64,000 nucleotides of DNA from Elusimicrobia bacterium GWA2_61_42 (GCA_001799615.1 MGTU01000008.1:194749-258748); one strand, 5' to 3'; positions 1 through 64,000 are shown, numbered from the stretch's first letter. Made by a program: numbers and translations. Notes: generated from the letters alone by a model not told the origin.

Positions 1-736
1 GCATCTTCTCGATCGCTTCGGGGGCCTTGGCCTTGAAGGGCTTGCCGGTCTCCAAAGACAGCGCCTTGGCGTCGATCTCGTCCTTCTCCATCTTGGCGCG
101 GTAGATCTCGCGCTCTTTCGCGACGACGTCCGCGGACACTTCCTCGCGCTTGAGGAACTTGGGGCTCATCGCCACGCTCTGCATGGCCAGTTCCTTGGCG
201 AGGGCCTGCAGCTCGGTTTTGGCGGCGGCGAGATCGCCGTCGAAAGAAAGCTCCACGATGGCGCCTTTGCGGTTGTCGGAGTGGATGTAATAATTGGCCA
301 CGGTGCCGGCAGCGGAGTAGACCACGCCGCGGCGAATCTGCATGTTCTCGCCCATTTTTATGGCCAGGGCCTGCAGGCGCTCTTTGGCCTTTTCGCTCTC
401 AGCGGGATTGGCCAGCGAAGCGTCGGAAAGCATCTCCGCGGCGAGGGCCGAGGCGAAGCCGGTGACGTCCGGGTTCTTGGCCACGAAATCGGTTTCGCAG
501 TTTATTTCTACAAGGGAAAGGGTCTTGCCGTCGGCGGAGGCGTTAGCCGTCACGACGCCTTCCTTCATGGCGCGGTCGGCGCGCTTGGCCAGGCCCGCCA
601 GGCCCTTCTTGCGAAGAAGATCCACTGCCTTGGCTATATCGCCGCCGGTCTCGGTAAGAGCGCCCTTGCAGGCCATCATGCCCGCGCCGGTCTGCGCCCT
701 GAGTGTCATTACCTGTTCGCTGGTGATTGCTGCCAT
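1..736 (-). CDS. tsf: Elongation factor Ts, truncated at its C-terminus by the window edge
   Basis: Reverse translation from CAT 734-736 reads MAAITSEQVMTLRAQTGAGMMACKGALTETGGDIAKAVDLLRKKG..., the EF-Ts UBA-like N-terminus. It sits directly downstream of rpsB, as in the conserved rpsB-tsf operon. It is absent from the ORF track because it runs off the window. Confidence 0.9.
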   Translation of the reverse strand, partial: MAAITSEQVMTLRAQTGAGMMACKGALTETGGDIAKAVDLLRKKGLAGLAKRADRAMKEGVVTANASADGKTLSLVEINCETDFVAKNPDVTGFASALAAEMLSDASLANPAESEKAKERLQALAIKMGENMQIRRGVVYSAAGTVANYYIHSDNRKGAIVELSFDGDLAAAKTELQALAKELAMQSVAMSPKFLKREEVSADVVAKEREIYRAKMEKDEIDAKALSLETGKPFKAKAPEAIEKM

Positions 737-814
737 AATTCGTGTCTCCTTAAGTGAGTTAAGAAAAAGGGGCGCCGGCGTTCACAGCCCGCGCCCCCGA
801 ATTCAAAAAAAGAA

Positions 815-1651
815 TTACTCTTCGGTTCTGACGGGCTCTTCGGCGGGGACTTCCTCGCCGACGGGCTGCCCCATGGCGGCCTGCATTTCGGGAGAGACGC
901 CTTCTTCTCCGGCGGGCACCCCGGCGGCTTCCTGGGCCTGCTGGTGGGCGGCGGCCTTCTCAGCCTCCGCTTCGGCGCGGCCGTCTATCACGGCGTCCGC
1001 CATGGTGGCGCAGAAAAGCCTGATGGAGCGGGCGGCGTCGTCGTTGCCGGGGATGGGCCAATCGAGCTGGTCGGGGTCGCAGTTGGTGTCGCAGACGCCG
1101 ACGATGGGGATCTTGAGCTTGTGGGCTTCCTTGAGGGCGTTGGCTTCATTGACGGGGTCCACGATGAAGACGATGTCCGGCAGGTTGCGCAGGTTGCGGA
1201 TGCCGCTAAGGAGCTTGACCAGGCGGGCCTTCTCTTTGCTCAGGCGGGAAACCTCTTTCTTGGACATGACCCGGAACAGGCCGTCCGTTTCGAATTTTTC
1301 AAGTTCTTCCAGGCGCTTGAGGGACTTGCGCAGCGTTTCGAAGTTGGTGAGCGTGCCGCCCAGCCACTTTTCGTGCACGCAGGAAACTTCGGCGCGGACG
1401 GCTTCCTCGCGGATTATTTCCTTGGCCTGTTTCTTAGTGCCGACAAAAAGGAAAGTCTTGCCCTGTTTGGCGCAGTCTTTCACGAAGGTATAAGCCTTCT
1501 TTATTTCTTTTACGGTCTTCTGCAAATCCAGGATGTGGATGCCGTTGCGCTCGCCGAATATGTAGCGGGCCATCTTGGGGTTCCACCTGTAGGTCTGGTG
1601 ACCGAAATGTACGCCGGCTTCCAACATGCTTTTCATTGATACGTTTAACAT
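815..1651 (-). CDS. rpsB: 30S ribosomal protein S2
   Basis: 278-aa [38 protein letters not shown] is the S2 signature. There is an acidic C-terminal extension. Confidence 0.97.
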
Positions 1652-1771
1652 TTTTACTGTCCTCCGTGTGTTTTGACTATGATCGTTTCTTTTCCCGCCC
1701 TCCAGGAGCAGGATTTCAACGTTCTTATAATATCATAATCAGGCGGGCCGTTTCAACGGGGCGCGCGCTCT

Positions 1772-1801
1772 TTTACACGGGGGCGGCATATTTCCTATAA
1801 T
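1772..1801 (+). promoter_or_regulatory. sigma70-like promoter TTTACA-18-TATAAT in front of nadE
   Basis: TTTACA at 1772-1777 and TATAAT at 1796-1801. The -10 overlaps the first in-frame ATG (1800) and lies 14 nt before ATG 1815. Confidence 0.55.
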
Positions 1802-1814
1802 GTCCTTCGCGACC

Positions 1815-3458
1815 ATGAAAATAGCTATAGCACAGATAAATCCCAAAGTGGGGGACATCGCAGGCAACGCAGCGCTGGTGGAAGCCTTCGCGCGCCGCGC
1901 CGAGGCTTTGGGCGCGGACCTGGCCGTGTTCCCGGAGCTCGCGCTGACCGGCTACCCGCCCCTGGACCTGGTGGAAAACAAGGATTTCATAGACGAGAAC
2001 CTGCGCGCGCTCAAGCGCCTGGCGGAACTGAAGCTGAAGGTCGCGCTGGCCGTGGGCTTCGTGGACAGGAACCCGGCCGCGAAAGGCAAGGCCCTGCTGA
2101 ACTCGATAGCCCTGCTGCACGGCGGCCGGGTGGCCGCCAGGCGGGCCAAATCCCTGCTGCCGGCCTACGATATTTTCGACGAAGCCCGCTATTTCGAACC
2201 CGCGGCGGAGAACCGCCCGCTGAAATTTAAAGGCGCGCTGATCGGGCTTACGATCTGCGAAGACATCTGGGCCCGAACGGCGCTGCTGCCCAGCCGCCTG
2301 CTATACCGCAACAACCCGGTAAAGACACTGTGCGGGGCCCGGGCGTCCATAGTCATCAACATCTCGGCTTCGCCTTTCTACCGCGGCAAGGGCGCCAAAC
2401 GCCGCGCCATCCTCTCCGGGCTGGCGAAAAAGATGCGGGCGCACATAATTTACGTGAACCAGGCCGGGGCCAACGACGAGCTCATCTTCGACGGCAACAG
2501 CTTCGCCCTCTCGCCCGCGGGCCGGATCACCGCCCGCGCCGCCGCCTTCGGCGAAGACCTGGTCCTGGTGGACACCGACGCCCCCGCGGCCGCCGCCGCG
2601 GCCCCGCAGGACGAGACCGCCGAGATACGCGCCGCCCTGACGCTGGGGATCCGAGACTATTTCCGCAAACTGGGGTTCAAGCACGCCGTGCTCGGGCTGA
2701 GCGGCGGCATAGATTCCGCCGTAGTGGCCGCGCTGGCCGCCGACGCCCTCGGCCCGGGCAACGTAACGGGCGTGCTGATGCCTTCCGAATACACCTCCGC
2801 GCAAAGCGGGACCGACGCCCTGAAGATCGCCCGCAACCTCGGCATAAACACCAGGACCGTGCCGATAAAGAATATTTACAAGGCCTTCCTCGGTGAGCTG
2901 GGCGCCGGCGGCCCCGGGAAAGAGGTTTCGCTTACGATGCAGAACCTGCAGGCGCGCTCGCGCGGCAGCATCCTGATGGCGCTGGCGAACGCCAATAATT
3001 GGCTGGCCCTGACCACCGGCAATAAATCGGAGATCGCCATCGGCTACTGCACCCTTTACGGCGACACCGCCGGGGCCCTCGCCCCCATCGCCGACCTGTT
3101 CAAGACCGAGGTTTACCGGCTGGCGGCCCATTTCAACCTGGGGGGGGAAGTGATCCCGCAAGCCGTGATCGAGCGGCCGCCCACCGCGGAACTGAAACCC
3201 GGACAGAAGGACCAGGACGACCTGCCGCCCTACGCCGAGCTCGACGAGATAATCCGGCTTTACCTGGAGGAGAACCGCGGGCCCGCGGAGATCATCCGAC
3301 GCGGCTTCGGGCGGGACCTGGTGCTCTCCGTGCTCAGGCGCGTGGAGGCCAACGAATATAAACGAAAGCAGCTCCCAATCGGCCTCAAGGTCACCGAAAA
3401 GTCCTTCGGTTACGGCAGGAGAATGCCGATAGTAAAGACCACCGGCTTTATAAAGTAG
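1815..3458 (+). CDS. nadE: Glutamine-dependent NAD+ synthetase
   Basis: N-terminal CN-hydrolase domain (MKIAIAQINPKVGD...) plus a C-terminal NAD synthetase domain with the LGLSGGIDSAV P-loop. The ORF track starts at 1800. I prefer ATG 1815 because the TATAAT overlaps 1800 and homologs start MKIA. Confidence 0.93.
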   Translation: MKIAIAQINPKVGDIAGNAALVEAFARRAEALGADLAVFPELALTGYPPLDLVENKDFIDENLRALKRLAELKLKVALAVGFVDRNPAAKGKALLNSIALLHGGRVAARRAKSLLPAYDIFDEARYFEPAAENRPLKFKGALIGLTICEDIWARTALLPSRLLYRNNPVKTLCGARASIVINISASPFYRGKGAKRRAILSGLAKKMRAHIIYVNQAGANDELIFDGNSFALSPAGRITARAAAFGEDLVLVDTDAPAAAAAAPQDETAEIRAALTLGIRDYFRKLGFKHAVLGLSGGIDSAVVAALAADALGPGNVTGVLMPSEYTSAQSGTDALKIARNLGINTRTVPIKNIYKAFLGELGAGGPGKEVSLTMQNLQARSRGSILMALANANNWLALTTGNKSEIAIGYCTLYGDTAGALAPIADLFKTEVYRLAAHFNLGGEVIPQAVIERPPTAELKPGQKDQDDLPPYAELDEIIRLYLEENRGPAEIIRRGFGRDLVLSVLRRVEANEYKRKQLPIGLKVTEKSFGYGRRMPIVKTTGFIK

Positions 3459-3461
3459 CAG

Positions 3462-4817
3462 ATGCACAAGAAACTCCCCATCCTCGCCCTGGCCCTCGCT
3501 TTTTTATGCGCGGCCGCCCAGGCCCAGCCGCCTAAAAAACGCAAGCTGGTGAAACCCGGCCCCAAAGCCAAGGAAGAACTGGTAAAGCGGGAACCCAGGA
3601 CCAAGGAAGACATCCTTAAAACAGTGGACCGCCCCGTCCCGAAAGACGGCCTGCTGGCCAGGATCCTCAGCGCCATCACCATAGATACCCCCAACGGGCC
3701 CATAATCCCTTTCCCGGTAGTGGATTCCAGCAAGGACCTCGGCCCCAGTTTCGGCATCATGCCGGTGATAGCCATCAGGGACAGGAAGACCAACGATATC
3801 AAGTCGGTCATCGTCCCGTCCGCCAACTACAACCAGAACCTGCGCACCACGCTCACTTACCGGCACTACATTTTTCCCGACGAAAAACGCTATTTCATCC
3901 TGCGCGCCTCGCGCTCGGAACGCGTGGAGCGGGAGCTGATGAGCTATTACTACACCCCAAACGTCTTTTCCTCCGACTTCCGCTTCAGCCTGGAGGCCAA
4001 ACACTGGGTCACGGGCAAACCCTCGTTCTACGGCCTGGGCATAAACTCCAAACGGGGCGACAAAGCCAACTACTCACTGCAGATGACCGGAGAAGAGATC
4101 ATCCTGGACGTCCCGCTGATAAAGAACCTGTTCTTGAACTTCAACCATTCTTTTTTCGCCAAGCGCATAGGACCGGGGCCGGTGGACAACGGGCAGGTAA
4201 AAGAACTCTTCCCGGAATTCTACCCGGCCGCGGCCGAGGCGCACAACTTCCACACCAACCGGTTCTCCCTGGTTTACGACGACACCGACCACCCTTTTCT
4301 GCCCAAGATAGGCACCTACGCCAGCGCGTCGGTGCTCTACTCGAACAAAGCGCTCGGCTCGGATTACGAATACCGCACCTACTCGTTCCAGGCCAAGAAC
4401 TACTATAACTATAAGGAAGAGGGCCGCTTTGTAACGGCGGTGCACTACCTGCTGCAGTTTCAGAAGGGCGACACCCTGCCGTTCTTCGCCATGCCGCAGC
4501 TGGGGGAAAGCACGGGCATGCGCATGGCCGGCGACGGCCGCTTCACCGACCGCGGCAAGTTCGTGTTCACCATAGAGGAGCGGATCACCCTTTCCAAGAC
4601 CCCTTTCTACAAATTCATCAGCGAAACCGAGATCGCGCCCTTCCTGGACGTGGGAACGGTGTTCTCCAAAGTTTCCGGCTTCCGGGCGCGGGACCTGAAA
4701 TACGGACCCGGCATTTCCGCGCGGCTGGTCATCAGGCCGCAGCTGGTGGCCACGGTAGACCTGGCCTACGGCTCCGAAGGCACCAACGCCATCATCCGCA
4801 TAGGCTATCCTTTCTAA
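3462..4817 (+). CDS. Outer-membrane beta-barrel protein, Omp85/surface-antigen (D15)-like
   Basis: Signal peptide MHKKLPILALALAFLCAAAQA. The C-terminus GPGISARLVIRPQLVATVDLAYGSEGTNAIIRIGYPF resembles the Omp85 barrel end with a terminal Phe. Confidence 0.65.
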   Translation: MHKKLPILALALAFLCAAAQAQPPKKRKLVKPGPKAKEELVKREPRTKEDILKTVDRPVPKDGLLARILSAITIDTPNGPIIPFPVVDSSKDLGPSFGIMPVIAIRDRKTNDIKSVIVPSANYNQNLRTTLTYRHYIFPDEKRYFILRASRSERVERELMSYYYTPNVFSSDFRFSLEAKHWVTGKPSFYGLGINSKRGDKANYSLQMTGEEIILDVPLIKNLFLNFNHSFFAKRIGPGPVDNGQVKELFPEFYPAAAEAHNFHTNRFSLVYDDTDHPFLPKIGTYASASVLYSNKALGSDYEYRTYSFQAKNYYNYKEEGRFVTAVHYLLQFQKGDTLPFFAMPQLGESTGMRMAGDGRFTDRGKFVFTIEERITLSKTPFYKFISETEIAPFLDVGTVFSKVSGFRARDLKYGPGISARLVIRPQLVATVDLAYGSEGTNAIIRIGYPF

Positions 4818-4820
4818 TAA

Positions 4821-4851
4821 AAAAAGTCCCGGCAGGGATTTCCCTGCCGGG
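4821..4851 (-). terminator. Intrinsic terminator hairpin after glyS, between convergent genes
   Basis: CCCGGCAGGGA / TCCCTGCCGGG stem at 4828-4851. The plus-strand A-run at 4821-4827 is a U-run on the minus-strand transcript. Confidence 0.7.
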
Positions 4852-4870
4852 CCTTACTGCCAGTTCCCGC

Positions 4871-6949
4871 CTACTGCAGCTGGGACAGGTCGGCGATCCC
4901 CTCGAACAGGTTCACCAGCGACTTTATGAGGTTCAGCCTGTTGTCCCGCACTTTCGGGTCCTCGGCCATCACCATCACCTTCTCAAAGAAATTATCCAGG
5001 CTGCTTTTGATCGAAAGCAGCTCGGAAAGCCCTTTGGCGTAATCGCGGCCGGCCACGTGGGCCGCCAGCCGGCCGGACAGCGCCTTTATGCCGCCGTAAA
5101 GGGCCCGCTCCTCGTCCTGTTTGAACGAATTCTCGTCGGGGGTGCCGCTGAGCGGCAGCTTGGCCTGGCGCAGGATGTTCTTGGCGCGCTTGAACGCCAT
5201 AGCTATGCCGGCGAAGTCGGGGTTGCCGCGCAGCGCGTTTATATCGCGGACCCGGTCGCGGCAGTCCAGCAGGTCGCCGCCGGCCAGGAAGAAGTCCCGC
5301 ACGGCCTTGGCCTCGTCGAACCGGTAGCCGGCTTCCGTAAAGACCGCCTCGGCCCGCTGCCAGATAAAGTCCAGCAGGGGCTCGACGGCCCTGGAAGCGG
5401 CGGCGGGGGGCAGCCCCGCGAACGCGGCGCTTACGGCTTCCTTCAGGTTTATCGTGAGGCCGTTCTCCAGGATAATGCGCACCAGGCCGAGGGCCTGGCG
5501 GCGCAGGCCGTGCGGGTCCTCGCTGCCGGAAGGGATAAGGCCCAGCGCGAAATCGGAAGCCAGCGTATCCAGCTTGCCGGCCAAAGACACCAGGGCGCCC
5601 TCTTTTGAGGAAGGCAGGGGGGACTTGGCCGACACCGGCCAGTAGAATTCGCCGACCGCGCGGGAAGCCCTTTCGCTCATGCCCGAATTCTTCGCGTAAT
5701 AGTAGCCCATCACGCCCTGCAGCTCGGTGAATTCCCGGACCAGGTTGGTGGTCAGGTCTGAATACACGTGGGCCGCGGCGGCCGCGACTTCTTCCTTATT
5801 AACGGCGGCGCCGCAATTCCCGCAAAGCCAGGCGGCCAGTTTCTCCACGCGGGCGGTCTTGTCGGCCATGGTGCCCAGCTTTGCCTGGAAGGTTACGGCC
5901 CCGAGCTTGTCCTTGAAGTCGGACAGGGGGACGGCCAGGTCGCGGGTATAGAAGAAGATCGCGTCGCGGAAGCGGGCCTCCAGCACGTTCTTGAAACCCT
6001 CTTCGACGTTGCGCTGGCCCTTGGACACGCCGTCGCGGATGCCGACGAAGTAGGGCTGCAGCGTCCCGGCGGCGTTCGCCACGGTGAAGAACTTCAGCTG
6101 TTTCTTCATGACCAGATGCACGAGCTCGGGCGGCAGCTTGAGGAAATCCTGGGAATAGCCGTCCACCACGCAGACGGGGTATTCGACCAGGTAAAGGTTC
6201 TCGCTGAGCAGCTCGGGGTCGGCCTCCACCTCGAGCTTCATGCGCTTCGACAGGCGCTCTATCTCGCGGCGGAGGGCCTCCAGCCGGTCGGCGTCTTTGA
6301 CTATCACGTTGGCGTGCTCCAGCGCCTTGAAATATTTTTCGGCCGAAGCGATCTTGAGCGGGCGGGACCCCTTGGCGCTCAGGCCCACGGTAACGCGCCC
6401 GGACTTTACGCCGGCCACGCTGAAGGCGACGGGCTTGTCGCCGTAAAGGGCCAGCAGGCTGCGGATCGGCCGCGCGAAACGGAAACGGCTGGCTTCCCAG
6501 ACCATGTTCTTGGGGAACTGCAGCCTGGCGACGGCCTTCGGGAAGAGCTCGGCCAGCGCCTTCACGGCCGGGCGCCCGGGAACCTTCGATTCAAAAACGA
6601 GGACCTCTCCCTTGTTGGGCACCGTCTCCACGCCGAGCTTATCGGGTGTAGTGCCGCGCGCACGGGCGAAGCCCGCGGCCTGGGGGGTAAAATTGCCGGC
6701 GGCGTCCCTGAGCAGGCGGGCCGCCGGGCCGTAAGCCTTCTGCGTCCTCTCCTCGGTTTTGGAAGGGACGCCGGAAATGTAAAGCACCAGGCGCTTGTAA
6801 GTGCCGCAGGCCTCTATCCCTTCGCAGGGCAGGTTGGCCTCGGCCAGCAGTTCGGCGGCGTATTTTTTAAGCTGTTCCTCGGCGGAGGTGACGAACCGGG
6901 CCGGGATGTTCTCAATGCGGACCTCAAGCAGGGCGTCTCTCTTAAGCAT
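4871..6949 (-). CDS. glyS: Glycine--tRNA ligase beta subunit
   Basis: 692-aa ORF directly after glyQ with an 8-nt overlap. GlyS-like along its whole length. Confidence 0.93.
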   Translation of the reverse strand: MLKRDALLEVRIENIPARFVTSAEEQLKKYAAELLAEANLPCEGIEACGTYKRLVLYISGVPSKTEERTQKAYGPAARLLRDAAGNFTPQAAGFARARGTTPDKLGVETVPNKGEVLVFESKVPGRPAVKALAELFPKAVARLQFPKNMVWEASRFRFARPIRSLLALYGDKPVAFSVAGVKSGRVTVGLSAKGSRPLKIASAEKYFKALEHANVIVKDADRLEALRREIERLSKRMKLEVEADPELLSENLYLVEYPVCVVDGYSQDFLKLPPELVHLVMKKQLKFFTVANAAGTLQPYFVGIRDGVSKGQRNVEEGFKNVLEARFRDAIFFYTRDLAVPLSDFKDKLGAVTFQAKLGTMADKTARVEKLAAWLCGNCGAAVNKEEVAAAAAHVYSDLTTNLVREFTELQGVMGYYYAKNSGMSERASRAVGEFYWPVSAKSPLPSSKEGALVSLAGKLDTLASDFALGLIPSGSEDPHGLRRQALGLVRIILENGLTINLKEAVSAAFAGLPPAAASRAVEPLLDFIWQRAEAVFTEAGYRFDEAKAVRDFFLAGGDLLDCRDRVRDINALRGNPDFAGIAMAFKRAKNILRQAKLPLSGTPDENSFKQDEERALYGGIKALSGRLAAHVAGRDYAKGLSELLSIKSSLDNFFEKVMVMAEDPKVRDNRLNLIKSLVNLFEGIADLSQLQ

Positions 6950-7814
6950 TGGTTTTCTCCTTCTTTTCGGAAGGCTCGTTTATCTCCACGTAGGCCGAGG
7001 CGCAGGCCTTGGCGATGTCGCGGATGCGCTTTATCAGCACCGCGCGCTCCGAGACCGAGATGGCGCCGCGGGCGTCGAGCAGGTTAAAATTCTGGGAACA
7101 CTTCATCACCAGGTCGAAGGCGGGCAGGTAATAGCCCTTGGCCGCCAGGCCGCGGACCTCCTTCTCCCAATGGTCGAAATTAAAGCGCAGGTTCTCCACG
7201 TCGGCTTCCTCGAAGTTGTAATGGGAGAACTGCTCCTCTATTCCTTTGTGCACTTCCCCGTAGGTCAGGCGGTCGGTCCACATGATATCGTAAATGCGCT
7301 TTTTCTTCTGGACGAACATGGCCAGGCGCTCCAGGCCGTAGGTGATCTCCACGGAGATGGGGTTAAGCTCGTAGGAAGCCATCTGCTGGAAATAAGTGAA
7401 CTGCGTCACTTCCATGCCGTCGAGCCATACTTCCCAGCCCACGCCGGAGGCGCCCAGGGTGGGGGATTCCCAGTCGTCCTCTATCCAGCGGATGTCGTGC
7501 TCGGCGTGGTCTATGCCGACGGCCTTCAGGGAATTAAGGTAAACCTGCTGGATGTCGGCGAGCGGCGGTTTTATCACGACCTGGTACTGGTAATACTTGC
7601 CCAGCCGGTTGGGGTTCTGCCCGAAGCGGCCGTCGCCGGGGCGGCGGCACGGCTCGACGTAAGCCACGCTGTTGGGTTTAGAGGTGAGCGAACCGAAAAA
7701 GGTGGCGGGGTTGAAGGTGCCCGCGCCTTTCTCCAGGTCGTAGGGCTGGATGACAGCGCAGCCCTGCCTGGCCCAGTACTGGTTAAGCTTGGAAATTATG
7801 TCCTGGAAATTCAC
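6942..7814 (-). CDS. glyQ: Glycine--tRNA ligase alpha subunit
   Basis: 290 aa. MNFQDIISKLNQYWARQGCAVIQPYDLEKGAGTFNPATF is typical of GlyQ. GTG start with GGAGG about 7 nt upstream. Confidence 0.96.
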   Translation of the reverse strand: MNFQDIISKLNQYWARQGCAVIQPYDLEKGAGTFNPATFFGSLTSKPNSVAYVEPCRRPGDGRFGQNPNRLGKYYQYQVVIKPPLADIQQVYLNSLKAVGIDHAEHDIRWIEDDWESPTLGASGVGWEVWLDGMEVTQFTYFQQMASYELNPISVEITYGLERLAMFVQKKKRIYDIMWTDRLTYGEVHKGIEEQFSHYNFEEADVENLRFNFDHWEKEVRGLAAKGYYLPAFDLVMKCSQNFNLLDARGAISVSERAVLIKRIRDIAKACASAYVEINEPSEKKEKTNA

Positions 7815-7895
7815 CGTTGCCTCCGGAGGCCGCGCTGGGCCTGAATATTTTAACTATTATACCTTACTGCGGGGCGGGGCATGGAGCCCCGCGGC

Positions 7896-8522
7896 TCATT
7901 TGACGAAAGCCAGCGTGCGCAGGTCTATGCCGATGTGTTCGCTGAAGAACCTGGAGAACAGCCCGTCGATAAATTTCGCCGAAGCCGCGTCTTCTGGCAG
8001 TTCCCTGACCTCGTCCCAGGAACCGCCGTGCAGGGTTTCCCAGAAAGCGGCCTCCGGCCCCGCCGCCGTTTCCCTGAAGCCGAACCCGGCCAGCTCGAGC
8101 GCGCGCAGCGTGAACGCCTGGCGCAGCCAGAACGAGCAGCCGCCGGCGTCCAGGTCCGCCAGCGCCCCGAGGAGCAGGTCGTATTTCTCGGGGGAGGGGC
8201 TCTGCGCCGGCGTCAGCCTGTTGACCACCTCGCAGTAATGCATGGCCAGGTAAAGCCGCTCCAGCTCCGTCCTGATGCCGCCGAAAACGCACAGCGTCCT
8301 GCCGCCGGTGCAGACGGGAAAATTGGACCCCTTCTTGAGATAGAACCGGTAGTCGCCCCACGTGACGGCCTCGCTGAGGGCCCGCAGTTTGCCGCGCGCC
8401 AGGCGCACGCTCTTGAAGTTGACCTCCAGCTTGCCGTGTTCCAGCGTGAACACGGTCACTATCCGGTCGTTCTCCCGCAGCGGCCGCCGCTGCAGCACTA
8501 TCCCGTAGTCGCAAAAAATCAT
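7896..8522 (-). CDS. recO: DNA repair protein RecO
   Basis: 208 aa. The N-terminal OB-fold pattern GIVLQRRPLRENDRIVTVFTLEHGKL is typical of RecO. Confidence 0.85.
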   Translation of the reverse strand: MIFCDYGIVLQRRPLRENDRIVTVFTLEHGKLEVNFKSVRLARGKLRALSEAVTWGDYRFYLKKGSNFPVCTGGRTLCVFGGIRTELERLYLAMHYCEVVNRLTPAQSPSPEKYDLLLGALADLDAGGCSFWLRQAFTLRALELAGFGFRETAAGPEAAFWETLHGGSWDEVRELPEDAASAKFIDGLFSRFFSEHIGIDLRTLAFVK

Positions 8523-8562
8523 GATTACATTTTACTAAACATACAGCCGGGGCCGCTTTCTT

Positions 8563-8591
8563 TTGCAATTCACCGGGTTTATTTATATAAT
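8563..8591 (+). promoter_or_regulatory. sigma70-like promoter TTGCAA-17-TATAAT for rpmH
   Basis: TTGCAA at 8563-8568 and TATAAT at 8586-8591. The -10 ends only 9 nt before the rpmH ATG at 8601, and there is no SD. Confidence 0.65.
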
Positions 8592-8600
8592 TAGAACACT

Positions 8601-8747
8601 ATGCTACCTACATACAGACCAAACGTCCGGAAACGGGCAAAACATATCGGCTTCCGTGCAAAGATGAAAACAGCGGGAGGCAGGAAAACCCTCGCCCGCA
8701 GGCGCGCCAAAGGCCGCTGGCAGTTAATACCCATAAAACCCGCGTAA
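8601..8747 (+). CDS. rpmH: 50S ribosomal protein L34
   Basis: A 48-aa ORF below the track cutoff, translated by hand: [48 protein letters not shown]. This matches the L34 pattern (HGFRxRM...GRxxLxRRRxKGR) and the gene precedes rnpA. Confidence 0.93.
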
Positions 8748-8773
8748 ACGGCTCGGCCGTGCGGGTTTAAACA

Positions 8774-9133
8774 GTGAAAAAGTTCGCCTTTTCAAGAGCT
8801 TCACGCCTGCGCCTCAAAAGAGAGTTCGAGGCAGTTTTCGACGCCGGAAGGAAAACAGTCACCCGGGACCTCGTGTCCTGGAACCGTCCGACCGGCGATA
8901 AAGAAAAAAAACTGGGCCTCATGGTCTCTAAAAAGATCGGCGGCGCCGTGGAGCGGAACAGGTTAAAAAGGCTTCTAAGAGAAGCATTCAGGCTGACGGT
9001 CAGCGAGTTAAAGGAAGGCACGCGCCTTATCATCTACCCCAAAGCGGGCTGCGCCGTGAAAAATCTGGCACAGGCCCGCGTCGCGCTGGAAGACCTCCGG
9101 CGCAGGGCGCGCCTTAACGATGACGGTAAATAA
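8774..9133 (+). CDS. rnpA: Ribonuclease P protein component
   Basis: 119-aa basic protein following rpmH. GTG start. [21 protein letters not shown] is the RnpA signature. Confidence 0.9.
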
Positions 9134-9362
9134 AACCGGCACAAGAAATCTTAAATCACTGGCGCTGCTCACGCTGCGCTCGGCATACAGGACTATCAGG
9201 CCGGCCCTAGGGCCCGGAACCTGCAGGTTTCAGCCGTCCTGTTCCGAGTACGCGTTCCACGCGCTGGATAAACACGGGATTTTAAAAGGGACGAGGCTGG
9301 CCGCAAGCCGCCTCTCCCGTTGTCGTCCTTTCTCTCCTGGCGGTTTCGACCCGGTGCCCTGA
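9120..9362 (+). CDS. yidD: Membrane protein insertion efficiency factor YidD
   Basis: [46 protein letters not shown] is the YidD motif. Overlaps the rnpA end. Confidence 0.92.
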
Positions 9363-9398
9363 CTCTACAAGAAGCCTTCCGCGGTCGCGGGAGGTTAA

Positions 9399-10928
9399 AT
9401 GCAGAAGAATCTTATTCTCGCAGTAGTCCTGTCCTCGCTGGTTTATATCGGCTGGTACTCCTTTATGGAGAAAAAGATCCAGCCCCCAAAAACCCAGCAG
9501 ACCCAGACCGCGGCCCAGCCGCAGCAAGACCGGCCGGCAGGCGCCCCCGTGGCGCAGGCGGAACCGGCCGCGCTGCCGGAGAACTGGAAGAGCGGCGCCG
9601 TCACCATAAAGGCCGGCAAAGCCGAATACTCCTTCAACCCGGCCGCCGCCTCCCTGGCCAGCGCGGTCTACGAAGGCCCCGTCGCCCCGGTCGAACTCAT
9701 CCCGGACCCCGCGCGCGGCTTCTTCTCCACCACGCTGCCCGCCGCCTTCAGCCTCAAGAACAAGACCTCCGACTCGGTGGAATTCTCCGCCAGGGCGGGG
9801 GAGCTGCAGTTCACCAAGAAATTCACCTTCTCTCCCGACAACGGCCTGAACACCCTGCAGATCACCGCCTCCAACGTCTCGGGCAGAACCCAGACGCTCG
9901 GCCAGTGGGAACTGCGCGTGGGCCCGGGGCTCAACACGGTCAAGAGCGAGATGAAAGAGAACGCCGGCGAACTGAAAGCCCAGTACACTTTCACGGAAGA
10001 AGGAAGAAAGCACCCCACTCTTAAGGAGCTTAAGGACGAAGCCGCCCAGCACGACTGGGTCTGGACCGGGATGAACAACCGCTATTTTCTGGCGGCCCTC
10101 GTCGGCGGCAATTTCCAGGGAACGCGCCCCGTCAGGCGCCTGGAGAAAGTAGGGGAAGAAGAGAAAACCCCCGGCCTGGTGGTACCGGTGCCCGCCGCCG
10201 ACCTCAAGCCCGGAGAAAAGCGCACCTGGGAAACCCGGTTCTACCTCGGCCCCAAGGACTACGCCCGGCTGCAGAAGCTCGGCCTGGGGCTGGACCGCTC
10301 GGTGGACTTCGGCTTCTTCGCGCCGCTGGCGAAACTCGCCAACTCCTCGCTGGTCTACTTCCACAAGGTCACCGGCAACTACGGCCTGGCCATCATCATA
10401 CTCAGCGTCATCATCCAGCTGCTGCTGACCCCGCTCAGCTACAAGAGCTTCAAGGCCATGGCGGTGATGAAAAAAATACAGCCCGAGATGCAGGCCATAC
10501 AGAAAAAATACAAGGAAGACCCCAAACGCATGAACGCCGAGGTCATGGACCTCTACAAGCGCCACGGGACCAACCCGCTGGGCGGCTGCCTGCCCATGCT
10601 GCTGCAGATCCCGGTCTTCTTCGCGCTGTTCACGGCGCTGCGCAATTCCTGGGACCTGCACGGGGCGGTGTTCGTTTTCTGGATCAAGGACCTGTCCGCG
10701 AAAGACCCCTTCTACGTAATGCCCCTGGTGATGGGCGGCATCATGTTCCTGCAGCAGCACCTGAGCCCGCAGACCACGGACCCGTCGCAGGCGACGATGA
10801 TGAAGTTCATGCCGGTGATCTTCACCTTCATGTTCCTGACCTTCCCGTCGGGCCTGGTGCTTTACTGGCTGATCAACAGCACGTGGGGCTTCGCGCAGAC
10901 CATGTACCTGCAGAAGAAGATGGGCTAA
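9399..10928 (+). CDS. yidC: Membrane protein insertase YidC
   Basis: 509 aa. N-terminal TM segment, a periplasmic domain, and the C-terminal insertase core (NPLGGCLPMLLQIPVFFALF...LVLYWLINS). Confidence 0.95.
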   Translation: MQKNLILAVVLSSLVYIGWYSFMEKKIQPPKTQQTQTAAQPQQDRPAGAPVAQAEPAALPENWKSGAVTIKAGKAEYSFNPAAASLASAVYEGPVAPVELIPDPARGFFSTTLPAAFSLKNKTSDSVEFSARAGELQFTKKFTFSPDNGLNTLQITASNVSGRTQTLGQWELRVGPGLNTVKSEMKENAGELKAQYTFTEEGRKHPTLKELKDEAAQHDWVWTGMNNRYFLAALVGGNFQGTRPVRRLEKVGEEEKTPGLVVPVPAADLKPGEKRTWETRFYLGPKDYARLQKLGLGLDRSVDFGFFAPLAKLANSSLVYFHKVTGNYGLAIIILSVIIQLLLTPLSYKSFKAMAVMKKIQPEMQAIQKKYKEDPKRMNAEVMDLYKRHGTNPLGGCLPMLLQIPVFFALFTALRNSWDLHGAVFVFWIKDLSAKDPFYVMPLVMGGIMFLQQHLSPQTTDPSQATMMKFMPVIFTFMFLTFPSGLVLYWLINSTWGFAQTMYLQKKMG

Positions 10929-10962
10929 GATTTTTTTAACTGAAAGACTAGGAGACATCCAA

Positions 10963-12087
10963 ATGAGAGAGACAAAGACAGAAGCGAAAACGATACAGGA
11001 CGCGGTCGAAAAAGGCCTTACGGAAATGGGCCTTCGGCGCGACCAGGTGGAAGTAGTGGTGGTAAGCGAAGGCACAAGGGGATTCCTCGGCATAGGCGCG
11101 AAGAAAGCCTGCGTTATTTTAAGGGAAAAGCGCTGGACCAGCGGACGCGGCGACGAACAGCCCCGCGAGAGCCGCGGCGGCGGTCGCGGCGGCAGTCGCG
11201 GCCCCAGGCGCGACGGCAGAGGCGGGGGACCCAGGCGCGAAAGCAGCCGTTCCTCCTCTTCTTCTTCAGCCGCTCCCAGGCGCCCCGGCCGTTACGGTTA
11301 CGAAGACGCCAGGCTGCCCCCGCCGGAAGAATCCCGCGGCGCGTCGGAAGGACACTACGGAGAGAACAGGCGCCCCTCGCGCGAAGACCGCCCCAGGATG
11401 GAGCGCGCGTACAAAGAGGAGCCCCTCGGCGCGGACTATATAGCCATACAGCCCCCGCAGGACCCGGTTGAGCACGCCAAGACGGCGCTGCTGAAAATGG
11501 TGACGCTGATGGGCATGGAGGCCACCGTTACGGAGGCCCGCCTGGACGCCGCCGAGAACCTGCTGTTCATCCGCTTCGACTGCGCCGACTCCTCGGCGTT
11601 CACCGAAGAGAACGGCCGCGGCCTGCAGGCCCTGCAGTTCGTGCTGAACTCCATAGTGAGCCGCAAGCGCGAGCCGCACCTGGCCCTCCGCCTCGACACC
11701 GGCGGCTACTGGGACAGCAAGGAGAAAGAGATCTCCGCCCGCGTGGAAGAAGCCGTCAACGACGTGCGGACCAACAACAGGCCCAACAGGCTCGACCCCA
11801 TGCCCGCCTCGATCCGCAAGATCGTGCACAACCTGATAAAGACGAAGTACCCCGATATGGAGACCGTCTCCGAGGGCGAAGGCCGCTGGCGCAAGGTGGT
11901 TATCCGCAAAGTGGAAACCAGCCAGCCCGCCGGGCAGCTGCCCGTTGAGCAGACTGTCGAGCAGCCTGTCGAGCAGCCTGTCGAGCAGCCGGCCGAACAG
12001 CCGGTAGAACGGCCCGTTGAGCAGCCGGCGCAGCAGCACGCTGAAGCCGAAGCGCAGCCGGCTGAACAGACGACCGAGCAGAAGTAA
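10963..12087 (+). CDS. jag: Jag/KhpB-type RNA-binding protein (Jag_N + KH + R3H) with disordered inserts
   Basis: The Jag_N start MRETKTEAKTIQDAVEKGL, KH-like and R3H-like segments, and its position after yidC. It also carries an RGG/Ser-rich insert and a C-terminal VEQP repeat tail. Confidence 0.85.
   Translation: MRETKTEAKTIQDAVEKGLTEMGLRRDQVEVVVVSEGTRGFLGIGAKKACVILREKRWTSGRGDEQPRESRGGGRGGSRGPRRDGRGGGPRRESSRSSSSSSAAPRRPGRYGYEDARLPPPEESRGASEGHYGENRRPSREDRPRMERAYKEEPLGADYIAIQPPQDPVEHAKTALLKMVTLMGMEATVTEARLDAAENLLFIRFDCADSSAFTEENGRGLQALQFVLNSIVSRKREPHLALRLDTGGYWDSKEKEISARVEEAVNDVRTNNRPNRLDPMPASIRKIVHNLIKTKYPDMETVSEGEGRWRKVVIRKVETSQPAGQLPVEQTVEQPVEQPVEQPAEQPVERPVEQPAQQHAEAEAQPAEQTTEQK
11944..12039 (+). 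repeat. Eight tandem 12-nt units (consensus gtcgagcagcct) encoding (V/A)EQP repeats in the jag tail
   Basis: Read directly: gttgagcagact gtcgagcagcct gtcgagcagcct gtcgagcagccg gccgaacagccg gtagaacggccc gttgagcagccg gcgcagcagcac. Confidence 0.9.
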
Positions 12088-12106
12088 GAACTTCGTCGGC
12101 CGCATC

Positions 12107-12145
12107 GGCGTGACTGCGCTTGCGCTGTCACGCCGTTCGTTTTTC
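12107..12145 (+). terminator. Terminator/attenuator-like hairpin between jag and mnmE
   Basis: GGCGTGAC (12107-12114) pairs with GTCACGCC (12127-12134), followed by gttcgttttt. Confidence 0.5.
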
Positions 12146-12154
12146 AGGTTATAC

Positions 12155-13519
12155 ATGAAACTGCCCGAGACCAGCGACACCATAGTAGCCCAGGCCACCC
12201 CGCCGGGGGCGGGGGCCTTGGCGGTAATACGCCTCTCCGGGCCCCAAGCCTTCGGGGCGGCGGCTTCTTTCCTTTCCCCGGTCCCGGCCGAGCCGGTGCA
12301 CAGGGCCGCCAGGATGCTGGCGGTAAAAGACGGCGCCCGCCTCGTGGACAGGGCGGTGGCGGTGTTCTACCGGGGCCCCGCCAGCTACACCGGGCAGGAC
12401 ACCGTGGAAATTTCCTGCCACGGCTCTCCTTATATAATACGGACCATAATGAACCTGGCTTTGCGCGCGGGCGCCAGGCCGGCGGGGCCGGGAGAATTTA
12501 CGCTCAGGGCCTTCCTTAACGGCAAACTGGACCTGGTCCAGGCCGAAGCCGTAGGAGAACTGATAGCCGCGGGGTCGGCGGAAGCCCACCGCGCCGCCAT
12601 AACCCAGGTGGAAGGGGGAGTTTCGGAAAGGGTACGCGGCATAAAGACGGCCCTGGTCTCGCTGCTGGCGGAACTGGAAGCCCGCCTGGACGATTCCTAC
12701 GAGGAGATCCCCGCCCTTAAAACCAGGGATTTCGCCAGGCGCGCCGCGGCGGCCCGCGCCAGCACCCTTGAACTCGCCAAAGGGTTCGAGGCCGGCAGGG
12801 GGATAAAGGAGGGGCTGAAGGTAGTGATAACCGGCGCCCCCAATTCAGGGAAGTCTTCGCTGCTCAACGCCCTGCTGGGCTACGACCGCGCCATGGTCTC
12901 GCGCCAAGCCGGCACCACCCGCGACACCCTGGAAGCCGAACTGGAACTGCACGGGTTTACCGTGATCTTTACGGACACGGCGGGCCTTAACGCCCGCGCC
13001 GCCTCCCGGCTGGAGAGGGAGGGGATGAGCCGGGCGGCCAAAGCCATAGCAAGGGCCGACGCGGTGATCCTTGTGAGCGACGCCTCCATAAAGGAGACCG
13101 CCAGCGACCGGCGCTCCGAAAAGGAAGCGGCGCGGCTGCCGGCCGGCGCCAGGCTGATACGGGTGCTTAACAAAGCCGACCTCCCTTTAAAAAGATCCCG
13201 CCGCGGCTCCCTTAAAATTTCGGCCAGGACCGGGGCCGGCCTGCCCGCCCTGCGGACGCTGCTGGTAGCGGGGCAGAAGAAAGTTTTTCGCGACGGAGCC
13301 CAAGCGGTAGTCACCTCCGCCAGGCACTTCGCCGCCCTTTCCGCGGCGGCCGGCGAACTGGGCGCGCTGCGGGCCCTGCTGGAGCGGAAAGAGCCGCCGG
13401 CCGAGCTGGCCGCGGAGCGCCTGCGCGCGGCCCTCTCGGAACTTTCCTCTATCCTCGGCGAGACTACGCCGGAAGAAGTGCTGGCCGACATCTTCAGGCA
13501 TTTCTGCGTGGGCAAGTGA
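12155..13519 (+). CDS. mnmE: tRNA modification GTPase MnmE
   Basis: MKLPETSDTIVAQATPPGAGALAVIRLSG is the MnmE N-terminus. G-domain motifs GAPNSGKSSLLN, DTAG and NKAD. C-terminal FCVGK. The upstream 46 codons in the ORF track overlap jag and are rejected. Confidence 0.93.
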   Translation: MKLPETSDTIVAQATPPGAGALAVIRLSGPQAFGAAASFLSPVPAEPVHRAARMLAVKDGARLVDRAVAVFYRGPASYTGQDTVEISCHGSPYIIRTIMNLALRAGARPAGPGEFTLRAFLNGKLDLVQAEAVGELIAAGSAEAHRAAITQVEGGVSERVRGIKTALVSLLAELEARLDDSYEEIPALKTRDFARRAAAARASTLELAKGFEAGRGIKEGLKVVITGAPNSGKSSLLNALLGYDRAMVSRQAGTTRDTLEAELELHGFTVIFTDTAGLNARAASRLEREGMSRAAKAIARADAVILVSDASIKETASDRRSEKEAARLPAGARLIRVLNKADLPLKRSRRGSLKISARTGAGLPALRTLLVAGQKKVFRDGAQAVVTSARHFAALSAAAGELGALRALLERKEPPAELAAERLRAALSELSSILGETTPEEVLADIFRHFCVGK

Positions 13520-14286
13520 CCCTTATGTTAAAAGATATTTTTCCGGTAAAACTGATCTTTCGGCCGACCGACACTTTCACAGAGATCGCCCGGGGACGGA
13601 CGGGCTGGGCCTGGCCGCTGGGTATTTACGCCGCCGCCGCTATCGCCTCAGCGGCCCTGCTGGCGGCCGCCCCGCCGGAGTTCCTGGCCAAGGCCGCCGG
13701 CGGCCTGCCCCCGCCGGCCGGCGGGTTCACGGTCTATTTGCTCACCGGCCTGCCAGGCGGTCTCGCCTTCGCTTTTTTTTCCTGCGCCCTCCTTTCCGGC
13801 TTCGCCTCCGTTCTCAGGTCGGGCCGCCTGATGTTCCGCGTGCCGCTGCCAGCCGCCGCAGCGGCGGTTTACGCTTTTTTCTTCGTCGCGCGCTACAACG
13901 CCGGCGCCGCGGGCCCGGCCGGCTGGGCGGCGGCGGCCTGCGCGCTGGGGCTGGCCGCCTGGGCCGCGCTGCGCGAGCCGCGCGCCTACCTCCGCCTGGT
14001 AAAGGCCTTTCTTTCCTTGTCCATGTTCGCGGCGGCCGCAAGCGCGGCCGGGGCCGGAGCGCTCCTGGCCGGAACGCCGGACGCCTACCCGGCGGCCGAA
14101 TATTTTTTTTCTTTCCTTTCGGTGGCCTGGCTTGTCAAAGCGGCCATGGCCCTCACCGGCCTCTCGGCCGCCAGGGCTTTCGCGGCGGCCGTGCCGGCGC
14201 TGCTGGGCGCGGCGGCTTTCGCTTTTTCGCTGCTGGCGCTGGGCCTGGTGGGGCCAGAGGTTTTCCACCTGCTGCTGCTGATGTGA
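13516..14286 (+). CDS. Ala-rich polytopic membrane protein, possibly Yip1-like
   Basis: 256-aa ORF with several hydrophobic spans, wedged between mnmE and mnmG and overlapping the mnmE stop. No motif I can name with certainty. Confidence 0.55.
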   Translation: MTLMLKDIFPVKLIFRPTDTFTEIARGRTGWAWPLGIYAAAAIASAALLAAAPPEFLAKAAGGLPPPAGGFTVYLLTGLPGGLAFAFFSCALLSGFASVLRSGRLMFRVPLPAAAAAVYAFFFVARYNAGAAGPAGWAAAACALGLAAWAALREPRAYLRLVKAFLSLSMFAAAASAAGAGALLAGTPDAYPAAEYFFSFLSVAWLVKAAMALTGLSAARAFAAAVPALLGAAAFAFSLLALGLVGPEVFHLLLLM

Positions 14287-14287
14287 T

Positions 14288-16048
14288 ATGACGCCCTTCA
14301 ACCACCCTGACCAATTCGACGTGACAGTGATCGGCGGCGGCCACGCCGGCTGCGAGGCGGCTTTGGCGGCCGCGCGCCTGGGAGTAAAAACCCTGCTGCT
14401 GACGCAGGACCTGGACACCATAGCCGCCATGTCCTGCAACCCGTCCATCGGCGGCGTCGGCAAAGGCCAGCTGGTGAGGGAGATAGACGCCCTCGGCGGC
14501 GAAATGGGCAAAATAACCGATTTTTCGATGCTGAGCTGCCACATGCTCAACACCTCCAAAGGCGCCGCCGTGCGCTCCCCCAGGGCGCAGTGCGACAAGA
14601 GGATGTACCAGGCCGCGATGAAGACGGCGCTGGAAAGACAGCCGAACCTCCGCCTGGTTCAGGACGAGGCCGCCGCCATCCTGACCAGGGCGGGGCGCGC
14701 CTGCGGCGTCGCCACCGCCCGCGGCACCCGCTACGCTTCAAGAACCGTAGTGCTAACGGCGGGCACTTTCCTGCGCGGGCTGATACACATAGGCCTGGAC
14801 ACTTTTCCCGGCGGCAGGTATAACCACCCGCCGAGTTCGCTGCTTTCAAAAAGCCTGACCGAACTGGGCTTCAAACTGGGACGCCTGAAGACCGGCACCC
14901 CCATGCGCCTGCACGCGCGCGGCATAGATTTCTCCAAATGCGACCGGCAGGAGCCCGACGCCCCGCCCGCGCCGTTCTCCCACTTCACGGCGAAGATCAC
15001 CAACCCGCAGCTGCCCTGCTGGATCACGCGCACCAACGCCGCCACCGCCGCCGCCATAAGGGCGGGCCTGCACCTCTCGCCCCTCTACAGCGGCAAGATA
15101 AATTCCACCGGGCCGCGCTACTGCCCTTCCATAGAGGACAAGGTGGTAAAGTTCCCGCACCACGGCGCGCACCACCTTTTTCTCGAGCCGGAAGGCTTCG
15201 GCACCGAGGAATATTACGTCAACGGCCTGTCCACCAGCCTGCCGGAAGGAACCCAGGCCGAAATCGTACGCTCCGTGCCGGGGCTGGAAAAAGCCGAGAT
15301 CATGCGCGCCGGCTACGCCATTGAGTACGATTTCTCCGATCCCTCCCAGCTGGACTACACCCTGGAGACGCGCCCGCTGCCCGGACTTTTTATGGCCGGC
15401 CAGGTGAACGGGACCACCGGGTACGAGGAGGCCGCGGGCCAGGGGCTCGTGGCCGGGATCAACGCCGCCCTGTCCGTTCTGGGGAGGGAACCGCTGGTGC
15501 TGAGGAGGGACGAAGCTTACCTGGGCGTGATGATAGACGACCTGGTCTCGAAAGGCATAGACGAACCCTACCGCATCTTCACCTCGCGCGCCGAATACCG
15601 GCTGATGCTGAGGACCGATAACGCGGACCTGCGCCTGTCGGGGCGGGGCCTGGAACTTGGCCTGCTGGACCCGGCGCTGAAAAAGAGCTTCGGCGCCTAC
15701 CAGGCGGCCGTAGCCGACCTGCTGGCCGGGAGAAAGCCCAAAGCGCTGCCGCGGGGCCCCTGGAAGGCAGCTAAGGCGCGCGCCACCGCGGCCATCGAAA
15801 AAACCTACGCCCTTTACATCGAGCGCAACCGGAAGGAAGCCGAAAAGATGAAGAAGTTCGAGCACCTGCGCATACCGGCCGACTTCGACTACCCGGCCAT
15901 AAAAGCTTTGCCGAACGAGGCCCGCCATAAGCTGGAGAAGAACAAGCCGCTCACGCTGGCCCAGGCGGGCCGCATCCCCGGGGTGACCCCGGCGGACATA
16001 CAGCTGCTGTGGGTGCTGCTTGAAAAACGCAGGGGGGGACTGAAATGA
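14288..16048 (+). CDS. mnmG: tRNA uridine 5-carboxymethylaminomethyl modification enzyme MnmG (GidA)
   Basis: 586 aa. FDVTVIGGGHAGCEAALAAARLG is the FAD-binding motif. GidA-like throughout. Confidence 0.96.
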   Translation: MTPFNHPDQFDVTVIGGGHAGCEAALAAARLGVKTLLLTQDLDTIAAMSCNPSIGGVGKGQLVREIDALGGEMGKITDFSMLSCHMLNTSKGAAVRSPRAQCDKRMYQAAMKTALERQPNLRLVQDEAAAILTRAGRACGVATARGTRYASRTVVLTAGTFLRGLIHIGLDTFPGGRYNHPPSSLLSKSLTELGFKLGRLKTGTPMRLHARGIDFSKCDRQEPDAPPAPFSHFTAKITNPQLPCWITRTNAATAAAIRAGLHLSPLYSGKINSTGPRYCPSIEDKVVKFPHHGAHHLFLEPEGFGTEEYYVNGLSTSLPEGTQAEIVRSVPGLEKAEIMRAGYAIEYDFSDPSQLDYTLETRPLPGLFMAGQVNGTTGYEEAAGQGLVAGINAALSVLGREPLVLRRDEAYLGVMIDDLVSKGIDEPYRIFTSRAEYRLMLRTDNADLRLSGRGLELGLLDPALKKSFGAYQAAVADLLAGRKPKALPRGPWKAAKARATAAIEKTYALYIERNRKEAEKMKKFEHLRIPADFDYPAIKALPNEARHKLEKNKPLTLAQAGRIPGVTPADIQLLWVLLEKRRGGLK

Positions 16049-16704
16049 ACGACGCCGTGACCAAAACCCTGGAAGCCTGGGGCCTGAAACTTACGGAGGA
16101 GAACCTGCGCAAGCTGGAAGCTTTCTCCGCCGGGCTGAAGGAAAAGAACGCGGTGCAGAACCTCGTGTCCGAGAAGGACATTCCGCAGCTCTGGGAGCGC
16201 CATATGCTGGACTCGCTGGCCGCGGCCGGCGTGCTGCGCCGGCGCCTCAAGCCGGGCGCGCTTATAGCCGACGCCGGCTCCGGCGCGGGCTTTCCCGGTC
16301 TGGCGCTGGCGGCGGCCCTGGAGGAATTCAATTTTCAGCTGTTGGATTCGCGCGTCCGGCGCTGCGATTTTCTCGGCGAAACCGCCGCCGCCATGGGCAC
16401 CCGCAACGTCGCGGTCTTTAACCGGCGGGTCGGCGAGGGCGGCCCCGGCAGCGAGGCCCGCTACGCGGCCGTGACGGAGCGCGCGATGGGACAGCTTGAA
16501 AACATACTGCCTCAATGCTTAAATATACTGGTCAGGGGCGGGATCTTCCTGGCCTGGCAGAGCGCCGCCCAGTTGGCGCAGCCCAGGCCGGCCGTGGAAG
16601 CGGCCAGGCGCAAGGCCGGAGCGGAGCTGGCGGAAACCGTGACGTACCGCCTGCCAGGGGAAAGCGAAGACCGTTATATCCTGGTTTTTCAGAAGTCCCG
16701 TTAG
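16045..16704 (+). CDS. rsmG: 16S rRNA (guanine527-N7)-methyltransferase RsmG (GidB)
   Basis: 219 aa. The SAM motif DAGSGAGFPGLALA. Overlaps the mnmG stop. Confidence 0.9.
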   Translation: MNDAVTKTLEAWGLKLTEENLRKLEAFSAGLKEKNAVQNLVSEKDIPQLWERHMLDSLAAAGVLRRRLKPGALIADAGSGAGFPGLALAAALEEFNFQLLDSRVRRCDFLGETAAAMGTRNVAVFNRRVGEGGPGSEARYAAVTERAMGQLENILPQCLNILVRGGIFLAWQSAAQLAQPRPAVEAARRKAGAELAETVTYRLPGESEDRYILVFQKSR

Positions 16705-16711
16705 GAGAACT

Positions 16712-17230
16712 ATGCACATACTTAATTATTATTTCACGCCGTTCGCCGTCATCCTGATCCTCTTCGCCATCTTCTTCTCCGAGCCCGAACGGAAAGTCAC
16801 CTACGCCTCCTTCGCCATCCTCGCCGCCGCCTTCGTCTCCAACTACTGGCTGGGCAAGAACATGTACCGCTTCATGCGCTGGAGCCGCCACATACGCGCG
16901 CTTACCGTCTGGATCAACCTCGCCGTCAGCGCCGCGCTCTTTTACCTGCTGTCGCCCTACTGGGCCCCGATGTGGCTGCTGTTCCTGACCGCGCCGTCCG
17001 CCAGCGCCATGTATATGAAAAAGTGGCAGGTTTTCCTGACGGCGCTGGGGGCATCGGCCATCATGATCGCCCTTTACTACGCGCGCAGCGTCGCTTACGG
17101 CGACGGCGGCGGCATGGGCTCCCAGCTCTGGGGCATGGCGCTGACCCAGGCCGTCTTCATAGTCTTCTTCTCGCTGTTCACGGCCGCCATGGCCGAGATG
17201 ATAGTAAAGGTGAGGGACTCGCAGCGCTAA
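16712..17230 (+). CDS. Hypothetical integral membrane protein
   Basis: 172-aa ORF with 4-5 hydrophobic spans and GC3-rich codons. No recognisable motif. Confidence 0.55.
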   Translation: MHILNYYFTPFAVILILFAIFFSEPERKVTYASFAILAAAFVSNYWLGKNMYRFMRWSRHIRALTVWINLAVSAALFYLLSPYWAPMWLLFLTAPSASAMYMKKWQVFLTALGASAIMIALYYARSVAYGDGGGMGSQLWGMALTQAVFIVFFSLFTAAMAEMIVKVRDSQR

Positions 17231-17265
17231 CGGGAAGTAATTGGCCGCCGGTTACTTTCTAAACA

Positions 17266-18399
17266 ATGGACATTCTTTCCAAACTGCGTATAGTCTTCTG
17301 GGGCCTGGTCATAGGGCTCTGGGGGATCTTTATGTACCAGTATATCAACGAAGACATGTCCGTCCTTAAACGGTTCAGGGTAGGCAAGGACCCGCTGGCC
17401 GCCCCGGCGTCGCCGGCCGCGGTGCTTAAGCGCAACCTCCAGCGCCCGCAGCTGCCCGACCAGCCCGCTTTGCAGACGCAGGCCCAGGCCCAGGCGCAGC
17501 CGCAGGCCGCCGCCCGGCCCGCATTGCCGCAAAGCTCCCTCAGCCTCATAAGGCCGGGAGCCGACATAAAAGAGATCCCCGGCGGCATGATGCCGGAGCA
17601 CTCGGCCAATGAAAAAACGGCCATCCCCGTCGTACACTCCGGCGGGGAGGAGAACTACCCGGACGCCCCGCCGGGCTTCGCCATGAAAGTGATGCGGCAT
17701 TTCGTGGTTTACGAGGAAGGCCCTGCGGTTTCCTCCGAACTGGAGGAAACGGTGGAAGCCCTGCACGGCAATATCATGCTGGACCTGGTGGCCTTCTCGC
17801 CGTGGGCGCGCGAAAAGAAAGTTTTCATCTTTTTCTCCCAGAGCCAGGAGACCTACCGGCGCATCACCGGCCGCCCGGCCTGGTCGGGGGGGGCGGCGTC
17901 CCTCAGCGAGCGCAAGATCTACCTCTACAAGAGCGAAGAGGCCTTCGGCATCCTGGCGCACGAGCTCACCCACATTTATTTCGACAGCTTTTTCCCGGCC
18001 TCCAGCCCCAGCCCGCTCTGGCTCAGCGAGGGCGTGGCCACCTACATCCAGTCGGAGCGCGGCTTCTCCACGCCGGCCTGGCTGTCCCAGAACCTGGCGC
18101 TGCTGCAGCGCGGCAGCGGCTTCAAGCTGGGGGACCTGGTGCGCATAGAGAACCTGCAGGGCGCGGACGAGGACAACGTGCGCCTCTGGTACGCGCAGTC
18201 CTACAGCGTGGTGCGCTTCCTGATGAAACTGAAGGCCGGCGACGCCTTTTACGTTTTCTGCAAAAGCCTGCGCGAAGGCAGGCCCGCGGCGCAGTCCCTC
18301 TACCAGGCCTACGGCATGCCCTACAACAAGCTCTCCTCCCTCGAGTACGCCTGGCGCTACGACCTCAAGACCGGCAAGATCTCCGGCGTTAACAGATAA
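17266..18399 (+). CDS. Membrane-anchored putative zinc metallopeptidase (peptidase MA-like, HExxH)
   Basis: N-terminal TM segment, a QA-rich linker, then ILAHELTHIYFDSFF ... WLSEGVATYIQ (HExxH plus a downstream Glu). Confidence 0.65.
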   Translation: MDILSKLRIVFWGLVIGLWGIFMYQYINEDMSVLKRFRVGKDPLAAPASPAAVLKRNLQRPQLPDQPALQTQAQAQAQPQAAARPALPQSSLSLIRPGADIKEIPGGMMPEHSANEKTAIPVVHSGGEENYPDAPPGFAMKVMRHFVVYEEGPAVSSELEETVEALHGNIMLDLVAFSPWAREKKVFIFFSQSQETYRRITGRPAWSGGAASLSERKIYLYKSEEAFGILAHELTHIYFDSFFPASSPSPLWLSEGVATYIQSERGFSTPAWLSQNLALLQRGSGFKLGDLVRIENLQGADEDNVRLWYAQSYSVVRFLMKLKAGDAFYVFCKSLREGRPAAQSLYQAYGMPYNKLSSLEYAWRYDLKTGKISGVNR

Positions 18400-18431
18400 T
18401 CTTTACGCCTTATTATATATTCCTATATATA

Positions 18432-18459
18432 GGGGTTGACCAAAGTCAACCCCGTTTTG
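18432..18459 (+). terminator. Intrinsic terminator after the 17266-18399 gene; its stem contains TTGAC-caaa-GTCAA
   Basis: GGGGTTGAC caaa GTCAACCCC followed by GTTTTGG. Confidence 0.7.
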
Positions 18460-18525
18460 GACCGTTTCCAGCCTCCCCCTTTAGATAAAAAATACAACTG
18501 TCATAAGCGCTTTTTACCCCGGGTA

Positions 18526-18554
18526 TTGACAAGGGGGGGGGCATACTATATACT
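18526..18554 (+). promoter_or_regulatory. dcw-cluster promoter TTGACA-17-TATACT
   Basis: TTGACA at 18526-18531, a 17-nt spacer, and TATACT at 18549-18554. It lies about 95 nt upstream of mraZ. Confidence 0.75.
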
Positions 18555-18562
18555 TTGATTCT

Positions 18563-18600
18563 AGTGGTGGAAAGTGGTGGACAGTGTTTTCAAGTGGTTA
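18563..18600 (+). promoter_or_regulatory. Candidate MraZ operator: four direct AGTGG-type repeats with 10-bp period
   Basis: AGTGGTGG (18563), AGTGGTGG (18573), AGTGTTTT (18583) and AGTGGTTA (18593), just downstream of the -10. MraZ is known to bind phased GTGG-type direct repeats upstream of its own operon. Confidence 0.6.
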
Positions 18601-18649
18601 ATAATGTTGTAAACTGGGAAAGCGAAAAAGAACGGATCTGATCAAAGTT

Positions 18650-19099
18650 ATGAGCTCACTTTACGGAGAATACGCTTACGTGATGGACGCGAAAGGCCGC
18701 GTCTTCGTCCCGTCGCGTTTTCGCGACGAGCTCCTCAAGGAAGACAAGAATTACTTCATGCTCAGCATCGGCCTGGACCGCTGCCTCTACATTTTTCTGC
18801 CGTCGAAGTGGGAAGAACTCCTCGCCAACAATATGGCGATCTTCAAGTCCGACAACAAAGAAGAGGAAAGGGCCTTCAAGCGCTTCTTCTTCAGCAACGC
18901 GTCGGAAGCCCACGTGGACCAGCAGGGAAGGATCTTAGTGCCGCAAAATCAGAAAGCGTATGCTTCTCTCAAGAAGGACATCCTGATAAACGGCGTGGGG
19001 AATAAGGCTGAAATATGGGATGCGCAGGCTTGGAAAAAGTACAAAAAAGACGTAATGGAACCCTCGTTCGAAAAATTCAGCAAGATAGTCGACCTATGA
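18650..19099 (+). CDS. mraZ: Transcriptional regulator MraZ
   Basis: 149 aa. Two SpoVT/AbrB-like halves (YVMDAKGRVFVPSRFR ... VDQQGRILVPQNQK). Confidence 0.95.
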   Translation: MSSLYGEYAYVMDAKGRVFVPSRFRDELLKEDKNYFMLSIGLDRCLYIFLPSKWEELLANNMAIFKSDNKEEERAFKRFFFSNASEAHVDQQGRILVPQNQKAYASLKKDILINGVGNKAEIWDAQAWKKYKKDVMEPSFEKFSKIVDL

Positions 19100-19980
19100 C
19101 CGATTACACGCACGTATCGGTACTGGCCGAAGAGACCGTCAACCTGCTGATAACCGAAAAGAAGGGGACCTACGTGGACGCCACCCTCGGGATGGGCGGT
19201 CATACCGCGCGCCTGCTCAACGCCCTGCCTCCCGAAGCGAACGTGCTCGGCATAGACTGGGACCCCGAGATGGCCGGAGTGGCCGCCAATAATCTTAAAC
19301 CCTACGGGGACCGCGTAAAGATAGCCCAGGGCAATTTCGCCAACATCGACGAAATAATAGCCCGCGAAGGCGTAAGGGCCATCTCCGGAGTGCTGTTCGA
19401 CCTGGGGATCTCTTCCCTGCACTTCGACAAGCCCTCCCGCGGCTTCAGCCTGAAGCACGACGGTCCGCTGGACATGCGGATAAACCCGGACAACCCCCTG
19501 ACGGCCTACACCATCATCAACCAGTGGCCCTACGAACAGATAGAGCACCTGATCCGCGTCTGCGGCGAGCGGCATTCGGGGCGCATCACCCGCGCCGTGC
19601 TGGAAGCCCGCAGGGTAAAGCCGCTGGAGACCACGGCGGAACTGAGCGCCCTGATAGAGCGCGTGGCGCCGGCCAGGGGGGAGAAGATCCACCCGGCCAC
19701 CAAGACTTTCCTGGCGCTGCGGGTGGCCGTCAACTACGAATTCGACAATCTCACGCGCGGCATACAGAAGATCATGCCGCTGCTCAAACCGGGGGCGCGG
19801 ATGGGGATCATAACCTTCCACTCCCTGGAGGACCGCATAGTCAAAGAGACGTTCCGCATAATGGCGAAGATGGGCGGGTGGGAACTGGTGACGCGCAAAC
19901 CGGTGAAGCCCTCGGAGGAGGAAGTGTTCTCCAACAAAAGGGCGCGCAGCGCGAAGCTGAGAGTGATAGAAAAACTGTAA
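19096..19980 (+). CDS. rsmH: 16S rRNA (cytosine1402-N4)-methyltransferase RsmH
   Basis: MTDYTHVSVLAEETVNLL...DATLGMGGHT is typical of RsmH. ATGA overlap with the mraZ stop. The longer track ORF (19015) is rejected. Confidence 0.94.
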   Translation: MTDYTHVSVLAEETVNLLITEKKGTYVDATLGMGGHTARLLNALPPEANVLGIDWDPEMAGVAANNLKPYGDRVKIAQGNFANIDEIIAREGVRAISGVLFDLGISSLHFDKPSRGFSLKHDGPLDMRINPDNPLTAYTIINQWPYEQIEHLIRVCGERHSGRITRAVLEARRVKPLETTAELSALIERVAPARGEKIHPATKTFLALRVAVNYEFDNLTRGIQKIMPLLKPGARMGIITFHSLEDRIVKETFRIMAKMGGWELVTRKPVKPSEEEVFSNKRARSAKLRVIEKL

Positions 19981-19997
19981 GGGGTTAAGGAGGCGTT

Positions 19998-20168
19998 ATG
20001 TATCCTGAAAACATCCTTAGGGCGGGCGCGAAGTTCAACAAGCTGCTGACGGGCAGGGCGACGAGGACCAAGTTCAACGGCCTGAAGTCGGCCATGTCTC
20101 CCACCAAGATATTCTACCTCTGGGAGAAGCACGGCATAAAGCGCATCGAACTGTTCAGCATGGAATAA
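19998..20168 (+). CDS. Unannotated 56-aa basic protein between rsmH and ftsL
   Basis: Hand-translated: MYPENILRAGAKFNKLLTGRATRTKFNGLKSAMSPTKIFYLWEKHGIKRIELFSME. Strong SD AAGGAGG at 19987-19993, 4 nt before the ATG. GC3-rich codons like the neighbouring genes. Below the track length cutoff. Confidence 0.55.
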   Translation: MYPENILRAGAKFNKLLTGRATRTKFNGLKSAMSPTKIFYLWEKHGIKRIELFSME

Positions 20169-20193
20169 CTTCTATAAGAAAGGCAACACGTAT

Positions 20194-20529
20194 ATGCTCA
20201 AGAAGACGAGGAACCTGAGATTGGCGGCGCTTATCGGTATCTGCGCGGTATTCTTCCTGTTCGCGTGGGAGAACGTGCAGGCGGTAAGGCTCGGCTACAC
20301 CATTGAAAAACTTCGCCGGGAAATTAAAGATCTGGAAAGCGCCAATACCTACCTGAAAAAGGAAATTCAGACTTCCCTGTCGCCGGAAAAACTGGAGACC
20401 GAGGCCGCCAAGCTCGGCATGGTTTACCCGGAGCCCGGCGCCGTAGTGCTTCTGGACGGCGCGCCGGCGGTTAAAAAAGAAGGGCGGGGCTGGCTGGCGA
20501 AGCTGTTTCGCATAAACAAAGCTTCCTAA
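20194..20529 (+). CDS. ftsL: Cell division protein FtsL
   Basis: 111 aa. Single TM segment (LAALIGICAVFFLFAW) followed by a coiled-coil (IEKLRREIKDLESANTYLKKEI). In the canonical position. Confidence 0.85.
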   Translation: MLKKTRNLRLAALIGICAVFFLFAWENVQAVRLGYTIEKLRREIKDLESANTYLKKEIQTSLSPEKLETEAAKLGMVYPEPGAVVLLDGAPAVKKEGRGWLAKLFRINKAS

Positions 20530-20689
20530 ACCTCCTCCGCCGGGCCGGCCGCGGCCAGTACGGCGCAGCCATCGGCCAATACCCGCAAGGGTGAGAGGTG
20601 CTTGATGGCGGAAATAAAAGACTTCAGAAAGCTGTTCGACAGGATCCCCGTGCTCGGGGAAACCGGCTTCGGCAGTATCGCGGCCGCCC

Positions 20690-22414
20690 ATGATAGCCAA
20701 AAACTTAAGAACAAGAATTCATATCTGCGCCTTCGCGGCCGGCATTCCGGCTTTGATGATTGGCGCGCGCCTGTTCTGGCTGCAGACCGTCAGGCACGAA
20801 AACCTGTCGGCGACCGCTTCTAAGGAATTCAACAGGACCGTTTCCGAAATAGGCCCCAGGGGCCGCGTTTTCGACTCCGGCGGCGAACTGCTGGCCGAAT
20901 CGATCGTCGCCTGGAACGCGGGGCTGTTCAAGAAAGACCTCCTGGCCGAGGCGGAAGCGACGAAAGACCCGGGCTATCCCGGCCGGGCCGTTTCGCAGCT
21001 GGTCCGGGCCCTTTCCCTGCCCTCCTCCTTCCGCGAGAAATACCGCAAGGGCAAGAACTTCATCCCCGTCAAAAAAAGCCTCGACCGCATCCAGTACGAG
21101 GCGGTAAAGGCCCTCAAGCTCAAAGGGGTGGTGCTGGAGCCCGTGCAGAACCGCTATTACCCGTCCGGGGACCTGGCCCGCAACATTATCGGCGTCACCC
21201 GCGAAGACCGCGGCCTGGCCGGGCTGGAGCTGCTTTACGACAAAGTGCTGACCGGCCACGTGAGCCGCCGGGAAGTGGTGCGCGACGCCGCCGGGCGCGT
21301 GATCTTCCAGGACAAGCAGGAAAAGGAAGCGCGCCCGCGCGACCTGCACCTGACCCTGGACAAGAACATCCAGTTTTTCGCGCAGGAAGCCATCAGGAAG
21401 TCCGTGGAGAAGAACCGGGCCGAATTGGGCATGGCCCTGGTGCAGGACCCGCAGACGGGCCGGATCCTGGCCATGGCCACCTGGCCGCGCGACCTGGAAA
21501 AGATCCAGCCGGTGGAATGGGTCTACGAACCCGGCTCGACGTTCAAATCCATAACCCTGGCCGCGGCGCTGCAAACCGGCACGGTAAGCGAGCGGGACAC
21601 TTTTTATTGCGAGAACGGGGCCTGGGCCTTCAACAGCAAAGTTACCCTGCACGACCACGAACCTGAAAAGACGCTGGACCTGTCGGGGGTCATAGAGCGC
21701 TCTTCCAATATCGGCACGGCCAAGATAGGGCTTAAACTGGGAGTCCAGGAGTTCTACCTTTTTACCAAGGCCTTCGGGTTCGGCGCCAAGTCCGGCCTCG
21801 GCTTCCCCGGGGAGTCGGCGGGCATCCTGCGCCCGCTGGAACGCTTTAAACAGATAGACCTGGCGGTCGGCTCCTACGGCCACGGCATCGCCGCCACGCC
21901 GCTGCAGGTCGTCAACGCCTACTCGGCCCTCGCCAACGGCGGCAAGCTTTTCGAACCGCGCCTGGTGGACCGGGTGACGGAGTTCGAGGGGGAAGAGGTT
22001 TTCCGCAACGAGCCCGTGGTCATCCGCCAGGTGATCAGCCCGGGAGTGGCGGGACGCGTCAAAGGCATACTCAGGAACGTGGTGGAAAAAGGCACGGGCA
22101 AGAACGCCGCCGTGCCGGGCTATTCCATAGCCGGCAAGACCGGCACTTCGAAAAAGATCGACCCGCTCACGGGCAAGTACCTGACGGGAAAGAACGTAGC
22201 GTCCTTCGCCGGATTCTTTCCGGTGCCGGAGCCGCGCTATACCATTCTGGTGGTGCTGGATAATCCGAAAGGCCTGACCTACGGCGGCGAAACGGCGGCG
22301 CCGGCCTTCCAGGAAATAGCCAAAAAGATAATAACGCTCAAAGGCATCGCTCCCGACGCCCCCATGCCGGTTAAACCCGCGCGCCGCGCGCCGGCCCCGC
22401 CGGTTTCGGATTAG
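20690..22414 (+). CDS. ftsI: Peptidoglycan D,D-transpeptidase FtsI (class B PBP)
   Basis: 574 aa. N-terminal TM segment and the transpeptidase motifs STFK, SSN and KTGT. Confidence 0.93.
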   Translation: MIAKNLRTRIHICAFAAGIPALMIGARLFWLQTVRHENLSATASKEFNRTVSEIGPRGRVFDSGGELLAESIVAWNAGLFKKDLLAEAEATKDPGYPGRAVSQLVRALSLPSSFREKYRKGKNFIPVKKSLDRIQYEAVKALKLKGVVLEPVQNRYYPSGDLARNIIGVTREDRGLAGLELLYDKVLTGHVSRREVVRDAAGRVIFQDKQEKEARPRDLHLTLDKNIQFFAQEAIRKSVEKNRAELGMALVQDPQTGRILAMATWPRDLEKIQPVEWVYEPGSTFKSITLAAALQTGTVSERDTFYCENGAWAFNSKVTLHDHEPEKTLDLSGVIERSSNIGTAKIGLKLGVQEFYLFTKAFGFGAKSGLGFPGESAGILRPLERFKQIDLAVGSYGHGIAATPLQVVNAYSALANGGKLFEPRLVDRVTEFEGEEVFRNEPVVIRQVISPGVAGRVKGILRNVVEKGTGKNAAVPGYSIAGKTGTSKKIDPLTGKYLTGKNVASFAGFFPVPEPRYTILVVLDNPKGLTYGGETAAPAFQEIAKKIITLKGIAPDAPMPVKPARRAPAPPVSD

Positions 22415-22460
22415 CGCGGCCGCGTTACAAAAACAGCCCAAAATTTTCTATTATCTAGGA

Positions 22461-23966
22461 ATGAAACTGTCGCTTATCCTGGAAGGCCGGCTGCCCGGCC
22501 GCGGCGCCGCCGATCCGGAGATCTCCTCCATAATCAACGATTCCCGCCTGGCGGCCCCCGGCGCGCTTTTCTTCGCCATGCCGGGCGCAAAGACCGACGG
22601 CGGGCTTTTCATCCGCCAGGCCCTCGAAAAAGGCGCCGCGGCCGTGATCACCGGCACCAGGGCCCCGGACCAAGAGCGGGCGGATTTCCCGCAAGCGGCT
22701 TTCATAGAGGCGCCGGATCTGCACCAGGTCCTTTCAAAGGCGGCCGCTAATTTTTACGGCCACCCCTCCCAAAAGCTGAAAGTCTTCGGCATTACCGGCA
22801 CAAAAGGAAAGACCACGACCGCCTACCTGCTGGAAAGCGTGCTGGCGCGCGCCGGCGCCAGGCCGGGCGTGATCGGCACCATAGATTACCGCGTGGACGG
22901 CCGCGTGCTGGCCCCGGCCGCCAACACCACCCCGTTCGCGCATACCCTGCAGGAGCTGCTGGCAAAGATGCTCTCCGCCCGGGCCGCCGCCGCGGTGCTG
23001 GAAGTGTCGTCGCACGCCCTGGCCCTGGGCCGGGTGGAGGACGTGGCTTTCGACGTGGCCGCGTTCACCAACCTGCAGCGCGACCACCTAGATTTCCACA
23101 AGGACAGGGAAAGCTATTTCCAGGCGAAGGCGCGTCTGTTCGAACTGCTGGAACGCTCGCCTAAAAAAGACAAGTGCGCGGCGATAAACGCGGACGACGA
23201 ACGCGCGCCCTGGCTGCTCAAGCGCCTTAAGAACAAGGTAAGAACGCTGACCTTCGGCATAGAGAACGCCGCCGACTTCCAGGCCTCCGGCGTGCAGGTG
23301 CTGGAAACCATGACCCGCTTCGACCTCAAGACCGGCGGGGAAACCCTGCCCGTAAAGATAAACCTGCTCGGGCGCCACAACATCTACAACGCCCTGGCCG
23401 CCCTGGCCTCGGCAGCGGCGGGGGGCATTCCCCTGCGCACGGCGGTGGAGGGGGTGGAAGCCCTGGCGAACGTGCCCGGGCGCCTCGAGCGGGTGGACCT
23501 GGGCCAGGACTTTACGGTGTTCGTGGATTACGCCCATACCGACGCCGCGCTGGAGAACGTGCTTTCCAACCTGGGGCTGATGCCCCATAACCGGATCATA
23601 ACCGTGTTCGGCTGCGGCGGCGACCGGGACCGCACCAAGCGCGCGCCCATGGGCGCCGTTTCCTGCGGGCTGAGCGACCTGGCCATAGTGACCAGCGACA
23701 ACCCCCGCAGCGAGGCCCCGGCCCAGATCTTCTCCGACATAGAAAAGGGCATAGCGGGCAAATTCACCAACTACGAAGTGATCCCTGACCGCGCCGCGGC
23801 CATCGCTAAAGCCGTGGCGCAGGCCCGCAAAGGCGATATAATCCTGATAGCCGGCAAGGGGCACGAGACCTACCAGATACTCAAGGACGGCACCATACAT
23901 TTCAGCGACGCCGAAGCGGCCGCGGCAGCGATAAAGAAAAGAAACGGCCGGGGAACCGGCGTATAA
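22461..23966 (+). CDS. murE: UDP-N-acetylmuramoyl-L-alanyl-D-glutamate--2,6-diaminopimelate ligase
   Basis: 501 aa. The Mur ligase P-loop GITGTKGKTTT. In the dcw position after ftsI. Confidence 0.93.
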   Translation: MKLSLILEGRLPGRGAADPEISSIINDSRLAAPGALFFAMPGAKTDGGLFIRQALEKGAAAVITGTRAPDQERADFPQAAFIEAPDLHQVLSKAAANFYGHPSQKLKVFGITGTKGKTTTAYLLESVLARAGARPGVIGTIDYRVDGRVLAPAANTTPFAHTLQELLAKMLSARAAAAVLEVSSHALALGRVEDVAFDVAAFTNLQRDHLDFHKDRESYFQAKARLFELLERSPKKDKCAAINADDERAPWLLKRLKNKVRTLTFGIENAADFQASGVQVLETMTRFDLKTGGETLPVKINLLGRHNIYNALAALASAAAGGIPLRTAVEGVEALANVPGRLERVDLGQDFTVFVDYAHTDAALENVLSNLGLMPHNRIITVFGCGGDRDRTKRAPMGAVSCGLSDLAIVTSDNPRSEAPAQIFSDIEKGIAGKFTNYEVIPDRAAAIAKAVAQARKGDIILIAGKGHETYQILKDGTIHFSDAEAAAAAIKKRNGRGTGV

Positions 23967-23978
23967 ACGGGAAAGACC

Positions 23979-25337
23979 ATGAACCTTCAAATAACTCTGG
24001 GGCAGCTGGCCGAAGCGACCGGCGGGAAACTGGTAAAAGGAAAACCGGAAGCGCCTTTTTCCGTTTTTGTCACCGACACCCGCAAGTTAAAAGCGGGAGA
24101 TTTTTTCTGGGCGCTTAAGGGCGCCTCCTACGACGCTCACGACTTCCTGGCGAAAACCCTGCCCCTGGCGGTAGGCGGCTGGCTGGTCCGGGAGGACGCT
24201 CTGGCCGCCCTGAAGGAGCTGCCGCCCGCCGTGGTGGCGGTGAAAGACACGCTGAAAGCCCTGCAGGCGCTGGCGGCCTGGCATCGCCGGCGCTTCGAGA
24301 TCCCGCTTACGGCCATAACCGGGTCCAACGGCAAAAGCACCACCAAGGAAATGCTCAGGAGCATTTTCTCGGCGGAGGGAGAAACCTGCGTTAACCCCGG
24401 CAACCTCAATAACCAGTTCGGCCTGCCGCTTTCCCTGCTGGAACTGACAGCGGCGCACAAGTTCGGCGTGTTCGAGCTGGGCGCTTCGCGCCGGGGGGAT
24501 ATCAGGGAGATAGGCGAGGTGGCCCGCCCCACCTGCGGCATAATCACCAACGTCGGTCCGTCCCACCTGGAGTACTTCGGGGACCTGGAAGCTGTTTTCG
24601 ACACCAAGACGGAGATCGCCGACTGCCTGGCGCCGGGGGGGATACTGGTCTACAACTACGACGACAAGTATCTCTCGCGCCTGAACGGCAGGAAGTTCTC
24701 CAAGCTGACTTTCGGCCGGGACCCCGAGGCCGACGTGCGCATCCTGGAGGGGAAGCGCCTGAAGGTGGAATACGACGGCGTGCTCCTGGAAATAAACCTG
24801 CCGCACGCCGGCGGGCACAATTATTATAACGCGGCGGCCGCGATAGCGGCGGCCATAGCGGCGAAGCTCAGCTTTGCCGCCATCCGCAAAGGCCTTGAGA
24901 ACTATACGCCGCCGCCGATGCGTCTGCAGGAGTTGAATATCGGCGGGGCCACGGTGATCCTGGACGCCTACAACGCCAATCCGCAGTCCATGGCTTCGGC
25001 CCTGAAGGAAATGGGGGATAAGCCCAGGCCGCTCTACCTGATGCTGGGCGACATGAAGGAACTGGGGCAGCATTCGGCGCATTACCATACCGACCTGGGC
25101 GCCGCCCTGGCCCACATGGGCGCTAAAAAAGTCTTTCTGGCCGGCCCCGAGATGAAGGCCGCGGCCGCCGCTTACTGCCGGGCCGGGGGTGACAGCATGG
25201 AATATGGAGAAACCCTGGACGATTGGCTGCCCGAGGCGCGCGCGCTTATCTCCGCGGGCGCGGGCTCCTTCCTGATAAAAGCCTCCCGCTCGCTTAAATT
25301 CGAGCGCATAGTAGAAGGCCTGACGATTAATCCCTGA
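23979..25337 (+). CDS. murF: UDP-N-acetylmuramoyl-tripeptide--D-alanyl-D-alanine ligase
   Basis: 452 aa. AITGSNGKSTTKEM P-loop. Follows murE. Confidence 0.93.
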   Translation: MNLQITLGQLAEATGGKLVKGKPEAPFSVFVTDTRKLKAGDFFWALKGASYDAHDFLAKTLPLAVGGWLVREDALAALKELPPAVVAVKDTLKALQALAAWHRRRFEIPLTAITGSNGKSTTKEMLRSIFSAEGETCVNPGNLNNQFGLPLSLLELTAAHKFGVFELGASRRGDIREIGEVARPTCGIITNVGPSHLEYFGDLEAVFDTKTEIADCLAPGGILVYNYDDKYLSRLNGRKFSKLTFGRDPEADVRILEGKRLKVEYDGVLLEINLPHAGGHNYYNAAAAIAAAIAAKLSFAAIRKGLENYTPPPMRLQELNIGGATVILDAYNANPQSMASALKEMGDKPRPLYLMLGDMKELGQHSAHYHTDLGAALAHMGAKKVFLAGPEMKAAAAAYCRAGGDSMEYGETLDDWLPEARALISAGAGSFLIKASRSLKFERIVEGLTINP

Positions 25338-25359
25338 CGCCGAATTCCGCAAAAAACCT

Positions 25360-25869
25360 ATGAGAAATCTGGCGGCATTCGTATGTATCCTCTCGGCGTT
25401 CGCTGTGTCGGGCTGCAGCCACGATCCCGCGGCTAAGGCTCCGCCCTCCCGCACCGTTTCAGCCCGGACGGAAGCCCCGCCCTGCGTTCCCACCAAAGCC
25501 ATATTGCCAGGGACGGATTTCCTGCCCAGAGTCACCGACGAGGTCCGCACCGCCGCCATTAAAGACCTGCTGACGAAGATAGCCGCCTGCCGGCCCCTCC
25601 CTTATGACCACGACGGGATAGTCTTCGGAAACCGGGAAGGCCTGCTTGAACCGCGGCCCCGGGGCTATTACCGGGAATACACGCTGCCCATCCCGGGCAG
25701 GGATATCGGTGACGCGCCGGTGCCGGTTAACGTCGGCACTCAAACTTTTACCACCGGGGATATCACCAGCCCCCGCGGCCCGGAAAGGCTGGTCATAGGC
25801 GGCGGCGAGCGCATCTTCTATACGCCGGACCATTACGCCCACTTCGTAGAGCTGCGGATAGTCCCCTAG
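25360..25869 (+). CDS. Secreted lipoprotein guanyl-specific ribonuclease (barnase/RNase Sa, N1/T1 superfamily)
   Basis: Lipobox AVSGC. The C-terminal domain PYDHDGIVFGNREGLLEPRPRGYYREYTLP...RGPERLVIGGGERIFYTPDHYAHF aligns by eye with RNase Sa (FQNRESVLP..YYHEYTV..RGTRRII..YYTGDHYATF). The catalytic Glu, Arg and His are all present. Confidence 0.85.
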   Translation: MRNLAAFVCILSAFAVSGCSHDPAAKAPPSRTVSARTEAPPCVPTKAILPGTDFLPRVTDEVRTAAIKDLLTKIAACRPLPYDHDGIVFGNREGLLEPRPRGYYREYTLPIPGRDIGDAPVPVNVGTQTFTTGDITSPRGPERLVIGGGERIFYTPDHYAHFVELRIVP

Positions 25870-25910
25870 TCTGGCTTTTCGGATTTCAGGCAGGCCGCCG
25901 CGGAGTAAGG

Positions 25911-26804
25911 CTAAGAGCAGTAAAGGTCCTGCTCGGCGAAGGAATTGCGGCGTATTTTATAATCGTTCCTCAGGGAGAGGACCGTTTTGGGCAGCGTTCT
26001 GCCGTCCGTCTTGCGGTGGTATGCGGCGAAAGAGAGCACTGGTTTGTGCCTGCTTATCAGCCTGCCTGCGCCTTTCAGGACTTCCTCTTCATAACCTTCC
26101 ACGTCTATCTTTATAAAATCCACGCGGCCCCTGACCAGGGCGTCCAGCGGCGCCAGTTTTACCAGGCGCACTCCCGAATAGCGCACGCCGCGGTTGACCG
26201 CGGTCCCCGGGCATTCTATCATCGAGGCCCCGCCGCCGCACGGCGCCAGTTTCAGCGCAGCCGTTGCCGCGCGCGCGCCTAGGGCCGCGTTCACGGCCCT
26301 GACCCTGCCGCCGGCCCGGTTAAGCGCGAGGTTGCCGCCCAGCATGTTAAAAGTTTCACTTACGGCCTCGAAGGCGTATACTTTTTTAGCGCCGAGCGCC
26401 AGGGCGTACAGCGTGAAGACGCCGATGTTCGCGCCGGCGTCTACGACGATCCCGTCCCTGACGGCGCCCGCGTCGTACTGGTCACGGACGATCACGCAGT
26501 TGATATCGTTGACAAAATTGCCCAGGTCGGGCGGCACGCGGAAAAAGAGCGGCCTTTTACCCTCCAGCCTTATCTCGGCCCCGACCGGCGCGAAGCCCAG
26601 TATTTTTTCCAAGACCCAGTCGCAGAGGCTTTTTGACAGTCCCGTGCCGCGGGAAAAAGCGGTTTTTTTCGAAAGCCGCGGCAGGTCTTCCCTTACCCTC
26701 AGCGCGGCCGCGAGTTCCGCGCCGCCCAGTTCGCCCGTCTGCCCGGCGGCTCCCGAGAATAAAAGCCTTATCCGCCGGCCATGCCTGTTCTTTATCCCTG
26801 TCAT
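25911..26804 (-). CDS. FkbM-family SAM-dependent methyltransferase
   Basis: 297 aa. VVDAGANIGVFTLYALALGAKKVYAFE SAM motif, and ...IDFIKIDVEGYEEEVLKG, which is typical of FkbM. Confidence 0.85.
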   Translation of the reverse strand: MTGIKNRHGRRIRLLFSGAAGQTGELGGAELAAALRVREDLPRLSKKTAFSRGTGLSKSLCDWVLEKILGFAPVGAEIRLEGKRPLFFRVPPDLGNFVNDINCVIVRDQYDAGAVRDGIVVDAGANIGVFTLYALALGAKKVYAFEAVSETFNMLGGNLALNRAGGRVRAVNAALGARAATAALKLAPCGGGASMIECPGTAVNRGVRYSGVRLVKLAPLDALVRGRVDFIKIDVEGYEEEVLKGAGRLISRHKPVLSFAAYHRKTDGRTLPKTVLSLRNDYKIRRNSFAEQDLYCS

Positions 26805-26868
26805 TTAAATGATTATAACATGTATGCTGCCGGGCGGGCCGCAGCGGCCGGAGCGGAGTTAAGGGCGG

Positions 26869-28164
26869 TTACGGCTTCTTCGCGGCCATGGCGGCGCGCA
26901 GCATTTCGTCCCAATAGGTGGCCCGGGAGAAGGAGAGGTATTCGTACTTGGTCTTGTAGTTGAGGTCGAAGATGGGGAAGTATACGGAGACGCCGTTGGC
27001 GTCTTTGGACTTGTAGCCCACCGCGTCGTTGCGCGCCACCAGCTTTTCGGACAGGAAAACTATGGCGTCCCTGGCCGCCTCTTTCACCGCGGGCGTCGGG
27101 CTGTTGTCGAAATAAAGCTTCATCAGCTGGTACAGGTCCCGCGCGTCCTCGTCGTCGAAAGAGCGCAGGCCGAATTTCTTCTCGTGGTAAAGCTTCAGGT
27201 CCGGCTGGGAAGCCGCCACCAGCCGCGCGAACCGGTCCATCTTCGCCGCCAGCTCCGGGGCGTAGGCGGGACGCACGATGGACATCGTCACCGACTGCTT
27301 GAGCGCGCCGTAAAATTCCGAGAAGCCCTTCATTATCGACTGCGCGGCGGCGAAAGAGTCCGAAGGGTTGGCCGCCAGCGCCTTGAGGAAAGCCTCATAA
27401 TTGTAGCCGCTGCCGGGGGTGGTTTCCTGCGAACCCACCACGTATTCAGCCGAATCCTTCAGGTCGTAAATAACTTCCATGGTCTGCATCAGGCAGGCGT
27501 CGGAAGCGTACACGTTCACGCCGCCGCCGGTCTTGATCGCCAGCGCCAGTTCGGCGGGCGAGATATGGTTGCCGGAAGGCTCGTCGTAGGAAATACCTTT
27601 GGGGGCGCCGGCCGGGGGCTTTACGCCGCGCCAGCCGCTGCCGTGTCCGCCCACTATCAGCAGGTATTTTTTGGCGGGATAAGCGGCCTTGCCCCAGGCG
27701 ATGAACTCGGCCAGGTGCTTCCAGTCGCCCATGTCGGCGTCCGGGTAATGCGCCAGCACCGGGGAATTAATGGCCAGCGGATCCGCATCCTTATTTATCA
27801 GGAACCGGCGCGAGCCGGTCCAGTCCGCCTGGGGCGGCACCGGCTCCTGCACGCTGGCAAAAGGGTTGAAAGGCGGGGCGCATTTTATGCGGCCCATCTC
27901 CACCACCACGTTAACCCGGCCGGTGGAGCCGGCGGCCTCCATCTCGTTGACGTCCTTTATCGCCTCAAGGCCCAGGTTATTGCGGGCGCTGACATAGATC
28001 AGCACGGTCCAGTCTTTCAGGGCCGCGGCGCGCGCCGGTTCGCCCGGAGCAGCCACCTCAACTTCTCCCGCGGCGCCAAGCTGGTCCAGGGAAAGGGAGT
28101 AGGCCGCAGGGGCGAGAGCGGGCAGGCAGAACAGGGCGGCGAAAAAAGCTTTGGGGGTCATCAT
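26869..28164 (-). CDS. Secreted clostripain-like cysteine peptidase (family C11)
   Basis: Signal peptide MMTPKAFFAALFCLPALAPAAYS. Catalytic blocks LLIVGGHGSGWRG (His) and VYASDACLMQTMEV (Cys). The track ORF begins 31 codons earlier (28257); I prefer Met-Met at 28164. Confidence 0.85.
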   Translation of the reverse strand: MMTPKAFFAALFCLPALAPAAYSLSLDQLGAAGEVEVAAPGEPARAAALKDWTVLIYVSARNNLGLEAIKDVNEMEAAGSTGRVNVVVEMGRIKCAPPFNPFASVQEPVPPQADWTGSRRFLINKDADPLAINSPVLAHYPDADMGDWKHLAEFIAWGKAAYPAKKYLLIVGGHGSGWRGVKPPAGAPKGISYDEPSGNHISPAELALAIKTGGGVNVYASDACLMQTMEVIYDLKDSAEYVVGSQETTPGSGYNYEAFLKALAANPSDSFAAAQSIMKGFSEFYGALKQSVTMSIVRPAYAPELAAKMDRFARLVAASQPDLKLYHEKKFGLRSFDDEDARDLYQLMKLYFDNSPTPAVKEAARDAIVFLSEKLVARNDAVGYKSKDANGVSVYFPIFDLNYKTKYEYLSFSRATYWDEMLRAAMAAKKP

Positions 28165-28321
28165 CACTATTATTATAGCCGCCCGCCGCCGGCGGCGCAT
28201 GAGCCTTAAGGGCCATCCGGACCCGGGCCTTAAGGGAAAGAGGACGAAGCGCCCCAAAAAATATTAAAATAATATGTAAGGGACGGCTTTTTCCCGTTAT
28301 AAATTTCCGGCAAAGGACACA

Positions 28322-29407
28322 ATGCTTTATTACGCGCACTACCTGAAGGATTTTTTCAGCCCGCTCAACGTTTTCCAGTACATCACTTTCAGGGCAGGCG
28401 GGGCGGTAATGACCTCCTTCCTGCTGAGCCTGGCCATAGGCCCCTGGATAATAGCGAAACTGCGCACCTACAAGATAGGCCAGGTGCAGCGCACGGACGG
28501 GCCCCAGACCCACCTGGCCAAGCAGGGCACCACCACCATGGGCGGCCTGCTGATCTTCCTTACGCTGGTGGTCACCACCTGCCTGTGGGCCCGCATGGAT
28601 AACCGCTTCATCCTGCTGCTGCTGTTCACCACCGTAGTGCTGGCCTTCGCCGGCTGGATGGACGATTACACCAAGCTGGTCAGGAAAAACCCCAAGGGCG
28701 CGTCCTCCGCCTTCAAATTCTCGCTGCAGCTGTTCACCGCGCTGGTCGTGGTCGGCTACCTGGCAGCCAACCCGCCCAACGCGCAGTACGCCAACTGGCT
28801 CTCCATCCCCTACACGAAAGAGCTGTACCTGAACCTGGGCTTCCTGTACGCGGCGCTGGCGATGATCATCATCATCGGCTCTTCCAACGCGGTGAACCTT
28901 ACCGACGGGCTCGACGGCCTGGCGGCCGGCTCCATCGTCTTCGCGGCCCTCACTTTCGCCATCTTCGCCTACTCGGCCGGCAACGTGAAGTGGGCCTCCT
29001 ACCTCAAGCTCATCTACGTGGAAGGCGCCGGCGAGATCGCAGTTTTCCTGGCCGCCATGATAGGCTCCTGCCTGGGCTTCCTGTGGTATAACGCGCATCC
29101 CGCGGAAGTCTTCATGGGCGATACCAGCTCTTTGTTCCTGGGCGGCGCCATCGGCACCGCCGCCATCGCCACCAAGCAGGAGCTTCTGCTGCCCATAGCG
29201 GGCGGCATTTTTCTGTTGGAAACCCTTTCCGTGATACTGCAGATGGGGTCCTTTAAACTGCGCAACAAAAAGCGGCTGTTCCTGATGGCCCCCATCCACC
29301 ACCATTTCGAGCTGAAGGGCATAGCCGAGTCCAAGGTCACGGTGCGCTTCTGGATAGCCGGCATAATGCTGATGCTGGTGGCCCTGGCCTCGCTGAAGAT
29401 AAGGTAA
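28322..29407 (+). CDS. mraY: Phospho-N-acetylmuramoyl-pentapeptide transferase
   Basis: 361-aa polytopic protein. NAVNLTDGLDGLA and APIHHHFEL are MraY signatures. Confidence 0.96.
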   Translation: MLYYAHYLKDFFSPLNVFQYITFRAGGAVMTSFLLSLAIGPWIIAKLRTYKIGQVQRTDGPQTHLAKQGTTTMGGLLIFLTLVVTTCLWARMDNRFILLLLFTTVVLAFAGWMDDYTKLVRKNPKGASSAFKFSLQLFTALVVVGYLAANPPNAQYANWLSIPYTKELYLNLGFLYAALAMIIIIGSSNAVNLTDGLDGLAAGSIVFAALTFAIFAYSAGNVKWASYLKLIYVEGAGEIAVFLAAMIGSCLGFLWYNAHPAEVFMGDTSSLFLGGAIGTAAIATKQELLLPIAGGIFLLETLSVILQMGSFKLRNKKRLFLMAPIHHHFELKGIAESKVTVRFWIAGIMLMLVALASLKIR

Positions 29408-29409
29408 CC

Positions 29410-30774
29410 ATGTTCACGCCGGAAAAATTCAAGGGGAAAAGGGCGCTGGTGATCGGCGCCGGCAGGTCCGGCGTCGCCTGCGCCAATCTGCTGGCCGGGC
29501 GCGGCTTCGACGTGCTGCTGACCGAAAAGAAAAAGGCCGGCGAACTGAAGAAGGCCCTCAAAGACCTTTCGCGCCGGGTAAAGACAGAAACCGGCGGCCA
29601 CACGGCGGAGGCCTTCGGCTGCGGCTTCGCCGTAAAAAGCCCCGGGCTTTCCCACGCCAACCCGCTGATAGCGGCGCTTAAAAAGCGCAAGATCCCCGTT
29701 TTCAGCGAGATAGAGACCGCGCTGGCTTTTTCCGCGGGCACGCTGCTGGCGGTCACCGGCACTAACGGCAAAACCACCACCACCATGCTGCTCGGAGAAC
29801 TCATGAAGCGGGCCCTGGGCCGCAAAGGCCGCGCGCTGGTCTGCGGCAACGTCGGCATACCCGCGGCCGCCGTGGCCGCGAAGGCGCGCCCCGGGGACGC
29901 CGTGATCATGGAAGTCTCCAGCTACCAGCTGGAGGACAGCGCTTTTTTAAAGCCGGCCGCCGCCTGCGTGCTCAACATAACGCCCGACCACCTCGACCAT
30001 CACGGCAGCATGGCCGCCTACGTGAAGGCCAAGGAAAAAGTTTTCAGGTTCCAGGACCGCGGCGGCAGCTGCGTGTTCAATTACGAGGATGCTTATTGCC
30101 GCCGCCTGGCCAAAGGCTGCCCTTCCAAAGCGCTTTTCTTTTCCTCCCGGCGGACGGGGGGCAAGCTGGCCGCCTGGGTCTCCGGCGATAAATTATTCTT
30201 TAAAACCGGCAAGGCGGCCTTCAGCGTGCGCCCGCCAAACCTGCCCGGCGCGCACAACCTGGAGAACGCCATGTGCGCGGGCCTCATGGCGCTGTCGGCG
30301 GGCGCCGCCCCGGTCCATCTGAAGGAAGCGTTCGCCGCCTTCAAAGGCGTGGAGCACCGCATAGAACCGGCGGGCAAAGCGCGCGGCGTAAATTTTATAA
30401 ACGACTCCAAGGCCACCAACGTGGATTCCACCCTGGTGGCGCTCAGAGCCCTGGGGGCCCAAAAGAACGTCTGGTTGATCCTGGGAGGGCTGGACAAAGG
30501 GAATCCCTACGCCCCGCTGCTCCCGCTTATCCGCAAAAGCGCCAAGGGCGTGCTGACCATAGGCGCCGCCGCGCCCAAGATAGAGCGCGAACTCGCCGGG
30601 GCCGCGCCCATCATAACCGCTCTTACCATGGAGCGCGCCTGCCGCAACATCCTGCAGCTGGCCGCCCCCGGCGACATCGCGCTTTTCTCCCCGGCCTGCG
30701 CCTCTTTCGACCAGTTCAGGGATTTCGAGGACCGCGGCCGCAAATTCAAAGCCTTCGTCAGAAAGTTGAAGTAA
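29410..30774 (+). CDS. murD: UDP-N-acetylmuramoylalanine--D-glutamate ligase
   Basis: 454 aa. Rossmann motif GAGRSGVA and P-loop VTGTNGKTTT. Follows mraY. Confidence 0.94.
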   Translation: MFTPEKFKGKRALVIGAGRSGVACANLLAGRGFDVLLTEKKKAGELKKALKDLSRRVKTETGGHTAEAFGCGFAVKSPGLSHANPLIAALKKRKIPVFSEIETALAFSAGTLLAVTGTNGKTTTTMLLGELMKRALGRKGRALVCGNVGIPAAAVAAKARPGDAVIMEVSSYQLEDSAFLKPAAACVLNITPDHLDHHGSMAAYVKAKEKVFRFQDRGGSCVFNYEDAYCRRLAKGCPSKALFFSSRRTGGKLAAWVSGDKLFFKTGKAAFSVRPPNLPGAHNLENAMCAGLMALSAGAAPVHLKEAFAAFKGVEHRIEPAGKARGVNFINDSKATNVDSTLVALRALGAQKNVWLILGGLDKGNPYAPLLPLIRKSAKGVLTIGAAAPKIERELAGAAPIITALTMERACRNILQLAAPGDIALFSPACASFDQFRDFEDRGRKFKAFVRKLK

Positions 30775-30780
30775 GCCCCT

Positions 30781-31920
30781 ATGGATTTCGCCTCTAAACG
30801 CCAAAGACTTTCGTACAACGTCATCACCAACCGCAGCCTGAAGTACGTGGACTACCCGTTCTTCTTCATCGTTTCCATACTGCTGGTAATGGGGCTGGTC
30901 TTCCTGTACTCCGCCAGCGCCCTCTACGCGGTGAATAAAGGCCTGGACTCTTTGTTCTACGCGGAAAAACAGGCCCTCTATATGCTGCTGGGCTTCGGCC
31001 TGATGGCCGCGGCCGCCCGCCTGGACCTGGAAAAAGTGCGCCGCTACATAAAGCCCCTGGTGATCGTCACCCTGGCGCTGCTGGCGGTGACGCTGCTGAT
31101 GCCGCCGGTAGCCCACGTGCGCCGGTGGATCCCGCTCGGCTTCATGAAGCTGCAGATGAGCGAGATCGCAAAACCCGTGCTGGTCCTGTACCTGGCCGAT
31201 TTCTTCGACCGCAGCGCCAGCCGCATCCAGGCCGACTGGCGGGAACTGCTCAGGCCCTTCGGCGTGTCCGTGCTGTTTTTTGTGCTGATAGCAGCGGAGC
31301 CGGACCTGGGCACCCCCGCGCTGCTCTTCGTGGTCACGATGGCCGTCTTCTTCGCGGGGGGGGTAAAGCTGCGCTACATCCTGGCGCCCATCGCGGCGGC
31401 CGTGCCGGTACTCATTGAAGAGCTCCTGCGCAAGCCCTACCGTATCGCGCGCCTGAAAAATTTCCTCTCGCCCTGGGACGACGCTTCCGGCACCGGCTAC
31501 CAGCTGGTGCAGTCGCTGCTGGCGGTGGGCTCGGGCGGCTGGTTCGGCAAAGGGCTGGGCGCGTCCAAGCTGAAGCTGATGTACCTGCCGGAGCCGCATA
31601 CGGACTTCATTTTCCCCGTAGTGGCCGAGGAAATAGGCCTGGTGGGGGGGCTGTTCATAACCGCCCTGTTCGCCGCCCTGCTGGTAAAAGGCGCGCGCAT
31701 CGCCCGCAACGCGCCCAGCCTCTACACCTCGCTGGCGGCCTTAGGCCTGACCCTGACCCTGACGCTGCAGGCCTTCTTCAATCTTTCCATGGCGATCGGG
31801 CTTATCCCCACCAAGGGCATCCCCCTGCCTTTCTTCTCTTACGGCGGCTCGTCCATACTGGCCTCGATGATAATGGTAGGCCTGATACTCAACGTCTCGG
31901 CCCACAGGAGCGGACACTGA
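30781..31920 (+). CDS. ftsW: SEDS-family peptidoglycan glycosyltransferase FtsW
   Basis: 379-aa polytopic protein. The SEDS C-terminal motif IGLIPTKGIPLPFFSYGGSS. In the dcw position. Confidence 0.92.
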   Translation: MDFASKRQRLSYNVITNRSLKYVDYPFFFIVSILLVMGLVFLYSASALYAVNKGLDSLFYAEKQALYMLLGFGLMAAAARLDLEKVRRYIKPLVIVTLALLAVTLLMPPVAHVRRWIPLGFMKLQMSEIAKPVLVLYLADFFDRSASRIQADWRELLRPFGVSVLFFVLIAAEPDLGTPALLFVVTMAVFFAGGVKLRYILAPIAAAVPVLIEELLRKPYRIARLKNFLSPWDDASGTGYQLVQSLLAVGSGGWFGKGLGASKLKLMYLPEPHTDFIFPVVAEEIGLVGGLFITALFAALLVKGARIARNAPSLYTSLAALGLTLTLTLQAFFNLSMAIGLIPTKGIPLPFFSYGGSSILASMIMVGLILNVSAHRSGH

Positions 31921-33026
31921 TGGCTTTAAAAAAACGCGCGCTGATAGCTTCCGGCGGGACTGGGGGACATTTCTACCCCGGCTTCGCGCTGGCGGCGGAA
32001 CTGCGGGCGCGGGGCTGGCAGATCGTCTTCCTGGTAAAGAAAGAGGATATAGCGCGCCCCGCCCTCGAGGAAGCGGATTTCCCCTACACGGAAACGGACA
32101 TGGTCGCGCTGCCGCGCAGCCTGAACCCGCTGGCCCACCTGACTTTTATTTTTAAATTCCTGAAGGCCCTGGCGCTGGGGCGCCGTATAATGAAGGACTT
32201 CAGACCCGACGCCGTGATCGGCACCGGCAGCTACGTGGCTTTCCCGGCCGCGCTGGCCGCCCGCCTGGCCGGCGTGCCGGTCTATATCCACGAGTCCAAT
32301 TCCATCTTCGGCCTGGGCAACTACCTGGCCGGTTTTTTCTGCGCCAAGGCGGCGCTGGGCCTGCCCTGCGCCCAAAGCGCTTTCGCCGGCAAAACCGCCC
32401 TTACGGGCACGCCCATCCGGGAGGCCTTCGGGACGGTGCCGGACAAAAGTTCCGCCCGCGAGGCGCTGGGCCTGGAACCGGATAAATTCACGGCGCTGGT
32501 CTTCGGCGGCAGCCAGGGCGCCCGCCGCCTCAACACGGCCTTTATCCGCGCCGCCAGATCCCTCAAAGGGGACCTGCAGGCGATCCACATCAGCGGCAGA
32601 AAGAACTACGACGCCGTCCGGGCCGCATACGAAGAGGCCGGCCTCGGCGACGCCCGGGGCCTGAAACTTTTCGACTACCGCGAGGACATGCCCGCTCTTT
32701 ACGCCGCGGCCGACGTGGTCATAGCCCGCTCCGGGGCCAGCACGGTGGCGGAACTGGTGCATTTGCGCAAGCCGTCCATCCTGGTGCCGCTGCCGTCCTC
32801 GGCCGGCGGCCACCAGAAAGCTAACGCCATGGCGCTGGCCTCCAGAGGGGCGGCCGTCTGCGTGGACGAGGGCCCCGATTTCGACGCGGAACTGTCGGCC
32901 GCGCTGCGCCTGCTCCTCGACGAGCCGGAAAAGACGGCGGCCATGGCGGAAAATTTCAAGAACGCCGGCATCCCCGACGGCCTCAAGGCCGCGGCCGCGC
33001 TGGCCGACCTGATCGAAGGGAAATAA
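31920..33026 (+). CDS. murG: UDP-N-acetylglucosamine--N-acetylmuramyl-(pentapeptide) pyrophosphoryl-undecaprenol GlcNAc transferase
   Basis: 368 aa. The start GGTGGHFYPGFALA and the block SGASTVAEL. Shares one base with the ftsW stop. Confidence 0.94.
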   Translation: MALKKRALIASGGTGGHFYPGFALAAELRARGWQIVFLVKKEDIARPALEEADFPYTETDMVALPRSLNPLAHLTFIFKFLKALALGRRIMKDFRPDAVIGTGSYVAFPAALAARLAGVPVYIHESNSIFGLGNYLAGFFCAKAALGLPCAQSAFAGKTALTGTPIREAFGTVPDKSSAREALGLEPDKFTALVFGGSQGARRLNTAFIRAARSLKGDLQAIHISGRKNYDAVRAAYEEAGLGDARGLKLFDYREDMPALYAAADVVIARSGASTVAELVHLRKPSILVPLPSSAGGHQKANAMALASRGAAVCVDEGPDFDAELSAALRLLLDEPEKTAAMAENFKNAGIPDGLKAAAALADLIEGK

Positions 33027-33056
33027 GCGGGATTTTGTTACAGGAGGACTACTACA

Positions 33057-34172
33057 ATGGAAATAGAGAAAGGCGCGAAGTGGGTGAAGTTCGACGTGAT
33101 GGAACGGTTCATGCGGGACGTTTTCAAGGGCATAGGCGTGCCGGCGGCCGACGCCGCGGTCTGCGCCGACGTCCTGATCACGGCGGACAAACTGGGCATA
33201 GATTCCCACGGCGTTTCGCGCCTGAAGCCGATCTATTACGACCGCATCAAGCAGGGCATACAGCTGCCTAAAGCCAGGTTCGAAGTGGTAAAGGAAACAC
33301 CCACCACCGCCGTTATCGACGGGCACAACGGCATGGGCCACGTGATAGCCGTGCGCGCCATGGAGCTGGCGATAAAGAAGGCCAAAAAATTCGGCCTGGG
33401 CATGACGGCCGTGCGCAACTCCACCCATTACGGCATAGCGGGGTACCACGCGCTGATGGCCGCCAGGGCCGGCATGATAGGCATAACCGGCACCAACGCC
33501 CGGCCGTCCGTGGCGCCCACCTTCGGCGTGGAGAACATGATGGGCACCAACCCGCTCACGTTCGCGATCCCCACCGACGAGAAGTTCCCTTTCCTGCTGG
33601 ACTGTGCCACGCCGATAACCCAGCGCGGCAAGATAGAAGTTTACGCCAAGCTCGGCAAGAAAATGCCCAAGGGCTGGGTGATAGACGAGCACGGCAACTC
33701 GAAGACGGATTCCCGGGCCGTGCTTAAGGACCTGGTGGCCGGCACCGCCGCGCTGGTGCCGCTGGGCGGCATCGGCGAAGAGCTCGCCGGGTACAAAGGC
33801 TACGGCTACTGCACGGTAGTGGAGATCCTCTCCGCCGCGCTGCAGCAGGGGGCCTACATGAAGATGCTGCTGGGCGTGGACAAGAACGGCAAGAAGGTAC
33901 CGTACCCGCTCGGGCACTTCTTCCTCGCCATCAACATAGAGTCTTTCGTACCGCTGCGCTCTTTCAAGAAGACCGCCGGCAACATCCTGCGCGAATTGCG
34001 CGCGTCGAAAAAGATGCCCGGGGCCAAACGCATCTACACCGCGGGGGAAAAAGAGCACCTCAGCTGGCTCTACCGCAGGAACAAAGGCGTGCCGGTGAAC
34101 GGCGAAACGCAGCGCGAGCTGCTCGCCATGCGCGAAGAACTGGGCCTGAAGCGGTATAAGTTCAACTTCTAG
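33057..34172 (+). CDS. Ldh_2-family (malate/L-lactate/sulfolactate-type) NAD(P)H-dependent dehydrogenase
   Basis: 371 aa. LGIDSHGVSRL...IDGHNGMGHV...VRNSTHYGIAGY is the Ldh_2 signature. Confidence 0.85.
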   Translation: MEIEKGAKWVKFDVMERFMRDVFKGIGVPAADAAVCADVLITADKLGIDSHGVSRLKPIYYDRIKQGIQLPKARFEVVKETPTTAVIDGHNGMGHVIAVRAMELAIKKAKKFGLGMTAVRNSTHYGIAGYHALMAARAGMIGITGTNARPSVAPTFGVENMMGTNPLTFAIPTDEKFPFLLDCATPITQRGKIEVYAKLGKKMPKGWVIDEHGNSKTDSRAVLKDLVAGTAALVPLGGIGEELAGYKGYGYCTVVEILSAALQQGAYMKMLLGVDKNGKKVPYPLGHFFLAINIESFVPLRSFKKTAGNILRELRASKKMPGAKRIYTAGEKEHLSWLYRRNKGVPVNGETQRELLAMREELGLKRYKFNF

Positions 34173-34189
34173 CCCGGGGAGGGGGAGCG

Positions 34190-35161
34190 ATGTTCGACGA
34201 AGAGGCGAAAGCCAAGGCGGCGCTGTACGCGGCCTTTGTCATTGCGTTCATAGGCTACGCCGGGATGCTCACGGGGCTCGAGCCCGTGCACAACCAGTTC
34301 TTTCCCTTCGCGCTCTGGTCCTACACGCTCTTCGCCGACAACCTGCTGTACCGCGTCACCGGGGACTCCCCGCTGGTTTCCAGGACGGAGGAGTTCCTGA
34401 CGCTGGCCCTGTGGTCGCTGGCGCTGGGCGCCGTCCTGGAGCTCCTTAACCTGCGTTTCTGCGCCTGGCAGTACGTGAACCAGCCGGCCACCCTCTCCAC
34501 CCGCTGGACCGGGATGGCCCTGGGCTGGGCCGGCGGCCTGCCGTGCCTCTTCGTCACTTCAGAACTGCTGCGCTGCCTGGGCTTTTTCCGCAACCTGAAA
34601 ACCCCGCCGCTGACGATCTCCCCCGGGCTGATAGACGGCTTTCACTACGCCGGGCTGATCGCGCTGCTGCTGCCGCTGGTGCTGCCCAGGTACTGCTGGC
34701 CGCTCATCTGCGTGGCGGGACTCCTGCTGGCCGAACCGCTGAACCGCCGCCTGGGCCTGGGCTCCCTGCTGCGCGAGTGGCAGGGGGGCCTGCCGGCAAA
34801 GACCCTGCGGCTGGCCGCCGCCGGCCTGATCTGCGGCCTGCTGTGGAGCTGGTGGAACAGCGCCGCCGGCGCCAAATGGACCTACGCCTCCGTCTTAAAA
34901 GCGGGACCGGAACTGTTCGGGCTGCCGCTTTTCGCCTACGCGGGCTTCGCTTTCTTCTCCCTGCAGGCTTACTCGCTGTACGCCCTGGCCTCGGCCCTCC
35001 GGGCGGGACAGACCTGGGAGGACGGGGCCTGGAAAATGCCCGGCACGCCCCCCGCGGCCGGGGTAAACTACCTGGCCTGGCTGTTTATTATTGTTACCTC
35101 TTATATAGCCCTCCGCGCCGTGGACGCTCGCACCATAACGATGTACATAGGCTGGATCTAG
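34190..35161 (+). CDS. Hypothetical polytopic membrane protein
   Basis: 323-aa ORF with more than 7 hydrophobic spans. No recognisable motif. Confidence 0.55.
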   Translation: MFDEEAKAKAALYAAFVIAFIGYAGMLTGLEPVHNQFFPFALWSYTLFADNLLYRVTGDSPLVSRTEEFLTLALWSLALGAVLELLNLRFCAWQYVNQPATLSTRWTGMALGWAGGLPCLFVTSELLRCLGFFRNLKTPPLTISPGLIDGFHYAGLIALLLPLVLPRYCWPLICVAGLLLAEPLNRRLGLGSLLREWQGGLPAKTLRLAAAGLICGLLWSWWNSAAGAKWTYASVLKAGPELFGLPLFAYAGFAFFSLQAYSLYALASALRAGQTWEDGAWKMPGTPPAAGVNYLAWLFIIVTSYIALRAVDARTITMYIGWI

Positions 35162-35264
35162 CCGCCGAACAGGTCTTCCGCCTATAGCATTCCCCTTGAA
35201 ATTACCCTAAAGGCCTACGCGGACGTAGGTCCAATGACCATCAAAGCCATAGGCCCGACGACTA

Positions 35265-35293
35265 TTGACATCCGTCAACCCGTGCTGTATAAC
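35265..35293 (+). promoter_or_regulatory. Promoter TTGACA-17-TATAAC of protease gene 35329, with the perfect palindrome TTGAC-atcc-GTCAA over the -35
   Basis: TTGACATCCGTCAA at 35265-35278 and TATAAC at 35288-35293. SD GGAGGAG at 35319-35325 precedes the ATG at 35329. Confidence 0.65.
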
Positions 35294-35328
35294 ATAGCGG
35301 AAGTTAACGCTGAAGTTCTGGAGGAGTT

Positions 35329-36345
35329 ATGAAAACCCTGATGAAAACAACTTTGACCCTGGCGGCGGCGATAGCCATACTGCCCGCGCTCTCCTTCGCT
35401 GAAACCGGCAAAAGTATATACGGCGACGACAACCGCAAGGACTACTTCCAGATGAGCCCGCAGATGAAGGCCATCGCGGACTCGGTGGTCTCCTTCTGGA
35501 AAGCCGACTCCGTGGAAGCCCTGAACCCCGGCGGCGTAAAGCTTAAGACGATGAATTTCGGGGACCGCCTGAACCTGTGCCCGGATGAAAAGTTCCGCGA
35601 GCAGACCATAGGCGCTTTCTGCTCCGGCTCCCTGGTAGGCGAGGACCTGGTGATGACCGCCGGCCACTGCGTAAAGACCGAGGCCGACTGCCAGAATCTG
35701 AAAATGGTTTTCGGCTACAACGTGAAGACCGACGGCTCGGAAGCGACCACCACCATGGCGGCCAGCGAAGTCTACGGCTGCGCCAAGATAGTGAAACGCT
35801 TCCTGGGCGGCGAACCCGGCTCCAATAACCCGGCCGGCCAGGCCCTGGGCCCCGACTTCGCCCTGCTCAAGCTGGACCGCAAAGTGACCGGCCACAAACC
35901 CCTGGCCATTAACAGGGGCACCAACCTTAAGAAAGGCGACGGCATCTTCGTAATAGGCCACCCCGTCGGCCTGCCCGTAAAGCTGGCCGGCTTCGCCACC
36001 GTGCGCGACTTCTCCAAGGTAGGGTACTTCGTGGCGGACCTGGACACCTTCGGCGGCAACTCGGGCTCGCCGGTGTTCAACACCAGGACCCAGAAGATAG
36101 AAGGCATCCTGGTGCGCGGCGACGAGGACTTCATCGACAGCCCCGCCGGCTGCACCACCATGGCCACCTACGCCCAGACCGGCGGCCGCGGCGAGGACGT
36201 GACGAAGATCTCGGTCCTCTCCGCTTCCATCCCCAAGCTTCCCGGCGAGAAGGTGAACAAGGGCCTTGAAATGGAAGAAGCGGTAGACATGGATTCAAGC
36301 GCGATACAGGCCGAGATGCCCTCGAAATCGGTCAGCTTCGACTAA
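35329..36345 (+). CDS. Secreted trypsin-like (S1) serine protease, paralog A
   Basis: Signal peptide. Catalytic triad blocks MTAGHC (His), DFALLKLD (Asp) and GGNSGSPVF (Ser). Confidence 0.85.
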   Translation: MKTLMKTTLTLAAAIAILPALSFAETGKSIYGDDNRKDYFQMSPQMKAIADSVVSFWKADSVEALNPGGVKLKTMNFGDRLNLCPDEKFREQTIGAFCSGSLVGEDLVMTAGHCVKTEADCQNLKMVFGYNVKTDGSEATTTMAASEVYGCAKIVKRFLGGEPGSNNPAGQALGPDFALLKLDRKVTGHKPLAINRGTNLKKGDGIFVIGHPVGLPVKLAGFATVRDFSKVGYFVADLDTFGGNSGSPVFNTRTQKIEGILVRGDEDFIDSPAGCTTMATYAQTGGRGEDVTKISVLSASIPKLPGEKVNKGLEMEEAVDMDSSAIQAEMPSKSVSFD

Positions 36346-36371
36346 GCGCTTTACGGATCGGGCTTAAGAAA

Positions 36372-36408
36372 ACGCGCCCGGGGAAGTTCCCCGGGCGCGT
36401 TTATTTGT
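36372..36408. terminator. Bidirectional intrinsic terminator between convergent genes
   Basis: ACGCGCCCGGGGAA / TTCCCCGGGCGCGT perfect stem, flanked by an A-rich run upstream and TTTATTT downstream. Confidence 0.8.
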
Positions 36409-36442
36409 CCCCAAGGCGCGGGGGCAACGGCGGTTGCGGCGC

Positions 36443-36805
36443 TTAACCTTCGCGGCGCACGGTTTCGAAAGAGAAGGCGGGCAGGCAGATGGCTATATAT
36501 TCCGCGCCTTCCGGGCCCGGCGTGGAATAGCGCACCCGCTCGCCCGGCTCCATGATAATGGCCTGGCCGCGGTTTACGTCGTAGGTCCCGGCCTGGGTTT
36601 CCACTTTAAGGGTGCCCCTGAGCACCAGGGTATACTCGGTGAAGCGGGGATTCTGGGGCGCCTCCTCCCAGCCGGCCGGGCTTACCATGCGCGCCACGCT
36701 GATGGTGGTGGTCTTGGAATTGACCCGCCCGATATATTCCTCGATGATCTTGGGCTTGTTGCCCGCGGCCTGCACTATAATAGGTTTTTCTATGAACTGA
36801 GCCAT
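36443..36805 (-). CDS. Cupin-domain protein
   Basis: 120 aa with a small beta-barrel pattern (ARMVSPAGWEEAPQNPRFTEYTLVLRGTLKVE...GQAIIMEPGERVRY). Confidence 0.7.
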   Translation of the reverse strand: MAQFIEKPIIVQAAGNKPKIIEEYIGRVNSKTTTISVARMVSPAGWEEAPQNPRFTEYTLVLRGTLKVETQAGTYDVNRGQAIIMEPGERVRYSTPGPEGAEYIAICLPAFSFETVRREG

Positions 36806-36959
36806 GCGCCCTCCCGCAAAATCCGTATCCTCTTGATTTTACCAAAACCCGCGCCAAAAAAAAGAGCTGCCGTCGTATTTACTATAATATAGTCATGAAA
36901 AAAGAAACTTTGGTCCCGGGCGCCCCGACGCGCGTACTTTTGCCCGGCGGCAGACCTCT

Positions 36960-38480
36960 ATGATGGCCAACACTTTTACCAAGAACCTGTTCATGACGCG
37001 CAGGACCAAGATCATCTGCACCATTGGTCCCGCTTCCGAGAACGAGGCCTGCGTGCGCGACCTGATCAAAGAAGGCATGAACGTCGCCCGCATAAATTTC
37101 TCGCACTGCGCTTACGAAGAAGCCCTCAACAGGGTGAACATCCTCCGGAAGGTCCGCTACGAACTGGACGTGCCGCTGGCCATCATGCTGGACACCAAGG
37201 GGCCGGAGGTGCGCATGTTCGGCTACAGCAAGCCAGTGCTCCTCTCCAAGGGCGACACGCTCCACGTGGAAAGCACCGACAAGCAGCCCGAAGAGGTCCA
37301 GGAGCTGCCGGCGGAAAAGCGCCATTTCTACACCAACCTGCCGCGCATAGACAAACTGTGCCAGGTGGGCACCCGCGTGCTGCTCCAGGACGGCTTCATA
37401 GAGCTGGAGGTCTCGCAGCTGCATAGCGAGTGGCCCGGGGCCGTTACCCTGCGCGTCCTCAACGACGGCAGGCTCAAGGACAAGGCGCACCTGGCCATCC
37501 CCGGCGTGCATTACCCTATCCCGTTCCTGTCCGAGAAGGACCGCAAGGACATCGCCTTCGCGGTGGAGAACCGCTTCGAATACATCGCGCTGTCCTTCGT
37601 GCGCACCGCCAAGGACATCACCGACGTGCGCGAGATCATCAGGAGCGTAAAGGCCGATTCGCCCATCAGGCTGATCGCCAAGATCGAGGACAAGCAGGCC
37701 CTGGCCAACCTCGACGATATCATCCGCGATTCCGACGGCATCATGGTGGCCCGCGGCGACCTGGGAATAGAACTGCCCATCGAGGAACTGCCGAACCTGC
37801 AGAAGACCATCATCAACCGCTGCTACCTGGCGGGCAAGCCCGTGATCGTGGCCACGCAGATGCTGGAGTCCATGACGGAAATGACCTATCCCACGCGCGC
37901 CGAGGTGACCGACATCGCCAACGCCGTGCTGGAGCTGACCTCTTCGGTGATGCTGTCCGGCGAGACCGCCAAAGGCGCCCACCCGAAGCGCGTGGTGAAC
38001 ATGATGGGGCGCATCATCGACCGCACCGAATCGTCCATCGACTACCACACGCTGGCGCGCATCACGCACGACTACGTGGACCGCGACGACATCACGAACA
38101 TCATGGCTTACAGCGTGGTGAACACCGCGCACGACTGGAACGCCAAGGCCATCGCCGTGGTGACCGACACCGGCATCGGCGCGCGGGCGCTGTCCAAGTT
38201 CCGCCCGGGCGTGCCCATCTACGCCTTCACCCACCATGAGACGCTGTATCACCAGATGGCGCTGAACTGGGGCGTGATCCCCTTCCTGATGAAGAACCCC
38301 GAGACCCTGCGCTTCAGCGAGGTGGCGGGGAAGATCATCGACCAGCTGCTGGAGAAGAGCGCGATCGAGAACGGCGACAAGCTGATCTTCATGGCGTCGA
38401 GCCCGTTCGGCAAACGCCGCCCGACCAACACCATCCGCTGCGAAGTGGTGGGGGACACCACCTTCCACGAAGCCACCTGA
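36960..38480 (+). CDS. pyk: Pyruvate kinase
   Basis: RRTKIICTIGPAS, MNVARINFSH, MVARGDLGIE and ATQMLESM are pyruvate kinase motifs. The true start may be Met12 (36993, MTRRTKIICTIGP). Confidence 0.93.
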   Translation: MMANTFTKNLFMTRRTKIICTIGPASENEACVRDLIKEGMNVARINFSHCAYEEALNRVNILRKVRYELDVPLAIMLDTKGPEVRMFGYSKPVLLSKGDTLHVESTDKQPEEVQELPAEKRHFYTNLPRIDKLCQVGTRVLLQDGFIELEVSQLHSEWPGAVTLRVLNDGRLKDKAHLAIPGVHYPIPFLSEKDRKDIAFAVENRFEYIALSFVRTAKDITDVREIIRSVKADSPIRLIAKIEDKQALANLDDIIRDSDGIMVARGDLGIELPIEELPNLQKTIINRCYLAGKPVIVATQMLESMTEMTYPTRAEVTDIANAVLELTSSVMLSGETAKGAHPKRVVNMMGRIIDRTESSIDYHTLARITHDYVDRDDITNIMAYSVVNTAHDWNAKAIAVVTDTGIGARALSKFRPGVPIYAFTHHETLYHQMALNWGVIPFLMKNPETLRFSEVAGKIIDQLLEKSAIENGDKLIFMASSPFGKRRPTNTIRCEVVGDTTFHEAT

Positions 38481-38501
38481 ACCGCCGAAAACGGCGAAAA
38501 A

Positions 38502-38530
38502 AGAGCGCCCGGCGGGGGCGTTCTTTTTTT
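38502..38530 (+). terminator. Intrinsic terminator after pyk
   Basis: AGAGCGCCC ggcg GGGCGTTCT followed by TTTTTTT. Confidence 0.8.
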
Positions 38531-38595
38531 ATACCGGCGCCGCTGACCGCGATACGCGCGGTTATCTTTGATATACTACGCAGAGGGGGGGAGCA

Positions 38596-39408
38596 ATGAA
38601 AAAATTCGATACCGGACAGACCTGGATGTCTTACGCCGCGGCCGGCCCGGAAAAGGGACGGCCGGTGATGTTCCTGCATGGCGTCACCGTGGACCATCTT
38701 TCGATGAAGAACACCTTTGAGCCGTATTTCCGCGGCGCTAACTGCGGATACCGGCGGGTCTATCCGGACTTTCCGGGGCACGGGGCCTCTGACTGCCCGC
38801 TGGGCAGGGCCAACATGCGGGCGCTGCTGGAGGATACCGCGGCGTTCATCCGCGGCAATTTCGAGGAACCGCCCGCCCTGGTAGGCTACTCGCTGGGCGG
38901 GTTCGTAGCGCTTAAACTGGCGGAGCAGATCCGCTTTCCTTCGCTTTTCCTCATAGCGCCCCCGGTCCGCACGAACAAGGCCAGCATCACCAGGCCCTCC
39001 GCGGTCACCCTTATCACGGACGAGCTGACGCAGGCCCAGAAAAAAACGGCCGACACCCGGTACCTGGCGCTGGCCGCCAAGAGGACCGCGGAGACGCTGA
39101 AAAGATACAATTCCGGCGTCCCGGGAGACTTTTCGCCCGGCAGGCTTACCTATCAGACCCTGCTGGCCAGGAGCGCCGCGGGCGACAACCTCGGCATAAG
39201 ACCGGCAAGCATAGAATCCAGCACCACGTTCCTGGTGGGGCAGCAGGATACGCTGAGCGGCTACCGGGACCAGTTCAAGCTGTCTACGAAACTGAAGAAC
39301 AGCGAATACCATTCCTTCTACGACTGCGGCCATTTCCTGCCGCATGAATGCGGGCAGTTCGAGTCGCTGTTCCGGGAGTGGCTGCGGCTGGGCGGCCCCG
39401 CCGCCTGA
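38596..39408 (+). CDS. Alpha/beta-fold hydrolase
   Basis: 270 aa. FLHGVT oxyanion region, GYSLGG nucleophile elbow and a C-terminal CGHFLPHE His motif. Confidence 0.8.
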   Translation: MKKFDTGQTWMSYAAAGPEKGRPVMFLHGVTVDHLSMKNTFEPYFRGANCGYRRVYPDFPGHGASDCPLGRANMRALLEDTAAFIRGNFEEPPALVGYSLGGFVALKLAEQIRFPSLFLIAPPVRTNKASITRPSAVTLITDELTQAQKKTADTRYLALAAKRTAETLKRYNSGVPGDFSPGRLTYQTLLARSAAGDNLGIRPASIESSTTFLVGQQDTLSGYRDQFKLSTKLKNSEYHSFYDCGHFLPHECGQFESLFREWLRLGGPAA

Positions 39409-39468
39409 ACGGGGCAGGCCATAAACCATAAGGGTAATCTGCGGGATGGCGTGACTTTAAACCGCGCT

Positions 39469-39497
39469 TTGCTTAACCGGAACCCATTTGTTAGAAT
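39469..39497 (+). promoter_or_regulatory. sigma70-like promoter TTGCTT-17-TAGAAT
   Basis: TTGCTT at 39469-39474 and TAGAAT at 39492-39497. It lies upstream of the SD GGAGG and the ATG at 39542. Confidence 0.55.
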
Positions 39498-39541
39498 TCT
39501 TCGATAGCGCTGGCGGTCAATATCTATCCAGGAGGCGGAAT

Positions 39542-40396
39542 ATGAATAAACGGATCTGGCTTACCTCTTTAGCGGCGGCACTGCTGCTCCCGGCACTGGT
39601 TTCCGGCGCTTACGCCGGCGCCCGCCCAAAGCTCAAGCTGCAAAAAGGCACCCAATCGGTGACCTCCGTCAATAATTCCTCCGTCTCCAATTCCTCCGGA
39701 AGCTGGAAAGGAGAAGCCGCCCACACCGGCGGCGCCGGCATAACCTTCGGGGGCAGCATGGCCCCGGCCACCGGGGGGTCCTACGGCAGCTCTTCCACAA
39801 AGGGCGGTTCCGCGTCCGGAGGAGGAGGGGGAAGCCAGGCCCAGACGTCGTCGTCCGGCTCCGGCTCGTCCAACCCGGGCACGTCAGGCGGCGGCGCGGT
39901 GAACCAGAAAGTCGTCTTCTCCTCTAAAAGGAACGGCGTTTCCGAGAAAAGTTTTTTAACCACCCAGCTTATCTACGGCGTGGTTTACGGCCTCGGCCCG
40001 AACAGCACCTACAGCTGCGCCTGCCCCAAGCTGAGCGGCGCCTGCGCCGACCGCGGCACCTGGACCAAGCTGCCCAACCCGGAGTGGTCTTACGACTCCA
40101 CCGACAAAACCTGGCGCATGGCGGCCGTGCTGAACGGCATCCCCGCAGGGTCTTACGAACTGGCCTTCGAAGACCGGGCCAGCGGCGCGCAGACCGGGTT
40201 CGCTTACCTCGACCTTACCAGCCCCCGCAGCGTCGGCTGCCGCTGGAACTCGCCTGACCCCGTGGTCGGGCCCTGCTCCGGGCCTTACGTCAACAACCGC
40301 CTGCTGGACTGCACCGCCAACAATAACGGGCAGGTTTTGAACACCCAGGACTCCGGCCAGAGCTGCCCGGCCAGGTGGACCTGCACCTGCGGTTAA
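39542..40396 (+). CDS. Secreted protein: signal peptide, Ser/Gly-rich linker, Cys-rich C-terminal domain
   Basis: MNKRIWLTSLAAALLLPALVSGAYA is preceded by GGAGG. A roughly 100-aa S/G/N low-complexity segment is followed by a domain with 10 Cys that ends CPARWTCTCG. No family recognised. Confidence 0.65.
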   Translation: MNKRIWLTSLAAALLLPALVSGAYAGARPKLKLQKGTQSVTSVNNSSVSNSSGSWKGEAAHTGGAGITFGGSMAPATGGSYGSSSTKGGSASGGGGGSQAQTSSSGSGSSNPGTSGGGAVNQKVVFSSKRNGVSEKSFLTTQLIYGVVYGLGPNSTYSCACPKLSGACADRGTWTKLPNPEWSYDSTDKTWRMAAVLNGIPAGSYELAFEDRASGAQTGFAYLDLTSPRSVGCRWNSPDPVVGPCSGPYVNNRLLDCTANNNGQVLNTQDSGQSCPARWTCTCG

Positions 40397-40407
40397 CTTA
40401 TTCCAAA

Positions 40408-40440
40408 AGAAGGGGCGGGCCCGACGGCCCGCCCTCTTCT
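40408..40440. terminator. GC-rich hairpin between convergent transcription units
   Basis: AGAAGGGGCGGGCC cgac GGCCCGCCCTCTTCT. The minus-strand reading is followed by TTTTGG. Confidence 0.5.
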
Positions 40441-40553
40441 GGGTCTCAACTGTACTGCCTCAACCGGGGAGAAACCCCGTCCCCAATTATAATATAGCTC
40501 CCAAAAACGCGGATTTCAAGGGCCCTTAGGGCAAGAAATACGCCGCGGCGGCC

Positions 40554-41237
40554 TTAAGCGCCGTGGACCTTGCCGTCGCGTATCTCCAGCAGGCGGTCGG
40601 CCGAACGGGCCAGGTCCAGGTTATGCGTCACCATCACCACCGTGATGCCCTGCCGCGCCAGCCCCCGAAGTATCCCCTTTATCTCCTCCGTTCTTTTGCT
40701 GTCCAGGCTCCCGGTCGGCTCGTCGGCGAGCAGGACCTTGGGGCCGTTGATCAGCGCCCGCGCTATCGCCACCCGCTGCATCTCGCCGCCGGAAAGCTCC
40801 CCCGGCAGATGCCCGCGGCGCTGGGCTATCCCCAGCAGCTTCATGACTTCATGGGCGTCCTTGGCTCCCGGGGCCCGGTAAAAAGCCCCGGGCAGCATTA
40901 TATTCTCTTCCACCGTCAGCGTCGGGATAAGGTAGAACTTCTGGAACACGTAGCCGAACATCTCCCTGCGGATAAGGGTCAGCTCCCGCTCCGACAGAGC
41001 CTTCTGCCCGCCGAAAATAGCCCGTCCCCCGACGCTAAGAGAACCGGAGCTGGGATTGTCCAGGCAGCCGATCAGGTTCAGCAGCGTAGTCTTGCCGGAG
41101 CCCGACGGCCCGATAATGGCCACCATCTCCCCTGCGGCGGCCTCGAAACTGACCCCGTCCACCGCCCGCACCTCTTCCGCGCCGCGCCGGTAGATCTTGC
41201 TCAGGTCCCCGGCGGAGATCACGATATCTTTAGCCAT
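40554..41237 (-). CDS. ABC transporter ATP-binding protein, LolD/MacB type
   Basis: Walker A GPSGSGKT, signature LSGGEMQR and Walker B LLADEPTG. Last gene of the Fur-headed operon. Confidence 0.93.
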   Translation of the reverse strand: MAKDIVISAGDLSKIYRRGAEEVRAVDGVSFEAAAGEMVAIIGPSGSGKTTLLNLIGCLDNPSSGSLSVGGRAIFGGQKALSERELTLIRREMFGYVFQKFYLIPTLTVEENIMLPGAFYRAPGAKDAHEVMKLLGIAQRRGHLPGELSGGEMQRVAIARALINGPKVLLADEPTGSLDSKRTEEIKGILRGLARQGITVVMVTHNLDLARSADRLLEIRDGKVHGA

Positions 41238-42427
41238 TATTGTTCTCCCTCTATGCGGATAGCCTCGAGCGGGCGCACCCGCGCCGCCCGCCAGGCGGGA
41301 TAAATGCCGCTCAGCAGCCCGCCCGCCGTTATCAGCAGGAATGCCGCGCCGCTGATGCCGAAGTCCAGGGCGATAAGCGCGCCGTTGGGCGCGTAGGGCA
41401 GGAAGTACCGCACCCCGGCTTCAGCCAGGCGCGCCGTCACGAAAGCCAGCCCTATGCCGGCCGCCCCGCCGAAGCCGCAGAGGAGGGCGGTCTCCATCCA
41501 GATCATCTTAAAAACGTCCAGCGGCATGGCGCCCATGCTCTTGATGATGCCGATCTCCGCGTAGCGCTCCATCACCGACATCAGTATGGTATTTATAACC
41601 CCGGCCATGGCTATGATAAGAGCTATGCCGGCAATGCCCATGACTATCACGCGCGCGCTGTTCACCAGGTTCATGATAGTGGTCTTCACCTGCGCCATGG
41701 AGACCACCTGCACGTCGGGCAGGTCATAGAGCTTGTTCTCGAAGGCGTTTATGTCCGCGTCCTTTTTTACCTTTATGCCCAGGCCGGTGATCAGCCCTTT
41801 CTTGTTGAAGAGCGCCTGCACCGCCGTGATGGGCAGGAAAATGGTGCCGTCGTCCTGCGTGCCCGAGCGTTTGAGCACGCCCACTACGGTGATCTCCTTT
41901 TCCACGCCGGGGATAAGAAGTTTGTCTCCCACTTCGCGGGTCTCCAGCTCGGCCGCCTCGTAGCCCAGCACGGCCTCCAGGGCGTTGTTGTCTTTGAACC
42001 AGCCGCCCTGCTTGAATTCCAGGTAGGCCTTCATGGGGGGATAACTTACGGCATCCACGCCCAGGTAAGCGGCTATGGCGCCGTTCTCGCCTTTGTCCGG
42101 GTCGAAAACCCCGTGCATCAGCATGGGCGTTACTTTCTCCACCTCGGGATTGGTGTAGACCGTCTTTACCACCGCCTCGGGCATATAGCGCAGCCCCGTG
42201 CCTCCCTTGAGCATCAGCGTCGCCGCCTCGTAAGGGCAGCCTTTGGCGGTGAGCAGCACCTGGAAGCCCATGTTGTCTATGTCGCGGTTGAGGCCCTGCT
42301 GGTAGCCTTTGTTGAAGCCGAGCAGCGTGGCGAGGACCCAGGCGGACAGCATTATGCCGCCGGCGGCCAGGGCGGTGCGGGTTTTCTTGCGCAGCAGGTT
42401 CTTATAGGCGATAGAATATACGTTCAT
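41237..42427 (-). CDS. ABC transporter permease, FtsX/MacB type with a large periplasmic domain
   Basis: 396 aa. TM1, then a periplasmic segment of about 220 aa, then three C-terminal TM segments (FtsX-like). Shares one base with the ATPase start. Confidence 0.88.
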   Translation of the reverse strand: MNVYSIAYKNLLRKKTRTALAAGGIMLSAWVLATLLGFNKGYQQGLNRDIDNMGFQVLLTAKGCPYEAATLMLKGGTGLRYMPEAVVKTVYTNPEVEKVTPMLMHGVFDPDKGENGAIAAYLGVDAVSYPPMKAYLEFKQGGWFKDNNALEAVLGYEAAELETREVGDKLLIPGVEKEITVVGVLKRSGTQDDGTIFLPITAVQALFNKKGLITGLGIKVKKDADINAFENKLYDLPDVQVVSMAQVKTTIMNLVNSARVIVMGIAGIALIIAMAGVINTILMSVMERYAEIGIIKSMGAMPLDVFKMIWMETALLCGFGGAAGIGLAFVTARLAEAGVRYFLPYAPNGALIALDFGISGAAFLLITAGGLLSGIYPAWRAARVRPLEAIRIEGEQ

Positions 42428-43041
42428 TTTTCCTTCTTTGAGAAGACGAACTCGTCGAGCAGTATGAGGTTCTTTTTCACGGCGCGCAGCACGGAGCCGA
42501 AATCTTTGCCGGCTTTAGCCGGGGCTTTTATCGCCGAGGCCCCGGCGGCCGGGGGGAGCTTCGCCAAAACCGGGTCGTAGGGTTCAAAATCCCTGAGCGC
42601 GAGGCCTTCGAATTGCGCGCCGAATTCTTTGGCGCGCAGGCCTTTGGCGGCGCGCGACGTGAGCTTCTGTATGTAAAAAGCCCTTATCACCCCCGCTTTA
42701 TCCAGGGCCAGGAAGACCTGTATCCCGCCGTACTCGCCCTTCTGATTGACGCCGTGGATGTAGCCCACTATCTCCTTGCCCTTATAGATGTCGTACAGGG
42801 TATAAGGAACGTCGATGGTCTCATAGAGACCCTTGAATTTATCGCCCAGCCGTTTCTCCACGCGCTCGAGCAGGGGCTGGCCGCCGGAGGTCTTAACCGA
42901 AAGATAACGGGTTTTGTACCCTGTGGAACCCGGAAAAAGCCGGGCCACGTCGCGGTCCGGATCGTTCAGGTCGCAGCCCACGGCCGCGAAGGCGGCTCTG
43001 GGAAGAGCCAGGAGGGTCAAAAGCAGAAATAGTTTTTTCAT
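42424..43041 (-). CDS. Exported FMN_bind-like domain protein (no flavinylation motif seen)
   Basis: Signal peptide MKKLFLLLTLLALPRAAFA. The core YIHGVNQKGEYGGIQVFLALDKAGVIRAFYIQKL resembles FMN_bind (GyGG.I.v.v..d..G.I). The domain call is tentative. Confidence 0.7.
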   Translation of the reverse strand: MKKLFLLLTLLALPRAAFAAVGCDLNDPDRDVARLFPGSTGYKTRYLSVKTSGGQPLLERVEKRLGDKFKGLYETIDVPYTLYDIYKGKEIVGYIHGVNQKGEYGGIQVFLALDKAGVIRAFYIQKLTSRAAKGLRAKEFGAQFEGLALRDFEPYDPVLAKLPPAAGASAIKAPAKAGKDFGSVLRAVKKNLILLDEFVFSKKEK

Positions 43042-43050
43042 AAGCGCCTT

Positions 43051-44028
43051 CTAGACGGGCAGGTAATAGTAGAGCTGGGTTACCGCCCTCTTGTCGTTCA
43101 TCCTGTCCTCGTATTCTAACAATGCCCGCCAGGTCAGGTCCGGGGTTAAGGCGTAGGAAAGCCCGGCGCCCAGCGCCCAGCCTTCCATAGCCTCCCTGCC
43201 TGAATAAACCGCCTGCCACTCCAGTTTAAGCCGGTTCTCTTCAAGGAGATTAAGCCCGAGGCGCCCCAGCCCGGCCAGGTAGCGCCTGCCGCGCATATTG
43301 CCGCCGCGCAGGTCCGCCCGCAGTTCCCAGCGGTCCCAGAGCAAAGCGTAATCCGCCCCGACGGCGCTGTAGGGCCTTTCCTCTCCGTCCAGCACCCTGT
43401 AGCCCGCCGTTTCGGGGACCTTGCCCAGGGAAGCGTAGACCCCGGCGGCATAATTGTCCCGGTTCAGAACCCCTTTTGCGGCGCGCCCGGAAACCAGGTA
43501 ACTGCCGGCGGAGCGCGGCCGCATGCCGGAACCGGTGGTCACCGAAAGAGCCGCGTCGCCCCACTCCAGGTCGCGGCTGGCGCCCAGTCCCCAGTCGCGG
43601 TCGAAACCATAGCCGTACATGGGCAGGGCCTGCAGCAGCGCCGCGTGCGCGTCGAAATAGGCTTCGAGCCCGGCGGCCGGCCGGTTATGCCCCAGCCACA
43701 AATAACCATAAGGGGTTTTGGCCCTGTAATAGGCGTTGTAAAGCTGCGGCTCCAGCCTGTTGGGGGCGTCGGGGTCATAAGCCAGGCGGCCCTGCAGGGC
43801 CAAAGCCCCGGTATCGCCCGAAGCCGAGGAGAATTTGCGCAGCAGGTCGAAACCCGCCGAAGACTTCTGCATGACCTCGCCCGGCGTCATGGAATGGTAG
43901 ATCGCCGACTTTTCCATGGAAGAGTAACCGGCCACGCCCTGGGCTTCCAGGTACAGCAACCCGGAGCCGGCAAAGACCGGGGCCGCCAGGCCCAGCAGGC
44001 TAAATACTAAAAAGGACTTTACCGGCAT
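43051..44028 (-). CDS. Porin-like outer-membrane beta-barrel protein
   Basis: Signal peptide MPVKSFLVFSLLGLAAPVFA. Repeated amphipathic alternating-residue strands rich in Y/G/L/A/R. No named family recognised. Confidence 0.65.
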   Translation of the reverse strand: MPVKSFLVFSLLGLAAPVFAGSGLLYLEAQGVAGYSSMEKSAIYHSMTPGEVMQKSSAGFDLLRKFSSASGDTGALALQGRLAYDPDAPNRLEPQLYNAYYRAKTPYGYLWLGHNRPAAGLEAYFDAHAALLQALPMYGYGFDRDWGLGASRDLEWGDAALSVTTGSGMRPRSAGSYLVSGRAAKGVLNRDNYAAGVYASLGKVPETAGYRVLDGEERPYSAVGADYALLWDRWELRADLRGGNMRGRRYLAGLGRLGLNLLEENRLKLEWQAVYSGREAMEGWALGAGLSYALTPDLTWRALLEYEDRMNDKRAVTQLYYYLPV

Positions 44029-44446
44029 AGATCTCCTTGTCGCCCTGTCTGACGCGTATGACCAGCTGCCATTCTCCCGGCATTACCACGTCCACCGGCA
44101 GCAGGTAATCGCCCTTCTTGCTGAGCTTGAACTTGACCGGGCCGGAATCGTGGTAGGGCATAGAAGGCATGCCGGACTCGCCGACTATTTCGGCGGTCTT
44201 TTCCCTGCGGCCGTCTTTGCCGAACAGCCGCACCTTGATGATAACGGTGCCCAGTTTGGGTTTATCGGCAAACTGCCAGGTAAACCAGCCGCCGCCAGGC
44301 AGCGGGTTCTTCTTTCCCTGGGAGGCCAGGGCCGTTGCGGCGGCGGCAGCGGGTTTGGCTTTCGGCAGCGCCTTGCCGGGCTCCGCCGCGCTCACGGCGC
44401 AGAACAGCAGCGGCAGGAGCACAAGGACGGACGGGATATTTTTCAT
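44000..44446 (-). CDS. Exported YtkA/FixH-like Ig-fold domain protein
   Basis: Signal peptide. The C-terminal half GTVIIKVRLFGKDG...GESGMPSMPYHDSGPVKF...GDYLLPVDVVMPGEWQLVIRV matches the YtkA-like pattern (MPxMxH...G.Y...mpG.W). ATGA overlap with the regulator stop. Confidence 0.7.
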   Translation of the reverse strand: MKNIPSVLVLLPLLFCAVSAAEPGKALPKAKPAAAAATALASQGKKNPLPGGGWFTWQFADKPKLGTVIIKVRLFGKDGRREKTAEIVGESGMPSMPYHDSGPVKFKLSKKGDYLLPVDVVMPGEWQLVIRVRQGDKEIYAGKVLFSI

Positions 44447-44898
44447 ATTTTACTCCTGTCTTTTTTAGCGCAGCGGGAACAGTTGCCATAAATATCCAGG
44501 CGGTAGCCCGAGGGGGAAAAACCGTGCCGGGCCGCCAGGCGGGCCTGCAGCCGCCCCATGGCCGGGTCCGAGATCTCCACGATAGCGCCGCAGGAAACAC
44601 AGACAAGATGGTCGTGGCGGGGCCCCGGGCCCGCCGCCTCGTAGACCGCCGGGCCGTCCGCGGGCTTCAGCTCGCGGGCCTTGCCGCAGCCGCAAAGGCA
44701 TTTAAGGGACCGGTAAACGGTGGCGATACCTATCCCCGGGCGTATTTTCCCGGCAAAGCGGTGCACCTCTTCCGCGCTCAGGTGGGGGCCGCCTTCGGAA
44801 AGAGCGCGCAGCACGGCCCCGCGGCGGCTGCTGCAGCGTTTGCCGGAGGAGCAGCCGCAGTCCGGGCCGCAGGAACAAGACTTAATGGTTTTAGTCAT
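44443..44898 (-). CDS. Fur-family metalloregulator with a Cys-rich N-terminal extension
   Basis: Fur-like core ...TVYRSL...HDHLVCVSCGAIVEI...CSRC. The N-terminus is MTKTIKSCSCGPDCGCSSGKRCSS. The track start (TTG 44946) is actually the promoter -35. ATG 44898 is preferred; ATGs at 44922 and 44916 lie inside the Fur box. Confidence 0.85.
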   Translation of the reverse strand: MTKTIKSCSCGPDCGCSSGKRCSSRRGAVLRALSEGGPHLSAEEVHRFAGKIRPGIGIATVYRSLKCLCGCGKARELKPADGPAVYEAAGPGPRHDHLVCVSCGAIVEISDPAMGRLQARLAARHGFSPSGYRLDIYGNCSRCAKKDRSKI

Positions 44899-44901
44899 AT
44901 T

Positions 44902-44920
44902 GATAATGGTTATCATTATC
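44902..44920 (-). promoter_or_regulatory. Fur box, 18/19 match to GATAATGATAATCATTATC
   Basis: The minus strand reads GATAATGATAACCATTATC. It overlaps the -10 TATGAT and ends 4 nt before ATG 44898. Confidence 0.85.
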
Positions 44921-44946
44921 ATACTACTGCCAGACCGCCGCGTCAA
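44918..44946 (-). promoter_or_regulatory. Promoter TTGACG-17-TATGAT of the Fur-headed operon
   Basis: On the minus strand, TTGACG is at 44946-44941, followed by a 17-nt spacer and TATGAT at 44923-44918. Confidence 0.75.
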
Positions 44947-44950
44947 GCAT

Positions 44951-44988
44951 AAAAAAAAGCCCCCGGCCTTTCGGGCGGGGGCTTTTTC
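44951..44988. terminator. Bidirectional intrinsic terminator (ends protease paralog B; insulates the fur promoter)
   Basis: AGCCCCCG...CGGGGGCT stem at 44958-44983, flanked by AAAAAAAA (44951-44958) and TTTTT (44983-44987). Confidence 0.8.
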
Positions 44989-45000
44989 GGGGCGGGCCGT

Positions 45001-45942
45001 TTACAGCGCGGCGGCGTCCTCAAGCAGGGAGAAGGCCGGGGCCGGTCGCGCCAGGGCGGCCGGGGCGGACCGAGAGAGCAGGCGCATGGGGGAGGTTACC
45101 GCCGTTATTTTGGTCACATCCTCTCCGCGGCAGCCTTCGGAGGGGCAGACGTTGGAAACGCGGCAATCGCCCTTGTACACATAGTCGTTCTCGCCGCGCA
45201 CCAGGATGCCTTCAACCTCGCCGGTTTTGGCGTTGAAGACGGCCGAGCCGGAATTGCCGCCGTAAGTGTCCAGGTTGGCCACGAAGTAGCCGGCGGGGGA
45301 AGCGTCCCGCACTGTAGCCCCGCCCGCTATCTTTACGGGCAGGCCGGCCGGGTGGCCTATGACCACCAGCGCGTCGCCGTTCTTTATGGTGCCCGCGTGG
45401 TTGACCTTAAGCACGGAATGATTGGAGACTTTCCTGTCCAGGCGGATCAGCGCCCAGTCGGCGCCGGTACCTACCTGCTCGCGGCCGATCAGTTCGGCGC
45501 AGCCGTAAACCTCGGAGGCGGGGACGGACTTGGGCATAGAGCCCGCGGCGCGGACGCCGAAGCCGAATACGAACCGGGTGTCCTTGCAGGCCTCTTCCGT
45601 TTTAACGCAGTGACCCGCGGTCATAATGATGTCGGGCGCCACCAGGGAACCGGAGCAGAACGCGCCCACGACCTGTTCGTAAAAAGGCTCCTCTTTGCAA
45701 AGCCCGTAAGACTGGCCGTAAGCCGAGGTGGTCAGCTTGGCGAGCTGGCCGGAGACGCTCACGTCGCCGTATTCGAAAAGGGCCACGGTGGAATCGGCCA
45801 GCTTCAGCAGGCGGGAGTCCGTGACCTGGAACAGGTCCAGGCGGTCATCCGCGCCGTACACTACTTTTCCCTTGATTTCGGCGGCGGAAACCGCGGCCGC
45901 GAGAGCCGCTATGGCGGCCGCTGACAGGATCAAATGTTTCAT
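45001..45942 (-). CDS. Secreted trypsin-like (S1) serine protease, paralog B
   Basis: Signal peptide MKHLILSAAAIAALAAAVSA. Catalytic blocks MTAGHC, DWALIRLD and GGNSGSAVF. Long identical blocks shared with the 35329-36345 product. Confidence 0.87.
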   Translation of the reverse strand: MKHLILSAAAIAALAAAVSAAEIKGKVVYGADDRLDLFQVTDSRLLKLADSTVALFEYGDVSVSGQLAKLTTSAYGQSYGLCKEEPFYEQVVGAFCSGSLVAPDIIMTAGHCVKTEEACKDTRFVFGFGVRAAGSMPKSVPASEVYGCAELIGREQVGTGADWALIRLDRKVSNHSVLKVNHAGTIKNGDALVVIGHPAGLPVKIAGGATVRDASPAGYFVANLDTYGGNSGSAVFNAKTGEVEGILVRGENDYVYKGDCRVSNVCPSEGCRGEDVTKITAVTSPMRLLSRSAPAALARPAPAFSLLEDAAAL

Positions 45943-45963
45943 GCGCTACCTCCGCTTACATAT

Positions 45964-45977
45964 TTGACGACAGTCAA
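45964..45977. promoter_or_regulatory. Perfect palindrome TTGAC-gaca-GTCAA in the divergent protease B / metal-binding-protein control region
   Basis: Read directly as TTGACGACAGTCAA. It lies 22 nt upstream of the protease B start codon and overlaps the predicted minus-strand transcription start. Confidence 0.6.
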
Positions 45978-45978
45978 C

Positions 45979-46031
45979 ATTACACTAATTAGCCCCGGGC
46001 TTTGCAAGGAATTTTTTTAAAGTGATATAAT
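45979..46031. promoter_or_regulatory. Back-to-back promoters sharing one self-complementary -35 hexamer, TTGCAA
   Basis: Plus strand: TTGCAA (46002-46007), 18-nt spacer, TATAAT (46026-46031). Minus strand: TTGCAA (the same bases), 17-nt spacer, TGTAAT (45984-45979). Confidence 0.55.
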
Positions 46032-46078
46032 CTACTTCTGACGCCAATACGACCGACAGAACTGGAGCCTGCTGTATT

Positions 46079-46666
46079 ATGAAAAAACTTATCTATTCCT
46101 TACTCGTCCTTTCACTTTCCGCCGGCGCGGCTTTCGCAACGGATGCCCCGGCCGGGCCGGCTAAAAAAGCGGCCGCCGCCAAGCACGATTGCGGAGGCTG
46201 CCCTATGGCCAAAAAAGCCAGCGCCAAGAAGTGCTCGGGCAAGATGTGCCCGGAGAAGATCGCCGGCGTAGAGACCTCGGCCAGAAATATCCCCAACGGC
46301 GTGGAGATAACCATGACGGCCCAAAACAAGGAAACCGTGGCGCAGCTTCAGGAGCTGGCCCTGGTGCATTACGGCAGCAAGGAGACCATGGACCCCGCCT
46401 GCCCCGGCCGCGTCCCCGGCACCGAGATAAAACTTGAGAACACCGCCGAAGGCGCGCGGGTAACGATGACCGGCAAGACCCCGGAAGTCATAAAGAAGAT
46501 CCAGGCCGCCTCCGCCAAAGAGCATTTAAAAACCGGCTGCCCCGACAAGGACGGCCATAAAAAAGAAGCGAAGGCTTCCAAAAAGTACGCCTGCCCCATG
46601 AACTGCGCCCAGTCCGACAGCCCCGGCAAATGCCCCAAATGCGGCATGCCCATGGAGAAAAAATAA
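46079..46666 (+). CDS. Exported Cys-rich metal-binding protein with a C-terminal HMBD-type motif
   Basis: Signal peptide. N-terminal HDCGGCPMAKKASAKKCSGKMCPEK. Two internal repeats (GVEITMTAQNKETVAQLQ / GARVTMTGKTPEVIKKIQ). The C-terminal YACPMNCAQSDSPGKCPKCGMPMEKK matches the heavy-metal-binding domain pattern YxCPMHP...PGxCPxCGMxL. Confidence 0.75.
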   Translation: MKKLIYSLLVLSLSAGAAFATDAPAGPAKKAAAAKHDCGGCPMAKKASAKKCSGKMCPEKIAGVETSARNIPNGVEITMTAQNKETVAQLQELALVHYGSKETMDPACPGRVPGTEIKLENTAEGARVTMTGKTPEVIKKIQAASAKEHLKTGCPDKDGHKKEAKASKKYACPMNCAQSDSPGKCPKCGMPMEKK

Positions 46667-47338
46667 ATGATGACCAGCGCACTCAAGAAAGTCCCTTTCT
46701 TCAAGGGACTCAGCCAGCGGGAGATAAACCAGGTGCTCGCCATCGCCGGCGTCAAGAACTACCGAGCCGGCGAGATGGTCTTCGCCAAGCAGGACCTGGG
46801 CGACAACTTCTTCGTGGTCAAATCCGGCCGCATCAAGATCTTCACTACCGTAGGCTCCGAGAAGAAAAAAACTTTCGCCTTCCTCAAGAAGGGGGACTTC
46901 TTCGGCGAAATGTCGCTGCTGGGCGGCAAGGTGCGCTCCGCCTCGGCCCAGGCCACCGAAGCCAGCGAACTGTTCGTGATCTCCAAGAAGAACTTCACCG
47001 GCCTGATACTGGAGAACGAGGATTTCACGCTTAAGCTGCTGCACACGCTGGTGGAGCGCCTCAACAAAGCCAACAAAGAAGTGGAATCCATGCTGTTCCA
47101 CAATATCCTGGGCCGGCTGGCCGAGGCCATACTCGACCTGTCGCAGGACAAGAAAACCAAGCCCCTTAAAATGGCCATAGACCAGACCGAGCTGGCGCAG
47201 TACCTGGGCACCACGCGCGTGCCGGTCTGCCGCGCCATCAACACGCTCAAACGCAGCGGCGTGATAGACTACCGCCGCGGAGAGCTGGTGATCCTGAACC
47301 AGACCCGGCTGAAATCCATCGCCGGCAACGCCGAATGA
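46667..47338 (+). CDS. Crp/Fnr-family transcriptional regulator (cNMP-binding domain + HTH)
   Basis: 223 aa. FFKGLSQREINQV...GDFFGEMSLLGG...RSASAQA cNMP-binding pattern and a C-terminal HTH (QTELAQYLGTTRVPVCRAINTLKRSG). No FNR-type N-terminal Cys cluster. Confidence 0.88.
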   Translation: MMTSALKKVPFFKGLSQREINQVLAIAGVKNYRAGEMVFAKQDLGDNFFVVKSGRIKIFTTVGSEKKKTFAFLKKGDFFGEMSLLGGKVRSASAQATEASELFVISKKNFTGLILENEDFTLKLLHTLVERLNKANKEVESMLFHNILGRLAEAILDLSQDKKTKPLKMAIDQTELAQYLGTTRVPVCRAINTLKRSGVIDYRRGELVILNQTRLKSIAGNAE

Positions 47339-48585
47339 GCCTGCATTCGCTGAGGGGCTTCCGGGACCTGCTTCCGCCTGACTCCGCGCTTTTCACCTCC
47401 ATAGAGGCCGCGGCGCGGGAAGTGTTCGCGCTTTACGGCTACCAGGAGCTGCGCGTTCCCACCATCGAACTTAAAGAGCTGTTCGTTAAAGCCACCGGCG
47501 ATACCACCGACATAGTGGAAAAAGAGATGTACGCCTTTACAGACGGCGGCGGCCGCGAAGTGGCCGTGCGCCCCGAGGGTACCCCCGGCGTGGTGCGGGC
47601 CTACATCGAGAACAACCTCGGCCAGACCGGCCGCAACGGCAAATACTTTTATATCGGCAACATGTTCAGGGCCGAGCGCCCCCAGGCAGGCCGCTACCGC
47701 GAATTCGAGCAGATAGGCGCCGAACAGATCGGCAACGCCTCCCCTTACGCCGACGCCGAGACCATAACCATGCTGGTGCGCCTGCTGGAGAAAGCCGGCG
47801 TCAGCGGCTGTTCCGTGGTGCTGAACTCGCTGGGCTGCGGCGAGTGCCGCAAAGCCTACCGCGAAACGCTGTTGAACTACCTGCGCCTCAACACGGCGAC
47901 GCTCTGCGAGCCCTGCAAAGGCCGCATAGAGCGCAACCCGATGCGGGCCCTCGACTGCAAGATCGACGGCCCCGTCCTGGCCGAAAAAGCGCCCAGACTT
48001 TCCCTGTGCCCCGCCTGCGCCGGGCATTTCTCCCGCACGCAGGAACTGCTGAATATTTCCGGGGTCGAGTACCAGGTCAACACCAGCCTGGTGCGCGGGC
48101 TGGATTATTACACCAGCACCGTCTTCGAGGTGCGCTCCAGCGCGCTGGGCAGCCAGGACGCCGTCTGCGGCGGCGGCCGTTACGACGACCTGGTGAAATC
48201 CATGGGCGGCCCCGCGGCCGCCGCCATAGGCTGGGCCGTAGGCGTGGACCGCATGGCCATGCTGCTCAAAGACAAGCCAGCCGCCGAGAACGCGCCGAAA
48301 ACCTTCATAGTGGCCGCGGCCAAGGAGGCCGGCACCAAAGCCTTCGCCCTGCTGACCGCCATGCGCGCCGCCGGCATCAGCTCCGACTTCTCCAACTTCG
48401 AGCTCAGCCTCAAGTCCCAGATGCGCTCCGCCGACAAAAGCGGCGCCGCGTTCGCCCTGATCATAGGAGAGGACGAGCTCAAAGCCGGCACGGTCGCCGT
48501 AAAGCTCCTGAAAGAAAAAGGAGAACAGCTCTCCGTCGCGATAGCCGACGCCCCTTCGGAAATAAGCAAAAGGCTTTCCGCTTAG
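47335..48585 (+). CDS. hisS: Histidine--tRNA ligase
   Basis: 416 aa. LRGFRDLLPPDS...YRYEFEQ-type class II motifs (here RYREFEQIGAE). ATGA overlap with the regulator stop. Confidence 0.94.
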   Translation: MSLHSLRGFRDLLPPDSALFTSIEAAAREVFALYGYQELRVPTIELKELFVKATGDTTDIVEKEMYAFTDGGGREVAVRPEGTPGVVRAYIENNLGQTGRNGKYFYIGNMFRAERPQAGRYREFEQIGAEQIGNASPYADAETITMLVRLLEKAGVSGCSVVLNSLGCGECRKAYRETLLNYLRLNTATLCEPCKGRIERNPMRALDCKIDGPVLAEKAPRLSLCPACAGHFSRTQELLNISGVEYQVNTSLVRGLDYYTSTVFEVRSSALGSQDAVCGGGRYDDLVKSMGGPAAAAIGWAVGVDRMAMLLKDKPAAENAPKTFIVAAAKEAGTKAFALLTAMRAAGISSDFSNFELSLKSQMRSADKSGAAFALIIGEDELKAGTVAVKLLKEKGEQLSVAIADAPSEISKRLSA

Positions 48586-48662
48586 GAGTCGGAGAAGATC
48601 AGGTTTTTGCGGAGGGTGCTATCCTGCGGTTTTTACTGATAAATACTCACGAGAGACAAACC

Positions 48663-50441
48663 ATGACCAACGACCTACCTTCCAAGAAGACAGCGATGCG
48701 CACCCATACCTGCGGCCAGCTTACCGCCGCCGACGCGGGCCAAACCGTCACCCTCTGCGGCTGGAACGACGTAAAGCGCAACCACGGCGGCGTCCTCTTC
48801 ATAAACCTGCGCGACCTCTATGGCCTGACCCAGGTAGTCGCCAGGCCCGACACCCCCGTCTTCAAGACCGCCGAAGAAGCCAAAAGTGAATACGCCCTGC
48901 AGGTCACCGGCAAGGTCACGCTGCGCCCCGGCACCAACGCCAACAAGAACATGCCCACCGGCGAGATAGAGATAGACGCCTCGCAGATCACGGTCCTCAA
49001 CACTTCCCAGCCCCTGCCCTTCGACCTCGGCGAGCACGCCGGGGTAACGGAAGAGACGCGCCTCAGATACCGCTTCCTCGACCTGCGCAGGCCGCGCATG
49101 GCCCACAACATGGTCCTGCGCAGCCGCCTTTCCCAGGTGGTGCGCAACTACCTCTACAGCCTCGACTTCAACGAGATAGAAACCCCGCTGCTCACCCGCT
49201 CCACCCCGGAAGGAGCGCGCGACTTCGTAGTGCCGTCGCGCAGCAACCCTGGCGAGTTCTACGCCCTGCCCCAGTCCCCGCAGCAGTTCAAACAGGTGCT
49301 GATGATGTCCGGCATGGACCGCTACTTCCAGCTGGCCCGCAACTTCCGCGACGAGGAACTGCGCTCCGACCGCCAGCCCGAGCACACCCAGATAGACCTC
49401 GAGATGTCTTTCGTGGACGAACAGGACATCGCCCGCGTCGCGGAAGGCATGATGAAGGACGTCTTCGCCCATATAGGCGAAGAGGTCTCCGCCCCTTTCC
49501 CGGAGATGGAATATTCCGACGTGATGCTCAAATACGGCATCGACAAGCCCGACCTGCGCTACGCCCTGGAGATCAAGGACTGCTCCGGCGTGTTCAAGGC
49601 CTCCGCCTTCAAGGTCTTCTCCGAAGCCCTCGCCGGCGGCGGCGTCGTGCGCGCCCTGAAGGGTGAAAAGGCCGCCGCCTTCAGCCGCGGGGATATGGAC
49701 AAGCTTACGGACCTGGTAAAAAAGCGCGGCGCCAAAGGCCTGGTCTGGCTGCGCTTCAAAGAGGGGAAATGGGAATCCCCGACCCTGAAATTCATGGCCG
49801 AGCCCGAACTGGCCGCGCTCAAGACCCTGCTGGAGGTGAACGAAGGCGACGCCGTATTCATAGCCGCCGACAAGCCCGAGATCGCGGCGCCCTGCCTCGG
49901 CGCGCTCCGCCTGGAACTTATCGCCCGCCTGAAGCCCGCCCCGGCTAAAAAGTGGGCCTTCCTCTGGGTCCGGCATTTCCCGCTGCTGGAGAAGGACGCC
50001 GAGAGCGGCGCCTGGACCTTCACGCATAACCCTTTCACCGCGCCCCTGCCCGGCGAGGAGGGGAAACTGGACACCGACCCCGGCAACGTACTCTCGTGCC
50101 AGTATGACCTGGTCCTCAACGGCGTCGAACTGGGCTCCGGCTCCGTGCGAAACCACAGCCGCGCCATGCAGGAAAAGATCTTCGCGCTCATGGGCTACGA
50201 CAAGGAGCAGGTGCAGAGCCGCTTCGGCATGATAGTCAACGCCATGGATTTCGGCGCGCCTCCGCACGGCGGCATAGGCATAGGCTACGACCGCCTTATC
50301 GGCATCATCTGCGGCACGGACTCCATCAGGGACGTCATAGCGTTCCCGAAGACCACCAGCGGCGCCTGCCTGATGAGCGACGCCCCGGCGAAACTGGACG
50401 AGAAACAGCTCAAAGAGCTGCACCTGAAAATAACCGAATGA
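48663..50441 (+). CDS. aspS: Aspartate--tRNA ligase
   Basis: MRTHTCGQL...LCGWNDVKRNHGGVLFINLRD OB-fold start, FRDEELRSDRQPEHTQID, and PPHGGIGIGYDRL near the C-terminus. The track ORF start (47844) is an out-of-context extension overlapping hisS. Confidence 0.94.
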   Translation: MTNDLPSKKTAMRTHTCGQLTAADAGQTVTLCGWNDVKRNHGGVLFINLRDLYGLTQVVARPDTPVFKTAEEAKSEYALQVTGKVTLRPGTNANKNMPTGEIEIDASQITVLNTSQPLPFDLGEHAGVTEETRLRYRFLDLRRPRMAHNMVLRSRLSQVVRNYLYSLDFNEIETPLLTRSTPEGARDFVVPSRSNPGEFYALPQSPQQFKQVLMMSGMDRYFQLARNFRDEELRSDRQPEHTQIDLEMSFVDEQDIARVAEGMMKDVFAHIGEEVSAPFPEMEYSDVMLKYGIDKPDLRYALEIKDCSGVFKASAFKVFSEALAGGGVVRALKGEKAAAFSRGDMDKLTDLVKKRGAKGLVWLRFKEGKWESPTLKFMAEPELAALKTLLEVNEGDAVFIAADKPEIAAPCLGALRLELIARLKPAPAKKWAFLWVRHFPLLEKDAESGAWTFTHNPFTAPLPGEEGKLDTDPGNVLSCQYDLVLNGVELGSGSVRNHSRAMQEKIFALMGYDKEQVQSRFGMIVNAMDFGAPPHGGIGIGYDRLIGIICGTDSIRDVIAFPKTTSGACLMSDAPAKLDEKQLKELHLKITE

Positions 50442-50454
50442 CCGCGAATCGCCA

Positions 50455-50584
50455 GGGGTCTGGCCGGGGTGTTGCCCTGAGCACCCGTTGCGGAAGGGGG
50501 CCCCGCCATCAAAGTCAGGCGGGGGGAACCGACGCAAGGGTTCCCTCTTCCCGGGTGAGCAGGGTAATACCCCGGCCAGACCCC
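50455..50584 (+). ncRNA. Candidate structured RNA (or MITE-like palindromic element) between aspS and lipA
   Basis: A perfect 16-bp closing stem, GGGGTCTGGCCGGGGT (50455-50470) with ACCCCGGCCAGACCCC (50569-50584). Inside it: CCCTG-AG-CACCCG / CGGGTG-AG-CAGGG; then GGAAG/CTTCC enclosing two hairpins, CCCCGCC-10nt-GGCGGGG and GGAACC-8nt-GGTTCC. Strand is undetermined. Confidence 0.45.
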
Positions 50585-50612
50585 TCGAGCGAGCGGTCTA
50601 TCCAATAAATCA

Positions 50613-51497
50613 ATGCCGCAATTTCCCAAATGGATAGTGGACGAGGTGCGCCGCAACAAGGCGGACCTGCGCGGCACCGCCGCCGCCGGCACCGCCGCCG
50701 AGCTCTCCGCCCGCGCCCTCCACACCGTCTGCGACGAAGCCCGCTGCCCCAACAAAGGGCGCTGCTTCTCCGAAGGCGAAGCCACCTTCCTCATCCTGGG
50801 CGACATCTGCACCCGCAACTGCGGCTTCTGCGCCGTAAAAAAGGCCGAACCCCTGCCGCCCGACGCCGGTGAGCCCCGGCGCGCGGCCGAGCTCTGCCGC
50901 CAGTGGGGCCTTAAATACGTGGTCTTCACCTCGCCCACCCGCGACGACCTGCCTGACGGCGGCGCCGCGCATTTCGCCGAGACCAACCGCCTCATAAAGG
51001 AACTTTCACCCGGCATAAAGACCGAGCCCCTCATCCCGGACTTCCAGGGCGACCTCAAGGCCCTGGAAACGGTGCTGGACTCCCGGCCCGACGTGCTGGG
51101 ACACAACCTCGAAATGGTCTCCGGCCTCTACGCCGGCGCCAGGGCCGGGGCCGATTACACGCGTTCCCTGCGGGTGATCCAAAACGCCAAAAAACTCCGC
51201 CCCGATATTTTCACCAAGTCGGGCATAATGCTGGGCCTGGGCGAGAAGCCCGAAGAGCTCGAAAAGGCCCTGGGCGACCTGGCGGAGCACGGCTGCGACC
51301 TGCTCACGCTGGGCCAGTACCTGGCGCCGTCCAAAACGCACCGCCCCGTGGTCAAATACTACACCGAAGAAGAATTCGCGCGCTGGGGGGAGAAAGCCAA
51401 AGCCCTCGGCCTCAAAGCCGTACTCTCGGGCCCGCTGGTCCGCAGTTCCTACCGCGCCGCGCAGCTTTACCGGGAGGCGGCGCATGGAAGAGTTTGA
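50613..51497 (+). CDS. lipA: Lipoyl synthase
   Basis: CDEARCPNKGRCF plus the radical-SAM motif CTRNCGFCAV. Confidence 0.95.
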   Translation: MPQFPKWIVDEVRRNKADLRGTAAAGTAAELSARALHTVCDEARCPNKGRCFSEGEATFLILGDICTRNCGFCAVKKAEPLPPDAGEPRRAAELCRQWGLKYVVFTSPTRDDLPDGGAAHFAETNRLIKELSPGIKTEPLIPDFQGDLKALETVLDSRPDVLGHNLEMVSGLYAGARAGADYTRSLRVIQNAKKLRPDIFTKSGIMLGLGEKPEELEKALGDLAEHGCDLLTLGQYLAPSKTHRPVVKYYTEEEFARWGEKAKALGLKAVLSGPLVRSSYRAAQLYREAAHGRV

Positions 51498-52197
51498 AAA
51501 GGATAAAGCGGCCCTGGCCTGGCTCTCCGGCGCCTGGGACGATTACGTGGGCGGGTTCCTGCCGCTGCTGCCGGTGCTGCTGGTCCAGACGGCCGTTTCC
51601 TCCGGAAGTTTTTTCCTGATGGACCGCTACCACTCCCTGCTGGCGGCCGTTCCCTATATCCTGCTCGTGGTCACGCCGGTCTCCACCGGCGCCGCCATGG
51701 TCTACATCAACATGGCGCGCGGCGGTAAAGCGCGGCTGCCGGACCTGTTCAGCGCTTTCCCGGTATATCACCGGGCCCTCGCCGTCAGCCTGTGGCTGGG
51801 CTGCCTTACGCTGGGAGGCACGCTGGCCCTTGTGCTGCCCGGCCTGATCATCCACCTGACCTACTGTTTCAGCGAGTACGCCGTGGTGGACCGCCGGACC
51901 GGCATAAAGGCGTCCTTCGCGCTCAGCCGTATAATAACCGACGGCTGGAAAAGCCGCCTCTTCCCCATCTTCCTGCTTACCCTGCTGGTAAACATGTTCG
52001 CGCCGGATATAGTGGCGGTTACCGGCCCGTTCAAAAACCCCGACGTCAGCCTTAACCTGAAGCCGTGGAACCTGGCAGGCGCGGCCCTCAAGACCCTGGT
52101 CTTCCTGCCGTGGCTGAGCCTGGCCATGGCCAGGGCCTACGAGTTCCTGCTGACGGGGCCCAAACCCGCCGAAGAGCCGCAGCCCGCGGACGCCTGA
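51484..52197 (+). CDS. Hypothetical polytopic membrane protein, possibly DUF975-like
   Basis: 237-aa ORF with about 5 hydrophobic spans. Overlaps the lipA end by 14 nt. Confidence 0.55.
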   Translation: MEEFEKDKAALAWLSGAWDDYVGGFLPLLPVLLVQTAVSSGSFFLMDRYHSLLAAVPYILLVVTPVSTGAAMVYINMARGGKARLPDLFSAFPVYHRALAVSLWLGCLTLGGTLALVLPGLIIHLTYCFSEYAVVDRRTGIKASFALSRIITDGWKSRLFPIFLLTLLVNMFAPDIVAVTGPFKNPDVSLNLKPWNLAGAALKTLVFLPWLSLAMARAYEFLLTGPKPAEEPQPADA

Positions 52198-52217
52198 GCC
52201 CCCGCGCTTCCGCCTGG

Positions 52218-52231
52218 TTGACTTTGGTCAT
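52218..52231. promoter_or_regulatory. Near-perfect (9/10) copy of the TTGAC-N4-GTCAA palindrome
   Basis: TTGACTTTGGTCAT. The reverse complement of 52216-52230 is identical over 15 nt to 18437-18451 (TGACCAAAGTCAACC). Confidence 0.45.
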
Positions 52232-52329
52232 AGGCATTACGGCCTATGTCGCCGGGGGACTTTAGCACCATACCCAAACCCCGTCGATAATGTAGAATTT
52301 AGACAGCAGTTAAAGTTACAGGAGGAAGA

Positions 52330-53190
52330 ATGATGAAAAAATTATCCCTGATAGCGGCCGCCATGCTGTGCGCCTCGTCGGTCAGCGCCGCGGAACTCTC
52401 TTACCTTTCCGCCGGCTCCATAAAGTCTTTGCAGATAGCGGTGCCCGCGCCGGTCCTCGAAACCGAAACCGCCAAGTGCGACCACGTCTCCGGCGAAATA
52501 ACCCAGCTGCACCTGCTGGCCCAGGCCTCCAAGAGCCAGCTCTTCTCCTTCGCCGACACCGAGGCCCAGTTCAACGAATTCAAGGCGATGTGGCAGCCCA
52601 TCCTCGAGAAATTCGGCATGAAAGTGACCTCCGCCGAGTACAAAGACAATTTCGGCGTCATCAAGTACGAATCTCCCGACGGCCGCGTAGTCCGCGAGTT
52701 CATGGGCGAGCGCATGAACTACGACGCCCTGAGCGCCGAAGCCATGAAGAAAGAGCAGCACATGCTGCTTGAGTCCCTCGAGAAGTCCGGCCTCACCCCC
52801 GTGGCCGCCTTCACGATAAAGCACGCGGCGTTCCGCCCCACGTTCAACGTTTACTACCTGACCAAGGCTGACGAGAACCAGGACCACGAAACGCAGCTGC
52901 GCCAGCTCAAGAACGGCGAAGACATCGACTTCGACCTGCTGGCCGGCGCCGTGACCCTGGTAGAGAAGGACGCCTCCTTTTCCATGGTCTACATCGGCAA
53001 GCTGCTCGGTTCCAAGAGCAAACTGGCCGCTGACGAAGCGGGCATAGCGGCCAAGCTGGCCGATTACAAAAAATTCCTGGCCGAGAACAAGAAAGAATTC
53101 ATCGCCGCCAAAACGGTCAAGCTGGACGAGCCTTTCACGATAGGCGAGCACACCTACAAGTACTTCGTCAACATCTACTTCTTCCAATAA
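52330..53190 (+). CDS. Hypothetical secreted protein
   Basis: Signal peptide MMKKLSLIAAAMLCASSVSA with GGAGG upstream. 286 aa. No recognisable motif. Followed by a strong terminator. Confidence 0.65.
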   Translation: MMKKLSLIAAAMLCASSVSAAELSYLSAGSIKSLQIAVPAPVLETETAKCDHVSGEITQLHLLAQASKSQLFSFADTEAQFNEFKAMWQPILEKFGMKVTSAEYKDNFGVIKYESPDGRVVREFMGERMNYDALSAEAMKKEQHMLLESLEKSGLTPVAAFTIKHAAFRPTFNVYYLTKADENQDHETQLRQLKNGEDIDFDLLAGAVTLVEKDASFSMVYIGKLLGSKSKLAADEAGIAAKLADYKKFLAENKKEFIAAKTVKLDEPFTIGEHTYKYFVNIYFFQ

Positions 53191-53214
53191 CGGAGAAGTT
53201 TAGCAGCCAGAAAA

Positions 53215-53245
53215 GCCCGCCGGCTAAAACCGGCGGGTTTTTTTT
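53215..53245 (+). terminator. Intrinsic terminator
   Basis: CCCGCCGG ctaaaa CCGGCGGG followed by TTTTTTTT. Confidence 0.85.
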
Positions 53246-53385
53246 GTGTAGCCAAAGTCACACTCTATAATTTGACAGGGGAGTTTTAAATATATTAATT
53301 TGACAGTATATCCTAAGGGGTTAGGGTCGGTTACATCTTAAGAACAGCGCTGAGCTCCATTTGGTCTATTTTTATTGGGGGGCCT

Positions 53386-54678
53386 ATGGCTTTTCCGGGT
53401 AAAGTATTTCTGCCTTTCCGGCTGAAACTGCTGCTTGTCATGCTGACGGCCGCGGGGGCCGGCATTTACTTGAGTTACAGCGGCTTCAGGAACGCGCTGC
53501 GCCCTTTCTCCGAGGGCGAGGCCGGGAACCGGCTGTTTTCCAGCATTGAACTGGCCGGCGCCGTGATAGACGAGGACGTCCGGGCCGCGCTGGAGCGCGC
53601 GCGGCTGACCGCGGCCCGCACCGGGCTCGGGGAACTCCTTGCCAGGTACAACCTCAAAACGCCGCTGCCCTCCGACCCGGCCGACCTGGCCAGGCGGCTG
53701 GCCGGGGCGGCGGCCGGCTCAGACAACCTGACAGGGCTGGACCTGGCGGGAATAAACGGAAAGATAGCGGCCTCCCTTGAAAAGGGCAGGGTAGGGCTGG
53801 ACCTCTCTTCCAGGGCCGACTTCAGGCTTGGACTGAAGAGCCCCTACATCAGCGCGCCCCGCTCCGAGAACGGGACCATTTCTTATGAGATAACCGTTCC
53901 GGTCCCGGCGCCGCCGGGCGCCGGCCCGCGCCCGCTGGGCGCTTTGCGCTGCCGGTTCAAGATCCCGCCCGTCCGCCAGGCCGCCGCACAAACCCTGCGC
54001 GAAAAAGGTTTTATCGTCGCGCTGGCTAAAAAAAGCGGCCAGCACCTGGTACTGGACGAAGGAAAAGGCCCCGCGAGGGAAGTAAGTCTTAAAGCTCTGG
54101 AAGGCGCGCCTTTCCTGCCCGCCCTGTCCGGCAAAGAGGGGGTGTCCTCCATGGACGAGGGAAAGGCCGGCAGAATGCTTTACGGGTGGAGGACCATCCC
54201 CGCGCCCGACTGGATAATCGCCGCCAAAGTTCCCTTCGAGACGAATTCAGCCGGCTCCGCGATGCTGCTGGAGCGGGCGCGGCTGAACTCGCTGCTGGCT
54301 TTCGTTTTCCTGGCGGCCGCCGCTTTTTTCGCCGTAAACCTGCTGGCGGCGCCGCTCTGCGAGGCCGGGCGGCAGGCGGCCGCCCTGCTTGAACAATGCG
54401 GGAAACCGGCGGGCGACAGGAAAGACCTGTGCGAACCGGCTATCCTGGCCAGGGCGATAGAGGAAGCCGCCGGAACTATAAAGGGCCAGGCCTCTCACGA
54501 CATGGAACTGGAGACGGAAACGGAAAAACTGCGCGAAGAGGAAGCCGACCTGAAATCCCAGAACGACGAGCTGGAAAAGCTCAACAAGTACCTGATGGAG
54601 CGCGAGATAAAGATCTCGGAACTTAAGAAAGAGATCGACGACCTGCGGGAGAAAGTAGCTGGAGGGGCGCAGGACTAA
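53386..54678 (+). CDS. Membrane sensor-like protein (TM, periplasmic domain, TM, cytoplasmic coiled coil) with no output domain
   Basis: 430 aa. TM segments at about residues 10-30 and 300-325. The C-terminal heptad-rich LETETEKLREEEADLKSQNDELEKLNKYLMEREIKISELKKEIDDLREK. Confidence 0.7.
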   Translation: MAFPGKVFLPFRLKLLLVMLTAAGAGIYLSYSGFRNALRPFSEGEAGNRLFSSIELAGAVIDEDVRAALERARLTAARTGLGELLARYNLKTPLPSDPADLARRLAGAAAGSDNLTGLDLAGINGKIAASLEKGRVGLDLSSRADFRLGLKSPYISAPRSENGTISYEITVPVPAPPGAGPRPLGALRCRFKIPPVRQAAAQTLREKGFIVALAKKSGQHLVLDEGKGPAREVSLKALEGAPFLPALSGKEGVSSMDEGKAGRMLYGWRTIPAPDWIIAAKVPFETNSAGSAMLLERARLNSLLAFVFLAAAAFFAVNLLAAPLCEAGRQAAALLEQCGKPAGDRKDLCEPAILARAIEEAAGTIKGQASHDMELETETEKLREEEADLKSQNDELEKLNKYLMEREIKISELKKEIDDLREKVAGGAQD

Positions 54679-54681
54679 CCC

Positions 54682-56280
54682 ATGAAGTTCGCCACCAAGA
54701 GCCGGCTTTTCTCCTCCTTCAGGGCGGCCGTCATCCTGGCCGGACTGGGCGGGGCTTACGGCCTCTACAACCGCTTTGAGGCGATAGCCGGCGAAGAAGA
54801 ATACGCGCTGCAGGTGGCCTCCAGGGCGTCGGCGCTGGGAGCGGCGGCCGGCGAAGGAACAGCGAGGGACAAGACCGGGGATTTCCGCGCCAATTACCTG
54901 GCCCTGGGGTCGGCGATAGGCGCCCGCAGCGCGGTCTCCGCGGTCAACCGGGCCGCTTTCACGGAAATACGGGCCAAGTACTACGGCCTGCTGCCTGCTG
55001 CGGAAAACCCCGCGTCCGGAGAACCTGAACCCGGGACGGAAGCCATCCCGGCGGGGACAAGGGAAAAAGCCGCGGCCATCGGCGCCTTCGCCCTGGGAGC
55101 GGCCAGGCGCACCCTGCAGCAGCGCAACCTGCTGCTGGTACAGACCGCGCTGGCCTATTTCTCTATTTTCCTGGTCCTGCTCGCGGCCGAGGGCCTCCAG
55201 TATTACCTGCCCAACGCGTCTTTTTTTACCGAACTGGAGGATTTAAAAGCGAAGCTGCTGCGCGCGGCCGCTCCTTTCATGGGAGCGCCGCTTAAGAGGC
55301 GCGAACTGGAGGAATTGACCGCCGCGGCGGTCGCGCTGGATAAAACCCTGGAGGCCTCGATGCTGGCGCGCATGAAACTGGCCAAGGAAACCGTGCTGCG
55401 CCTGGCCCGCATGAAAACCCAGACCCGCACCCTGGAGCTGACGCGCCGCAAGGTAATGGCGCTGGTGGAGGACCTGGAGAACGTCAGGGGAGAACTACAG
55501 GACGAGAAAAGGGCGCTTAAGCATACCGGGGAAAAGCTCAAGCGCTCCAACAGGGAACTGGAGCAGTTCGCCTATGTGGCCTCGCACGACCTGAAGGAAC
55601 CCCTGCGCATAGTTTCGAGTTTCAGCGGGCTGTTATCCAAACGGTACTCGAACGCCCTGGACAAGGACGCCAAGGACTTTATCCACTACATCGAGGAAGG
55701 CGCCGAGCGGGCCGCCGAGCTGGTGAACGCGCTGTTCAATTACTCCAAGGTCACCTATACGGCGCGGGATTTCGCCCCGGTAGACTGCGGCGTGGCCCTG
55801 AAAAAGGCGATGTTCAACCTGAAGATAACCATAGACGAGCGAAAGGCCGCCGTAAAGTTCGGGGGCTTGCCGTCGGTGCGGGGGGACGAATTCCAGCTTA
55901 TCCAGTTGTTCCAGAACCTGCTGTCGAACGCCCTTAAATTCAACGTTTCCCCGTCCCCGGAAATTACCGTCGAGGCCGCGGAAAGCCCGGGGGAATGGGT
56001 GATAAAGTTCGCGGACAACGGCATAGGCATACCCGCCGAACACTATGAAAGGATCTTCCTTATCTTCCAGCGGCTGCATACGGTGGACAAGTACCCCGGC
56101 GCCGGCATCGGCCTGGCGCTTTGCAAGAAGATCTCTGAGAACCACGGGGGCAGGATCTGGGTGGAGTCGAAGCCGGGCGAAGGGAGCGCGTTCTATATAA
56201 CGTTCCCCGTCATGGCCGGGAGCGGCGGCGGAACGGCGCAGGCCGGGCCGGTTGAAATCACGAAAAAGGCGGTATCATGA
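54682..56280 (+). CDS. Membrane sensor histidine kinase (HisKA + HATPase_c)
   Basis: Two TM segments and a coiled coil. H-box FAYVASHDLKEPLR. N, G1 and G2 boxes (NALKF, DNGIGI, GAGIGLALC). Confidence 0.9.
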   Translation: MKFATKSRLFSSFRAAVILAGLGGAYGLYNRFEAIAGEEEYALQVASRASALGAAAGEGTARDKTGDFRANYLALGSAIGARSAVSAVNRAAFTEIRAKYYGLLPAAENPASGEPEPGTEAIPAGTREKAAAIGAFALGAARRTLQQRNLLLVQTALAYFSIFLVLLAAEGLQYYLPNASFFTELEDLKAKLLRAAAPFMGAPLKRRELEELTAAAVALDKTLEASMLARMKLAKETVLRLARMKTQTRTLELTRRKVMALVEDLENVRGELQDEKRALKHTGEKLKRSNRELEQFAYVASHDLKEPLRIVSSFSGLLSKRYSNALDKDAKDFIHYIEEGAERAAELVNALFNYSKVTYTARDFAPVDCGVALKKAMFNLKITIDERKAAVKFGGLPSVRGDEFQLIQLFQNLLSNALKFNVSPSPEITVEAAESPGEWVIKFADNGIGIPAEHYERIFLIFQRLHTVDKYPGAGIGLALCKKISENHGGRIWVESKPGEGSAFYITFPVMAGSGGGTAQAGPVEITKKAVS

Positions 56281-56774
56281 GGAAAACCCATAAAAATGCC
56301 AGGCTGCTCGAAATACTGGTGGTGGAGGATAACCCGGCGGATATACGCTTTATGAGCGAGATCTTCAAGGAAGGCCGGCTGGCCAACAGGGTCACCGCCA
56401 TGCGGGACGGCGAAGCGGCGCTGCGCTACCTGCGCGGCGAAGGGGAATTCGAGGGCGCCGTAAAGCCGGACCTGGTGCTGCTGGACCTGAACATGCCGGG
56501 CAAGGACGGCCGCCAGGTCCTGGAGGAGATCCGCAACGATCCGCTGCTCACGCACCTGCCGGTCATAATACTCACGACCTCCTCGGCCATGCAGGACGTC
56601 AGCCTGAGCTACGACCTGAAGGCCAACTCCTACATGGTAAAACCGGCGGACCTGGGCCAGCTGATCAAGGTGGGCATGTGCCTCGACAACGTCGGGCTCG
56701 GCCTGGTGGCGGCCCCGGCTCCGGCGGTCAAGCCCCGCCGGCGCGGCAAGCAGACCGGGAAGGCGGACGACTGA
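56277..56774 (+). CDS. Single-domain response regulator (CheY/Rcp1-like)
   Basis: ILVVEDNPADIRF...DLVLLDLNMPGKDG...YMVKP are receiver motifs. Basic Pro/Ala-rich tail. Confidence 0.9.
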   Translation: MRKTHKNARLLEILVVEDNPADIRFMSEIFKEGRLANRVTAMRDGEAALRYLRGEGEFEGAVKPDLVLLDLNMPGKDGRQVLEEIRNDPLLTHLPVIILTTSSAMQDVSLSYDLKANSYMVKPADLGQLIKVGMCLDNVGLGLVAAPAPAVKPRRRGKQTGKADD

Positions 56775-58588
56775 TGGAGCAAACCCAGAACATAAACATC
56801 CTTGTCGTAGAGGACAACCCGTATGACGCCAAGATCATAACGGAGCTTTTCCGCGACATAAAGAACGGAAGCGGGTTCCGCCTGTCGTTCGCGGAAACAC
56901 TGGAGAAAGCCGGCGTCGCCGCGCGGGCAGACCCGCCGCCGGACATCCTGCTGCTGGACCTGAACCTGCCGGACTCGTACGGGCCGGACACGCTGGGCCG
57001 CGCGGCCGGGATGTTCCCGGACCTGCCTATCATAATCATGACCGGCTTTTACGAGGAGCACCTGGGCCTGGACCTGATAAAAAAAGGCGCCCAGGACTAC
57101 CTGGTGAAGGGAAAGATCACCGGCGACTGGCTCGCCTATTCCATAAAATATTCGGTGGAGCGCGCCAAGATAGAGCGCAAGCTGAAGCAGCGCGAGAGCC
57201 GGCTGGAAGGCATCCTGGAAAAAAGTCCAGACGGCGTAGTCGTGATCCGGCGGGACGGCAGGGTGCTGTTCGTCAACCACGGCGCCGAAGTTATCTTCGG
57301 GCACCCGCGCAAAGAACTGATGAAGCAGCCGTTTTCGCTGGAGGCAGACCCCGAAAAGACCGTACAGACGGAGCTGCGCCGCCTCGACGGCAAGAAAGTG
57401 CCGCTGGAGATCAGGGCGGTGGAACTGATCTGGGACGCCGAGCCCTGCCGCCTGGTCATCCTGCGCGACCTGAGCCCGGTGCGCACGCTGGAAAGCAGCA
57501 GGGACGAGTTCATCTCCATGATCTCCCACGAACTGCGCGCCCCGCTAACCGTGGTAAAGGAGTCTTTGGACCTGGTCTGCGACGGAGCCGTAGGCGAAGT
57601 GACCGACCGGCAGAAGGAAATTTTAAAGATAGGCATAGAGAATTCTCTGCGCCTGAACCGGCTGATAGACGCGCTGCTCAATATTACCAAGATGGAAGCC
57701 GGCGTGATGCCTCTCGACGTGGCCAAGGCGGACCTTGGCCTGCTGCTGGAGGAAACCGAGAAGGACTACGGGCATCTGGCCGCGGGGCGCAGGATCCGGC
57801 TGGTCAAACAGCTGCCCCAAGCGCCGCTGTTCACCTACTGCGACAAGGAAAAAGTGCGCGAAGTGGTGGTCAACCTGGTCTCCAACGCGCTCAAGTTCAC
57901 CCCGGAAAACGGGGAGATCGCCCTTTCCCTGCGCCCCTGGGAAGGGGAGGCGCTGATCTGCGTGGAGGACACCGGCCCCGGGATCGAGCCGGAAGACATC
58001 CCGCGCCTTTTCAATAAGTTCTCGCAGGTGGGCGGCAAGCGCCCGGCGGGCGTAAAAGGGACCGGCCTGGGGCTGGCTATCTCCAAGGGCATAGTAGAGC
58101 TGCACGGCGGACGCATCTGGGCCGAAAGCACGCCGGGCACGGGCAGCAAGTTCTACGTGCTGCTGCCGGTGCAGCCTTTCGACGCCGCCCTTAAAGGGGT
58201 GATAAAGAGAGAGATAGAGATGGCGGCCGCCCGCAACCGGAATTTCTGCGTTATCGACGTTAACTTTTCCGGGCGCACGCTCAAGGGAAACCCGAGGGCG
58301 CAGGAACTGTGCGCCAGGGGAGAAACCTTTCTTAAAAGCAATATGCGCAACTCGCACGCGATACTGAAAAGAGAGGAGGGGGATTTCACGCTGGTGATAG
58401 CCAACGCCGACCCCCGGGAAGGCTGCCGGGCGTGCACCTTCGTAGAAAAAGGGCTGGCCGACATCGCCGGCCTGGACCCCGCGCTTACCTCCGACCTGAC
58501 CTCCATGCTCTCCTACCCCGTGGATTTCAGGGACGAGGAGACTTTTATAAAGAAGATGGCGGCGGTCAGGGAGAAAGTGAATGCCTAA
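56774..58588 (+). CDS. Hybrid receiver-PAS-histidine kinase with an extra C-terminal degenerate GGDEF-like domain
   Basis: ILVVEDNPYDAK...LLLDLNLPDS receiver, a PAS-like segment (ILEKSPDGVVVIRRDGRVLFVN), H-box ISHELRAPLT, and HATPase (DTGPGI, GTGLGLAI), followed by about 140 additional aa. The start is MEQTQNINI at 56774, not the track's 56678. Confidence 0.88.
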   Translation: MEQTQNINILVVEDNPYDAKIITELFRDIKNGSGFRLSFAETLEKAGVAARADPPPDILLLDLNLPDSYGPDTLGRAAGMFPDLPIIIMTGFYEEHLGLDLIKKGAQDYLVKGKITGDWLAYSIKYSVERAKIERKLKQRESRLEGILEKSPDGVVVIRRDGRVLFVNHGAEVIFGHPRKELMKQPFSLEADPEKTVQTELRRLDGKKVPLEIRAVELIWDAEPCRLVILRDLSPVRTLESSRDEFISMISHELRAPLTVVKESLDLVCDGAVGEVTDRQKEILKIGIENSLRLNRLIDALLNITKMEAGVMPLDVAKADLGLLLEETEKDYGHLAAGRRIRLVKQLPQAPLFTYCDKEKVREVVVNLVSNALKFTPENGEIALSLRPWEGEALICVEDTGPGIEPEDIPRLFNKFSQVGGKRPAGVKGTGLGLAISKGIVELHGGRIWAESTPGTGSKFYVLLPVQPFDAALKGVIKREIEMAAARNRNFCVIDVNFSGRTLKGNPRAQELCARGETFLKSNMRNSHAILKREEGDFTLVIANADPREGCRACTFVEKGLADIAGLDPALTSDLTSMLSYPVDFRDEETFIKKMAAVREKVNA

Positions 58589-58973
58589 AATACTCCTCAT
58601 AGAGGACGAGGCCCAGCATATACTGCTGGTAAAGATACGGCTGGAAATACGGGGGTTCGAAGTAGCCGTGGCCCAGACCGGGGCGGACGGCCTGAAGGCG
58701 GCCCAGAAGATGAAGCCTGACCTGGTGCTGCTGGACCTGATGCTGCCGGATATGGAGCCGGCGGAGATCATCCGCGGCTTGCGCTCCATCCCCGGCGTCA
58801 GGAAGACGCCTATAATCGCTTTCACCAAACTGGACGCCTTCGAAGTGCACCGCGGGAGCCTGAACGCGGAAATAGCGGAATTCATCCCCAAGCCCTACGA
58901 GACTACCGAACTGCTGGAAAAAATAAACAAGTTCCTTAAAAAGCCGAAAAACGGGGCCAAGCCGGAGAGTTAA
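58581..58973 (+). CDS. Single-domain response regulator
   Basis: MPKILLIEDE...DLVLLDLMLPDM...FIPKP are receiver motifs. Overlaps the hybrid kinase end by 8 nt. Confidence 0.88.
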   Translation: MPKILLIEDEAQHILLVKIRLEIRGFEVAVAQTGADGLKAAQKMKPDLVLLDLMLPDMEPAEIIRGLRSIPGVRKTPIIAFTKLDAFEVHRGSLNAEIAEFIPKPYETTELLEKINKFLKKPKNGAKPES

Positions 58974-59527
58974 AGCCCCAGGTCGGGCGCTATGGCGCGC
59001 ATCGCGTCCAGGGAAAGCTGAACGAATTCATCCAGCTGAAGTCCCATGGCTTCGCATTCCAGGATGATAGCCCGGTCCACCGAGGCGGCAAAACGCTTGT
59101 CCTTCATCCTCTTGGTTACCGAGGAAGCTTTCACGCTGGCCAGCTTGCGGTCCGGGTAGACCAGGGCCGTGGCCGTTATCAGGCCCGTGACCGTTTCCCC
59201 GGCGGCCAGCGCCGTATGGAAGAGCTCGCTGCGCTTTCTGCCGCCGTGGACCGCCTCGTTATGCAGTTTAACGGCTTCTATGAGGCCGGCGGGCAGGCCG
59301 TGCGCGTTAAGGATGCGCTCCGCCTCCAGCGTATGGCGCGAGAGGTCTCCGGCGGTAAGCTCAACGTCGATATCGTGCAGCAGCCCCGCCAGGCCCCAGA
59401 GTTCCGGGTCGGCGCCCAGCCGGACGGCCAGCGCCCTCAGGACGGCCTCCGAAGCGAGGCAGTGCTTAACAAGGTTCTCGTTCTTAACGTGCGCCCGCAG
59501 AAGTTCCAAAGCCTTTTCTCTTTCCAT
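58970..59527 (-). CDS. HD/HDIG-domain phosphohydrolase
   Basis: 185 aa. VKHCLASEAV...GLLHDIDVE is the H...HD motif. Confidence 0.8.
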   Translation of the reverse strand: MEREKALELLRAHVKNENLVKHCLASEAVLRALAVRLGADPELWGLAGLLHDIDVELTAGDLSRHTLEAERILNAHGLPAGLIEAVKLHNEAVHGGRKRSELFHTALAAGETVTGLITATALVYPDRKLASVKASSVTKRMKDKRFAASVDRAIILECEAMGLQLDEFVQLSLDAMRAIAPDLGL

Positions 59528-59652
59528 TAGTCGCTCCCTTTCGCCGCGGCCGTAATTGAGTCTTTACTAAAATTATAGAATATCGGCAGGGCCGGTCAGA
59601 ACACGCCGGCGCTGCTTTTTTTATAGAATGAAGAGAGGACGGAGGGACCGCA

Positions 59653-60195
59653 ATGATAAAATGTTACGCGAAGCTGTTCGGGCTGCTTAGTTTTTTCTTT
59701 TTCCTGGGGACGCTGGCCGCTAACCTCAACATGTTCGAGGGAACCGACTCCATCCTGGAGGGATTGCTTTCGAGCCTGTTCTTCGGGGCGGTCACGGCCG
59801 CGGTGATAGGCACCATGCACATTAACCGGGTGCGCGCGCTGGCCGGCGGAAGACGGGAGGGGGATATCTACGCCGCCAGCCAGACGGCGGAAGTTCGCCT
59901 GCCCGTGGATCCCATCCGGGCCTTCCACCTGGTCTCGCACTATTTCCGGGAAGTGGCCCGCTTCGAGGTTACCGGTTCCGACCAGATAGGGGGCAGGATC
60001 TCGGCCCGCACCCCGCTGGTCCTGTTCAAAACCCTGGGCAATACCGTCACGGCGGAACTGCGCGCCCAAGAGGGCGGAACCCTGGTGATCCTGAGCTCCT
60101 CCCCCGTGCTGACGAGCGGGATCCCCGACTACGGCACGACCCTTAAAATAATCATGGACGCCGAGAATTTCCTGAAAGCGGGCGCCCGCCGCTGA
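59653..60195 (+). CDS. Hypothetical membrane-anchored protein
   Basis: 180 aa with two N-terminal hydrophobic spans, then a soluble domain. No motif recognised. Confidence 0.5.
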   Translation: MIKCYAKLFGLLSFFFFLGTLAANLNMFEGTDSILEGLLSSLFFGAVTAAVIGTMHINRVRALAGGRREGDIYAASQTAEVRLPVDPIRAFHLVSHYFREVARFEVTGSDQIGGRISARTPLVLFKTLGNTVTAELRAQEGGTLVILSSSPVLTSGIPDYGTTLKIIMDAENFLKAGARR

Positions 60196-60210
60196 TCCCC
60201 TGGCAAAAGA

Positions 60211-60241
60211 AAAGGCCGTTCGCTGGCGAACGGCCTTTTTT
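60211..60241. terminator. Bidirectional intrinsic terminator between convergent genes
   Basis: GGCCGTTCGC tg GCGAACGGCC, flanked by AAAA upstream and TTTTTT downstream. Confidence 0.85.
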
Positions 60242-60258
60242 ATTGCGGCGGGGCGGGC

Positions 60259-61659
60259 TCAGAATTCCGCGTAGCCGGGCACGCGGGGGAAAGCCGTCAC
60301 GTCGCGGATGTTGGAAATGCCGGTTATCAGCATCATCATGCGTTCGAACCCCAGGCCGAAACCGGAGTGCGGCACGCTGCCGTAACGGCGCAGGTCGAGG
60401 TACCACCAGTAGGCCTGGGCGTCTATATGGGCGTCGGCCAGCTTCTTTTCCAGCACGTCCAGGCGGTTCTCGCGCTCACTGCCGCCGACAAGCTCGCCTA
60501 TGCGGGGCACCAGCACGTCCATGCCGCGCACGGTCCTGCCGTCGTCGTTAAGCTTCATGTAGAAAGCGGCCGCTTCCTTGGGCTTGTTGTAAAGGATGAC
60601 CGGTTTCTTGAAATATTGCTCCACCAGGAAGCGCTCGTGCTCGGAAGAAAGGTCCACACCCCAGCTTACCTTTACGTCGAAGCGCTCGTTGACGGGCTCC
60701 AGCAGTTTGACCGCTTCGGTATACGCCAGCCGCTCGTACTTGCTCTCGGTCACGTTGCGCAGGTTCTCCATCAGCGCGGGCTCGACGAACTTCGCGAACA
60801 GCTCCATGTCGGACGGGCAGTTCTCCAGCACATGCCGGGTTATGGACTTTATAAAGTCCTCGGCCAGGTCCATGTCGTCTTCCAGCTCGTAGAAAGCCAT
60901 TTCCGGCTCGATCTGCCAGAACTCGGCGCAGTGCCGGTAGGTGTTGGAGTTCTCCGCCCTGAAAGTGGGGCCGAAAGTATAGATCTTGCCCAGCGCCAGC
61001 GCCAGGGTTTCGCCTTCCAGCTGGCCGGAAACGGTAAGAAAGGTCTTTTTGCCGAGCAGGTCCTTTGAGAAATCTATTTCCCCGGCCTCGGTTTTGGGCA
61101 GGGCCGAAAGCTTGGACAGGTCCATGGCGGTGGCGGTAAACAGTTCGCCGGCGCCCTCGGCGTCGGAACTGGTGAGGATCGGCGTGTGGACGTAGTGGAA
61201 ACCGTTGTTGCGGAAATAGGTATGCACCGCGTAGGCCAGCTCCGCGCGGATGCGCAGCATGGCCGCGTACTTGTTGGTGCGCGGGCGCAGGTGCGCCACC
61301 GTGCGCAGGAATTCGTCGGAAGTCTTCTTCTTCTGGATGGGGTATTTCTCGGGGTCGCAGCCGCCGTAGATCTTTACCTGTTTGGCCTGCAACTCGTATT
61401 TCTGGCCCGCGGCGGGGGAAGCGACCAGGTCGCCCTGGATCTCCGCGGCCGCGCCGGTCACCAGCGAGGGGAGAACCTCCGAGAAATTCCCGTTCTCCGG
61501 CGCGAAAACCACCTGCAGGCTCTCGCGGCAGGAGCCGTCGTTGAGCTCGGCGAAAGACATAACTTTGGAGTCGCGGCGGGTTTTTATCCAGCCGCGGGCC
61601 ACGGCCCCGGGCTTGGGGGCGGGGCTTTTGAGCAGTTCGCGGATGGTGGGAAGAGCCAT
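60259..61659 (-). CDS. asnS: Asparagine--tRNA ligase
   Basis: MALPTIRELLK...WIKTRRDSKVMSFAELNDGSC OB-fold start. C-terminal HSGFGLGFERMMMLITGISNIRDVTAFPRVPGYAEF is typical of AsnRS. The track's 66-codon Arg-rich upstream extension is rejected. Confidence 0.92.
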   Translation of the reverse strand: MALPTIRELLKSPAPKPGAVARGWIKTRRDSKVMSFAELNDGSCRESLQVVFAPENGNFSEVLPSLVTGAAAEIQGDLVASPAAGQKYELQAKQVKIYGGCDPEKYPIQKKKTSDEFLRTVAHLRPRTNKYAAMLRIRAELAYAVHTYFRNNGFHYVHTPILTSSDAEGAGELFTATAMDLSKLSALPKTEAGEIDFSKDLLGKKTFLTVSGQLEGETLALALGKIYTFGPTFRAENSNTYRHCAEFWQIEPEMAFYELEDDMDLAEDFIKSITRHVLENCPSDMELFAKFVEPALMENLRNVTESKYERLAYTEAVKLLEPVNERFDVKVSWGVDLSSEHERFLVEQYFKKPVILYNKPKEAAAFYMKLNDDGRTVRGMDVLVPRIGELVGGSERENRLDVLEKKLADAHIDAQAYWWYLDLRRYGSVPHSGFGLGFERMMMLITGISNIRDVTAFPRVPGYAEF

Positions 61660-61682
61660 GTTGCCGTCCTTGGGAGGGGGTA

Positions 61683-62213
61683 TTACTTTTTGCCTTTCTT
61701 CTTTTCCTCGGGCACCTTGGAGACCGCTAGGAGTTCCAGCTCGCAGGTCTTGTCTTCGCCGCTGTATTCTTCGAGGATGTAGCCGACGCCCGGGGCGTAG
61801 TAGCGCACGGACTTGCCGGCGTCGCCGCCGGCCAGCTTGGTCACGATCTTCATGCACTTGGCGAATTTGCCGGCCTTAATGGAAACTTTGTCGGAGAGGG
61901 ACACGACCTCGCTGGAGTCGGGATACTCGTCCCACTTGGCCCCTTCCTTGACGGGAAGGGGGAACTCGCGGCGGCCGCCGATGATGACGCCGTCGGCGGT
62001 GGTGAACCATTTGGCGTCGCGGGTTATCGTATATTCGGTGGTGTGGGAATCGCGCAGCTCGAAGATCATGCGGGCCTGGGCCACGGTCTTGCCGGTCTTC
62101 TTCTTGACTTCGAGGATGTCGATATAAACCCTGGCGTCGCCTTCAAATTCGGTGCTGGTGAATTTGTATTCGAAGCGGGTCTTTTCTTTAAGCGGGAAAT
62201 AATCTGCGGCCAT
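61683..62213 (-). CDS. Hypothetical cytoplasmic beta-rich protein with a Lys-rich tail
   Basis: 176-aa ORF just upstream of asnS. No signal peptide and no motif recognised. Confidence 0.55.
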   Translation of the reverse strand: MAADYFPLKEKTRFEYKFTSTEFEGDARVYIDILEVKKKTGKTVAQARMIFELRDSHTTEYTITRDAKWFTTADGVIIGGRREFPLPVKEGAKWDEYPDSSEVVSLSDKVSIKAGKFAKCMKIVTKLAGGDAGKSVRYYAPGVGYILEEYSGEDKTCELELLAVSKVPEEKKKGKK

Positions 62214-62255
62214 TTGGTGCCCCCCCGGGATCGGTGAGATAACTGGTGTTAAAAG

Positions 62256-62331
62256 TGGTGGACGTGACAGGGATCGAACCTGCGACCTCCTCGTTGCGAA
62301 CGAGGCGCTCTCCCAACTGAGCTACACGCCC
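62256..62331 (-). tRNA. tRNA-Ala (anticodon CGC), CCA encoded
   Basis: The reverse complement GGGCGTGTAGCTCAGTTGGGAGAGCGCCTCGTTCGCAACGAGGAGGTCGCAGGTTCGATCCCTGTCACGTCCACCA folds as a cloverleaf. It has the G3:U70 Ala identity pair, anticodon loop TTCGCAA, and GGTTCGATCC in the T-arm. Confidence 0.95.
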
Positions 62332-62335
62332 AAAG

Positions 62336-63274
62336 TTACGGCTGCTCCGCCTTAGCGGCCTGCTCAACGCGCTTCTTGGCCCTGAGATGCTCCTTGAAGC
62401 TCGCGTTAAAAATATGTTTTCCCTTCCTGTCCGCCACGAAGTACAGCGCGTCCAGGTTGGCCGGGGCCAGCGTCGCCGCCACCGAACTGTAGCCCGGGTT
62501 GCAGATGGGCCCCGGCGGCAGTCCGCCCACCACGTAGGTGTTGTAAGGCGACTTGAATTTCAGGTCCTTGTAGGTCAGGGCCCTCTTCCAATAACCGAGA
62601 GCGTACTGGGTAGTCGGGTCGGCTTCGAGGGGCATCCCTTTGCGGTAGCGGTTTATGTAAACCGCCGCTATCAGGGGGCGCTCGCTGTCGTCCACGGCTT
62701 CCCGCTCCACTATCGAGGCTATTATCAGAGTTTTAAACTCGTCGAGCTTCTCGGGAAAACCTTTAGAGAACAAAGGCTTTATTTGCCTTTCAAACTCAAA
62801 TTTTAGCAAATTAATAACTTCCTGTGGCGGCATATTTTTTTTGAGGTTGTAAGTGGAAGGAAAAAGGTAGCCCTCGAGCTTCTGCTCCCTGGCCAGCTTG
62901 AGGAACGGCGCCGCCGGGACGATGCCGTTCGCCGCCAGGCGGTCGGCGATCTGTTCCATGCGCCAGCCCTCAGGGATAACCACGCGCACGCTGCTGACAT
63001 AGGTGCTGTGCGTAAGGCGCCATAAAGCCTCTTCGGCCGACATGCCTTTCCTGAGGGAATACTCCCCGGGCATGATGCGGCGGCCCGTGCCGGTAGCTTT
63101 TACCAGCAGCTTGAACCAGACCGGGCTGAGTATCACCCCGCCGCGCTTCAGCGCCGCCGCGGCCTGCCCCGCGCCCGCGCCCTCCGGGATGGAAACCTTG
63201 ACGGGCTGGCCGGGCCAGAAATAATAAAGCGAGAGCAGGGCGAGCAGCGCGGCGAAGATCTTGAGTTTTTTCAT
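62336..63274 (-). CDS. mltG: Endolytic murein transglycosylase MltG (YceG-like)
   Basis: 312 aa. N-terminal TM segment, then YLFPSTYNL and IIASIVEREA, which are typical of YceG/MltG. Confidence 0.88.
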   Translation of the reverse strand: MKKLKIFAALLALLSLYYFWPGQPVKVSIPEGAGAGQAAAALKRGGVILSPVWFKLLVKATGTGRRIMPGEYSLRKGMSAEEALWRLTHSTYVSSVRVVIPEGWRMEQIADRLAANGIVPAAPFLKLAREQKLEGYLFPSTYNLKKNMPPQEVINLLKFEFERQIKPLFSKGFPEKLDEFKTLIIASIVEREAVDDSERPLIAAVYINRYRKGMPLEADPTTQYALGYWKRALTYKDLKFKSPYNTYVVGGLPPGPICNPGYSSVAATLAPANLDALYFVADRKGKHIFNASFKEHLRAKKRVEQAAKAEQP

Positions 63275-63828
63275 AGCAGCTTCCTGGAGTATACCTCGGT
63301 GTAAACCGGGCCTTCGGGGGTCAGGCGGCTCTCCATCAGTTCTACGGAGGAGACCGCCGACGAAGCCCGCCTGGCGGAGGTATAGCCCCCCGCGCGCCTG
63401 AAGAAATCCTCCGGCAAAGGCCTTTTCACCCTGCCGATGGTAACGTGCGGCTCGAACCGGTTCTCGAAGATCAGGCCGTTAGCCGCCAGGCCTTCGGAAA
63501 GTTTGTTCGCCAGCTCCCGCAGCTCCGCGGCGCCTTCGCCTATGCCGATCCAGAGCACGCTGGGATGCCTGGGCGAAGGGAAAACGCCCAGCCCTCCGGA
63601 AACCACGCTGAACCGCTTCAGCCCCGCGAGCCCGGCGTCCATCCCGCGCGCCGCGGCGTCCGCGGCCTTCTTGTCCAGGTCGCCGAGAAAGGCGTAGGTG
63701 ATGTGAAAATCCGAAGGAGCCGTCCATTTAACCGCGTCGCGTCCGGCATTGTCGCGCGCGTAATCGGCCGCCGCTTTAAGATGCGCGGTAAAAGCCGGTT
63801 CGAAAGCCGAGGCGACAAAAAGACGCAT
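63271..63828 (-). CDS. thpR: RNA 2',3'-cyclic phosphodiesterase (2H family, ThpR/LigT)
   Basis: 185 aa with two HxT motifs: HITYAFLG and HVTIGR. Confidence 0.88.
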   Translation of the reverse strand: MRLFVASAFEPAFTAHLKAAADYARDNAGRDAVKWTAPSDFHITYAFLGDLDKKAADAAARGMDAGLAGLKRFSVVSGGLGVFPSPRHPSVLWIGIGEGAAELRELANKLSEGLAANGLIFENRFEPHVTIGRVKRPLPEDFFRRAGGYTSARRASSAVSSVELMESRLTPEGPVYTEVYSRKLL

Positions 63829-64000
63829 TATTCCTGCCCGGGCTCCTGTTCCTGCTCCTGCCCGGCTTCTTCCTGCGCCTGGCGCTTGGCCTTAGCCCGC
63901 CTGGCCGCCGCCGCCTTGGTCTTGGCCGAAGAACGCCCCTTGGCCTTAACCTTGGCCTTGGCGCCGCTCTTCAGCTGGCGGCGTATTATCTTGCGCTTCA
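63829..64000 (-). CDS. C-terminal end of an unidentified protein (Lys/Ala-rich basic tail, then an acidic QE tail); N-terminus lies outside the window
   Basis: Hand translation: ...KRKIIRRQLKSGAKAKVKAKGRSSAKTKAAAARRAKAKRQAQEEAGQEQEQEPGQE, stop at 63829-63831. Abuts the thpR start. Confidence 0.5.

Follow-up and report, generated by a model that had tools for sequence, protein, structure and literature searches.

Classical MacAB-TolC pumps couple the type VII ABC transporter MacB to the adaptor MacA and the duct TolC. CrdA (HP1326) of the H. pylori crdAB-czcBA copper resistance system, functionally the CusF of CusCFBA, has a proposed role as periplasmic Cu(I)/Ag(I) chaperone supplying an envelope efflux pump. 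Its crystal structure holds bound Ag (PMC9182242). FtsX-type ABC transporters occur together with FMN_bind or thioredoxin partners in the iron-limitation-induced P19/FTR1 clusters of B. breve (sifABCDE) and C. jejuni (fetMP-fetABCDEF), where a copper-containing Ig-fold protein, the ABC transporter and the redox partner are needed at low iron; sifABCDE encodes SifE as its FMN_bind protein, alongside an ATPase and two FtsX permeases (PMC5449479, PMC10783030, PMC8238504). NosDFY-NosL likewise combines an ABC ATPase/permease pair with periplasmic Cu(I) chaperones.

The locus analysed here lies in a 64-kb stretch of DNA (the window) and had been put forward in a first-pass annotation as the best candidate for an undescribed system, matching no nameable metal-transport architecture. 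Literature searches gave no published description of the module and found no metal-handling member of the type VII (MacB/LolCDE/FtsEX) ABC class, but sifABCDE and fetMP-fetABCDEF, which the annotation did not name, provide a partial precedent.

Operon layout and Fur-box promoter

By ORF reading of the window, six tightly packed genes occupy 40554-44898 on the minus strand. They are listed below with the associated signals, from the 5' to the 3' end.

44972-44954, strong hairpin at the end of the upstream protease gene
44918-44946, minus strand, sigma-70-like promoter, TTGACG-17-TATGAT, 10/12 match
44946-44941, minus strand, promoter -35 hexamer TTGACG, followed by a 17-nt spacer and the -10 hexamer
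44923-44918, minus strand, promoter -10 hexamer TATGAT
44902-44920, minus strand, Fur box GATAATGATAACCATTATC, 18/19 versus consensus, coding strand
44443-44898, minus strand, Fur-family regulator (fur), 151 aa, PF01475 E 1e-23
44511-44496, minus strand, weak terminator-like site inside the operon, from the consensus scan
44000-44446, minus strand, exported YtkA/CrdA-like Ig-fold protein (ytkA), 148 aa, CrdA profile and fold match
43051-44028, minus strand, exported 325-aa protein, predicted outer-membrane beta-barrel of undefined family
42424-43041, minus strand, exported 205-aa protein with RnfG/NqrC (FMN_bind) fold, from AF2 and Foldseek
41237-42427, minus strand, FtsX/MacB-type (type VII ABC) permease (ftsX), 396 aa, PF12704 E 2e-18 and PF02687 E 2e-14
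41044-41024, minus strand, weak terminator-like site inside the operon, from the consensus scan
40554-41237, minus strand, MacB/LolD-type ABC ATPase (abc), 227 aa, PF00005 E 2e-32
40413-40434, minus strand, terminator-like hairpin with 9 G-C pairs, ~120 nt 3' of abc

All six ORFs called at first pass are present, with the junctions reported there: an ATGA overlap between fur and ytkA (44443-44446), a 29-nt overlap between ytkA and the barrel gene (44000-44028), a 9-nt gap between the latter and the 205-aa gene (43042-43050), a 4-nt overlap between the 205-aa gene and ftsX (42424-42427) and a single base shared by ftsX and abc (41237). This close packing, together with one promoter overlapped by the Fur box, backs the proposal of one transcription unit with a Fur box at its front. 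The accompanying claim that hairpins occur only outside the block held for the strong ones, but two weak terminator-like sites lie within it; the hairpin at 40413-40434 is likely the 3' end of the unit. As the annotation had also noted, the operon encodes no TonB receptor, SBP, FeoB, FTR1, CDF or P-type ATPase.

The initially assigned fur start (TTG 44946) is the -35 hexamer and gives an over-extended ORF. Because the Fur box would fall inside this longer ORF, and because an ATG lies within ~5 nt of the box in all nine orthologous loci, the true start is almost certainly ATG 44898, giving 151 aa. A TTGACA-N17-TAxxAT arrangement is likewise found 5' of fur in the orthologous loci. The core of the Fur box has the 7-1-7 form TGATAAC-C-ATTATCA, and the box overlaps both the likely transcription start and the -10 hexamer. 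No other site in the window reaches 15 of 19 matches to the Fur consensus; the runner-up, an unrelated site, reached 14/19, and the maximum in five shuffles was 12-13 matches.

The regulator itself carries a Cys-rich N-terminal tail (CSCGPDCGC), a K-C-L-C-G-C-G-K motif after the recognition helix that is invariant in 10 orthologues and, as judged by eye, a Cys4 zinc site and the S2-type ligands H39/E87/H95/H97/E108. NCBIfam models ranked it Fur above PerR above Zur, with every match below cut-off, and the nearest solved structures were S. coelicolor Zur, M. tuberculosis FurB and C. jejuni Fur.

Components and their described counterparts

The Pfam matches expected for the regulator (PF01475), permease (PF12704 and PF02687) and ATPase (PF00005) were all obtained, and Pfam, NCBIfam and fold evidence supports the initial inventory of a Fur regulator, an exported barrel, a MacB/FtsX permease and a LolD/MacB-type ATPase.

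CrdA came out on top for the 148-aa protein in both sequence and fold comparisons. A profile search matched PDB 9ll2 (H. pylori CrdA) at E 4e-4, and Foldseek with the AF2 model (pLDDT 87) placed CrdA with and without Ag on top (E 4e-5), followed by FetP/P19/FtrA (E ~1e-3, TM 0.41-0.48) and PmoD. This comparison bears out the description as an exported YtkA-like Ig-fold protein, while the anticipated PF13115 was matched below threshold only, as was PF05751 (the Pfam YtkA and FixH families; E 0.0035 and 0.0095). Like CrdA, the window protein is an exported Ig-like beta-sandwich that combines a Met-rich loop (MPxM) with a distal Met: the GMPSM loop of the window protein aligns with the MPGM loop of CrdA, and M122 faces a Met in the C-terminal strand of CrdA. 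The latter is presumably Met99 of the CrdA paper (PMC9182242). Residues M93, M96, H99 and M122 were invariant in 65 orthologues; P94 and W126 are invariant too. In contrast to these likenesses, identity with CrdA is only ~18-19%, the invariant His is absent from CrdA, the window protein is paired with a MacB-type ABC system instead of an RND/MFP/OMF pump, and regulation is by Fur (CsoR in relatives) instead of CrdRS. The 148-aa protein is predicted to be a periplasmic Cu(I)/Ag(I) chaperone, the same role as proposed for CrdA.

For the 325-aa barrel, single-sequence Pfam searches gave weak matches only (Porin_2 and OMP_b-brl, with FadL/TodX in 4 of 16 members) and a PDB sequence search gave none. 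Its invariant residues include M53, H114, H128 and D145-W146, M169 is nearly invariant, and the C-terminus reads QLYYYxxx.

The AF2 model of the 205-aa protein (pLDDT 88) retrieved RnfG/NqrC structures as all of its top 18 Foldseek matches (E 6e-5 to 5e-3, TM ~0.5, probability ~1.0). The expected PF04205 was not found, a Pfam search with this protein giving no match, and NCBIfam rnfG (TIGR01947) reached E 0.068 only; the FMN_bind likeness holds at the fold level only. Although the fold is common to RnfG/NqrC/NosR-type FMN_bind domains, the S/T-G-A-T flavinylation motif is absent, as observed at first pass, and its expected place is taken, by eye, by the invariant D180-F181. Further differences from these domains are a conserved N-terminal Cys and the lack of ApbE, Rnf or Nqr genes linked to the module. 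This Cys23 is nearly invariant and lies 2-4 residues past the signal-peptide cleavage site (motif AVGCDLNDPDRD). The protein is predicted to be a periplasmic adaptor or metal relay.

The permease resembles MacB in having a MacB_PCD periplasmic domain after TM1 and an FtsX C-terminal TM bundle, and it aligns over its full length with A. baumannii MacB 5gko (E 7e-18). Its large periplasmic domain contains the motif A61-K-G-C64-P-Y-E-A-A-T70, invariant in 75 orthologues; this GCPYEAA Cys motif is not present in MacB, where Cys64 faces an Arg. The ATPase is MacB/LolD-like (Walker A GPSGSGKT, signature LSGGEMQR, Walker B LLADEPT), its best NCBIfam matches being the MacB NBD, LolD, DarD and FtsE, all below equivalog cut-offs. 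Given this MacB-like permease and ATPase, the module is expected to work from the periplasmic side, powered by cytoplasmic ATP hydrolysis. Unlike in MacAB-TolC, the NBD is a separate polypeptide, and neither a MacA/HlyD-type adaptor nor a TolC-type duct is present in the operon or recurs in 80 relatives; the FMN_bind-fold protein, the 325-aa barrel and the CrdA-like protein are found instead. The three components that face the periplasm (the YtkA-like protein, the 205-aa protein and the permease) and the barrel all carry invariant soft ligands, a point in favour of the copper-type efflux considered below.

Conservation and regulatory context in relatives

The 205-aa gene turned up in 432 species genomes in a motif scan. 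The order ytkA-barrel-205aa-ftsX-abc was kept in about 75 of the best 80 loci, which span more than 10 phyla, many of them anaerobic, and no further neighbour was conserved across phyla among these loci. The gene set is thus strongly syntenic in relatives, and the possibility raised at first pass that it is syntenic in none does not apply. The conserved unit consists of five genes, encoding the YtkA-like protein, the barrel, the FMN_bind-fold protein, the FtsX/MacB permease and the ABC ATPase, and this module is widely conserved and apparently undescribed.

The regulator is not part of this unit. Among the best 80 loci, fur and its box were joined to the module in nine, every one Elusimicrobial, and no Fur box was seen outside these nine. 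The boxes occupied the same place in all of them, with 16-19 of 19 matches (18-19 in seven loci). Two of the nine (L007 and L017) had a second Fur-box cluster 3' of fur, ahead of an extra exported protein and of a weak, sub-threshold DUF4405 membrane-protein match (E 0.019), both preceding ytkA. With fur linkage limited to this lineage, the earlier label of a Fur-gated six-gene system fits the lineage but not the system, whose conserved genes number five.

Most of the best 80 loci had no adjacent regulator, which counts against copper efflux. In three loci (two Endomicrobia, from the same phylum as the window, L033 and L038, and one Cloacimonadota, L065) the module is preceded, at a distance of 20 bp, by a same-strand gene for a CsoR-family repressor that bears the C-H-C Cu(I) signature; this signature fits some Ni sensors too, which likewise tells against copper. 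NosL, a Cu(I) chaperone family, directly adjoins the module in L051, L069 and L082; in L071 it lies ~3.8 kb downstream, and in L053 NosL and the YtkA-like domain form a fusion.

A sister module, with a homologous barrel (hhalign 98.3%, E 1e-14), 205-aa protein, FtsX permease with a GCPxEAA motif (kept as EGCPxEAA) and ATPase, lies behind ArsR/SmtB regulators, both on a mine-tailing plasmid and in metal-resistance islands, which also carry CusB/CzcB, OEP, P1B-ATPase, MerT-thioredoxin and Metal_resist genes. Small Cys-motif proteins take the place of the Met-rich protein in this family, which is linked to ArsR with ELCVCD-type motifs, ArsP_1, MerT-thioredoxin and DsbD_N.

Upstream of the operon, the window contains two further genes.

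46079-46666, plus strand, exported Cys-rich protein with C-terminal heavy-metal-binding domain, PF19335 HMBD E 1e-6
46667-47338, plus strand, Crp/Fnr-family regulator, directly after the HMBD gene

These genes recur upstream of the module in Elusimicrobial loci, mostly in divergent orientation (HMBD gene in 17, Crp gene in 18), and the pair lies 58-181 bp upstream of ytkA in six fur-less loci (L005, L011-L013, L015 and L016). Both neighbours may be functionally linked to the module.

Proposed Cu(I)-type efflux and the alternatives

Gene order, families, folds, conserved residues, synteny and regulatory contexts were computed; substrate, transport direction and relay order we infer from them. 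The first-pass annotation had left substrate and direction open. The CrdA-like Met/His site, CsoR regulators in other lineages, NosL adjacency or fusion, and ArsR-controlled sister modules favour export of a Cu(I)-type thiophilic metal over iron acquisition. The permease and ATPase are also of the MacB/LolCDE type, which counts for efflux, since this class exports or extracts and is not known to include an importer, and the lineage-conserved exported HMBD/Cys-rich neighbour points to metal efflux as well. We put the probability that the five-gene module is an ATP-driven efflux system for Cu(I)-type thiophilic metals, working without a MacA or TolC partner, at roughly one half. The operon lacks a MacA-like adaptor or TolC-like duct that would couple a MacB-type motor to a small barrel, which weighs on the other side.

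An unlikely alternative, though the best placed, is that the module serves as a Fur-derepressed aid to uptake of iron or an iron chelate, as in the P19/FetP-FTR1 systems. A Fur box classically signals induction by iron starvation, not copper, so the canonical box (18/19) and Fur-family gene ahead of the operon, kept in nine relatives and doubled by the second Fur-box cluster between fur and ytkA in L007/L017, speak for iron and against copper efflux. The iron-uptake proteins FetP/P19/FtrA, next after CrdA in Foldseek, point the same way. The two kinds of system have in common iron-limitation or Fur control, an Ig-fold periplasmic metal protein and an FtsX-type ABC transporter combined with an FMN_bind-fold or thioredoxin partner; such FtsX/FMN_bind combinations in iron-limitation-induced clusters also count against copper efflux (PMC5449479, PMC10783030), with B. 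breve sifABCDE and C. jejuni fetBCD induced by or needed under iron limitation (PMC5449479, PMC10783030, PMC8238504). However, the operon has no FTR1/FetM permease, FetA/SifA-like membrane protein or thioredoxin, none of which recurs in the best 80 loci, and it has one permease gene instead of two, an FMN_bind-fold protein lacking both flavinylation motif and PF04205 match, and a predicted outer-membrane barrel. Pfam P19 (PF10634) was unmatched, and the invariant Met3His site is of the Cu(I)/Ag(I) type, not the Fe type. Fur linkage is confined to 9 of 80 loci, CsoR occurs in other lineages and ArsR in the resistance islands of the sister family, and import is not known for MacB-type ABC systems.

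Somewhat more doubtful is copper trafficking, whereby the ABC mechanotransducer would load Cu(I) from YtkA-like/NosL chaperones onto an envelope client, comparable to NosDFY-NosL metallating nitrous oxide reductase, or, in a variant, acquire copper via the barrel. NosL-family genes near, adjacent to or fused with the module in five relatives agree with this, and NosL adjacency fits copper delivery as well as removal. The 205-aa protein is folded like the FMN_bind domain, which also occurs in NosR, and B. subtilis YtkA (CtaK) is reportedly a copper chaperone for cytochrome oxidase assembly. MacB/FtsX-type systems include pure mechanotransducers such as FtsEX (PMC6355983). On the other hand, the module has neither NosD nor a NosZ client, and none of the 80 loci linked a cuproenzyme gene to it. 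Strict anaerobes, for which little demand for copper is known, make up most of the hosts. Its permease is of the FtsX/MacB type, whereas NosY belongs to a different ABC permease family. CsoR and ArsR/SmtB repressors, the detoxification-type regulators found in relatives, normally govern detoxification genes turned on by excess metal, and sister modules sit in resistance islands and on a mine-tailing plasmid.

It is improbable that the same machine handles another soft metal or metalloid (Zn, Cd, Hg, Ni, As) or a metal-thiolate/sulfide complex, as the Cys-motif proteins, ELCVCD-type ArsR, ArsP_1, MerT-thioredoxin and DsbD_N of the sister family and the proximity of the Fur paralogue to actinobacterial Zur among solved structures would suggest. 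The accessory protein of the window type has a Met3His site and is homologous to CrdA, and sites of this kind, as in CusF, CopC and PcoC, are selective for Cu(I)/Ag(I); the CsoR C-H-C regulators and NosL favour copper, and the operator is Fur-type, not Zur-type. Least probable is that the module extracts or exports a lipoprotein, lipid, peptide or small metabolite (e.g. flavin or chelator) in the manner of LolCDE or MacB, the metal contexts being incidental, since, despite top scores of ATPase and permease to MacB, LolD/LolCE, DarD and bacteriocin exporters, an FMN_bind fold that could accommodate a non-covalent ligand and a lipobox-like Cys23 context (AVGC) in the close subfamily, this Cys lies outside a lipobox in distant members (preceding residue V, L, I or S), five independent metal contexts recur (CrdA homology, CsoR, NosL, ArsR islands and the HMBD neighbour) and biosynthetic genes were linked in none of the 80 loci.

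Under Cu(I)-type efflux, the module would take Cu+, and probably also Ag+, off the periplasm or the inner-membrane surface and move it out of the cell. The CrdA-like protein would bind the ion at Met93/Met96/His99/Met122 and pass it to a thiolate of the FMN_bind-fold protein (Cys23, at its mature N-terminus), of the permease (Cys64, in its periplasmic domain) or of both. ATP hydrolysis by the ABC ATPase would drive a MacB-type mechanotransmission movement of that domain, with the 325-aa barrel as the outer-membrane exit, so that the FMN_bind-fold protein and the barrel would stand in for MacA and TolC. In this Elusimicrobium and those closest to it, a gene for a Fur-family repressor has been put ahead of the module, and the whole unit would be autoregulated from one Fur-box promoter; loss of metal from the repressor, classically under iron limitation, should therefore raise expression.

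Operon layout and the Fur-family regulator

All six minus-strand ORFs of the operon (fur, ytkA, barrel, a gene for a 205-aa protein, ftsX and abc) were present exactly as described in the first-pass annotation, and the observed layout of the block was confirmed with two small corrections. The proposed fur start, TTG 44946, coincides with the -35 hexamer; translation almost certainly begins at ATG 44898 instead, since in nine of nine orthologous loci the same box is followed by an ATG within ~5 nt. Hairpins had been reported only outside the block, but two weak terminator-like matches lie inside the operon. No RNA elements were found in or near it in an Rfam search.

Features of the operon and its surroundings (window coordinates)
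35329-36345, plus strand: apparent paralogous trypsin-like protease gene, exported, judged from its N-terminal sequence
36443-36805, minus strand: small protein gene, N-terminal likeness only to a 140-aa protein of relatives
39488-40396, plus strand: convergent neighbour, exported 302-aa protein, Ser/Gly-rich over a long region and Cys-rich in its C-terminal part
40434-40413, minus strand: strong closing hairpin, likely end of the unit
41237, minus strand: ftsX/abc junction, one base in common
42424-42427, minus strand: 205-aa/ftsX junction, 4-nt overlap
43042-43050, minus strand: barrel/205-aa junction, 9-nt gap
44000-44028, minus strand: ytkA/barrel junction, 29-nt overlap
44443-44446, minus strand: fur/ytkA junction, ATGA overlap
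44920-44902, minus strand: Fur box GATAATGATAACCATTATC, 18/19 versus the classical Fur box, holding the Fur-type 7-1-7 core
44946-44918, minus strand: promoter TTGACG-17-TATGAT
44972-44954: terminator-like hairpin of the trypsin-like protease gene, upstream of the operon
45001-45942, minus strand: trypsin-like serine protease gene, exported, Pfam-confirmed, flanked by the fur promoter and the HMBD gene
46079-47338, plus strand: exported Cys-rich protein ending in a heavy-metal-binding domain (HMBD), then a Crp/Fnr-family regulator

The Fur box, whose 7-1-7 core reads TGATAAC-C-ATTATCA against the consensus TGATAAT-N-ATTATCA, overlaps the promoter and was the only site of at least 15/19 in the 64-kb window, five shuffles reaching a maximum of 12-13. 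A single Fur-box promoter is predicted to control fur and the five genes behind it in this genome, which classically predicts derepression at low iron; such a response could be sensible because Cu(I) damages iron-sulfur enzymes. Among the flanking genes, the 302-aa convergent neighbour matched no Pfam or NCBIfam family, and six further Elusimicrobial loci have a protease gene similar to that at 45001-45942 on the downstream side of the module. In 12 Elusimicrobial relatives the gene for the 140-aa protein comes immediately after the module; the gene at 36443-36805 lies ~3.7 kb from the module, with alpha/beta hydrolase and Ser/Gly-rich genes in between.

The regulator belongs to the Fur family as anticipated (PF01475, E 1e-23) and its C-terminal Cys4 zinc site (C100/C103/C140/C143) is invariant, while every score against the NCBIfam equivalogs fell below cut-off and the closest solved relatives were Zur, FurB and Fur. 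Its N-terminus (44799-44898) has a tail rich in Cys, reading CSCGPDCGC in the window and CDCGCGPGCGC in the module-linked paralogue of another locus (L021). Just past the DNA-recognition helix, the module-linked paralogues carry an invariant K-C-L-C-G-C-G-K (codons 66-73 from ATG 44898, 44680-44703) where canonical Fur and Zur have L-x-x-A-G. These extra Cys residues could be ligands of a soft metal or of an Fe-S cluster. With such a tail and motif, and with Zur, FurB and Fur as the closest solved relatives, the paralogue may alternatively sense a signal that is not iron.

Within the best 80 loci, fur adjoins the module in nine only, all of them Elusimicrobial, and all nine have a Fur box of 16-19/19 right before fur (18-19 in seven). 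Upstream of the module in the loci lacking fur, Fur boxes were at background level (<=13/19) bar one AT-rich 14/19 site, so Fur control is not general to the module. The earlier description "Fur-gated" is therefore true of the window but for the module at large denotes a lineage-specific add-on. In two relatives (L007, 3232-4700; L017, 5351 onwards) fur is followed by a second set of overlapping Fur boxes (15-17/19). Two extra genes stand between these boxes and ytkA, one for an exported protein of 266 aa and one for a small membrane protein whose DUF4405 match is weak and below threshold (E 0.019), so that in these relatives Fur seems to have targets beyond the module. As a candidate operator, the motif AATTATATAAATT, which recurs upstream in Elusimicrobial loci, was rejected; it appears to be the -10 region of the promoter that serves the divergent HMBD gene.

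The five-gene module and its products

The six-gene unit holds as an operon in the window, but the conserved unit consists of the five genes ytkA-barrel-205aa-ftsX-abc, whose order is kept in ~75 of the best 80 loci. The 80 loci are spread over Elusimicrobiota, Desulfobacterota including cable bacteria, Spirochaetota, Cloacimonadota, Aminicenantes, Krumholzibacteriota, Acidobacteriota, Verrucomicrobiota, Chitinivibrionia, Geobacteraceae and others. A motif scan with one genome per species placed the 205-aa gene in 432 genomes, a lower bound biased to close relatives as the scan used the closer alignment A1. In four loci ytkA stands behind abc (L035, L048, L054 and L073, from Chitinivibrionia, UBP1, a Krumholzibacteriia genome and, for L073, an unclassified MAG). 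No further neighbour is kept across phyla in the best 80 loci; synteny with HisRS, the Crp regulator, the HMBD protein and a cupin is local to Elusimicrobia. The cable bacterium Candidatus Electronema sp. JM has an additional gene between the 205-aa gene and ftsX (L037, 8783-10165), whose exported 460-aa product has a CAACH haem-c motif and an outer-membrane-protein-like C-terminus, and a gap of similar size to this insertion is present in L040.

The 148-aa product of ytkA has an Ig-like beta-sandwich fold homologous to CrdA/YtkA. Its matches to YtkA (E 0.0035) and FixH (E 0.0095) were both below the Pfam threshold, and a profile search of the PDB returned one solved match, H. pylori CrdA (9ll2, E 3.9e-4), deposited as 'copper resistance protein'. 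The AlphaFold model (pLDDT 87) gave CrdA with and without Ag (9ll4/9ll2) as best Foldseek matches (E 4e-5, TMt 0.70), followed at ~1e-3 by FetP/P19/FtrA and PmoD, the P19/FetP likeness being at fold level only. Both a Met-rich Cu(I) loop (MxxMPGM-like) and a distal Met are present: G-M93-P-S-M96-x-x-H99, M122 and W126 are invariant in 65 orthologues. Met3His sites, as in CusF, CopC and PcoC, bind Cu(I)/Ag(I), and by this site the protein is a predicted Cu(I)/Ag(I)-binding protein. In the alignment, the GMPSMxxH loop falls onto the CrdA Met-rich loop and M122 opposite the Met of the CrdA C-terminal strand, which by alignment and with residue numbers unmapped is taken to be Met99 of PMC9182242.

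For the 205-aa protein, the earlier label "FMN_bind-like without flavinylation" was borne out at fold level, the 18 best PDB matches of its AlphaFold model (38 homologues, pLDDT 88; Foldseek) all being RnfG or NqrC, but PF04205 was not matched. No Pfam match was obtained at E <=0.1; rnfG scored E 0.068. The S/T-G-A-T flavinylation motif is absent from the sequence and from the family alignment, where an invariant D180-F181, judged by eye, takes its place, and neither the operon nor the scanned neighbours encode an ApbE-like product. Throughout the family a nearly invariant Cys lies 2-4 residues past the signal-peptide cleavage site (Cys23 in the window); a family-wide role for it as lipoprotein Cys was rejected, as distant members carry V, L, I or S at -1. 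At 90% identity the family comprises ~3,000 clusters, none of them named, and at 50% identity only 266 clusters among 1.8 billion proteins. Six distant members (P0161, P0162, P0164, P0170, P0183 and P0199) carry a Pfam-confirmed C-terminal fusion to DUF3179, for which no solved relative and no informative literature were found, and P0140 and P0153 contain two tandem copies of the 205-aa domain.

The domains expected of the permease and the ATPase were all recovered. In the permease, TM1 and TM2 enclose a MacB-like periplasmic core domain (PF12704, MacB_PCD, E 1.9e-18, residues 18-233), which is followed by the FtsX C-terminal TM domain (PF02687, E 2e-14, residues 265-384); the alignment to A. 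baumannii MacB (5gko, E 7e-18) spans the full length of the permease. The permease carries an invariant periplasmic AKGC64PYEAAT motif, which MacB lacks. The cognate MacB/LolD-like ATPase (PF00005, ABC_tran, E 2.4e-32) has Walker A, signature and Walker B visible in the translation, and its best named relatives are the MacB NBD model (218 bits) and LolD (199 bits), both below the equivalog cut-offs. In the predicted 325-aa barrel M53, H114 and H128 are invariant and M169 nearly so; Pfam gave weak porin, OMP_b-brl and FadL matches, and the PDB no match by sequence search.

The module is not a MacAB-TolC, LolCDE, P19/FTR1 or Cus-type RND system. It is set apart from the MacAB-TolC pump by adaptor and duct alike: no MacA/HlyD (MFP) match occurred among the six operon products and four scanned flanking products, no extra neighbour was recurrent in the best 80 loci, and the barrel has no PF02321 (TolC/OEP) match, although TolC may be encoded elsewhere in the genome. 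Scores against LolCDE stayed below equivalog level (lolCE TIGR02212, 66 bits versus a cut-off of 362; LolD, 199.5 versus 307.75). An FTR1 permease and PF10634 P19 were unmatched in the operon and not recurrent in the best 80 loci, and CusCFBA-type RND, MFP and OMF genes were absent from the operon and the scanned flanks.

Metal-related neighbours and sister modules

Three relatives, two Endomicrobia from the phylum of the window genome and one member of the Cloacimonadota, encode a CsoR-family repressor (PF02583, E 1e-24 to 1e-30) 20 bp upstream of the module on the same strand; the repressor carries the C-H-C Cu(I) fingerprint. A NosL-family gene (PF05573) directly adjoins the module in three relatives and lies ~3.8 kb downstream in a fourth. 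NosL is also fused to a YtkA-like domain: in L053, a locus of another genome, one ORF (2064-2909) has an N-terminal NosL domain and a C-terminal YtkA/CrdA-like domain with the Met/His motif kept, and is by its predicted domains a fusion link between two copper-chaperone families. The HMBD/Crp pair stands beside the module in 17-18 Elusimicrobial loci, mostly divergently, including six fur-less loci (L005, L011-L013, L015 and L016) in which it is divergent and 58-181 bp from ytkA; in the window the protease gene separates the pair from the module. A P-type ATPase beside the module in L078 was considered as a copper pump and rejected, being a P2-type cation ATPase instead.

A tblastn search of plasmids revealed a sister module in Massilia putida, carried by a plasmid from wolfram-mine tailings (L085; NZ_CP019036.1, record 43373-47973), with the order ArsR/SmtB, barrel-like, 205-aa homologue (ADVCVWRDP), small protein, FtsX (STEGCPMEAA), ABC and DsbD_N. 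Four further sister modules (L086-L089) follow ArsR-type regulators, which Pfam confirmed in three of them. The sister-module barrels are homologous to the window barrel (hhalign 98.3%, E 1e-14), and small exported Cys-motif proteins (e.g. GVCADDGC) occur instead of the Met-rich protein, which hints at thiol-based handling of other soft metals. Companions vary (DsbD_N, DUF302, ArsP_1, P-type ATPase, MerT-thioredoxin, LGT), and the four modules lie in metal-resistance islands encoding CusB/CzcB with HMBD, OEP, P1B-ATPase, ArsP_1, MerR, MerT-thioredoxin, DUF302 and Metal_resist; the CusB/OEP pair beside L086 is a separate system.

Proposed copper efflux and its alternatives

The first-pass annotation had proposed a metal-responsive trans-envelope module and left substrate and direction open, an interpretation that is partly supported and can be sharpened to a five-gene module proposed to remove Cu(I)-type soft metals. 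On computational grounds we consider the module to be a Cu(I)/Ag(I)-type envelope efflux system with a probability of about one half. Removal from the envelope is favoured by the CrdA homology and Met3His site, the CsoR and NosL links, the sister modules, the HMBD neighbour and the class of the motor. ABC systems of the MacB/LolCDE type act from the periplasmic side as exporters or extractors, and none is known to import. In the proposed mechanism, the CrdA-like protein would capture Cu(I)/Ag(I) and pass it to Cys23 of the FMN_bind-fold protein and/or Cys64 in the periplasmic domain of the permease, whereupon ATP-driven mechanotransmission would expel the ion towards the barrel, with the FMN_bind-fold protein and the barrel standing in for the absent MacA and TolC.

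The main competing explanation, iron acquisition, draws on the Fur box before the operon, the weaker P19/FetP fold matches and precedents in which FtsX-type ABC genes with FMN_bind/thioredoxin partners are needed at low iron, namely sifABCDE of B. breve (PMC5449479) and fetMP-fetABCDEF of C. jejuni (PMC10783030; PMC8238504), the role of the ABC genes being unknown in both. We regard it as less probable, as FTR1/FetM, FetA/SifA and thioredoxin are all missing from the operon, the metal site is a Cu(I)-type one, few loci have a linked fur and the module occurs elsewhere in CsoR and ArsR contexts. Copper delivery in the manner of NosDFY-NosL would fit the NosL links but comes without a client enzyme. 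Minor alternatives are that the cargo is some other soft metal or not a metal at all.

The Cu(I)-type efflux reading can be extended to a joint one, which we consider improbable, in which the module is the first type VII ABC metal efflux machine and the module-linked Fur a non-iron, Cu(I)-responsive repressor. A flavin-less FMN_bind-fold protein and a small barrel would then stand where MacA and TolC otherwise serve as adaptor and duct, the metal would move over Met, Cys and Cys ligands in turn, and the Cu(I)-responsive Fur paralogue of Elusimicrobiaceae could still use the canonical Fur box.

Copper is especially toxic in the absence of oxygen, because Cu(I) attacks iron-sulfur enzymes and oxidase-based defences cannot work, and to our knowledge periplasmic copper clearance is poorly known for most strict anaerobes. 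We found no description of the five-gene architecture and no metal-handling type VII ABC system in the literature, nor was any occurrence of FtsX or MacB listed for two copper-homeostasis reviews (PMC7558416, PMC9470648); we class the partner set and the predicted substrate class as new and the motor class as known. A compact, horizontally mobile, ABC-driven module present in hundreds of anaerobic species could be a missing route of copper clearance. If true, MacB/FtsX motors would handle metals and work without MacA or TolC, and a function would be gained for the CrdA-like YtkA branch, the flavin-less FMN_bind-fold family and the barrel, along with a handle on the unexplained FtsX-type ABC genes of P19/FTR1 iron clusters. 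The attachment of Fur to the module offers a testable case of either iron-copper cross-regulation or a Fur-family protein with a new effector.
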